Part shown: positions 1 to 34,874 of the stretch, piece by piece
How the letters are laid out: every line of letters begins with the position of its first letter
Numbering within the stretch: the first letter of the stretch is position 1
The notes under the pieces: generated by a model
Databases searched by the model: none
Told to the model about the DNA's origin: nothing
Seen by the model: only the letters and a program-made list of their open reading frames with translations
DNA from: Actinomycetota bacterium
Lineage (GTDB): Bacteria; Actinomycetota; Acidimicrobiia; IMCC26256; BP-133
Direction of reading: 5' to 3'
Assembly: GCA_030838785.1 (NCBI GenBank)
Contig: JAUZEY010000207.1
Location: 1 to 34,874, forward strand
DNA: 34,874 nt
Program-made: the position numbers and the translations under genes

Positions 1-4
1 GTCT

Positions 5-406
5 CTAACTGCTCCAGGCCTGCACGAAGGCCTCGGACAGCCCCCACCAACCGAGGTTCGTGAGCCGGCCGTGGGCGTCGATCACGTCCAGCGCCTGCCA
101 GCGCTCCACCACGGGCGTGAGGATCTCGGTGAGCTCACCCCGGTCGCCACCCTCGGCCTCGGCCACGTAGTCGGCGAGGGAGGGAGCGTCGGCCATGGTG
201 CGCGGTCCCCACAGGGTCAGGGCGGCAACGACGCACAACCAACCCGACGCCTCGAGGCCTTCTACGTCGTCGGTGACGGCGGCCACGTGGCCGAGCCAGG
301 CCTGCTCGTCGTCGGGCATCTTCGGCTTCGGCCGGTCGCCGACTTCCCCCTGGATCCCTTTCAGGACCTCGGCGGCCTCGTCGAGCCCTTCCCGTTCCAG
401 CGCCAT
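5..406 (-). CDS. Hypothetical protein, 133 aa
   Basis: ATG at 406 preceded by a purine-rich stretch (GGAAGGGG on the minus strand); protein-like composition; C-terminus GRLTNLGWWGLSEAFVQAW resembles actinobacterial hypothetical proteins. The ORF-track extension to 586 looks non-coding. Confidence 0.65.
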   Translation of the reverse strand: MALEREGLDEAAEVLKGIQGEVGDRPKPKMPDDEQAWLGHVAAVTDDVEGLEASGWLCVVAALTLWGPRTMADAPSLADYVAEAEGGDRGELTEILTPVVERWQALDVIDAHGRLTNLGWWGLSEAFVQAWSS

Positions 407-546
407 GAGCCCCTTCCCCCCCGACAGTCGGCGTCCCCAACAGTAGGGGGGCCGGGACGGGTCGGAACGGGTGTCACCACCCGGTTCCCCGGATCGGGGG
501 AGGGCTCTGGCCGCCGACTTCCGAATTTCGAAACCAAATCTCCGCC

Positions 547-600
547 GAACTGCCCGTTCTGTCCCGGTTTGCGTGATTCGTCCCACTCGCCGAATCCGGC
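547..600. repeat. Imperfect ~9-bp direct-repeat array, candidate BldC-type binding site
   Basis: GAACTGCCC/GTTCTGTCC/c/GGTTTGCGT/GATTCGTCC/CACTCGCC/GAATCCGGC in the intergenic region upstream of the 5..406 gene. Confidence 0.4.
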
Positions 601-787
601 CACATGGGGCAGAATCGTCAACCGTGGGAGAAACGACGCAAGCGAACCGTCGACCGCCGTCGGCCCGCCCGGTGCAGCCCGGGCGCCCGATGCAACCGTC
701 GCTCCGCTTCCTGGTCCGGCGAATGGCGCGTTCGCGCCGGACGCCGGGGGCCCGGTAGAGCTCAGGGGAAAACCCGGGTTCCGGGTG

Positions 788-973
788 CTACGCCCCGAGC
801 TCCTCGACCTGGGTCAGGAACCGGCGGATTTCCGCCGCCCGGAAGCGGCGGTGGCCACCGAGGGTGCGGACAGCCGAAATCTTGCCCGCACGCGCCCAGC
901 GCGTGACGGTCTTGGGGTTGACCTTGAACATCACGGCAACCTCGCTCGGCGTGAGGAGCTCGTTGTCGGCCAT
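788..973 (-). CDS. bldC: BldC-family MerR-like winged-helix DNA-binding protein, 61 aa
   Basis: LLTPSEVAVMFKVNPKTVTRWARAGKISAVRTLGGHRRF is the BldC signature; GGGAGG Shine-Dalgarno upstream of ATG 973. Confidence 0.93.
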   Translation of the reverse strand: MADNELLTPSEVAVMFKVNPKTVTRWARAGKISAVRTLGGHRRFRAAEIRRFLTQVEELGA

Positions 974-997
974 TGCAGTTGTCCTCCCAGACGTGTG

Positions 998-1042
998 GAT
1001 AGCCTCGATCAGGGTGATCGGACCAAACCGCCCGGTACTTGA
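998..1042. promoter_or_regulatory. 9-bp periodic repeats upstream of bldC, candidate autoregulatory site
   Basis: GATAGCCTC/GATCAGGGT/GATCGGACC/AAACCGCCC/GGTACTTGA directly upstream of the bldC RBS. Confidence 0.4.
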
Positions 1043-1056
1043 GGATCCGCCGGCAA

Positions 1057-1791
1057 CTATTTTTCGGCGCTGGGCAGGGACGCGACGCGGGTCCCGGCGG
1101 CGTGGCCGGTCCGGCGCCCGTCGGGCGCCACGATCCACACCTGCCGCCGGCCCTCGACCCGCCACGCCCCGTCGTCGCTGGTCAGGGCGGTGTCCTCGTC
1201 GATCCCGACCAGGGTCTGGCCGGGGGCGAGACCGGCGGCCCGGGCGGCCACGATCCCCGGCCGCCACTGCTCGATGCGGTCGAAGTGGGGGAGGACGACG
1301 AGGCCCGGCACCATCCCCAGCCCGGGCCGGGCGACGCCGGTGCGGGTGTCGTCGGCCACGGCGGTGAGGGCGCAGGCGCCGGCCGAGCACCCGGCCAGGG
1401 CGGCCCCGTCCCGCCAGGCGGCGAGGATGGCGTCCAGCACGGCGGTGCCCCGCAGGGTGTCGGCCAGGTAGCCCGGGTTCCCGCCCGACAGGTAGACGAG
1501 CCCGGCCCCGGCGACCTGAGCGGCGAGCCTCTCGTCGTCGGCGTCGCGCCGGTCCAGCACAACCAGGGGGACGGGCTCGGCGCCGAGCCGGCGGTAGTGG
1601 TCGGTCCCAAGCCGGAGCCAGTAGTCGACCCGATCGGGCCCCTCCTCCCCGGCGGCCGTCGGCAGGAACACGGCCCGGCCCGGGCGCCCGGCCAGCAGGG
1701 CGGCGTCGACCACCTCCATGGCGGGCAGGAACTCGCCGCTCCCGACCAGCGCGATCGGCCCGGCCCCGGCCGGCGAAGGCGCATCCGTCAT
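1057..1791 (-). CDS. Peptidase S51 / cyanophycinase-like (class I glutamine amidotransferase-like fold) protein
   Basis: Motifs GPIALVGSGEF, FLPTAAG, YLSGGNP, nucleophile elbow GCSAGA, PHFD and GIDEDTAL; TAGTCT -10 lies 8 nt upstream of the ATG. Confidence 0.88.
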   Translation of the reverse strand: MTDAPSPAGAGPIALVGSGEFLPAMEVVDAALLAGRPGRAVFLPTAAGEEGPDRVDYWLRLGTDHYRRLGAEPVPLVVLDRRDADDERLAAQVAGAGLVYLSGGNPGYLADTLRGTAVLDAILAAWRDGAALAGCSAGACALTAVADDTRTGVARPGLGMVPGLVVLPHFDRIEQWRPGIVAARAAGLAPGQTLVGIDEDTALTSDDGAWRVEGRRQVWIVAPDGRRTGHAAGTRVASLPSAEK

Positions 1792-1802
1792 GGGCGGGCA
1801 GA

Positions 1803-2549
1803 CTACGGCGCCACCCGACGGGCCGCGGCCAGACCTCCCGCAGGAATTCCGGAGCGGCGGGCCAGGGCGGCGACCAGGGCCGGGAGCGGGGAGCCCTGCA
1901 GCGCCTCGATCCGGGGCCGGAGAGGGAGCCGGTAGGCGAAGACACCGCCGCCGTCGGGCCGGAGGGTGGCGCCGCCCCGGGCCAGCATCCGGCGGGATGA
2001 GATGTTCTCGCCGAGGACGAGGCCCTCGAAGCGGTCGAGGCCGTGGGCCATGCCGTCGAGGACGGCGACGTCGAGCAGCAGCCCGCCGAGACCGCGCCCC
2101 TGGTAGTCGTCGATCACCGTGATGGCCAGGTCCGCCACCACCGGATCGGCGTCGGTGCGGACCCAGCGCATGACGCCGGCCCCGATCGGTCCGGCCGGCT
2201 CGTCGACCAGCGCCCCGAACGCCCGGTGGTGGAGGCCGTCCACGGCGGTGAGGAAGGCCAGCATCGAGTCGGTCAGGCGGGGGACCGGGGAGAGGAAGCG
2301 CCGGTACCGGCTCTGTTTCGACAGCCGGGCGAAGGCGGCCACCAGCAGGTCGCCGTCGCCGGGGAGGAACGGCCGGAGGGTGATGTCGGTGCCGTCGGTG
2401 AGGCGCAGGTGGCCGGCGGGGTCGACGACCATCCAGCGGTGCCCGTCGCCGTCGGCCGGTTCTTCCCGGTCCGGCCGCCAGCCCCGGGGGAGGAGCGGCC
2501 CGTCGCCCCAGGGATCGGCCGGCCTGGCGGACCCGATCGGGGGGCTCAC
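1803..2549 (-). CDS. GNAT-family N-acetyltransferase (stand-alone, Pat-like GNAT domain)
   Basis: RLSKQSRYRRFLSP, acetyl-CoA motif DDYQGRGLG, VLGEN; the GTG start overlaps the PaaI stop. Start uncertain. Confidence 0.85.
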   Translation of the reverse strand: MSPPIGSARPADPWGDGPLLPRGWRPDREEPADGDGHRWMVVDPAGHLRLTDGTDITLRPFLPGDGDLLVAAFARLSKQSRYRRFLSPVPRLTDSMLAFLTAVDGLHHRAFGALVDEPAGPIGAGVMRWVRTDADPVVADLAITVIDDYQGRGLGGLLLDVAVLDGMAHGLDRFEGLVLGENISSRRMLARGGATLRPDGGGVFAYRLPLRPRIEALQGSPLPALVAALARRSGIPAGGLAAARRVAP

Positions 2550-3004
2550 GGCGCCACCGGGGCCTTCGGGTAGAGCACCATCTGCGTGCAGCGGAAGAGG
2601 GCGAGGACCCGACCCGACCCGTCCGCGACCTCGGCGTCCCACACCTGGGTGCTCCGGCCGCCATGCACCAGCCAGGCCCGGCAGGCGATGACCTCGCCGG
2701 CCGGCGCCGTTCCCATGAAGTTCGACTTGAGCTCGAGGGTGGTGAAACCGGTCGCCCCGGCGGGGAGGGAGACCTGGCAGCCGTACCCGCACGACGTGTC
2801 GACGAGGGCGATCACCGAGGCGGCGTGGAGGAACCCGTTGGGGGCCATGTGCTTCGGCGCGATCGGGAGCCGGCTGCGGACGAGCGAAGGCTCGACCGAG
2901 TCGAACTGGAGGCCGAGCAGGCCCGGGAGGAGATCACGGCCGGCCTGCTCGAAGTCGGCGGCGGTGGCTCCTCCCGCCGAGCCGTTCCTTGCGAGTTGTG
3001 TCAT
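2546..3004 (-). CDS. PaaI-family (hotdog fold) thioesterase
   Basis: HMAPNGFLHAASVIALVDTSCGYG, FTTLELKSNF, VHGGRSTQVWDAEV. Confidence 0.92.
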   Translation of the reverse strand: MTQLARNGSAGGATAADFEQAGRDLLPGLLGLQFDSVEPSLVRSRLPIAPKHMAPNGFLHAASVIALVDTSCGYGCQVSLPAGATGFTTLELKSNFMGTAPAGEVIACRAWLVHGGRSTQVWDAEVADGSGRVLALFRCTQMVLYPKAPVAP

Positions 3005-3050
3005 GCAACGGAGTATACCGACTCCATTGCTTGATGCAACGAACTACGAT
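2995..3050. promoter_or_regulatory. Overlapping divergent leaderless promoters with two imperfect GTTGC-N5-GCAAC palindromes (probable HxlR operators)
   Basis: GTTGTGTCATGCAAC (2995-3009) and ATTGCTTGATGCAAC (3026-3040); -10 TATACT on the minus strand (3012-3017) and TACGAT on the plus strand (3045-3050), each 6-7 nt from a start codon. Confidence 0.65.
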
Positions 3051-3056
3051 GAACAT

Positions 3057-3584
3057 ATGCGTCGTACGAGCTTCGCCGGGATGAACTGTTCGGTGGCCGG
3101 GGCCCTCGAGATCGTCGGGGAGTGGTGGACGTTTCTCGTGCTGCGCGACGCCTTCCTCGGCGTGCGGCGCTTCGAAGACTTCCAGCGCCGCCTCGGCATC
3201 GCCCGCAACGTCCTCACCTCACGTCTCCAGACCCTGGTCGGCCACGGCATCCTCGAGCGCCGGCGCTACCAGGAGCGGCCGGAGCGCTACGAGTACCGCC
3301 TGACCGACAAGGGCCTGGAGCTCCACCCGATCCTGGTGTCGCTGATGCAGTGGGGCGACAAGTGGGCCGGCGTGGCCGACGCGCCCCCGATGGTGCTCGT
3401 CCACAAGGGCTGCGGACACCCGAGCGCCCCCCGCATGGTGTGCGACCACTGCGGCGACCCCGTCCACGCCCGCGACCTGCAGCCCGTCACCGGCCCCGGC
3501 TGGAACGACGGCGAGGAGCTCGCTCCCCACCTCGTCCAGTGCCGCGCCGCCCCCACGCCCACCGCCCCCACGCCCACCGCCTAG
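3057..3584 (+). CDS. HxlR-family winged-helix transcriptional regulator with C-terminal Cys/His Zn-ribbon-like motif
   Basis: MNCSVAGALEIVGEWWTFLVLRDAFLGVRRFEDF...YEYRLTDKG...LMQWGD; HKGCGH...CDHCG. Confidence 0.93.
   Translation: MRRTSFAGMNCSVAGALEIVGEWWTFLVLRDAFLGVRRFEDFQRRLGIARNVLTSRLQTLVGHGILERRRYQERPERYEYRLTDKGLELHPILVSLMQWGDKWAGVADAPPMVLVHKGCGHPSAPRMVCDHCGDPVHARDLQPVTGPGWNDGEELAPHLVQCRAAPTPTAPTPTA
3547..3581 (+). repeat. 15-bp tandem repeat (about 2.3 copies) encoding the APTPT tail
   Basis: CCGCCCCCACGCCCA twice, then CCGCC. Confidence 0.8.
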
Positions 3585-3600
3585 ACATCCCCATTAGCAG

Positions 3601-4710
3601 TCAGGGCCGACGCCGTCTCATGCCCCGAACCGGGGGGCGGTGCCGCAGGGCGGGGGAGCGGTCGGAGATCCAGGGGGCGTAGGGCGCCATCACGAATCCG
3701 GCCATGATCACCAGCACGGTGTCGTAGTTCACCCGCCAGCCCGAGAAGTCGCGCCAGGCCTGGTCCCGGTCGCCCCGGAGGGGGAGCCCGGCCGCGGCCA
3801 GGTGGTCGTAGACGGCGTCGTACTCTTCCCGGCTGATGGAGATCGGGTCGCCGGGGGAGGGTGAAGGGTCGTAGGGGATGTCGTAGAAGTCGGCGATCCG
3901 TCGCAGGGCCAGGTAGCCGCCCCGGACGCAGAGTTCCGCCGACGGGCTGCGGGCGACGTCGAGCGTGCTGGCATAGATCGACGCCGTGTCGAGCACCACT
4001 CCGGCGGCGATGATCCACGACCGTTCGGGCTGCGGGGAGCGGAAGAACGGCAGCCCGGCGAAGCTGGTGTGGGTCTCCTCGATGTCGACGAACCAGTCGA
4101 GCCACGGCCGCCAGACGTCCATCTCCATCTGGTCGAGCCCCTTGATGGCCTGGAAGCGGCTGAGCATCTCGGCCGGCGTGGGCGGTGAGCCGGCCAGGAT
4201 CGTCACCAGGGCCACCGAATGCTCCCGGCGGGAGAAGGCGCCGTACATCGACGGCAGGTAGGTGATGAGCAGGGCCAGCAGGATGAGGCCGAGCACCGCC
4301 TCGGCGAAGGCCAACACGGTCGTCGGCAGGTCGGGGGCCCGCAGGAAGCCGAGCGTGAGCAGCGACGAGCCGCTGGTCACGAAGGCGGTCCGGAGGGGCT
4401 GCACACCCAGGGCCCAGAACATGGCCGTGAACCCCACGAGCGTGAGGGCCAGCCACACCACCGGCAGCACGATGAGCGTGAGGGGGGCGTACAGGGCCAT
4501 GCCCCGGTCGCGCTCCTCGTAGGTGTCGGCGAACCGGCTCCGGAACTCGAAGAACCGCCGCATCGTGAGGAAGACGATCCGGGTCAGGCGGACGGGCACC
4601 CCCCGGGGCACGACCACCGTGCTGACGGCCGACAGGAAGACGGCCGTCGACCAGGCCAGTCCGGCGGCGAAGGCGGCGATGGCGGCCACGGTGCAACCCG
4701 GACAGTTCAC
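3601..4710 (-). CDS. Membrane protein with a 2TM/pore-loop ion-channel-like module and a cytoplasmic C-terminal domain
   Basis: Hydrophobic helices flank AFVTSGSSLLTLGF (pore-helix/filter-like), followed by LLITYLPSMYGAFSRRE and FFRSPQPERSW. The start may instead be GTG 4692. Confidence 0.72.
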   Translation of the reverse strand: MNCPGCTVAAIAAFAAGLAWSTAVFLSAVSTVVVPRGVPVRLTRIVFLTMRRFFEFRSRFADTYEERDRGMALYAPLTLIVLPVVWLALTLVGFTAMFWALGVQPLRTAFVTSGSSLLTLGFLRAPDLPTTVLAFAEAVLGLILLALLITYLPSMYGAFSRREHSVALVTILAGSPPTPAEMLSRFQAIKGLDQMEMDVWRPWLDWFVDIEETHTSFAGLPFFRSPQPERSWIIAAGVVLDTASIYASTLDVARSPSAELCVRGGYLALRRIADFYDIPYDPSPSPGDPISISREEYDAVYDHLAAAGLPLRGDRDQAWRDFSGWRVNYDTVLVIMAGFVMAPYAPWISDRSPALRHRPPVRGMRRRRP

Positions 4711-4808
4711 CTGACGCGCCCCATACCTCGACCGCCCGGCAGGCCGCGACGGGACAAACCTCGGGCCGCGGCGCAGGAAATCGAGGAAACTTGTCTAATT
4801 CTCAGGCG

Positions 4809-4839
4809 TTCCGATAAAGTCAATCGACTTGGTAGACAA
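4809..4839 (+). promoter_or_regulatory. Palindromic Rrf2/CymR-like operator upstream of the ABC operon
   Basis: TTCCGATAAAGTCAATCGACTTGGTAGACAA contains CCGAT-N7-ATCGA and AAGTC-AATC-GACTT; the operon ends in an Rrf2 gene. Confidence 0.55.
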
Positions 4840-4856
4840 CTCGGGAGGCTCCGAAG

Positions 4857-5924
4857 GTGAAGATGCATCGTCGCATGCGGACGGGCGTGGCGGTCGGCCT
4901 GCTGGCCGCGCTGGCCCTGGCCGGCTGTGGATCAGATTCCAAGAAGTCTGCCGAGGGCGGCGCCGTCAAGGGTGCCGAGAAGGTGACCCTCCGCCTCGGC
5001 TACTTCACGAACATCACCCATGCCTCGGCGCTGGTGGGTCTGGAGAAGGGCATCTTCGCCGACAAGCTCGGCCCGAACGTGACCCTGACCCCGAGCGTCT
5101 TCGCCGCCGGGCCGGCCGCCGTGGAGGCCATCTTCAGCGGCGCCATCGACGCCACCTACGTCGGGCCCAACCCGGCCATCAACGCCTTCGCCAAGAGCAA
5201 CGGTGAAGCGGTCCGGATCATCTCCGGGGCCACCTCCGGCGGAGCGTTCCTGGTGGTGAACCCGTCCATCGCCAAGCCGGCCGACCTCAAGGGCAAGAAG
5301 GTCGCCACCCCCCAGCTGGGCAACACGCAGGACGTGGCGCTGCGCAGCTGGCTCAAGGCCAACAAGCTCTCCAGCGACACCCAGGGCGGCGGTGACGTCT
5401 CGGTCGTGCCCCAGGACAACGCCCAGGCGCTGGAGGCCTTCAAGGCGGGGTCGATCGCCGGGGCCTGGGTGCCCGAGCCCTGGGCCACCCGCATGGTGCA
5501 GGAGGGCAAGGGGAAGGTCCTCGTCGACGAGAAGACCCTCTGGCCCGGCGGGCAGTTCGTGACCACCCAGCTCATGGTGCGGACCGCGTTCCTGAAGGAC
5601 CACCCGGACGTCGTCCAGCACCTCCTCGAGGGCCAGGTGGCGGCCACCGACTTCCTCAACGCCAACCCGGCCGAGGCCAAGACGCTGGCCAACCAGGCCA
5701 TCCAGAAGGTGGCCGGGAAGGCCCTGCCCCAGGCCGTCCTCGACGCCGCCTGGCCCAACATGACCTTCACCAACGACCCCATCGCCGCCAGCCTCCGCAA
5801 GGGCGCCGACAACGCCAAGGCCGTCGGTCTCCTCGACGCCGGCACCAAGCTCGACGGGATCTACGACCTGACGCTGCTGAACAAGGTCCTGAAGGCGGCC
5901 GGCAAGCCGGAGGTGAAGTCGTGA
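4857..5924 (+). CDS. ssuA: Aliphatic sulfonate/nitrate-type ABC transporter substrate-binding lipoprotein
   Basis: Lipobox LAGC; LRLGYFTNITHA, YVGPNPAIN, ATPQLGNTQDVALR, AWVPEPWA. Confidence 0.88.
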   Translation: MKMHRRMRTGVAVGLLAALALAGCGSDSKKSAEGGAVKGAEKVTLRLGYFTNITHASALVGLEKGIFADKLGPNVTLTPSVFAAGPAAVEAIFSGAIDATYVGPNPAINAFAKSNGEAVRIISGATSGGAFLVVNPSIAKPADLKGKKVATPQLGNTQDVALRSWLKANKLSSDTQGGGDVSVVPQDNAQALEAFKAGSIAGAWVPEPWATRMVQEGKGKVLVDEKTLWPGGQFVTTQLMVRTAFLKDHPDVVQHLLEGQVAATDFLNANPAEAKTLANQAIQKVAGKALPQAVLDAAWPNMTFTNDPIAASLRKGADNAKAVGLLDAGTKLDGIYDLTLLNKVLKAAGKPEVKS

Positions 5925-6724
5925 GTGCGCTCCGTCTGAGCCCGGGGCGCGCCGCCGAGACCACCTCGGCTCCCGCCCCCGGCAGCCCGGCCATCTCGGT
6001 CGACGCCGTGACCAAGGTCTACGGGCCCCGGGGCAACCACACCTTCGCCCTCGACCGCATCTCCCTCGAGGTGGCCCCGGGCGAGTTCTGCTGCCTGGTC
6101 GGCGCCTCCGGCTGCGGCAAGAGCACGCTCCTCAACCTGCTGGCCGGGCTCGACTCGCCGGCCGCCGGCACGGTGGCGGTCCACGGCCGTACCTCGCTCA
6201 TGTTCCAGGAGTCGGCGCTGTTCCCCTGGCTGTCGGTGCGGGGCAACATCAACCTGGCCCTGCGGCTGGCCGGCGTCCCCAAGGGCGAGCGCTACGACCG
6301 GGCCAGTGAGCTGCTCCGCATGGTGCGGCTCAAGGGCTTCGGCGGCAAGCGGCCCCACGAGCTCTCCGGCGGCATGCGCCAGCGGGTGGCGCTGGCCCGG
6401 TCCCTGGCCCAGAACGCCTCCGTCCTCCTCATGGACGAGCCGTTCGGCGCCCTCGACGCCATCACCCGCGACCTGCTCCACGACGAGCTCGAGCGGGTGT
6501 GGCAGGAGACCGGCCTGTCGGTCGTGTTCGTGACCCACAACGTGCGGGAGGCCGTCCGCCTCGGCGACCGGGTGCTGGTGCTGTCGAGCCGCCCCGGCCG
6601 CGTCGTCGACGAGTTCCCCGTCGACATCCCCCGTCCCCGTCGCCTCGACGACGCCGAGGTGTCCTCCCTGTCCGGCACCATCACGGACCGTCTCCGCCAG
6701 GAGGTGCGCCGCCATGGCGCTTGA
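5921..6724 (+). CDS. ssuB: Sulfonate/nitrate ABC transporter ATP-binding protein
   Basis: Walker A GASGCGKS, signature LSGGMRQR, Walker B LLMDEPFGALD, VTH; GTGA overlap with the upstream gene. Confidence 0.92.
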   Translation: MSALRLSPGRAAETTSAPAPGSPAISVDAVTKVYGPRGNHTFALDRISLEVAPGEFCCLVGASGCGKSTLLNLLAGLDSPAAGTVAVHGRTSLMFQESALFPWLSVRGNINLALRLAGVPKGERYDRASELLRMVRLKGFGGKRPHELSGGMRQRVALARSLAQNASVLLMDEPFGALDAITRDLLHDELERVWQETGLSVVFVTHNVREAVRLGDRVLVLSSRPGRVVDEFPVDIPRPRRLDDAEVSSLSGTITDRLRQEVRRHGA

Positions 6725-7616
6725 GATCCAGGATCCCCCCGTCCTGAGTGACCGGGAGGCCGAGATCGCCGGCCTCGACGCCCTCGACGTCCCCCTCGCC
6801 TCGGCCCGGGGCAAGCTGGCCCGGGCCTGGGAGGGCCTGTGGCCCAAGCTGACCGCCCTGGGGCTGTTCCTGTTCGCCTGGCAGGCCATCGTCTGGTCCC
6901 ACTGGAAGCCGGACTACGTCCTGCCCGGCCCCATGACGGTGCTGAACAAGATGTGGCACGACCTCGTCGACACCGGCGGTGCCGCCGGGCCGCACGTCCT
7001 GCTCCACGCCGCCGGCACGACGATGCAGCGGGCCGTGGTCGGCTACGGCATGTCGGTCGTCATCGGCGTGGTCGTGGGCCTGGCCGTGTCCCGCAGCCGG
7101 ATCCTCCGGGCCGGCGTCGGGTCGATGATCACCGGCCTGCAGACCATGCCGACGATCGCCTGGCTGCCGCTGGCCGTGCTGCTGTTCAAGCTGTCCGAGA
7201 CCGCCATCACCTTCGTGGTCGTCATGGGGGCGGCGCCGGCCATCGCCAACGGCGTCATCTCCGGGGTGGACCACATCCCGCCGGTCCTGCTGCGGGCGGG
7301 CCGGGTGCTCGGGGCCAGGGGCCTCAGTGCCTACCGTTTCATCATCCTTCCCGCCGCCCTCCCGGGCCTCGTGGCCGGGCTGAAGCAGGGCTGGGCCTTC
7401 GCCTGGCGGTCCCTCATGGCCGGTGAGTTGATCGTCATCATCGCCCACAAGCCGTCGCTCGGGGTCCGGCTGCAGAACGCCCGGGACTTCTCCGACGCCC
7501 CCGGCCTCATGGCCGCCATGCTGGCCATCTTCGTCATCGGCGTCGTCATCGACTCGCTCTTCTTCGGCGTCCTCGAGCGGGGCATCCGCCGCCGCTGGGG
7601 CCTGGGCAGCCGGTAG
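6714..7616 (+). CDS. ssuC: Sulfonate/nitrate ABC transporter permease
   Basis: Six TM segments; LQTMPTIAWLPL; EAA-like RAGRVLGA; AFAWRSLMAGEL. Confidence 0.9.
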   Translation: MALEIQDPPVLSDREAEIAGLDALDVPLASARGKLARAWEGLWPKLTALGLFLFAWQAIVWSHWKPDYVLPGPMTVLNKMWHDLVDTGGAAGPHVLLHAAGTTMQRAVVGYGMSVVIGVVVGLAVSRSRILRAGVGSMITGLQTMPTIAWLPLAVLLFKLSETAITFVVVMGAAPAIANGVISGVDHIPPVLLRAGRVLGARGLSAYRFIILPAALPGLVAGLKQGWAFAWRSLMAGELIVIIAHKPSLGVRLQNARDFSDAPGLMAAMLAIFVIGVVIDSLFFGVLERGIRRRWGLGSR

Positions 7617-7624
7617 CTACGACG

Positions 7625-8080
7625 ATGCGCGAAGTCGGCATGCAAGTGACGGCCAAGGCCGAGTACGCCCTCCGGGCGGCGACGGTGCTGGCCTCGGCGG
7701 GGCCCGGGCCGGTCAAGAGCGAGACGATCGCCGACGCCGAGGACATCCCCCTGCGGTTCCTCCACAACATCCTGGCCGCCCTCACCCGGGGTGGGATCCT
7801 GACCAGCCTGCGGGGCGCCGACGGCGGCTACGAGCTCTGCCGGGACGCAGCCACGATCACCGTGGCCGACGTCATCCGGGCGGTCGAGGGGCCGTTCGCC
7901 GCCGGCGGCGGCCCCGAGATACCCACCGCAGTCTCCGGCGCCCGGCGGGAGACGCTCCGGGCCGTGTGGGCCGTCCTGCGGGCCAACGAGCGAGCCGTCC
8001 TCGAGTCGGTCACCCTGGCCGACCTGGCCGCCGGCCTCCTGCCCGAGATGACCTCGGTCGGACGGGCGCCGTCGGCCTAG
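7625..8080 (+). CDS. Rrf2-family transcriptional regulator (CymR-like, no Fe-S Cys triad)
   Basis: TAKAEYALRA, IPLRFLHNIL, SLRGADGGYEL, ITVADVIRAVEG; only one Cys. Start 7625 or 7640. Confidence 0.9.
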   Translation: MREVGMQVTAKAEYALRAATVLASAGPGPVKSETIADAEDIPLRFLHNILAALTRGGILTSLRGADGGYELCRDAATITVADVIRAVEGPFAAGGGPEIPTAVSGARRETLRAVWAVLRANERAVLESVTLADLAAGLLPEMTSVGRAPSA

Positions 8081-8091
8081 TCTGGGCCTTC

Positions 8092-8892
8092 GTGGCAACC
8101 CTGGTCAGCTTTCACGCCCACCCCGACGACGAAGCGATCGCCTGCGGCGGCACCATGGCCAAGGCCGCCGCCGCCGGGCACCGGGTCGTCCTGGTCACGG
8201 CCACCTCGGGCGAGTGCGGCGAGGTGGCCGACGGCGTCCTCGACCCGGGCGAGACGCTGGGGGAGCGGCGCCAGAAGGAGCTGGCCGAGGCGGCCGAGAT
8301 CCTCGGCGTGGCCCGGGTGGAGATCCTGGGCTACCGCGACAGCGGCATGATCGGCACTCCGGAGAACGAGGACGCGGGGTGCTTCTGGCAGACGCCGGTC
8401 GACGAGGCGGCGGCCCGCCTGGCTCGCATCCTGGCCGAGGAGCGGCCGGACGCCCTCACGGTCTACGACGAGCACGGCAACTACGGCCATCCCGACCACA
8501 TCCAGGTCCACCGGGTCGGCGTGCGGGCGGCGGAGATGGCCCGGGTGGAGCGGGTCTACGAGGCGACGCTGAACCGCGACGAGTTCCGGCGGCTCATGGC
8601 CCGGGCCACCGAGCTCGGCCTTCCCGACGCCGCCGACCTGCCCGACATGGAAGACGTGGGCGACCAGATGGGGCTGCCCGAGGAGCTTCTGACGACGGCG
8701 GTCGACGTGTCGTCGCAGCTCGAGGTCAAGCGGCGGGCGATGGCCGCCCACGCCAGCCAGATCGACGAGAACTCTTTCTTCCTCACCATGCCGCCGGTCG
8801 CCTTCGCCGCGGCCTTCGGCACCGAGTGGTATCGGCGTCGCGGGGCGCCCCCCGGCCTGCGCGAACGGGAGATCCTCCCCAACGGGCTGTGA
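8092..8892 (+). CDS. PIG-L/LmbE-family deacetylase/amidase (MshB/Mca-like)
   Basis: FHAHPDDE, LGYRDSGM, GNYGHPDHIQVH, AHASQ; TAGTCT -10 lies 8 nt before the GTG. Confidence 0.9.
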   Translation: MATLVSFHAHPDDEAIACGGTMAKAAAAGHRVVLVTATSGECGEVADGVLDPGETLGERRQKELAEAAEILGVARVEILGYRDSGMIGTPENEDAGCFWQTPVDEAAARLARILAEERPDALTVYDEHGNYGHPDHIQVHRVGVRAAEMARVERVYEATLNRDEFRRLMARATELGLPDAADLPDMEDVGDQMGLPEELLTTAVDVSSQLEVKRRAMAAHASQIDENSFFLTMPPVAFAAAFGTEWYRRRGAPPGLREREILPNGL

Positions 8893-8898
8893 GCGAAC

Positions 8899-8959
8899 GT
8901 TTCCACGCTGGAAACACAAGCGAAAACGGCCCAGCACAGACACTTCGTAGCGTTCTGCT
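8899..8959 (+). promoter_or_regulatory. FNT promoter with GlnR-like box and TAGCGT -10
   Basis: TTTCC-n6-GAAAC-n6-GAAAA with 11-bp period (8900-8926); TAGCGT at 8948-8953. Confidence 0.5.
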
Positions 8960-9006
8960 CCAAAGGCCCGGCTGGCCTGTGGCCCGGGCACCGAAAGGAG
9001 CAGCCC

Positions 9007-9873
9007 ATGCCCATACCCATTGCCGAAGCCGTCTCGGAGCAGGCCGATCTGGCCCGGACGAAGGCGGTGGCGGCAAAGAACGTTCCGAAATTCCTGTTCT
9101 CCTCCGCGCTGGCCGGGGCCTACGTCGGCGTCGGGATCGTCCTCCTGGCCGCCACCACCGGGCCTTTGGCAGCGGCGAACTCTCCAGCCGTCAAGCTCGT
9201 CGCGGGGGCTGTCTTCGGAGTCGCTCTGACGCTGGTGATCATGGCCGGCGCGGACCTGTTCACCGGTCTGAACATGATCATGCTGCAGGGCTTGGCGGCG
9301 GGGACCGTGAATGCGCTCGAGCTCCTCTTCGTCTGGATCTCGTCGCTGGTGGGAAACCTGATCGGCGCTCTCGCCTTCTCCTGGCTGATAAACGCCGGCG
9401 GAACGCTGTCGGCGAAGACCCCGGCCGGGAAGCTCGGCCCGGGTGAGGCGTTCCTGGAGTCCCTGGTGAAGGCCAAGAACGCCGCGCCGGGCGCCCAGCT
9501 CTTCTGGCGGGCGCTGGCCTGCAACATGCTCGTCTGCCTGGCGGTGTGGATGGCCGCCCGGACGCGCAACGACGCCGCCAAGGTGATGGTCGTCTGGTGG
9601 TGCCTCATGGCGTTCATCGCCGTCGGCCTGGAGCACTCGATCGCCAACATGACGATCTACGGCGTGGCCATCTACCACCACGCCGCCGGGTATTCGGACC
9701 TCCTCCGCAACCTGACCTGGACCGTGCCGGGGAACATCGTGGGTGGGGGGCTCGTCATCGGCCTCGGCTACGCCTGGATCGCCGGGAAGAGTTCGGCGAT
9801 GCCGGCGGAAATGGTCGAGCCAACCCCGGTTGGCTCCAACGGGATGGCGGCGGAGGCGGCGGTCGCCCGCTGA
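9007..9873 (+). CDS. Formate/nitrite transporter (FNT) family channel, NirC-like
   Basis: LAGAYVG, GADLFTG, GNLIGA, CNMLVCLAVW, GLEHSIANM, PGNIVGG; AAGGAG RBS. Confidence 0.93.
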   Translation: MPIPIAEAVSEQADLARTKAVAAKNVPKFLFSSALAGAYVGVGIVLLAATTGPLAAANSPAVKLVAGAVFGVALTLVIMAGADLFTGLNMIMLQGLAAGTVNALELLFVWISSLVGNLIGALAFSWLINAGGTLSAKTPAGKLGPGEAFLESLVKAKNAAPGAQLFWRALACNMLVCLAVWMAARTRNDAAKVMVVWWCLMAFIAVGLEHSIANMTIYGVAIYHHAAGYSDLLRNLTWTVPGNIVGGGLVIGLGYAWIAGKSSAMPAEMVEPTPVGSNGMAAEAAVAR

Positions 9874-9904
9874 TTCAGCCCTCGTCGAGCAACACCCGAC
9901 CGTA

Positions 9905-9940
9905 AGCGGGGCCCGACGCAAGTCGGGCCCCGCTCTTTTG
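9905..9940 (+). terminator. Intrinsic terminator after the FNT gene
   Basis: Perfect 13-bp stem AGCGGGGCCCGAC, GCAA loop, GTCGGGCCCCGCT, then CTTTTG. Confidence 0.88.
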
Positions 9941-10034
9941 CGTCAATACCGTTCGAATGTTTCTCAATAGCCATTCGAATTTAAAGGGATAAGAACGTCG
10001 GTCGGCGGCTGCTAGAAGTTCCAAGCGAGATCCC

Positions 10035-10095
10035 GTTCTCTGGTTGGAAACATTCGGCAAACGGCTGCGACGCAAACGTTTCCTAGCGTCCTGCT
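10035..10095 (+). promoter_or_regulatory. Copper-cluster promoter with the same architecture as the FNT promoter
   Basis: TTCTC-n6-GAAAC-n6-CAAAC; GAAAC (10047) is 37 nt from TAGCGT (10084), the same distance as at the FNT promoter. Confidence 0.55.
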
Positions 10096-10244
10096 TGCGG
10101 TGGTTTGTCCGTTGTGTCCGCTTGCGGCGCTGACGGGACCTCCCACCCGCTGGCGCCCCATCGGGGGCGAAAACCCCGCATGTCCTTGCCGCCTTACATC
10201 ACACCAGATCGGGGTTGCACACCCGAGAAAGGGGCTGCGCCGCA

Positions 10245-12254
10245 GTGAGAGAAACCACCAAACGACCGCGCGGAAGCATCAGGAGGAAGCTGCTCGGGCT
10301 TCCCGCTCTGCTCCTCCTTGCGACTGTCGTCGGCACGGCGAGCCTGGCCGGTTTGGCCGGGGCGTCCTCGTCACAGGGGGGAGCGAAGTTCGACGCTGCC
10401 ACCTGGAAGCCGACGCTCGACAGTCCGCTCCCGCCGATGGAAGCGCCGCTGTCGTTCCACCTGAGCGACCAGCCGGCGTACTGGTACGACAACGGTCGAG
10501 CCGACCTCGAAGGAATCCTGCACACCCGCTCGCTGTCGGCGGCGGTAGCCGGGGTTCCGACGAAGGTGAAGTTCGAGATCGGTGAGCCGTACACCAGCCA
10601 GACCCACACCGTTTCCAGCATCGTCTGGCCGGTGGGGGCCAAGGGAGTGCCCTTCATCCAGCAGGGGTCCTTCGCCGGGGAGACCGAGTTCGAGCTCTCC
10701 TCGCCGGGCCTCTACGTGTTCCAGTGCCGGGTCCACCCCTACATGCTCGGGGCCGTCGTCAACGACGACCCGACCACGCCGGGCGCCGACCTGGGCAAGT
10801 CGGTCCACTGGATCGACGGTACCGACATGCCGACCGCTTCCGACGAGATCCTCTTCATCGTCTCGAAGTTCTTCATCGTGACGGAGCCGGCCAACTGGCA
10901 GTACTACTCGCCCGACCACCCGGTCGTGTGGGACCCGCAGTTCCCGAGCGCCCCGGTGATGACCGGCAACGCCGACGGCTCTCCGAACCTGATTCCCAAC
11001 CTCAACGACTACTTCCACGCCAAGTACCACCTGCCCCAGACCCTCAACCCGCCGACCAAACCTGACGTCCAGGCCGTGGGCGACATGATGGTCGACACGC
11101 AGTTCGAGAAGTCGGCCGGCAAGGACAAGCCCGGCTCCATCACCACGTTCGACGGTTCGACGTGGGAGATGGACCGCAAGATGTTCCTGCCGTCGATCAA
11201 TATGAACAACCCGCACAACATGGGCCTGAGCCGTGACCAGAAGACCCTGTTCCAGAGCCAGTGGTTCTCGAACAAGGTCACGGCGATCGACCTGGCTACC
11301 GGCAAGGAGCTCCACACCACGGAAGTCGGACCGTCCCCGTCGCACGTCATGCGGCGTCCGGGCACCGACACGCTCATCGTTCCCAACAACGGTGGCAACC
11401 GGATCGTGGAGCTCGACCCCGCCGGGTCGAAGGTGATCAAGTCGTACTTCACCCAGGCCCCGGGTCAGGACCCTGCCTTCCCCCACGCCCACTGGGTGAG
11501 CTTCGACGGGAAGCACGTGGTCACCCCGAACTCGAACGAGTCCAACGCTTCGCTGTTCGACCTCAGCGTGCCGAACATGGTCAAGCCGTTCTCCGGCGGG
11601 TTCCCCGTCGCGACGTCGATGACCAACGACGGCAAGCGGGCGTACGTGGCCAACCTCCTCGACCACACCATCCGGTGTTTGTCGGTGGATGCGCCCGCCT
11701 GCCCGACGCCTGACGGTTCGATCAAGGATACGTACTCGATCGACCTGCGGGAGCACTACAACAAGATCAGCGGCGAGTCGAACGGCCCCTACGGCCTTTC
11801 GCCGATCCAGCTGCCGGTCAGCCCCGACGACCACTACATGCTGGTGGTCGGCACCTTCACCGGCAACGTGCTCGAGATCGACATGAAGACGAACAAGATC
11901 GTCAAGTCGTTCCCGTGCGGTCCCGGTTGCCACGGCATCAACTTCGGCGCCAAGAAGGGCGGGGGCTACCTCGGTTACGTGTCGGTCAAGTTCGCCAACG
12001 TCGCCTGGGTCATCGACGGTGACCCCAACAGCGACGGCGACCTGTCCGACGCCCGCCTGACCGGTGGCGTCATCACCAGTGGCGCAGCCACCAAGATCAA
12101 CGACGACACGCCCAGCTCGCAGTTCGGGCAGGGCGGCCAGGGCGTCTGGGCCTACCCCGAGGTCTACAACGGGTGGGTGCAGGAGCTGCCCGACGAGTGG
12201 AAGTCCCAGTTGACCTGCCAGCAGCAGAACCCGCTCCTGAAGGCGGTCTGCTAA
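10245..12254 (+). CDS. Exported copper protein: N-terminal type-1 Cu cupredoxin domain fused to a YVTN/YncE-like beta-propeller, 669 aa, function unknown
   Basis: GAAAGGGG RBS then GTG; signal peptide with IRRKLL; T1 ligands HTVSS and CRVHPYM; propeller blades (VTAIDLATGK, EVGPSPSHV, DGKRAYVAN) with His motifs NPHN, PSH, PHAH and CHG. Confidence 0.8.
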   Translation: MRETTKRPRGSIRRKLLGLPALLLLATVVGTASLAGLAGASSSQGGAKFDAATWKPTLDSPLPPMEAPLSFHLSDQPAYWYDNGRADLEGILHTRSLSAAVAGVPTKVKFEIGEPYTSQTHTVSSIVWPVGAKGVPFIQQGSFAGETEFELSSPGLYVFQCRVHPYMLGAVVNDDPTTPGADLGKSVHWIDGTDMPTASDEILFIVSKFFIVTEPANWQYYSPDHPVVWDPQFPSAPVMTGNADGSPNLIPNLNDYFHAKYHLPQTLNPPTKPDVQAVGDMMVDTQFEKSAGKDKPGSITTFDGSTWEMDRKMFLPSINMNNPHNMGLSRDQKTLFQSQWFSNKVTAIDLATGKELHTTEVGPSPSHVMRRPGTDTLIVPNNGGNRIVELDPAGSKVIKSYFTQAPGQDPAFPHAHWVSFDGKHVVTPNSNESNASLFDLSVPNMVKPFSGGFPVATSMTNDGKRAYVANLLDHTIRCLSVDAPACPTPDGSIKDTYSIDLREHYNKISGESNGPYGLSPIQLPVSPDDHYMLVVGTFTGNVLEIDMKTNKIVKSFPCGPGCHGINFGAKKGGGYLGYVSVKFANVAWVIDGDPNSDGDLSDARLTGGVITSGAATKINDDTPSSQFGQGGQGVWAYPEVYNGWVQELPDEWKSQLTCQQQNPLLKAVC

Positions 12255-12261
12255 CCCAATC

Positions 12262-13737
12262 ATGCGCCGTTTCCTGATCGGCGCCCTTCTCGCCGCCGCC
12301 GGGGTGTTCGTCACCCCGGCGGCGGCTTGGGCCCATGCCGAGCTCCTGTCCTCCACCCCCGGCTACGGGGACCACCTGCCCACCGCGCCGGCCGAGATCC
12401 GGCTCGAGTTCTCGGGCGCCATGGACCTCACCGGCTCCCGCCTCACGTTGCAGCACAAGGGCGGAAAGACCGAGGCGCTGGGTCACCCGGCGCTGGCGTC
12501 CCCGGACCGCCGGGTGGTGGCGGTTCCCCTTCCGCCCAAGCTGGGCGACGGCGGATACTCCCTCGTCTGGTTCTTCCTCGGCAACGACGGCCACCTCATG
12601 GGCGGGGACATCGAATTCGCAGTCGGAAGGGCCGCACCGGAAGGCTCCGCCACCGTCGCCGCGTCGGCGGGCCGCGTCGAACCGACGGCCAAGGTCCGCT
12701 CGCTCGGGGACGGCATCGCCGGCCCCGCCATCGAACTGCAGGCCAGCACCGCTCCGGCACCGGCCCCGAAACGGGCCCGGTTCACCATTGCCGTCGCCAC
12801 TCCCCAGGCCGCCGTCCGCTTCCTCGACTACGCCAGCCTCGCCACCCTGATCGGCGGTGGGGCGTTCCTGGCCCTGGTGTGGACCGACGGCACCCGCGAG
12901 CGCCGGGCGCAGCAGCTGCTGTGGTGGGCGCTGCTCGGCTCGGCCGGCGCCACGCTGCTCAGCTTCGGCCTCACCGCCGCCGGCCTGCGGGGCGTCGGGG
13001 CCCTCGACGCCCTCCGCCCGTCCGTCATGAGTGCCGTGCTCGGCACCCGCTTCTCCCGGATCATCACGGCCCGGGCCGGGTTCCTGGCGTTGGGTTTCGT
13101 CGCTCTGGCCCTGCTGACGCTGGGCCGGGACCGGGCGGTCAGCTCCCGGTGGTGGCAGGGCCTGGCCGGAGTCGCCGCGGGCGGGGTGCTGGTCACCCAC
13201 GCCCTGCTCGGGCACGCCTCCAGCGAAGGTCTCCTGGCCCGCGTGGCCGTGCTGGTCCATATCGCCGGCGTGTCCGTCTGGCTCGGCGGTCTCATCTTTC
13301 TCGTCGTCGTCGTGCTGCCGCGACGGCGCCCCGACGAGGTCCGCGTCCTCCTGCCCCGCTTCTCCAGCCTGGCCTTCACGGCGGTGGCGGCCATGGTGGT
13401 GGCCGGGGCGGTGATGGTCACCCGGGTCGTGCCGAGGCTGAGCGCGCTGCCGCAGACCGGTTACGGCCGGATGCTGCTGCTCAAGCTGGCGTTCGTGGCG
13501 CTCCTGCTCGTGGCTGCCCAGCAGGCCCGCACCTTCACGGAGCGCCGCCTGGTGAAGGACTCCACCCGGCTGCGCCCGCTGCTCACCGCCGTGGGCGTGG
13601 AGCTGACCCTGGCCATCGTCATCCTCTCCTCGACCGCCGTGCTGGTGGGCCGGGTGCCGCCCACCACCCGCACCAACCGCACTGCTGCACCAATCGTCAC
13701 TGCACCGATCGTCACTGCACCGAAAGGACCGGGATGA
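12262..13737 (+). CDS. copCD: CopC-CopD fusion copper uptake/delivery protein
   Basis: Signal peptide ending AWA then HAELLSSTP (N-terminal His) and the DGH motif of CopC; multi-TM CopD part with GHA, HIAGVSVWLGG, PRFS and YGRMLLLK. Confidence 0.92.
   Translation: MRRFLIGALLAAAGVFVTPAAAWAHAELLSSTPGYGDHLPTAPAEIRLEFSGAMDLTGSRLTLQHKGGKTEALGHPALASPDRRVVAVPLPPKLGDGGYSLVWFFLGNDGHLMGGDIEFAVGRAAPEGSATVAASAGRVEPTAKVRSLGDGIAGPAIELQASTAPAPAPKRARFTIAVATPQAAVRFLDYASLATLIGGGAFLALVWTDGTRERRAQQLLWWALLGSAGATLLSFGLTAAGLRGVGALDALRPSVMSAVLGTRFSRIITARAGFLALGFVALALLTLGRDRAVSSRWWQGLAGVAAGGVLVTHALLGHASSEGLLARVAVLVHIAGVSVWLGGLIFLVVVVLPRRRPDEVRVLLPRFSSLAFTAVAAMVVAGAVMVTRVVPRLSALPQTGYGRMLLLKLAFVALLLVAAQQARTFTERRLVKDSTRLRPLLTAVGVELTLAIVILSSTAVLVGRVPPTTRTNRTAAPIVTAPIVTAPKGPG
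13685..13724 (+). repeat. 15-bp tandem repeat (about 2.6 copies) encoding APIVT
   Basis: CTGCACCAATCGTCA CTGCACCGATCGTCA CTGCACCGAA. Confidence 0.85.
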
Positions 13738-14213
13738 TCACACCACTACGCGCTGCCGCCCTCGCGGTCGCGACGGCGTTGCTCGTACCGATGGTGACGT
13801 CCGGCCCGGCCCGGGCCGAGGAGCACACCGACGAGATCAAGGGCCTCGCTTTCAACCCGGACCAGCTGTCGGTCCGGGCCGGTGACGCCGTCACCTGGGT
13901 CAACCACGACAGCGACAAGCATCACCTGCAGGGTGACGGGTTCGAGTCGAAGGATCTGCCCAACAACAGCACGTTCACGGTCCAGTTCCCGGAGCCGGGG
14001 GAGATCGCCTACCACTGCACGATCCACACCTATATGGAGGGCAAGGTCGTCGTGTTGAACCCCGACGGCAGCACGCCGCCTTCCACCGCCGGAGAGCCCG
14101 AGGCGCCGCCCGCCCCGTCGACCACGACGTCGAGCACCAACCCGCCCGGCCCGCTGGACGGCGTGCCGGCGGCGCCCGCACCGGCACCGCCCGTACCGGC
14201 GCCGAAGCGATGA
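13734..14213 (+). CDS. Secreted amicyanin/plastocyanin-like blue copper protein with Pro-rich tail
   Basis: Signal peptide; AFNPDQLSVRAGDAVTWVN, KHHL, YHCTIHTYMEGKVVV (C-x2-H-x2-M); ATGA overlap with copCD. Confidence 0.9.
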   Translation: MITPLRAAALAVATALLVPMVTSGPARAEEHTDEIKGLAFNPDQLSVRAGDAVTWVNHDSDKHHLQGDGFESKDLPNNSTFTVQFPEPGEIAYHCTIHTYMEGKVVVLNPDGSTPPSTAGEPEAPPAPSTTTSSTNPPGPLDGVPAAPAPAPPVPAPKR

Positions 14214-14230
14214 GCAGGAGGGACACCGAG

Positions 14231-15433
14231 ATGCGACAGACACGCCTGAACCTCCTCCTGGCCACGATCCTCACGGTCAACCTGATCGGTGTCGGGGTGC
14301 TCGTGGCCCGGACGGCCGAGCGGCGCCCGGTCACGGTGCGGGCCGGGGCCTCACCGAAGTACGACCTCAGCGCTCCGGATCAGCTGCCGGGAGAGATCTC
14401 CGTCGCCCCCGAATCCGGTTCGGGCAGCGGCCGCCCCGACAGCTTCGTCGGGGGCGCCGCCCGGGGCGACGGCACCGTCTTCGCCAAGTACGACGTGGCC
14501 GACGACGGCGCCAAGGTGTTCAAGCTCGACGCCGCTCCCTACACCTGGATCGTGGCCCCGGGCGTGAAGAAGCAGGCCTTCGCCTACAACGGCACCGTTC
14601 CCGGGCCGACGATCCGGGTCATCGAGGGCGACAAGGTGCGGGTGGTGGTGAGCAACCACCTGCCGATGGGAACCGCCGTCCACTGGCACGGCATGGTGCT
14701 GCCCAACAAGATGGACGGCGTCCCCGGCATCACCCAGGACCCGATCGAGCCGGGCGCATCGATGACCTACGAGTTCGTCGCCGTGGCCACCGGGACGCAC
14801 TGGTACCACAGCCACTTTGACGGCGACCAGGTCGGCAAGGGCCTCTACGGCTCCCTGGAGGTCGTGCCCCACACCGGGGACCGGGCCGTCGACCGCGACT
14901 ACCGGTTGTTCGTCGGTGACACGAACCTCGGCTTCGTGATCAACGGCCGGACCTATCCGGGCACGGAACCGCTCAAGGCCAAGGTGGGGGAGAAGATCCG
15001 GATCCGGCTCACCCCGACCGGTGAGCTCTCGCACCCCTTCCACCTCCACGGCCAGCCGTTCCAGCTGGTGGCCCAGGACGGGTTCGACTTACCCCAGCCC
15101 ATCACGATGGACACGCTGCTGATATCGACGGCCCAGACGTTCGACATCATCACCGTGGCGCTGGCGCCGGGGAAGTGGATGTTCCACTGCCACATCTTCA
15201 GCCATATGCACGCCGCAGGGCCGCATGCCGGGCACCAGATGGCGGGCCTCGTCACGACGCTCGACGTCGAACCCGCCGCGGTGCCCGCCGCTCCGCCGCT
15301 CAACGGCGTCAACCCCGCCGTCGGCGTGCCGTCCGCTCCCGTCACCCCCGGCCCCGACAACCCGCCCGGCGGTGACCCGAAGGACAAGGACAAGAACGGA
15401 GGGGGCACCGCCCCGCCGGGCGACCATCACTGA
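14231..15433 (+). CDS. Two-domain multicopper oxidase (type B, small-laccase-like) with N-terminal membrane/signal segment
   Basis: HWHG and WYHSH in domain 1; HPFHLHG and HCHIFSH in domain 2; AGGAGG RBS 8 nt before ATG 14231 (alternative start 14210). Confidence 0.9.
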   Translation: MRQTRLNLLLATILTVNLIGVGVLVARTAERRPVTVRAGASPKYDLSAPDQLPGEISVAPESGSGSGRPDSFVGGAARGDGTVFAKYDVADDGAKVFKLDAAPYTWIVAPGVKKQAFAYNGTVPGPTIRVIEGDKVRVVVSNHLPMGTAVHWHGMVLPNKMDGVPGITQDPIEPGASMTYEFVAVATGTHWYHSHFDGDQVGKGLYGSLEVVPHTGDRAVDRDYRLFVGDTNLGFVINGRTYPGTEPLKAKVGEKIRIRLTPTGELSHPFHLHGQPFQLVAQDGFDLPQPITMDTLLISTAQTFDIITVALAPGKWMFHCHIFSHMHAAGPHAGHQMAGLVTTLDVEPAAVPAAPPLNGVNPAVGVPSAPVTPGPDNPPGGDPKDKDKNGGGTAPPGDHH

Positions 15434-15446
15434 ACGCTGACGCCTT

Positions 15447-15484
15447 GACCACCCGCTGGGCTGGGGCGAGCCCAGCGGGTGGTC
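15447..15484 (+). terminator. Strong hairpin ending the copper operon
   Basis: Perfect 16-bp stem GACCACCCGCTGGGCT / AGCCCAGCGGGTGGTC with a 6-nt loop, 13 nt after the MCO stop; no U-tract. Confidence 0.75.
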
Positions 15485-15712
15485 GGCAGCGGACCGGATC
15501 GCTGGAGACGCCACTCCATCCTGGACCCCGTCACGATCGGGGTGGTTCTGCGTTGCGGGCCGCGCTCCCTCTACGGACAATTGCCGTGCCTCCGCCGGAA
15601 GCGGGGCAAGGTCGGACTCCCGTCGCGGCATCGGCATCGAGTCGTCATACGTTTGCAACTGTCCATGGCGCAACCGCTCCAGCGCAGGGCGAGGCCGGTA
15701 GCCTGAGCGCCG

Positions 15713-16201
15713 ATGAGCGACTACCCCCCGCCGCCCCCGCCGCCCCCCGGGCCGGCCGGGGCCAGAGAGCCGGTCGACGCCCTCGGGCGGCCGCTGGCGG
15801 CCTGGGGGCAGCGGCTGGGGGCGTTCGTCATCGACATGGTCTTCGTCTTCGTGGTCACGTTCTGCGCCTCGGTCCTCTTCGGCCTGCGCCACCGCTTCGC
15901 CGGAGCGCTCCTGTCGCTGGTGATGGCCGCCGCCTACTACGCCGTGCTCAACGGCAGCGAGATGGGCCAGACGTTCGGCAAGAGGGTGCTCGGAATCCAG
16001 GTCCGCGACGCTGCCTCCGGAGGCCCGATCGGCGTCGAGCGGGCCGCCCTCCGCTACGTCGTGGTCGGGCTGTTCCAGATCATCCCGTTCTTCAGCCTGT
16101 TCACCCTTCTCGACGGGCTGTGGCCTTTGTGGGACCGGGCCCGCCAGGCGCTGCACGACAAGATCGCCGGCAGCGTCGTCGTCCGGCTCACGCCGTCGTG
16201 A
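15713..16201 (+). CDS. RDD-family membrane protein
   Basis: Pro-rich N-terminus; LAAWGQRLGAFVID, GQTFGKRVLGIQV, RQALHDKIAGSVVV. Confidence 0.92.
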   Translation: MSDYPPPPPPPPGPAGAREPVDALGRPLAAWGQRLGAFVIDMVFVFVVTFCASVLFGLRHRFAGALLSLVMAAAYYAVLNGSEMGQTFGKRVLGIQVRDAASGGPIGVERAALRYVVVGLFQIIPFFSLFTLLDGLWPLWDRARQALHDKIAGSVVVRLTPS

Positions 16202-16706
16202 CGGCCCGCTCCACGGGCACGGCCCGGGTGAAGAGATCCAGCACCGGGCAGTGCTCATCGACGGCGGCGGCCAGCTCCTCGTAGCGGGCGGCGGGCTCGG
16301 GGCCCTCCAGGGTGACCGAGCACCGCACCGCCGACGGTGCCGGTGTACCCGACCCGGGGAACCCGAAGAAGGCGCCGGTGTCGAAGTTGGCCTCCACCGT
16401 GACCGTGACGCCGTCGAGGCGGAGCCCGAGCTCCTCGGCCCAGTAGCGGTAGGTGATCGCCTGGCAGGAGCCGAGCGCGGCCAGAGCCATCTGGACGGGG
16501 TTGGGCGCGGTCCCGGTGCCGCCGACCGACACCGGCTCGTCGGCGGCGAACTCGAAGGCGCCGGCCCGGAGGTCGACCCGGGTCCCGTCCCCCATTCGGG
16601 CGTCGGTCCGCAGCCGCACCACCGCCCGGGCCGGGTCGTCGCCCACCTTCTGCCGGGTGGCGGCGACAGCGTCACGGATGGTCGGGGGGCTGGGCGCAGC
16701 GGACAT
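16188..16706 (-). CDS. OsmC/Ohr-family protein
   Basis: DEPVSVGGTGTAPNPVQMALAALGSC and HCPV (two conserved Cys); TACCAT -10 lies 6 nt upstream. Confidence 0.9.
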   Translation of the reverse strand: MSAAPSPPTIRDAVAATRQKVGDDPARAVVRLRTDARMGDGTRVDLRAGAFEFAADEPVSVGGTGTAPNPVQMALAALGSCQAITYRYWAEELGLRLDGVTVTVEANFDTGAFFGFPGSGTPAPSAVRCSVTLEGPEPAARYEELAAAVDEHCPVLDLFTRAVPVERAVTTA

Positions 16707-16728
16707 GCGGCCATGGTAGGCAGACCGG

Positions 16729-17631
16729 GTGGAACCCGTCTCCCGTCCGCCTCGCGGTGATCTGGCGCTGATCGCCGTCGCCGTGGCCGCGGTGTCGACC
16801 TCGGCGCCGCTCATCCGGGAGGCGCAGGCGCCGGCGCTGGCCATCGCCTTCTGGAGAAACGCTCTGGCCGTCGCGGTCCTCGCCCCGGTCTGCGCCGTCC
16901 GCCGCCGGCCGGAGATCGCCCGCCTCGGTCGGGGACCGGCCGGCGGGGCGCTGCTGGCCGGCGCGTTCCTGGCGGCCCACTTCGCCACCTGGGTGCCCAG
17001 CCTGTCCTTCACCACCGTGGCCTCCTCGGTGGCGCTCGTGGCCACCCAGCCGGTCTGGGCGGCGCTGATGGCCCGGGCGCGGGGCTACGACGTCCCAGGC
17101 CGGGCGTGGGTCGGCATCGGGCTGGCCGTCGGCGGTGCCGTCCTCCTGACCGGGGTCGACGTCGCCCTTTCCGGCCGGGCGCTGACCGGCGACCTGCTGG
17201 CCCTGGCCGGGGGGATCCTGGCCGCGGCCTACGTCACGGTCGGCGGCGAGGTCCGCCAGACGGTGTCGACGACCGTCTACACCACCATCTGCTACTCGAC
17301 GGCGGCGGCGGTGCTCGTCCTCCTGTGCCTGGGCGGCGGGCAGGCCCTGGCCGGGTACGACGGCCGCACCTGGCTGTGCCTGGCGGCCCTGACCGCCGGA
17401 CCGCAGTTCCTCGGCCATTCCGTGGTGAACCGGGTGCTGCGCACCACCAGCGCCACGATCGTGTCGGTGGCCATCCTGTTCGAGATCGTGGGATCGACGG
17501 CGCTGGCCTGGATCGCCTTCGGAGAGACGCCCCCGGCCGGCGCCTACCCGGCCGCCGTCCTCATCGCCTTCGGGATCGTCCTCGTCGTGCTGTCCGGCCG
17601 ACCGCCGGAACCGGTGCCGGTCGTCGACTGA
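16729..17631 (+). CDS. DMT/EamA-family transporter
   Basis: About 10 TM segments in two EamA repeats; AIAFWR, FLAAHFATW, GDLLAL, PQFLGHS. Confidence 0.92.
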   Translation: MEPVSRPPRGDLALIAVAVAAVSTSAPLIREAQAPALAIAFWRNALAVAVLAPVCAVRRRPEIARLGRGPAGGALLAGAFLAAHFATWVPSLSFTTVASSVALVATQPVWAALMARARGYDVPGRAWVGIGLAVGGAVLLTGVDVALSGRALTGDLLALAGGILAAAYVTVGGEVRQTVSTTVYTTICYSTAAAVLVLLCLGGGQALAGYDGRTWLCLAALTAGPQFLGHSVVNRVLRTTSATIVSVAILFEIVGSTALAWIAFGETPPAGAYPAAVLIAFGIVLVVLSGRPPEPVPVVD

Positions 17632-17634
17632 CCG

Positions 17635-18585
17635 TTACGAACCTTCGGCCTGGACCCGGTAGCTGTTGCGGTTCTCCGAGCCGAGGATCATCGTGCAGTC
17701 GCCGAAGGCGGGGTCGAAGTCGCCGGACTCGACGTTGTCGCCCGGGGCGATGACCAGGGCGTGGAAGGGTTCCCGGTCGAGGAAGTCCTCCAGGCTGCCC
17801 GATCCCCGGTTGCGGTAGATGAACAGCGTGTCGTGGGTGGCCGTGACCAGCCAGTGGCGGTCGGGCGAAGGCTTGGCCACCGACACGCCCCGGGAGTCCG
17901 ACAGCTCGCCGAGCAGCGTGGGGACGTTGACGCCGCTGGTCGAGAGCGGCTTGTCGAAGCGGTAGACCTTGGCCGGAAAGGTCTTGGCCACCAGCACGAG
18001 CTTGTTGTCGTACGTGAACGCCGCCTCGGTGTTGGACTTGGCGTCGGGGTAGGAGTAGGCGTAGCGGGCGACGGCATGGGCGACGACGTCATGGTCGGGG
18101 TCGGGTTCGGGCACCTCGTAGACGTAGCGCTCGGTGCCCGTCTGGCCGCTCTCGACGATCCACAGGGCGCTGCTCCCGTCGGGGCGATCGAACCGGGTCA
18201 CGTCCTCCCAGTCCTTGTTGTTGGCGCCCTCCACCGGCATGACCCGGTTCGTGGCCACGCCGTCGGGGTTGAAGCGCAGGGCGTAGAGGTCGGGCGGATG
18301 ACCGGAGTCGCGGATCATCCACAGCGCCCCCGGATAGCGCTGGGAGGCGGCGAAGCCGGACGCCTCGCCTGATTCCTTGGGCAGGCCCTCGACGGTGCGC
18401 GCCGCGCCCCGGGGGGCGACCTGGCACCCCGTCCCGGCCCGCGCCGGGCCGGCGCCGCCGGCCGTGCCCGGTACGACCAATCCGACCAGGGCGGCCAGGG
18501 CCAGGAGGCGACCGGTACGAGGGCGCACGGGGGGCCGGGGCCTGCGCCCCTGACCCCCGGCGTGCACCGCTCCCGCTTCCATCAT
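17635..18585 (-). CDS. Secreted hypothetical protein, probable beta-propeller
   Basis: Signal-like RLLALAALVGLVVPG; EASGFAAS, DSG, NKDWEDV, NTEAA and NVES motifs suggest an acidic, metal-binding propeller. Confidence 0.7.
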   Translation of the reverse strand: MMEAGAVHAGGQGRRPRPPVRPRTGRLLALAALVGLVVPGTAGGAGPARAGTGCQVAPRGAARTVEGLPKESGEASGFAASQRYPGALWMIRDSGHPPDLYALRFNPDGVATNRVMPVEGANNKDWEDVTRFDRPDGSSALWIVESGQTGTERYVYEVPEPDPDHDVVAHAVARYAYSYPDAKSNTEAAFTYDNKLVLVAKTFPAKVYRFDKPLSTSGVNVPTLLGELSDSRGVSVAKPSPDRHWLVTATHDTLFIYRNRGSGSLEDFLDREPFHALVIAPGDNVESGDFDPAFGDCTMILGSENRNSYRVQAEGS

Positions 18586-18667
18586 CTGGTGCTTGTCCTG
18601 CGTTTCTCCGCCGCTCGGGCGGATGGGAGATCTTGGCTGAAACCAGGCTGACTTTGCAAGAAGAGAT

Positions 18668-19534
18668 CTACTTTGTTGCAGTTGAGGTTTCTGAGGTTCC
18701 TGAGGTTTTTGTTCCGGTGACAGCGTAGAAGGCGATGGCGGCCGCGCTGGCGACGTTGAGGGAGTCGGCTGCCGACCGCATGGGGATCGTCAGGCAGCGG
18801 TCGGCGGCGGCCAGGACGGCGGGGGAGAGGCCGGGCCCCTCGGCCCCGAGGAGGACGGCGACGCGCTCCCCGGGGCCGGGGGTCCATCCAGCCAGCGGTT
18901 CGGCCTCGGCGGCCGGCGTGAGGGCGGTCAGGGTGAACCCGGCGTCGCGCACGGTGGAGATCGCCTCCGGCCACGGCGCCAGGCGCGTCCAGGGCACGGC
19001 CAGCACGTGGCCCATGGAGACCCGCACCGACCGCCGGTACAGGGGATCGCAGCACCGGGGGGAGAGGAGCACGGCGTCGAGGCCGAGGCTGCCGGCGCTG
19101 CGGAAGATGACCCCCAGGTTCTCGTGGTCGTTGATGTCCTCCAGGACGGCGACCCGCCGGGCGGCGCCCAGGACGGCGGACGGGTCGGGGAGCGGCCACC
19201 GGTCGGCGGCGGCCAGAACGCCCCGGTGGACCGGGAACCCCGCCACGGCCTGCAGGGTCGGCTGGTCGGCCACCAGCACCGGCGCGTCGAGGCCGCCCAG
19301 CGCGGCGCCGAGGGCCTCGAGACGGATGCCGTCGACCAGGACCGACCGGATCCGCCGACCCGACGCCAGGAGTCGCCCGAGGGCGTGGGCGCCCTCGGCC
19401 ACGAAGAACCCGGGGTGGCCGGCGGCCGCGGTCTCCATCCGCCGCCGGGCCCGGGCGTCGTGCAGGTCCCGGTAGTCGTCGAACCGGGGGTCGCCGGGGT
19501 CGGACACGGCGACGGCAGCGACGGGCCGCTCCAC
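18668..19534 (-). CDS. TrmH/SpoU-family RNA methyltransferase
   Basis: FVAEG, HRGVLA, LEDINDHENLGVIFRS, DPLYRRSVRVSMG, LGAEGPGL, IPM...DSLNVASAAA. Confidence 0.95.
   Translation of the reverse strand: MERPVAAVAVSDPGDPRFDDYRDLHDARARRRMETAAAGHPGFFVAEGAHALGRLLASGRRIRSVLVDGIRLEALGAALGGLDAPVLVADQPTLQAVAGFPVHRGVLAAADRWPLPDPSAVLGAARRVAVLEDINDHENLGVIFRSAGSLGLDAVLLSPRCCDPLYRRSVRVSMGHVLAVPWTRLAPWPEAISTVRDAGFTLTALTPAAEAEPLAGWTPGPGERVAVLLGAEGPGLSPAVLAAADRCLTIPMRSAADSLNVASAAAIAFYAVTGTKTSGTSETSTATK
18683..18707. repeat. 9-bp-period direct repeat, TGAGGTT x3
   Basis: TGAGGTT at 18683, 18692 and 18701. Confidence 0.8.
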
Positions 19535-19542
19535 CCCGAGCT

Positions 19543-20184
19543 CTACAACACCCGCAGCGCGGCGACGTCGTCGCGCTCGCGGCGGGTGAGCGCCCGGAGG
19601 ACGGCGGCGTCGCCGTGGCGGCGCCGGGCCGCCTCGACCAGGGTGGCGACGGCGACGCCGGTGGCGGCCGGCAGCGGCGGCGGGGCGACGCCGAGGCTCA
19701 CGGCCAGGTCGTCGGCGTGGACGACCACCTCGATGAGCCGGGTCACGAGGTACTCGTCGAGGGTCAGGACGAGATCGCCGTAGACCCGGACCAGACGGCC
19801 GGCGGGCTCGGCCGCCAGCCGGGCCCGGATCCGGGCTGCGGCACCGGCCCAGGCGGCAGGGAACTCCTCGGGGCGCCCGGAGGCGGCCTCGACCCCCCGC
19901 TGGCGGATGGCCCGGTTGAAGTCGTCGTCGACGTCGGTCGAGGCGGCGACGACGGCGCCGTAGTACTCCGCGGCCGAGAGGGGCTCGGGGCCGGTGTCGG
20001 GCTCGGGGTTGTCCAGGTAGCCCTCGGCCGACGTGACGGCCCGCAGCAGGTGCCCGGCCAGCCCCCGGACGCTGAATCCGGCCAGGGCGCTGGGCCCGTC
20101 GAACCGCTCGAGGAGCGTCGCATCCCCGACCAGGGCCGTGGTGGCATCGACGGTGTCGCAGAACAGGAGCCGGATCTCGGTCAC
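19543..20184 (-). CDS. Mycothiol-dependent maleylpyruvate isomerase N-terminal (DinB-like) domain protein
   Basis: PSALAGFSVRGLAGHL and LDEYLVTRLIEVVVHADDLA (H...ExxxH metal motif). Confidence 0.85.
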   Translation of the reverse strand: MTEIRLLFCDTVDATTALVGDATLLERFDGPSALAGFSVRGLAGHLLRAVTSAEGYLDNPEPDTGPEPLSAAEYYGAVVAASTDVDDDFNRAIRQRGVEAASGRPEEFPAAWAGAAARIRARLAAEPAGRLVRVYGDLVLTLDEYLVTRLIEVVVHADDLAVSLGVAPPPLPAATGVAVATLVEAARRRHGDAAVLRALTRRERDDVAALRVL

Positions 20185-20223
20185 CCCGGGGAACTTAACC
20201 GTCACCCGGGTACGGTCGTGGGG

Positions 20224-20610
20224 GTGGAGCGGTACCTCGTTGACGGGATGAACGTGATCGGCTCGCGCCCCGACGGCTGGTGGCGGGACCTCGACGCCGC
20301 CGTGGTCCGCCTGGCCCGGTGCCTGGCGGGGTGGGCGGCGGCGGAGGGACACGACGTCACGGTGGTCTTCGACGGCCGGCCCCCGCCGGAGCTCGACGAG
20401 GTCGACATCGGCGGGCTGCAGGTGGCCTTCGCCGGGAAGGGCCGCCCGGCCGACGACGAGATCGTGCGCCGGGTCGGCATCGACCCCGATCCGGGCTCCC
20501 TGCGGGTGGTCACCAGCGACCGGCCGTTGGCCGAGCGCGTCCGGGCCGCCGGGGCCGGTGAGGTGGTGGGGGCGGGCGGATTCCGGCGGATGCTGGATCG
20601 TTACTGCTGA
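20224..20610 (+). CDS. NYN-domain (PIN-like) protein
   Basis: YLVDGMNVIGSRPDGWWRD, VVFDG, ADDEIV, VVTSDRPL. Confidence 0.88.
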   Translation: MERYLVDGMNVIGSRPDGWWRDLDAAVVRLARCLAGWAAAEGHDVTVVFDGRPPPELDEVDIGGLQVAFAGKGRPADDEIVRRVGIDPDPGSLRVVTSDRPLAERVRAAGAGEVVGAGGFRRMLDRYC

Positions 20611-20846
20611 TAGCCCTCCACGGTGGTGGCGTCGCGGACGTGGGCGTTCTCGGGGTCGCGGCCGGCGTGGCGGCTGGCCCGCCGCTGGCGCAGGAGGTCC
20701 CAACACTGATCGAGGGCGACCTCGACCGTCTTGAGCCGGGCCTCCTCGTGCGCGTCGAGGCCTTCACCCGCCCGGCTCGACTCGAGGAGGCGGTGCTCCT
20801 CGGCCACGAGGTCGTTGATCTGGCTGAGTACGGCGTCGTCGTCCAT
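20601..20846 (-). CDS. DUF2630-family protein
   Basis: [11 protein letters not shown]...[16 protein letters not shown]...VEGYQQ. Confidence 0.92.
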
Positions 20847-20860
20847 GGCCCAGACGCTAC

Positions 20861-20902
20861 CCACTGCGAGAACCGGGCAGGCCACTCCGAGAAGCGGGCA
20901 GG
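20861..20902. repeat. 21-bp tandem duplication between the divergent DUF2630 and rnz genes
   Basis: CCACTGCGAGAACCGGGCAGG / CCACTCCGAGAAGCGGGCAGG (19 of 21 identical). Confidence 0.85.
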
Positions 20903-20911
20903 CTGTGGGGC

Positions 20912-21856
20912 ATGTCCGCCCGGGAGCTCGTCGTGCTGGGGACGGCCAGTCAGGCCCCCACCCGCCACCGCAACCACAACGGGTACCTCCTGCGCTGGGA
21001 CGCCGAGGGCCTGCTGTTCGACCCCGGCGAGGGTACCCAGCGGCAGATGCTCCTGGCCGGCGTGGCGTCGTCGACCATCACCCGGATCTGCGTCACCCAC
21101 TTCCACGGCGACCACTGCCTCGGCCTGCCCGGCGTCCTCCAGCGCCTCTCCCTCGATCAGGTCGCCCACCCGGTCGATGTCTGGTACCCGGCCGGCGGCC
21201 AGGAGTTCTTCGACCGGCTGCGGCGCTGCGCCCTCTACAACGACACGGTCGACGTCCGGCCCCACCCCGTTGATCTGCAGCAGGGGAGGCAGGTGAAGCC
21301 CCCGAGTGTCGTCGACCCCGGCCCCGAGCCGTTCACCCTGGTGGCGGCCCGGCTCGACCACCGCACGGAGACCCTGGGCTGGCGGCTCGAGGAGCCCGAC
21401 GGCCGCCGGATGCTGCCCGACCGGTTGGCGGCGGCCGGCGTCGCCGGGCCCGACGTCGGCCGGTTGCAACGGGAGGGGCGGCTGGTCACGGCGGACGGGC
21501 GGGAGGTGACGCTCGACGCCGTGAGCGAACCCCGCCGCGGCCAGGTGTTCGCCTTCGTGATGGACACCCGCCTCTGCGACGCCGCCTTCGCCCTCGCCGA
21601 GGGAGCCGACCTGGTCGTGTGCGAGTCGACGTTCCTCGAGCGCGACGCCGACCTCGCCGCAGCTTACGGCCATCTGACGGCCGCTCAGGCGGCCCGGGTG
21701 GCGGCCGACGCCGGGGCCCGGCGGCTCGTCCTCACCCATTTTTCCCAGCGTTATCCGGACGATTCCGATTTTTCTGCCGAAGCCGGGGAAATCTTTCCCG
21801 ACGTCGTGGTGGCCCGGGATCTCATCCGGGTTCCGGTGCCGCCCCGAACGGGGTAG
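20912..21856 (+). CDS. rnz: Ribonuclease Z
   Basis: [30 protein letters not shown], exosite [24 protein letters not shown]. Confidence 0.95.
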
Positions 21857-21894
21857 AGCGCTGTGGGACGGCGAAAAGGAGACGACGAGACACC

Positions 21895-22419
21895 ATGAGC
21901 CCGGCCAACACGACGCTCGACCGTGACCAGACCTCGGTGGCGGGCGACGACTACGCCCCCGGCGAGGACCGGCCACTCAGGGGCTACGCCGCCCTCATGG
22001 GCGCCTACGGTGCGGCCGTGGCCGCCGGCGTGGTGGCCCTGCGGCGCCGGAACGGGCCGCTGCCCGACGTGCGGCCGGCCGACGTCGTCCTGGTCGGGGT
22101 GGCCACCCACAAGCTCGCCCGGCGGATGTCGAAGGACAGCGTCACGAGCCCGCTGCGGGCGCCGTTCACCCGCTACGAAGGGGTGGCGGGCCCGGCCGAG
22201 CTCCAGGAGGGCGCCCGGGGATCGGGCTTCCGGAAGGCCGTCGGGGAGCTTGTCAGCTGCCCCTTCTGCCTCAGCCAGTGGGTCGCCACGGGCTTCGCCT
22301 TCGGGCTCATCGCCGCGCCCCGGGCCACCCGCTGGGCGGCGTCGGTCTTCGCCTCGCTGGCCCTGGCCGACTTCCTCCAGTTCGCCTACGCCTGGGCGGA
22401 ACAACAGGCGGAGCGCTGA
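21895..22419 (+). CDS. DUF1360-family membrane protein
   Basis: ATHKLARRMSKDSVTSPLRAPF and GELVSCPFCLSQWVA. Confidence 0.88.
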   Translation: MSPANTTLDRDQTSVAGDDYAPGEDRPLRGYAALMGAYGAAVAAGVVALRRRNGPLPDVRPADVVLVGVATHKLARRMSKDSVTSPLRAPFTRYEGVAGPAELQEGARGSGFRKAVGELVSCPFCLSQWVATGFAFGLIAAPRATRWAASVFASLALADFLQFAYAWAEQQAER

Positions 22420-22618
22420 TGTTGGAACGGTCAGCGTCACATCCGCCCCGTTCGCCCGTTTCGTCCGTAGCGGGTCGCTTAAGAAACAGGGTAGGGCGTG
22501 CCGTTAGGGCCAGGAGAGGCCCCGTGATGGAGAATTAGGGCAGAACTTGCGGAACACGTCGGCCCGCCACGACGTTGTACCGGTGCCCACTGAGATTATT
22601 TACAAGGAGTGAGCGGCC

Positions 22619-23479
22619 ATCAGCACCAAGGCTACCCATCGAGACCTTAGCGGTCCCTCCCTCGATCTGGCTCGCCTGTACCTCGAGGAGATCGGCGCCC
22701 GAGCTGTACCCGGGCCGGCCGAGCAGCTCGACCTGGGCCGGCGCGTCGCCGAGGGCGACGAGACGGCCAAGTGGGAGATGGTCGAGGCGAACCTGCGCCT
22801 CGTCGTCTACTGGGCCAAGCGCTACCAGCGCTCCGGCATGGACTTCCTGGATCTCGTCCAGGAGGGCACGATCGGCCTGGTCCGGGCGGTCGAGAAGTTC
22901 GACTGGACCAAGGGCTACCAGTTCTCCACCTATGCCACCTGGTGGATCCGCCAGGCCCTCCAGCGAGGGATCCAGCGGACCCGCACCACCATCTATGTCC
23001 CGGCCGACGCCGCCGACCGGCGCCGGGCGCTCGAGAAGATCGTCGAAGACCTCGAAGAGCGCCTCGGCCGGCCCCCCACCGACGAAGAGGTCGTGGCCGA
23101 GTCGGGCCTCGCCCACGAGCAGGTCGAAGCCGCCTTCGACGTCGCCCAGGTCGTCGCCTCGCTCGACCAGCCCGCCCGGGCCGGCGGCGAAACGACCCTC
23201 GGCGAGCTGGCGGCCGCCGACCAGACGGCCGCCGTCGAGGAGACCGTCCTCGAAGACGTGGCCAGCGACGAGCTGCACCGGGCCGTCAAGCGCCTTCCGG
23301 CGCTGGAGCGGTCCGTGGTCGAAGTTCGCTTCGGCCTGGCCGGCGAGGCGCCGGCCGGTGTGACCGCCGCCGCAGCCAAGCTGCACATGTCCCGCCGCCG
23401 CCTCCGCGACGTGGAGGCCCGGGCCCTGGCCCTCCTGGCCGAGAGCCCGGAGCTGGCCGGCGGGGCGCAGGCCGCTTAG
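22619..23479 (+). CDS. Sigma-70 family RNA polymerase sigma factor (RpoD/SigB-like regions 1.2, 2, 3, 4); probable ATC start
   Basis: Region 2 ANLRLVV...[18 protein letters not shown]...[12 protein letters not shown]. Region 1.2 [11 protein letters not shown] is in frame upstream of the first ATG (22778). AAGGAG lies 9 nt before ATC 22619. Confidence 0.88.
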
Positions 23480-23484
23480 AGAGC

Positions 23485-24201
23485 ATGACGGAGCCCGGGT
23501 CGGAGATGCTTCCGGCCCGGGCTCTGCCACTCCGTTCGTACATCGCCGCCCGCACCTCGGAGTTCACGCTGCGGGACGGGAGCAAGGTCCTGGTCCGCCC
23601 GGGAGGGCCCAGCGACCGGGCCCTCCTGGTGGAGGAATTCGAGCGGCTCTCGCCGGAGTCCCGTTACCGGCGCTTCTTCGCCCCGCTCCAGAAGCTTCCC
23701 GACCGCCTCCTCGACGCCCTCACCTCGATCGACTACGTCAACCATTTCGCCTGGGCGGCGCTGGCCCGGGAGGACGGGCGGTGCCACGGGGTCGGCGTCT
23801 CCCGCTACGTCCGGCTGCCGGACCCGACGGCGGCCGAAGCCGCCGTGACCGTCGTCGACGACTGGCAGGGGCGGGGCCTCGGCCGGATCCTCCTCGACGC
23901 CCTGGTCCTCGAGGCGCTCGAGAACGGGATCACCCGCTTCGAGGGCGACGTGCTGGTCGAGAACCGCCCGATGCAGGAGCTGCTCCGGCGGACGGGCGCC
24001 CGCTTCTCGCCCGAGGGGTCCGGGGTGCTCCGGTTCTCGATCGACCTCCCGGCCCGGGACGAGGCGCTGCGCGGCGCGCCGTTCGGCGACCTGCTGCGGG
24101 CCCTGGCCACGGGCGACGTGTCGCTCTACCAGGACGAGCCCTGTCCCTGGCTGTCCGGCCCGACCACGCCCGACGGGGACCCGTCAGGTCTGGAGGGGTA
24201 G
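23485..24201 (+). CDS. GNAT-family N-acetyltransferase (paralogue of 1803..2549)
   Basis: RLSPESRYRRFFAP, DYVNHFAWAAL, DDWQGRGLG, VLVENRPM. Confidence 0.88.
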   Translation: MTEPGSEMLPARALPLRSYIAARTSEFTLRDGSKVLVRPGGPSDRALLVEEFERLSPESRYRRFFAPLQKLPDRLLDALTSIDYVNHFAWAALAREDGRCHGVGVSRYVRLPDPTAAEAAVTVVDDWQGRGLGRILLDALVLEALENGITRFEGDVLVENRPMQELLRRTGARFSPEGSGVLRFSIDLPARDEALRGAPFGDLLRALATGDVSLYQDEPCPWLSGPTTPDGDPSGLEG

Positions 24202-25125
24202 CAGCGCCTCGGCCATCGCCTCCAGCGTGGCCGTCGGCGACACTGTCCCTCCTGTCGATGGGGGCCGGCCGGCCGGGCGCACGACGAACTTGGAGAACCC
24301 GGCGGCGACGAACTCCTCGATCCGCCGGACGGCGGCGTCGAGGCCCTTCGGCACGAGGACGGCGGGGTCGAGTTCCGGCCGGCGCCGGGCGATCGAGGCC
24401 AGGAGCACCTCCGGGATGCTGTTTTTCCCATTGGAGAGGCTGTCTTTCCCACTGGAGAGGCTGGCGTCGAGGTAGGTGAGGCTCACGCCGAAGTGCTCGG
24501 GATCGATGCGCCGCCCGGCCGCCGCCGCCTCCCGCTCGATCACCGCCCGCCCCTCGGCCGCCTCCTCGGGTGTCACCAGGCTCGGGAGCCACCCGTCGGC
24601 CAGCCGCCCGGCCCGGACCAGGGCCGCCGGAGCGTTGCCCCCGACCCAGAGGTCGAAGGGCTGCTGGACGGGGTCCGGCCGGACCCGCACGCCGTCGACC
24701 ACCTCTCCGCCGAGGTAGCGGCGGACGAGGACCAGGGCGGCGTCGAACGCCTGGCCCCGGGTCTGGCCGGCGGGAATCGGGAACGCCGCCCGCTCGGCCG
24801 GGTCGGGGAGGCCGAGGCCGAAGGCCACGAGGAGCCGGCCCCCCGACAGCCGGTCCAGGGAGGCCAGCTGCTTGGCTACCACCGCCGGATTGCGGCCGGG
24901 GAGGACCAGCACGCCGGGGCCGATCTTGAGCCGGGACGTGCGGGCGGCGGCCCAAGTGAGGCCGACGATCGGGTCGGGCGTGGCCCGGGAGGTCAGCTCG
25001 GCCAGCCAGAGGGAGTCGAAGCCGAGGTCCTCCATGGCGGTGACGGCCTCGCCGAACGGGCCGGGATCGGAGTCGCCGTCGATGCCGAGGATGGTGCCGA
25101 TCCGGATCTTCATGAGGCCCGGCAT
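24184..25125 (-). CDS. LLM-class flavin-dependent oxidoreductase
   Basis: EDLGFDSLWLAE, PGRNPAVVAKQLASLDRLSGGRL, WVGG, RAGRLADGWLP. Start 25125 or 25113. Confidence 0.92.
   Translation of the reverse strand: MPGLMKIRIGTILGIDGDSDPGPFGEAVTAMEDLGFDSLWLAELTSRATPDPIVGLTWAAARTSRLKIGPGVLVLPGRNPAVVAKQLASLDRLSGGRLLVAFGLGLPDPAERAAFPIPAGQTRGQAFDAALVLVRRYLGGEVVDGVRVRPDPVQQPFDLWVGGNAPAALVRAGRLADGWLPSLVTPEEAAEGRAVIEREAAAAGRRIDPEHFGVSLTYLDASLSSGKDSLSNGKNSIPEVLLASIARRRPELDPAVLVPKGLDAAVRRIEEFVAAGFSKFVVRPAGRPPSTGGTVSPTATLEAMAEALLPLQT
24418..24465. repeat. 21-bp in-frame tandem duplication inside the LLM gene
   Basis: TTTCCCATTGGAGAGGCTGTC / TTTCCCACTGGAGAGGCTGGC, encoding SLSSGKD SLSNGKN. Confidence 0.85.
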
Positions 25126-25276
25126 GCTAATCAGGCGAGGCGGACGACCATCTCCTCGATGAGACCGACCGGGACAGCCGGGAACGCTGACCCTCTACCA
25201 GAACGTCATCCGGCTCAGTCTCAACTCGAACTTCAGCCCCTGAGGGCTCGTAGCGAACCCTGGATGCCTCACGACT

Positions 25277-25306
25277 CGTAACGTGACGATCGTTGCATTA
25301 CGCAAC
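25277..25306. promoter_or_regulatory. Palindromic operator-like sequence
   Basis: Perfect GTTGC-ATTAC-GCAAC (25292-25306) overlapping the imperfect inverted repeat CGTAACGTGACGA/TCGTTGCATTACG, just upstream of GTG 25328. Confidence 0.5.
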
Positions 25307-25327
25307 ACCGTGGGTTACAACCCGGAC

Positions 25328-26491
25328 GTGGACATCGAGACCGCCCCCACGATCTGCCGCTACGACGGATGCACGCTCGGCCCCGACGGCGGCCCTGCGC
25401 CACTGGTACAGCCGCTCCGGGGCGGCAACCTCCGGGAGTACTGCTCCGACCGCCACCGGATCGCCGCCCATCGGGCCCGGCAACGCCGGCCCATGACTCC
25501 GGGCCCCGAGGCGGGCTCCTGGCTGGAGGGCGGGCCGCCGGGAGCGGCGCGCCGGGGCGGCTTCACCGCGGCCGGGCCGCCGAGCGCCGTCGCCGCCGGC
25601 CTGCAGGCGCTGGCCCTGGACCTCGGGCGCCTAGCCGGCGAGGTCGACCGGGCCCTGGCCACAGCCGACGCCGACCGGGTCGCCCGGGAGCTGCACGACG
25701 CCGGCCTCCGGGTCGCCGAAGCCGAGGCCCGGGCCGCGGCCACGGCGGCCGAGCGGGACCGGGAGCAGGCCGCCGCGGCGGGCTTCCGCGACATGGCCGA
25801 GGCCCACCTCACGGCCGCCGAGCGGGCCACGACCCGGGCCGACGACGCCGAAGCCGCCCGCGACGCCGCCCTGGAGGCCCTCGCCGCCGCCGAAATCGCC
25901 CGCGACGACGCTGCCGCCGCTCTCGCCGCCGCCGAAACGGCCCGGGACGAGGCCTCTGCCGCCCGGGCGGCTGCCGATGGCCGCTGTCACGAGGTGGCGG
26001 CCGTCCTGGCGGCGGCCGAGTCCGCCCGTGATGCGGCCCGGGCCGGCCTGGGAACCGCCGAGGCCCGGGCCAGCCGGCTCGACGAGGACGTGCTGGCCGC
26101 CGGGCGCCGAGCCGTGGTCGCCGAAGCCCGGGCCGCGGCGGCCGAGGCAGCGATGGGGTCGGCCCAGGGCCGGGCGAACGACGAGGCGCGGGCCCGCCTG
26201 TCGGCGGAGGAACGGCTGCGGGCCGAGGCGACCGGGAGAGTGGAGGCCGACGGGCGGGTCAAGGACGCTGAGCGGCGGGCGAAGTCGGCCGAGGCCGCGG
26301 CGGGCAAAGCCGAGCGCCGGGCGGAGCGGGCCGAGGCCGGCCGGGCCGCCGCCGAACAGCGGGCCGAGTTGGCGGACGCGGCCCGGTCCGAGGCGCAACG
26401 GCAGTTGCGGGCGGCCGAGGCGGCCCGGACCGAAGAGGCCCTCGCCGCCCGCCGCGACCTGGCTCGGGCCCTGCAGGTCTCGGGGCGCTAG
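25328..26491 (+). CDS. Hypothetical protein: N-terminal Cys/His zinc-finger-like motif plus long Ala/Glu/Arg-rich coiled coil
   Basis: CRYDGC...REYCSDRHRIAAHRARQRR followed by heptad-like AEAARD repeats. Confidence 0.75.
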   Translation: MDIETAPTICRYDGCTLGPDGGPAPLVQPLRGGNLREYCSDRHRIAAHRARQRRPMTPGPEAGSWLEGGPPGAARRGGFTAAGPPSAVAAGLQALALDLGRLAGEVDRALATADADRVARELHDAGLRVAEAEARAAATAAERDREQAAAAGFRDMAEAHLTAAERATTRADDAEAARDAALEALAAAEIARDDAAAALAAAETARDEASAARAAADGRCHEVAAVLAAAESARDAARAGLGTAEARASRLDEDVLAAGRRAVVAEARAAAAEAAMGSAQGRANDEARARLSAEERLRAEATGRVEADGRVKDAERRAKSAEAAAGKAERRAERAEAGRAAAEQRAELADAARSEAQRQLRAAEAARTEEALAARRDLARALQVSGR

Positions 26492-28434
26492 CGCAGAACG
26501 GGGGACTGGGGGAGGCGCAGGGCGAAGCGGCTACCCACGCCGAGACGGCTGTCGCACCAGAGGCGGCCGCCCATCAACTCGGCCAGGCGCCGGCCGGTAT
26601 AGAGGCTCACCCCGGTCGGACGGGCGGGGGAGCCGTCGAGCGGGTGGAAGCGCTCGAACAGGGCCGGGATGTCGCCGGAGAAGATGCCCGGACCCCCGTC
26701 GAGAACGGCGATCTCGAAGGTGTCGCCCCGGTCGGCGATCTCCACGGTCACCGGCCCGTCGGAGTACCGCAGGGCGTTGTCGATCAGCGGGTCGACCACC
26801 CGCTCCAGCAGCCGCCGGTCGACCGAGGCGTCCAGGCGGACGGGGGCCGAGAGCGTGAGGTCGCGGCCGGGGTGAGCGGACCGTCGGGTGCTCACCATGA
26901 GTCCGACCGCGGCCACCACGTCTGTCCGCTCGGGCCGGACGGCGACGACGGCGGCGGCGGCGTCCCGCCCGTCGGCCGACAGGAGGGACAGCTGGTCGGC
27001 CATCGCCTCGAGGCGGGCGGCCTCGGCCATGATGGCCCTGCGGGCCACCTCCCAGTCGGAGGACGGCGCCACCCCGTCGCCGGCGAGGCGGGGGGCGGCG
27101 AGGGCGGCGATGGCGGCCAGCGGGTCGCGCAAAGCCCGCCCGAGGGCGGCGACGACGTCGAACCCCTCCTGGCTGGCGGGGGCGCTACCAGCGGCCCGGA
27201 GCACCAGTACGCGGTCGCCGCCAACGCCCAGGGAGCGGGCTGTGGCCTGATACCGGCGAGGGGTCGGCCGGCCGAGGACCACCTCCTCCATGGTGGTCGC
27301 CGCCGGTCCCGCCGGTCCGGTCCCGGACCGGTCGGCGTCGCCGGCCGAAGACGGAGCGCCCAGGAGCATGGCCTCCAGCCCGGGGTGGCCGAGCCGGCCC
27401 CGGGCGGGACGACCGATCTCGAACGAGTCGGACAGGGCGAACAGCTCGGCGGCGGCGGCATTGAGGGTCGTGAAGCACCCGCGGCCGTCGACCACCACCA
27501 CCGGGTCGGGCAGGAGATGGACGAGGGCCGACAGCCGCCCGTCGGCGACCTTGGCCGTCGCGGCCGAGCGGGCGGCCTCCAGGGCCGCGGCCACCGAGAG
27601 CCGCAGCGCCGCCAGCGCCCTCCGCCCGGCGACGTCGGGCTCCTCGGCGACGAGGAGGACGAGGGCTCCCGGCCCCCCGTCCACCAGGGGGAGGGAGACG
27701 GCGAACTCGGCGCCGGCGCTGAGCTGGCCGACCACGGGGTCGGTGGGAGGCACCACCGCCACCCCGTCCCCCGAGACCAGGCGGGCGAAGCCCGGATGGC
27801 GGCTGGCCGGCCCGAGCCGGTCCCGGTCGAGGCCCCGCCAGGCCGTGACTTCGAGGTCGCCCGGCCCGGTCGGCAGGCACACGAACCCCGCCCGGGCCCC
27901 GAAGGCCGTGGCGGCCAGGTCGAGGGCGCGAGCCAGTACCTCGTCGATGGTCCGGGCGGTGGCCAGCGCCGACAACCCCTCGGTAAGAAGGAGGCCGGCC
28001 GTCCCGGTATCCCGGGCGCCGGCCAGCAGGCCCGGTGCGGGGCGGGCCGCCAGGGCCAGCGCGGCACAGTCGGCCGCCAGAGCGAGGCCCTCGAGCTCCG
28101 CCGTCCCGGCCCGACCGCCGGCCACGGCCAGCGCCGCGATCACCGTTCCCCGGTGCCGGACCGGGACCGCCAGCACGGCGAGGCCAGCGCCCGGATCCGA
28201 CCGGCGGGCGGCCTGTCCGGAGGAGAACGCCTCCCCGGCCGCCTCCAACAGCACACCCTGCGCCGACCCGATTGCCACAAGAGGCGTCATCTGCCCCTCT
28301 AACATCGCAGTCAACAAGAGATGGGAGGTTGCAGTGCGAGCCAACGCCTCCTCGGCGACGACGCGCAGGACCCGCCCGGGGTCCACCCCTTCGGCGAGGG
28401 AGCGCACGATACTGGCGAAGCCGTGGTCGGTCAT
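26488..28434 (-). CDS. GAF-GAF-PAS sensor histidine kinase-like protein lacking the phosphoacceptor His
   Basis: PAS LPDPVVVVDGRG..LNAAAAELF; N-box LIDNALRYS; G1 DGGPGI; LFERF; GVGSRF; the H-box position reads LGRALRDPL. Confidence 0.82.
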   Translation of the reverse strand: MTDHGFASIVRSLAEGVDPGRVLRVVAEEALARTATSHLLLTAMLEGQMTPLVAIGSAQGVLLEAAGEAFSSGQAARRSDPGAGLAVLAVPVRHRGTVIAALAVAGGRAGTAELEGLALAADCAALALAARPAPGLLAGARDTGTAGLLLTEGLSALATARTIDEVLARALDLAATAFGARAGFVCLPTGPGDLEVTAWRGLDRDRLGPASRHPGFARLVSGDGVAVVPPTDPVVGQLSAGAEFAVSLPLVDGGPGALVLLVAEEPDVAGRRALAALRLSVAAALEAARSAATAKVADGRLSALVHLLPDPVVVVDGRGCFTTLNAAAAELFALSDSFEIGRPARGRLGHPGLEAMLLGAPSSAGDADRSGTGPAGPAATTMEEVVLGRPTPRRYQATARSLGVGGDRVLVLRAAGSAPASQEGFDVVAALGRALRDPLAAIAALAAPRLAGDGVAPSSDWEVARRAIMAEAARLEAMADQLSLLSADGRDAAAAVVAVRPERTDVVAAVGLMVSTRRSAHPGRDLTLSAPVRLDASVDRRLLERVVDPLIDNALRYSDGPVTVEIADRGDTFEIAVLDGGPGIFSGDIPALFERFHPLDGSPARPTGVSLYTGRRLAELMGGRLWCDSRLGVGSRFALRLPQSPVLR

Positions 28435-28590
28435 TTGCGTCCAGAAGCCCGTCGTTCACTCGGAGGTATCGGCTGTGCAGGGGGGCGTCATGAGAGTGCT
28501 CGACCGACGTTCTTGGGATGAGCACTCAAGCCCCGAGCGGATTGCGCCGATGGGTTGGGCATGACTCAAAGGGGCCAAGGAGGACGAGGA

Positions 28591-28932
28591 ATGACCACCA
28601 TCCGAGCGACCTGCCCGTCCTGCGGGGATGTGCGCCTGAAGGCTTCTGACGTCGTGGTGCGGGTGTGCGCCAACGACAATAAGGGGTCCTACTGCTTCCG
28701 GTGCCCGAGCTGTGGGCTCCGGGTGACGAAGTCGGCCGACTCCCGCATCGTCGACCTCCTGGCCAGCTCCGGCGTCAAGATGGACGTCTGGCACCTCCCG
28801 GCCGAGCTGTGGGAAGCCCGCCCGACCGGCGCCCCCGTCTCGTACGACGACCTGCTCGACTTCCACCTCATGCTGCAGGACGACTCGTGGTTCGAGCAGC
28901 TCGCCGACCGGATCGCCGACGTCGAGAAGTAG
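28591..28932 (+). CDS. Small Zn-ribbon hypothetical protein
   Basis: CPSCG...FRCPSCG; C-terminal YDDLLDFHLML; GAGGA RBS-like sequence upstream. Confidence 0.82.
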   Translation: MTTIRATCPSCGDVRLKASDVVVRVCANDNKGSYCFRCPSCGLRVTKSADSRIVDLLASSGVKMDVWHLPAELWEARPTGAPVSYDDLLDFHLMLQDDSWFEQLADRIADVEK

Positions 28933-29047
28933 TTTTTTCCTTGCTTGCGAACCTCCTGTAGGCCCGCCGCCTCTTCCCCCGACATCCCGCCCAGGATGCC
29001 GGGAGAGGAGGCGGTAGCATTTACGGCGGTTAGTCTGGAAGGAAGCA

Positions 29048-29485
29048 ATGTTCAATCTCGGCCCGTTCGAACTCGTAGCGATCTTCGTGGTCGCCCTGCT
29101 GGTCTTCGGCCCCGACAAGCTGCCGGAGATGGGTAAGCAGGTCGGGCGCGCCTACCGGGAGTTCCGCAAGTTCCAGGAGTCGATGCAGACGCAGGTCCGC
29201 GACGTCATGGAACCGATCACCGGGCCGATCATCCAGAACGGCCCCGTCGGGCCCGCTCCGACCAACATCACCGGGGGCAACATCCCGCGGTCGGCCACGA
29301 TCCAGAACCCCCAGCCGGCCGAGGGGGAGGCCGCCGCCGCGCCCGGCACCTTCGGGCACTACGCCCCGGTCGAGCCGCCCGTGGCGGACCAGGCTCCCAC
29401 TGCCGGCGACACCACCCCGGGCAACGGCACGGCTCCCGGCACCACCGAGTCCGAGTCTCCCGCGCCCGACCCCGACGCCCGGTAG
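29048..29485 (+). CDS. tatB: Twin-arginine translocase TatA/TatB-family subunit (TatB-like)
   Basis: MFNLGPFELVAIFVVALLVFGPDKLPE; amphipathic helix; long Pro-rich tail; directly upstream of tatC. Confidence 0.8.
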   Translation: MFNLGPFELVAIFVVALLVFGPDKLPEMGKQVGRAYREFRKFQESMQTQVRDVMEPITGPIIQNGPVGPAPTNITGGNIPRSATIQNPQPAEGEAAAAPGTFGHYAPVEPPVADQAPTAGDTTPGNGTAPGTTESESPAPDPDAR

Positions 29486-29491
29486 GCCCTC

Positions 29492-30241
29492 GTGGCCCGG
29501 AAGGCAGCGGAGAAGGAGGAGAAGAAGAAGGCTGATTCCGGCGGCACGATGTCGGTGGTCGACCACCTGCGCGAGCTGCGGGACCGCATCATCTGGTCGA
29601 TGATGGCCATCGCCGTGGGGGCGGTCATCTGCTTCATCTTCTTCTCGCCCATCATCCACCTGATGGTCCAGCCCTACCGGGACGCCACCGGGAAGGGGCT
29701 CATCTTCACCCAGCCCCTCGAAGCGTTCATGACCCGGATCAAGGTGGCCGCCTACGGGGGCTTCGTCCTCGCCTCGCCGGTCGTCTTCTTCCACCTGTGG
29801 CGCTTCATCACCCCGGGCCTCAACCCGAAGGAGAAGAAGTACGCCATCCCCTTCGTGGTCTCGTCGGTGGTCCTCTTCGTCGGCGGCTCGATGGTGGCGG
29901 TCGTCACGTTCCCCAAGGCCCTCAACTTCCTCCTCGGGGTCGGCGGGAAGGACCTCGACCCGCTGCTCAGCGCCGGCAGCTACCTGACGCTGGTCTTCCT
30001 CATGATCCTGGCCTTCGGGATCAGCTTCGAGTTTCCGATCGTGATGATGTTCCTGCTGCTGGCCCGGATCATCACCACATCCCAGCTACGCAAGATCCGC
30101 AAGTACGCCTTCCTCGGCATCGTGATCTTCGCCGCCGTCATCACCCCCAGCCAGGACCCGATCTCCCTCTTCGCCATGGCGATCCCGATGTATCTCCTCT
30201 ACGAGGTCTCCATCGTCCTCGGGCGGTTGCTCAAGCGTTGA
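29492..30241 (+). CDS. tatC: Twin-arginine translocase subunit TatC
   Basis: MSVVDHLRELRDR, WRFITPGLNPKEKKY, FGISFEFP, AAVITPSQDP, LLYE. Confidence 0.97.
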   Translation: MARKAAEKEEKKKADSGGTMSVVDHLRELRDRIIWSMMAIAVGAVICFIFFSPIIHLMVQPYRDATGKGLIFTQPLEAFMTRIKVAAYGGFVLASPVVFFHLWRFITPGLNPKEKKYAIPFVVSSVVLFVGGSMVAVVTFPKALNFLLGVGGKDLDPLLSAGSYLTLVFLMILAFGISFEFPIVMMFLLLARIITTSQLRKIRKYAFLGIVIFAAVITPSQDPISLFAMAIPMYLLYEVSIVLGRLLKR

Positions 30242-32979
30242 CCTCGCCCCGGGCGGCCTTCGTCGAGTCACGGGGGTTTCCGCTCGACGACTTCCAGGTC
30301 CGGGCCCTCGATGCGCTCGACGCCGGCCGGTCCGTGCTGGTCGCCGCCCCGACCGGGTCGGGCAAGACGGTGGTGGCGGAGTACGCCGTGGAGAAGGCGC
30401 TGGCCGAGGGGCGCAAGGTCTTCTACACCACGCCGCTCAAGGCCCTCTCCAACCAGAAGTACAACGATCTCGTCCGGGCCCACGGCGCGGCGCGGGTCGG
30501 GCTCCTCACCGGCGACAACTCCCTCAACGGGGAGGCACCGGTGGTGGTGATGACGACCGAGGTCCTGCGCAACATGATCTACGCCGCCTCGCCGACCCTG
30601 GAGGGGCTGCGCTACGTCGTCCTCGACGAGGTGCACTACCTCCAGAACCCCTACCGGGGGGCGGTGTGGGAGGAGGTCATCATCCACCTCGCGCCCGAGG
30701 TCGACCTCGTCTGCCTGTCGGCCACGGTGTCCAACGCCGAGGAATTCGCCGACTGGATCCAGACCGTCCGGGGCGAGACGGAGGCGATCATCGAGGAGCG
30801 GCGGCCCGTCCGCCTGCGCCACCTGTACCTGGTCGGCGACAAGGAGGCGGAGGAGGTCCACATCCTCCCGACCTTCGTCGAGGCACCGGACACTCCGGTG
30901 GAGTTGCGGCCGAATCCGGAGGCGTCACGGCTCGACTCCCGATCGGGCAGAAAGGGCGGGCCGGCGGTACGGGGACGGCCCCGGGGGCGGCTGTTCACAC
31001 CCCGCCGGATCGAGACCGTCGCCCGCCTCGACGACGAGGACATGCTGCCCGCCATCTACTTCATCTTCAGCCGGGCGGGCTGCGACCAGGCCGTCGACGC
31101 CTGCCTGGCCGCCGGGCTGCGCCTCACCACGCCGGAGGACCGGGAGCAGATCCGGGCCATCGCCGAGCGCCACGTCGAGAGCCTCTCCGACAATGACCTC
31201 GACCTGCTCGGCTACGGGAGCTGGCTCGCCGGCCTGGAAGCGGGCTTCGCCGCCCACCATGCCGGCAAGGTGCCGCCGATGAAGGAAGCAGTGGAGGAGG
31301 CGTTCGCCACCGGGCTGGTCAAGGTCGTCTTCGCCACCGAGACGCTCTCGCTCGGGATCAACATGCCGGCCCGCACGGTGGTCATCGAGAAGCTGTCGAA
31401 GTTCACCGGCGAACGCCACGAGTTCCTCACGCCGGGGGAGTACACCCAGCTCACCGGCCGGGCGGGGCGGCGGGGGATCGACGACCTCGGCTACGCCGCC
31501 GTGCTGTGGAACCCCTACGTGCCGTTCGACCAGGTGGCCTCGCTGGCGTCGACCCGGTCCTACGCCCTCCGCTCGTCGTTCCGGCCGACGTACAACATGG
31601 CCGCCAACCTGGTGCGGCGCTACCCGTCCGACGTCGCCCACCACCTTCTGAACCTGTCGTTCGCCCAGTACGGCGCCGACAAGGAGATCGTCCGCCTGGA
31701 GCGCCAGCTCGAACGGAGCCGGGAGCTGCTGGCCAGCCACCGCCAGGCCATCGCCTGCGAGCGGGGCGACGTGGAGGAGTACCGCGCCCTCCTGCGCAAC
31801 CGGGCCGGGCGCCGCCAGGCGGCCCGGAGCGGCGGGCCGGGCGGAGCGCCGGGGTTCGAGGCCCTGAAACCGGGTGACGTCATCGCCCGCCGGGGCAACA
31901 AGGCGGTCGTCCTGCAGCGCACCCGGGGCCGGGGGGACGAGACCAAGCTGCTGGTGCTGACGGCGGACAAGGGGGTGGTCCGGCTCGGGCCGACCGACTT
32001 CGCCGGGCCCGTCCGGGCCATCGGGGCGATCGAGTTGCCCCGGCCCATCGCCCCCCGCAGCCCGGCCTTCCGCCGGGCCGTGGCCGAGGCGTTGCGGGGC
32101 GTCCGGGTCCGGGGCGGCAACGGCTCGGAGCGGAGCCGCGGCAGCGACGACGCCCCGGTGGAGGACGGCGAAACCGTTGCCGGGAGCGGCGATCCCCGTC
32201 GCCATCCGGTGGCCGGCTGCCCCGATCTGACCACCCACCTGCGCTACGCCGAACGGGCCGAGCGGCTCGCCCGCGACGTCGAGCGGCTCGAGCGGCGCAT
32301 CCGGGGCCGCACCGAAAGCCTGGCCCGCCAGTTCGACCGGGTGCTGCGGGTCCTCGAGTCGTGGGGGTACGTCGACGGGTGGCAGCTCACCGACGCCGGC
32401 GGGATGCTGACCCGCCTCTACAGCGAGACCGACCTGCTGCTGGCCGAGTGCCTGCGGGAAGGGCTCCTCGACGGGCTGGACGGGCCTTCGATCGCCGCCG
32501 TCTGCTCGGTGTTCTCCTACGAGTCGCGGGGGCCGGACCAGGGCTCGGCGCAGCGGGTGCGCTACCCCAACCGGATGGTGCGGGACCGGGTGACGGAGAT
32601 CGACCGGATCTGGCGGGACCTCAACGTCGTCGAGGACGAGGCGGGCCTGCCGGAGACCCGCCGGCCCGACCCCGGGTTCACACCGCTGGCCCACGCCTGG
32701 GCGCTGGGCAAGGACCTCGAGGACGTGCTCCTCGACGAGGACCTCACCGGCGGCGACTTCGTCCGCAACGTGAAACAGCTGATCGACCTGCTGCGCCAGG
32801 TCGGCGACGTGGCCCCCCGGGCGGCGACGGCCGCCGCCGCCCGGTCGGCTGCCGACGCGCTGTTCCGGGGCGTGGTGGCCGCCTCCAGCACCGTCGGCTC
32901 CGGCGCCGCACGCGCTCGGGGTGTCCCCGGAGATCCCGGGGCTCGGGGTGTCCCCGGAGACGCGGTCCGGGCCCGGTGA
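30238..32979 (+). CDS. helY: Ski2-like DEAD/DEAH-box RNA helicase HelY
   Basis: APTGSGKT, YTTPLKALSNQK, DEVH, LSAT, FIFSRAGCD, ATETLSLGINMPA, QLTGRAGRRG, C-terminal GDFVR; TTG start overlaps the tatC stop. Confidence 0.95.
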   Translation: MTSPRAAFVESRGFPLDDFQVRALDALDAGRSVLVAAPTGSGKTVVAEYAVEKALAEGRKVFYTTPLKALSNQKYNDLVRAHGAARVGLLTGDNSLNGEAPVVVMTTEVLRNMIYAASPTLEGLRYVVLDEVHYLQNPYRGAVWEEVIIHLAPEVDLVCLSATVSNAEEFADWIQTVRGETEAIIEERRPVRLRHLYLVGDKEAEEVHILPTFVEAPDTPVELRPNPEASRLDSRSGRKGGPAVRGRPRGRLFTPRRIETVARLDDEDMLPAIYFIFSRAGCDQAVDACLAAGLRLTTPEDREQIRAIAERHVESLSDNDLDLLGYGSWLAGLEAGFAAHHAGKVPPMKEAVEEAFATGLVKVVFATETLSLGINMPARTVVIEKLSKFTGERHEFLTPGEYTQLTGRAGRRGIDDLGYAAVLWNPYVPFDQVASLASTRSYALRSSFRPTYNMAANLVRRYPSDVAHHLLNLSFAQYGADKEIVRLERQLERSRELLASHRQAIACERGDVEEYRALLRNRAGRRQAARSGGPGGAPGFEALKPGDVIARRGNKAVVLQRTRGRGDETKLLVLTADKGVVRLGPTDFAGPVRAIGAIELPRPIAPRSPAFRRAVAEALRGVRVRGGNGSERSRGSDDAPVEDGETVAGSGDPRRHPVAGCPDLTTHLRYAERAERLARDVERLERRIRGRTESLARQFDRVLRVLESWGYVDGWQLTDAGGMLTRLYSETDLLLAECLREGLLDGLDGPSIAAVCSVFSYESRGPDQGSAQRVRYPNRMVRDRVTEIDRIWRDLNVVEDEAGLPETRRPDPGFTPLAHAWALGKDLEDVLLDEDLTGGDFVRNVKQLIDLLRQVGDVAPRAATAAAARSAADALFRGVVAASSTVGSGAARARGVPGDPGARGVPGDAVRAR

Positions 32980-33010
32980 GCCAGAGCTTTCCGGGGGACC
33001 CCCCCGAACC
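32914..33010. repeat. Cluster of three REP-like GGGGTGTCCCC-type palindromic elements
   Basis: GCTCGGGGTGTCCCCGGAGA at 32914 and 32941; inverted variant GGTTCGGGGGGGTCCCCCGG at 32991-33010. Confidence 0.7.
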
Positions 33011-33728
33011 GCCCGGCATCCGGCCCGGGCAGCCGTGGGGCACGGAGGAGTCCGGTCCCGCCGACCTCGAGGTGACCGGTGGCGACGGGATGCTGGCCTC
33101 GGTGCTGGTCCGGGGGGTGGCCGACCCGCTCGTCCGTTTCGCCGCCAACCGCGGCTCCGACCTGGCCCGGGCCGTCGGCCTGGTGGCCGGGGCGGCGTCG
33201 ACCGGCATGGCGCTCCCGCTCGACGTCCTCGACGTGGTGGCCAGCAATGGGTTCGAGCAGATCACGGCCGATGAGGTCCACGACAGCGGACCCCGGATGG
33301 CCACCGTGGTGGCCGTCAACAGCATCGTCGTGGGCCCGCCCCCTGACCGGCTCCGGGCCTGGCACCGGCCGGCGGGGCTGACGGTGGAGATCGACGGGAC
33401 GCCGGTCGATGCGGCCGCCGCCACCACGCTGGTGGTCATGAACGGGCAGTACCTGCGAGGCGTGGACGTGAGCCCCCGCGGCCACCCCGGCGACGGCGTC
33501 TGCGAGGCGCAGCTCTACGCCCTCCCGCCCGCCGCCCGCCGGGCCATGCGCGCCCGCCTGGCCACCGGCGCCCACCTGCCGCATCCGGCGATCACCATCC
33601 GCCGGGCCCGGCGGATCGTCGTGCGGGCGGCCCGGCCCGTCCCCCTCGAGGTCGACGGCGCCCCGGCCGGCCGGGTAACGGAGGTGCGGCTCGAGCTGCG
33701 CCCGTCCGCCTACCGCCTGCTGGTCTGA
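32976..33728 (+). CDS. Diacylglycerol/lipid kinase (YegS/DAGK)-like protein with degenerate N-terminus
   Basis: GGDG, SDLARAVG, MNGQYLRG...PRGHPGDG, LEVDG; adjacent to helY as in the usual actinobacterial synteny. Confidence 0.78.
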   Translation: MSQSFPGDPPEPPGIRPGQPWGTEESGPADLEVTGGDGMLASVLVRGVADPLVRFAANRGSDLARAVGLVAGAASTGMALPLDVLDVVASNGFEQITADEVHDSGPRMATVVAVNSIVVGPPPDRLRAWHRPAGLTVEIDGTPVDAAAATTLVVMNGQYLRGVDVSPRGHPGDGVCEAQLYALPPAARRAMRARLATGAHLPHPAITIRRARRIVVRAARPVPLEVDGAPAGRVTEVRLELRPSAYRLLV

Positions 33729-33765
33729 TCGCGGGACGTACGGCTCGCCCGCGCCCCTGCTGCCA

Positions 33766-34686
33766 TTACGGGGTGGGAGCGTCGAGGAACTCGTTGATCC
33801 GGGTGGCCATGGCCTCGGCGTGGGTCAGGAGGAACAGATGGCCGCCAGGCACCACCTCGAGCCGGGCGTCGGGGATGCGGGCAGCCAGGATGCGGCCGTT
33901 CACCACCGGGACGATGGGGTCCGAGTCGCCGGCGAGCACCAGCGTCGGCTGGCGGAGACGGTGGAGCCACAGGACGCTGGCGAAGCGGCGCAGGGCCAGC
34001 ATCTGCCACACGTAGCCCCGCGACGACGGCGCCCGGGTGAACCGGGCCCGGCGCTGGTGGGCCATCATCTCCGGGTCGTCGACCACGTCGGGGCCGTAGA
34101 GGCGGGGAGCGACCCGGTCGAGATAGGACGGCGACCAGTAGCGCAGCGGGGTGGCCAGGATGGCCAGCACCCGGGGGTCGCCGGGGATGGGCGCGCCGCC
34201 GGCCATGGTGGCGCAGAGCACCAGCCGGCGGACCCTGTCGCCGCCGCGGTGGGCCAGCTCCTGGGCCAGTGCGCCGCCCCACGACACCCCCAGCACGTCG
34301 ACGCGGGGTACGCCGATCTGGTCCAGCGCGGCGAGCACGGCCCGGGCCACGCCGCCCATGGTCGGCGGGATCAGCGGGACGGACGACTCGCCGACCCCGG
34401 GCGCGTCAAAGGCGATCGTCGGACGGCCGAGCGGGTCCCGGAACGGTTGCCACATCTCGATCGGGGCGCCGATCCCGTTGCACAGCAGGAGCGGCGGACG
34501 GGCCGCGGCCGACGCCTCCGTCGGCGGGAAGCCGCTGGCTTTTTGGGGGACACCCCCGAACCCCGCGGCGGGGCGGACCGACACCCGCAGCCGGAACCCG
34601 GCCGCCTGCACCATCAAGGTCCGCTCGTCGCGGGCGGCGGCCGCCGCGCCCGCGGCCGTGGCCGCCGGGTCGGCGGGGGGCGTCAT
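33766..34686 (-). CDS. phaZ: Poly(3-hydroxyalkanoate) depolymerase (intracellular, alpha/beta hydrolase)
   Basis: PLLLCNGIGA, IAFDAPGVGES, lipase box GVSWGG, ATPLRY, GDSDPIVPVVNG, GGHLFL; directly downstream of phaC. Confidence 0.85.
   Translation of the reverse strand: MTPPADPAATAAGAAAAARDERTLMVQAAGFRLRVSVRPAAGFGGVPQKASGFPPTEASAAARPPLLLCNGIGAPIEMWQPFRDPLGRPTIAFDAPGVGESSVPLIPPTMGGVARAVLAALDQIGVPRVDVLGVSWGGALAQELAHRGGDRVRRLVLCATMAGGAPIPGDPRVLAILATPLRYWSPSYLDRVAPRLYGPDVVDDPEMMAHQRRARFTRAPSSRGYVWQMLALRRFASVLWLHRLRQPTLVLAGDSDPIVPVVNGRILAARIPDARLEVVPGGHLFLLTHAEAMATRINEFLDAPTP
34544..34563 (-). repeat. REP-like palindrome inside phaZ
   Basis: GGGTTCGGGGGTGTCCCCCA on the minus strand, same family as 32914-33010. 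Confidence 0.6.
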
Positions 34687-34697
34687 CGACGGGGAGG

Positions 34698-34874
34698 TCA
34701 ACTGGCGGCGTAGCGGCCGGGGGCGGTGTCGAGCACCGGATGGGTGCCGCTGCCGGGCGCCCGGGGGGCCCGGCGGGTCTCGCCGTCGCGGGCGGTCAGC
34801 CACTCCGACCACTCCTCCCACCACGACCCGGCGATCCGCTCCGCCTGAGCCGAGAAGGCCCCCGGGTCGGGGCC
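34698..34874 (-). CDS. phaC: PHA synthase (class I/II), 3' end only, truncated by the window edge
   Basis: Manual translation, absent from the ORF track: GPDPGAFSAQAERIAGSWWEEWSEWLTARDGETRRAPRAPGSGTHPVLDTAPGRYAAS*. GSWW..W..WL and APGRY are PhaC C-terminal hallmarks. Confidence 0.85.
   Translation of the reverse strand, partial: GPDPGAFSAQAERIAGSWWEEWSEWLTARDGETRRAPRAPGSGTHPVLDTAPGRYAAS

Follow-up and report, generated by a model that had tools for sequence, protein, structure and literature searches.

Two units on the forward strand are described here in the window, i.e. the whole stretch of 34,874 nt that was analysed: a gene for a NirC-like transporter of the FNT family and an operon of four genes for copper proteins (Table 1). 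Against NCBIfam the transporter reaches 183.6 bits for NirC and 187.2 bits for FNT, each under the respective cut-off. The units are separated, as the first-pass annotation had it, by an intrinsic terminator with a 13-bp stem (11 G-C pairs, 9905-9934) followed by CTTTTG. Two Rfam matches were obtained in positions 8700-10400, neither reaching its gathering score; a sub-threshold BjrC68 match (28.8 versus 39 bits) covers the terminator hairpin. In the leader of the copper operon neither a stable fold (MFE z-score of +0.34 against shuffled sequences) nor an Rfam family at gathering score was found.

Table 1. Positions in the window of the promoter elements, genes and other features of the two units.
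Feature	Position	Strand	Remark
GTGAG pentamer	8889..8893	+	11 nt 5' of FNT a1; overlaps stop codon of PIG-L/MshB-like gene
a1 TTTCC, FNT promoter	8900..8904	+	weak; no A at position 4
b1 GAAAC, FNT promoter	8911..8915	+	37 nt before -10
a2 GAAAA, FNT promoter	8922..8926	+	identical pentamer in orthologous G003 and G004 promoters
b2 AGCAC, FNT promoter	8933..8937	+	nnnAC retained (TCTAC in G003, TCCAC in G004)
-10 TAGCGT, FNT promoter	8948..8953	+	n10 after b2, as across the promoter class; predicted start ~8960-8962
Shine-Dalgarno GAAAGGAG of FNT gene	8993-9000		
FNT-family transporter gene, NirC-like	9007..9873	+	Pfam Form_Nir_trans, E 1.4e-56
Intrinsic terminator 3' of FNT gene	9905..9940	+	stem 9905-9934
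GCGAG pentamer	10025..10029	+	11 nt 5' of copper-promoter a1
a1 TTCTC, copper-operon promoter	10036..10040	+	
b1 GAAAC, copper-operon promoter	10047..10051	+	
a2 CAAAC, copper-operon promoter	10058..10062	+	AC-n9-AC pair with b1; identical in G004
b2 GACGC, copper-operon promoter	10069..10073	+	weak; identical in G004
-10 TAGCGT, copper-operon promoter	10084..10089	+	predicted start ~10096-10098
5' leader, ~148 nt	10097..10244	+	strongly conserved against G004 (alignment)
Secreted cupredoxin + beta-propeller protein, 669 aa	10245..12254	+	GTG start inferred; TTG at 10215 possible
CopC-CopD fusion protein	12262..13737	+	Pfam CopC 8.4e-16, CopD 2.7e-14
Small cupredoxin	13737..14213	+	start uncertain; Cupredoxin_1 / Copper-bind
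Two-domain multicopper oxidase, 407 aa	14210..15433	+	Cu-oxidase_3 + Cu-oxidase_2

In the cupredoxin-propeller protein the type-1 copper ligands H121, C161, H164 and M167 are invariant in eight sequences, and its YNCE/YVTN propeller matches are weak. The AlphaFold2 model (eight sequences) has a mean pLDDT of 69.3 and a pTM of 0.75. A Foldseek search of the PDB with this model retrieved generic seven-bladed propellers only (archaeal YVTN surface-layer protein, hydrazine synthase beta, lactonases) and hence yielded no function; the top two entries of a PDB sequence search were the same. Homologues with 44-46% identity occur in cultured Pseudonocardiaceae including Saccharopolyspora erythraea and relatives, and annotations in the family read 'copper oxidase' or 'YncE' only. 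A search of 400 further Actinomycetota genomes with a limit of E 1e-60 gave no match to the propeller gene. Look-alikes in the ESM Atlas, which serve as leads only, comprise 'copper oxidase' clusters (Nitrospirota, Pseudomonadota) and multicopper-oxidase-lactonase fusions, partly from Nitrososphaerota. The best NCBIfam model for the small cupredoxin is amicyanin (46.8 bits, under the cut-off). For the multicopper oxidase the best solved relative is 3G5W (E 4.9e-43), assigned to Nitrosomonas europaea in Table 1 of PMC3192119, and a copper nitrite reductase reaches merely 1.3e-20.

In the RNA-labelled runs among 22 sequencing runs, at most 0.10 of the sampled words were present. Four runs gave five short contig pieces, four on the propeller gene and one on the FNT gene; their starts, ends and strand are not readable, and they carry no weight either way for the promoters.

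Layout of the two promoters and its occurrence elsewhere

Both 61-nt promoter strings of the first-pass annotation are present, at 8899-8959 and 10035-10095, and the distances given there are correct: GAAAC starts at 8911 and 10047, 37 nt upstream of the TAGCGT hexamers at 8948 and 10084, and in both cases the distance from the start of GTT to that of GAAAC is 12 nt. The GlnR-like register that had been read from them stands only in part. Its spacing fits after a shift by one base to the right, but GTT is not the start of the a-site; the pentamers that fit the consensus, TTTCC and TTCTC, start 11 nt before GAAAC (8900 and 10036), with the G of GTT one base upstream.

Both promoters have, without gaps, the four-site layout a1-n6-b1(GAAAC)-n6-a2-n6-b2-n10 followed by a -10 hexamer TAnCGT. 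In a1, T2 and C5 match gTnAc and A4 is missing, and b1 is a perfect GAAAC in both. One AC/T-n9-AC pair is present in the copper promoter (b1 GAAAC and a2 CAAAC); the FNT promoter has no such pair, the AC of its b1 and b2 being 22 nt apart. In other genomes b2 of the copper promoter reads GCAAC (G006) or GTAAC (genus g3). A search of 8700-10400 for sigma-70 consensus promoters with a -35 hexamer gave no hit, as is expected for activator-dependent promoters.

The two promoters had been called near-copies, and rightly so. Their ungapped identity is 38/61, with excess identity also outside the half-sites and the -10. Outside these 26 positions, 19 of the 35 spacer positions are identical, compared with 9.5 expected from composition and 7-15 in the cross-class pairs other than transporter versus copper; hence the likeness exceeds the shared motifs. 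This excess suggests that the pair arose by duplication within genus g1. In the draft genome (4,497,451 bases, both strands) TAGCGTnCTGCT occurs at just two sites, the FNT and copper promoters, and GGAAAC followed by TAnnnTnCTGCT is likewise confined to them.

Genome-wide counts of the composite patterns, which are lower bounds since the genome is 78% complete, exceed those in 12 simulated genomes (third-order Markov model). GTT-n9-GAAAC-n32-TAnnnT has three matches (FNT, copper and the nitrite reductase promoter nir on contig C31) versus none in the simulations, TTC-n8-GAAAC-n32-nAnnnT also three (nir, amtB, copper) versus a mean of 0.17, and TTY-n8-GAAAC 44 versus a mean of 22.6. Among 18 annotated downstream ORFs, 16 picked from these 44 sites and two from another pattern, those for amtB, GS type III, an amino-acid permease and cyanase are nitrogen-linked.

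The frame is found at canonical nitrogen genes. The amtB-glnK promoter reads G-TTCAT-n6-GAAAC-n6-GTGAC-n6-GAAAC-n10 before its -10 and is conserved in 10 family genomes, two of them unpublished; all 10 sequences, G010 and G011 included, were inspected and the ungapped frame was set out for eight. Apart from amtB-glnK, the ungapped a1-b1-a2-b2-(-10) frame fits nir_G000, nir_G008, nirB_G004, sirohaem synthase and amtB2, the transporter promoters of three genomes (FNT_G000, MFS_G003, MFS_G004) and the copper promoters of seven genomes from three genera (Cu_G000, Cu_G004, Cu_G006 and four genomes of genus g3). The b1 site is GAAAC in 6 of the 7 framed transporter, copper (g1, g2) and nir promoters and also in MFS_G003 and nir_G001, while the g3 copper promoters and nirB_G004 have GACAT or GACAC instead. 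Within this genome the box is present at amtB2 (C534), in the glnA intergenic region (C41) and at nir (C31); the glnA site differs from the frame in its distance to any -10, and two of the four amtB paralogues have no box. Six genes of the promoter class are leaderless, with the start codon 6-8 nt past the -10 hexamer; leaderless starts are seen for nir, nirB, sirohaem synthase and the NarK gene of G003. The cynS gene, similar in look and leaderless, was rejected as a class member because it misfits the frame, scoring -6.5 with one spacer shortened and another lengthened.

In related genomes the sites outlast the sequence between them. G004 keeps both promoters and G003 the transporter promoter, with half-sites and -10 conserved and spacers drifted, and across three genera the copper promoter keeps the frame with unrelated spacers (10-12/35 alike). 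Since the frame is kept in these seven genomes, the putative tie between the copper operon and nitrogen control is not confined to the present one.

Scoring of both sites against the genome's own amtB and nir promoters, a check proposed with the first-pass annotation, revealed the shared frame and gave a high rank for the copper promoter and a modest one for FNT. The matrix was built from eight amtB, amtB2, nir and nirB promoters, with no FNT/MFS or copper promoter among them, and 8,930,878 positions were scanned. Cu_G000 (25.5 bits, z 6.6) ranked 5th, after training sites at ranks 1, 2 and 4 and the untrained sirohaem synthase promoter at rank 3, and FNT_G000 (12.6 bits, z 5.0), a modest match, ranked 48th, but these ranks are not fully independent, since the training sites were framed by eye after the geometry was known. 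About half of the 47 positions above FNT look intergenic by a rough codon-periodicity measure, and within the window (both strands) the two promoters have the two top scores. Related promoters scored 23.6 (MFS_G004), 15.6 (MFS_G003), 24.5 (Cu_G004), 35.0 (Cu_G006) and 22.9-29.2 bits (g3 copper). A matrix from amtB-glnK only (eight genomes), which placed copper at rank 69 and FNT at rank 1059 of 8.93 million positions, was judged too narrow and replaced by the broader training set.

GlnR and other candidate regulators

In Streptomyces and mycobacteria, GlnR boxes belong to textbook knowledge. A GlnR orthologue of 239 aa is encoded in the genome (C41 1532-2251). Its best solved relatives, with E 4e-42 to 7e-33, are 8HIG, the M. 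tuberculosis GlnR complex 8HIH and the DNA-binding domain of S. erythraea GlnR, 8HML; MtrA reaches 6.5e-25. The recognition helix RTVDVHVRRLRAKLG of the orthologue agrees at every residue with that of the solved GlnR proteins, the reported base-contacting residues included. The Pfam GlnR_1st match (23.4 bits) is under the cut-off of 27. Orthologues with 89-99% identity are present in 10 of 12 family genomes, and glnR adjoins glnA in all five genomes in which both were located.

According to PMC10235972, GlnR promoters consist of sites a1, b1, a2 and b2 (gTnAc / GaAAC) with six-base gaps, the scaffold starting from -64, and the GlnR DNA-binding domains flank the -35, b2 being on its downstream side; a2 can be dispensed with, per Wang et al. 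as cited there. For M. smegmatis, PMC3662644 describes the adenines of an AC/T-n9-AC consensus from ChIP-seq as essential for GlnR binding and a copper amine oxidase as the most strongly induced target, with nirB, nnaR and narK3 as further targets. The missing A in the a1 sites and the want of any such pair in the FNT promoter speak against GlnR here, and the copper amine oxidase is a precedent in its favour.

The earlier proposal that one GlnR-type activator drives both units despite the terminator is supported by the shared frame, the orthologue and the conservation across genomes. We consider it likely that the two promoters depend on an activator and are of the actinobacterial GlnR type, and as judged from the sequences GlnR-type activation of both units is well supported. 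The box would be of a known kind and the copper operon a new member of the regulon. Since the promoters share the layout of the amtB and nitrite reductase promoters of the host, the copper proteins probably belong to the nitrogen-starvation response.

The mechanism that we infer comprises GlnR binding, activation, the start sites and induction on nitrogen limitation. Counted from the -10, the sites a1 (TTyyC), b1 (GAAAC), a2 and b2 (nnnAC/GACGC) would span about -60 to -23. On the model of the solved GlnR transcription activation complex, as many as four GlnR molecules may bind head to tail near -35 and recruit RNA polymerase under nitrogen scarcity. The transcript of the FNT nitrite transporter would begin at ~8961 and that of the copper operon, separately, at ~10097, and both would be induced along with amtB-glnK, sirohaem synthase and the operon of nitrite reductase and NnaR. 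The weakness of a1 and a2 and a conserved GnGAG a helical turn further upstream suggest an auxiliary factor for the nitrite-linked subset, most likely an NnaR-like regulator encoded after nir.

In genus g1 this G[T/A/C]GAG pentamer stands exactly 11 nt before a1 in eight promoters, of the transporter, copper, nir and sirohaem types, and is absent at amtB. As a putative functional element it is similar to the right arm of the NnaR motif, published as CTCAC[A/C]-16 bp-[T/G]GTGAG (PMC6277429) or CTCAC..13-16 bp..GTGAG (PMC11162112). The NnaR-like protein (C31 952-2193, 414 aa) combines HEM4 (7.2e-31) with Trans_reg_C (6.8e-10), i.e. a HemD domain with a winged helix, and has orthologues of at least 72% identity in four g1 genomes (G000, G001, G004, G005). 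One could regard this protein as the main, nitrite- or nitrate-responsive activator of nir, sirohaem synthase, FNT/NarK and the copper operon, with GlnR acting mostly indirectly via nnaR. Besides its gene position and the fixed pentamer, the divergent nir/sirohaem promoters argue for such a role, since their arms form CTCTC-n14-GAGAG, similar to the published motifs (PMC6277429, PMC11162112), and there is the precedent of M. smegmatis, whose nirB and narK3 promoters are reported to be bound avidly by NnaR and modestly by GlnR and to give leaderless transcripts (PMC6277429). However, no CTCAC-like left arm stands at a constant distance in the FNT/MFS or copper promoters. A full palindrome 5' of the GlnR box was not found at the FNT and copper promoters, which have the right-arm-like pentamer only (8889-8893, 10025-10029), and by eye a left arm was found in 12 upstream regions only between nir and the sirohaem synthase gene. 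Even there the arm spacing is 14 (G000) or 13 (G001), both below that of the 16-bp motif, and nirB_G004 carries GCGTG where the pentamer is expected. Moreover, G008 (92% complete) and G006 (87%) keep the four-site copper promoter, whereas a full-length NnaR was not found there with this query. We therefore regard NnaR as the main activator as improbable.

Similarly low is the probability that another regulator of the OmpR/PhoB family, either the MtrA/RegX3-like protein encoded on C248 or a PhoP-like one, mainly occupies the sites as activator or repressor and leaves GlnR a secondary role. The C248 response regulator (226 aa) has RegX3 (4.9e-61) and MtrA (1.6e-60) as best solved relatives, and its recognition helix RLVDVHVRRLRTK retains the GlnR base-contacting residues. 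Also in favour of another regulator of this family, the G-TTCnC of the a1 region resembles GTTCAC, the core of PHO boxes in Streptomyces. MtrA has been described as binding GlnR boxes and as a competitor of GlnR (review text and references of PMC10704036; discussion of PMC6277429), and PhoP is named as a competitor at glnA and amtB in the discussion of PMC10235972. Against both stands the occurrence of the layout at amtB-glnK, amtB2, nir/nirB and sirohaem synthase, i.e. the gene set that defines the nitrogen regulon, and a geometry that equals the GlnR activation complex; for such genes GlnR, not MtrA, is described as decisive (PMC10704036).

It is very unlikely that the resemblance is just the trace of a local promoter duplication and that no nitrogen regulator co-regulates both units. 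The identity of the spacers does point to common descent and the matrix match of FNT is modest, but half-sites and -10 are kept in G004 (both promoters) and G003 (transporter) while the spacers drift, the copper frame persists in three genera with unrelated spacers (10-12/35), and the third genome-wide composite match is nir. Control of both promoters by the Rrf2 regulator encoded two genes upstream (7625-8080; Pfam Rrf2 9.9e-31), via the palindrome GTTTCCAcgcTGGAAAC (8899-8915) and its degenerate counterpart (10035-10051), is hardly credible. In its favour are the nearby gene, a palindrome that is perfect (7+7) and unique in the genome, and the sensing of NO by some Rrf2 proteins (NCBIfam NsrR 39.4 bits for the local gene, far under the cut-off of 182). 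Against it, the palindrome is kept neither in the copper promoter (GTTCTCT versus TGGAAAC) nor in the orthologous G004 promoter, an Rrf2/NsrR-type inverted repeat being found among both promoters and their orthologues at 8899-8915 only; the conserved elements are direct repeats in an 11-bp register, not inverted repeats; G004 has both promoters but lacks an Rrf2 gene there; and orthologues with 75% identity or more are limited to G003 and G005, with 46-53% paralogues in the other family genomes.

Possible role of the copper operon and comparison with known systems

With GlnR-type activation as the preferred reading, the copper operon might encode an extracytoplasmic nitrogen-scavenging system, switched on under nitrogen starvation, that oxidises reduced or organic nitrogen outside the cell and whose product is imported and assimilated; we advance this role tentatively and with some doubt. 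Candidate substrates would be hydroxylamine, nitric oxide or an amine, with nitrite or ammonium as product, which could enter the cell through the co-regulated FNT/NarK and Amt transporters and be assimilated via the co-regulated NirA-type nitrite reductase. A two-domain multicopper oxidase of an ammonia-oxidising archaeon is described to convert hydroxylamine to nitroxyl (PMC11761707). If the scavenging role applies, a family annotated only as 'copper oxidase' or 'YncE' would receive a function, and abundant soil Acidimicrobiia would have a so far overlooked way of acquiring nitrogen.

This uncultured soil lineage has retained the canonical four-site GlnR promoter, and its nitrogen regulon is thus readable from sequence. 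A lineage-restricted four-protein copper operon, adjoining a nitrite transporter gene, appears in the putative GlnR-type regulon in three genera. Regulon membership is the sole functional clue for this copper-protein family and points to nitrogen acquisition. The clue is testable in Saccharopolyspora erythraea and relatives, which have propeller homologues and for which glnR genetics is established. A literature search returned no paper pairing 'GlnR' with 'Acidimicrobiia', and in the titles and abstracts of papers matching 'GlnR' and 'multicopper oxidase' neither term occurred; the words copper, multicopper and laccase are absent from a 2023 GlnR review.

Among known systems, the amtB promoter in the M. 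tuberculosis GlnR activation complex (8HIH, PMC10235972) is similar in its four sites with six-base gaps over the -35, b2 being downstream, and in its poor -35 and normal -10; the regulator is likewise an orphan of OmpR/PhoB type with the same recognition helix. In contrast to that promoter, a1 here has no A as in gTnAc and both a2 and b2 are degenerate; the host probably belongs to the Acidimicrobiia rather than to the Actinomycetes in which GlnR has been studied, and an FNT transporter gene and an operon of copper proteins lie downstream. The nas promoter of Amycolatopsis mediterranei, which serves nitrate/nitrite assimilation, also has a four-site GlnR element, of which three sites are essential and a2 can be poor (as cited in PMC10235972); in the present promoters a1 is weak too, and a GnGAG pentamer is added one turn upstream.

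The nirBD and narK3 genes of M. smegmatis and M. abscessus (PMC6277429, PMC11162112) provide a parallel for a nitrite reductase and a transporter with weak GlnR boxes and an upstream ..GTGAG. As in this mycobacterial GlnR and NnaR system, nnaR lies in the nir operon and nir-type starts are leaderless, but the FNT and copper promoters have no complete CTCAC..GTGAG palindrome, and no copper operon is among the NnaR regulons as described in these two papers. The copper amine oxidase MSMEG2526 of M. smegmatis, under direct GlnR control that is read as nitrogen scavenging (PMC3662644), is a copper enzyme as well. It belongs to an unrelated family, whereas the operon described here has four genes, encoding the cupredoxin-propeller protein, CopCD, a cupredoxin and a two-domain multicopper oxidase.

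Two related promoters in the window

The FNT and copper promoters were described in the first-pass annotation as near-copies. Both 61-nt stretches were found at the claimed coordinates and agree, ungapped, in 38/61 positions. In each, TAGCGT (8948 and 10084) starts 37 nt after GAAAC (8911 and 10047), and GTT starts 12 nt upstream of GAAAC. The terminator proposed between the two units is also present, with a 13-bp stem.

Features of the window; positions are empty where only the gene order is given
Feature	Position	Remark
Inverted repeat TTGTCTA..TAGACAA	4760-4850	A+T-rich; 7-bp arms; 5' of the ABC operon
SsuA/NMT1-type ABC transporter	4857-7616	
Rrf2 regulator	7625-8080	
PIG-L/MshB-like deacetylase	end at 8892	
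G[T/A/C]GAG pentamers	8889-8893, 10025-10029	11 nt 5' of a1
FNT promoter	8899-8959	
Palindrome	8899-8915	perfect
FNT transporter	9007-9873	NirC closest
Terminator	9905-9934	
Inverted repeat TTCGAATG-n12-CATTCGAA	9952-9979	just 5' of the copper promoter
Copper promoter	10035-10095	
Copper-operon leader	10097-10244	
669-aa secreted protein		N-terminal type-1 copper pattern, YVTN/lactonase-type propeller
CopC-CopD		3' of the propeller protein gene
Small cupredoxin		3' of CopC-CopD
Two-domain multicopper oxidase		407 aa; last of the listed genes

Between 8700 and 10400, no promoter matching the sigma-70 consensus and having a -35 hexamer was found; the G+C content of the window is 66-78%. In the draft genome of the source (G000; 4,497,451 bases, 604 contigs, 77.7% complete) TAGCGTnCTGCT occurs only at these two promoters, and the composite GGAAAC..TAnnnTnCTGCT is likewise restricted to them. 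The composite GTT-n9-GAAAC-n32-TAnnnT has three matches in the draft; 12 simulated genomes (third-order Markov model) contain none. In the spacers, with half-sites and -10 hexamer set aside, the FNT and copper promoters share 19/35 positions. Transporter-versus-copper pairs of genus g1 (n=4) share 15-19/35 and the remaining cross-class pairs 7-15/35, with 9.5 expected from composition. The simplest reading of this likeness would be a promoter duplication predating the divergence of G000 and G004, a genome of the same genus.

The inverted repeat preceding the copper promoter is not conserved in G004. Its minus strand contains GAAACATTCG, a 10-mer with only two further copies in the genome, in site b1 of the copper promoter and in b1 of the amtB2 promoter (contig C534). 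The copper-operon leader is far more conserved against G004 than the downstream protein (66% identical); its fold is no more stable than shuffles and it has no Rfam match. Its motif CATCACACCA is also present in genus g3 leaders.

A four-site frame shared with nitrogen genes

The third composite match lies on contig C31 upstream of nir, whose 734-aa product is of the nitrite/sulfite-reductase type with a fused Rieske domain. This gene is followed by that of a 414-aa HemD plus winged-helix protein (NnaR architecture), and a sirohaem synthase gene is divergent from it. At amtB-glnK, the promoter G-TTCAT-n6-GAAAC-n6-GTGAC-n6-GAAAC-n10-cAnnnT is kept in 10/12 family genomes (8 without the unpublished G010 and G011). 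At the two promoters of the window, the frame of sites a1, b1, a2 and b2 fits gaplessly when the register of the GlnR-like box in the first-pass annotation is shifted by one base. It then reads TTTCC-GAAAC-GAAAA-AGCAC-n10-TAGCGT at FNT and TTCTC-GAAAC-CAAAC-GACGC-n10-TAGCGT at the copper operon. The frame is also present at nir of G008, nirB of G004 and the sirohaem synthase gene of G000 (C31, + strand, ~4456-4509; TTCAC-GCAAC-GGAAC-TTCAC-n10-TACCGT, leaderless ATG). In six genes of this promoter class the start codon lies 6-8 nt past the hexamer, which calibrates the -10 and would place transcription starts at about 8961 (FNT) and 10097 (copper operon).

A leaderless cyanase gene (C407, - strand, 1323-1763) lies behind GAAAC-ACACTC-GAAAA-..-TTGAC-n11-TAGTGT, which resembles the FNT promoter with shifted spacers. 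Two more high-scoring four-site candidates in G000 (C99, +760; C136, +452) precede, one each, a Peptidase_C26/glutamine amidotransferase gene and a 147-aa ORF that matches no Pfam family.

A first weight matrix, built from amtB-glnK promoters of eight genomes and effectively a single site, ranked the copper promoter 69th and the FNT promoter 1059th among 8,930,878 positions. The second comprised eight promoters (amtB2, nir of G000 and G008, nirB of G004, and four from amtB-glnK that were given half weight), with the FNT/MFS and copper promoters left out. Its ranks 1, 2 and 4 are training sites, and rank 3, the best untrained match genome-wide, is the sirohaem synthase promoter. In this test, of the kind proposed in the first-pass annotation, the copper promoter takes rank 5 (25.5 bits, z 6.6), and FNT is a modest match (rank 48, 12.6 bits, z 5.0). 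The two sites are the top two in the window on both strands. Orthologous promoters scored 23.6 (G004) and 15.6 bits (G003) for the transporter and 24.5 (G004), 35.0 (G006) and 22.9-29.2 bits (g3) for the copper operon. Since the training sites were aligned by eye with the geometry already seen, these ranks are supportive rather than independent.

A candidate GlnR is encoded on C41 immediately 3' of glnA. Among solved structures, this 239-aa OmpR-type protein is closest to 8HIG and to two GlnR entries, 8HIH and 8HML (E values from 4e-42 to 7e-33; MtrA, 6.5e-25). Its helix RTVDVHVRRLRAKLG is identical in them, including the reported base-reading residues. The orthologue is present in 10/12 family genomes (G010 and G011 counted; 89-99% identity) and its gene adjoins glnA in all five in which both could be located.

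Conservation, cargo and the copper proteins

G004 retains both promoters, each with 46/61 positions, in a locus without an Rrf2 gene; there the first promoter precedes a 509-aa NarK-type MFS transporter instead of FNT (locus L015, C34). In G003 the orthologous promoter also precedes a NarK-type gene, whose leaderless ATG lies 8 nt past TAGCGT (L101, C297). One conserved promoter has differing cargo, NirC-like FNT or NarK-type MFS. The copper promoter frame is kept in seven genomes (unpublished G010 included): G000 and G004 of g1, G006 of g2 (TTCGT-GAAAC-ACAAC-GCAAC-n10-TACGGT) and four of g3 (TTCkC-GACAT-nCAAA-GTAAC-n10-TAGsGT). In G008 (L018, C41) the order nir-FNT-PIG-L deacetylase is convergent with the copper operon; FNT directly follows nir, so that operon structure ties it to nitrite assimilation there. 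The MshB-like deacetylase accompanies these genes in all three genera.

The propeller protein is predicted to fold into a cupredoxin and a seven-bladed propeller of generic type. Its approximately 280 relatives (E 1e-10 or better) carry no annotation beyond YncE, YVTN, plastocyanin or 'copper oxidase'; they include proteins with 44-46% identity from Saccharothrix, Gandjariella, Actinokineospora, Saccharopolyspora erythraea and Amycolatopsis. At E 1e-60 or better the gene was found in 0/400 other sampled Actinomycetota genomes. Fourteen related loci are labelled Acidimicrobiia (9), uncultured Actinomycetes (3), Actinomycetota (1) and uncultured Burkholderiales (1); the DNA of the stretch is present in soil metagenomes. 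The best solved relative of the oxidase is 3G5W, from Nitrosomonas europaea in the available text of PMC3192119, rather than a copper nitrite reductase. The functional clue to the copper proteins is their regulatory context.

Propeller-CopCD loci of the second paralogue group (L020-L023 and L027, in G008, G009, G007, G003 and G010) have a different conserved, partly palindromic upstream element, CTTGTTTTCTAGGACAAA..CCTAATATTCAAGC, followed by a short ORF. Hence, they seem to be under another regulator.

Candidate regulators and known systems

Several points speak against GlnR. Neither promoter has the A in site a1, and the AC/T-n9-AC pair, whose adenines are essential in M. smegmatis according to the available part of PMC3662644, is absent from the FNT promoter. 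At cynS and glnA the exact geometry of the frame is not kept. In addition, the residues that contact bases are the same in an MtrA/RegX3-like regulator encoded on C248, and MtrA is reported as a binder of GlnR boxes (PMC10704036, available part).

An NnaR-like protein is a possible helper. The G[T/A/C]GAG pentamer occurs at exactly the same distance from a1 in eight g1 promoters (FNT, two MFS, two copper, two nir, sirohaem synthase) and is missing at amtB; it may represent an NnaR half-site or a fifth phased site. Between the divergent nir and sirohaem promoters on C31 the arms form CTCTC-n14-GAGAG (n13 in G001), similar to NnaR motifs of mycobacteria and Streptomyces in the available text of PMC6277429 and PMC11162112, and full-length NnaR orthologues were found in g1 only. 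A left arm was found at neither the FNT nor the copper promoter, so the helper stays a lead.

It is most improbable that the Rrf2 regulator acts on both promoters through the palindrome at FNT, which is perfect there but lost in the copper promoter and in G004, and close Rrf2 orthologues are confined to G003 and G005. The repeat upstream of the ABC operon may be an operator of Rrf2 or of another regulator.

The interpretation that one activator, plausibly GlnR, serves both units is supported by sequence comparison. As far as described in the available text of PMC10235972, the GlnR element comprises a1, b1, a2 and b2 (gTnAc, GaAAC) with six-base gaps; four molecules bind head to tail around -35, b2 lies downstream of -35, and a2 is dispensable. 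The amtB-glnK promoter of the family has this published layout. The FNT and copper promoters would belong to a known kind of element, and their interest lies in their bearing on the copper operon.
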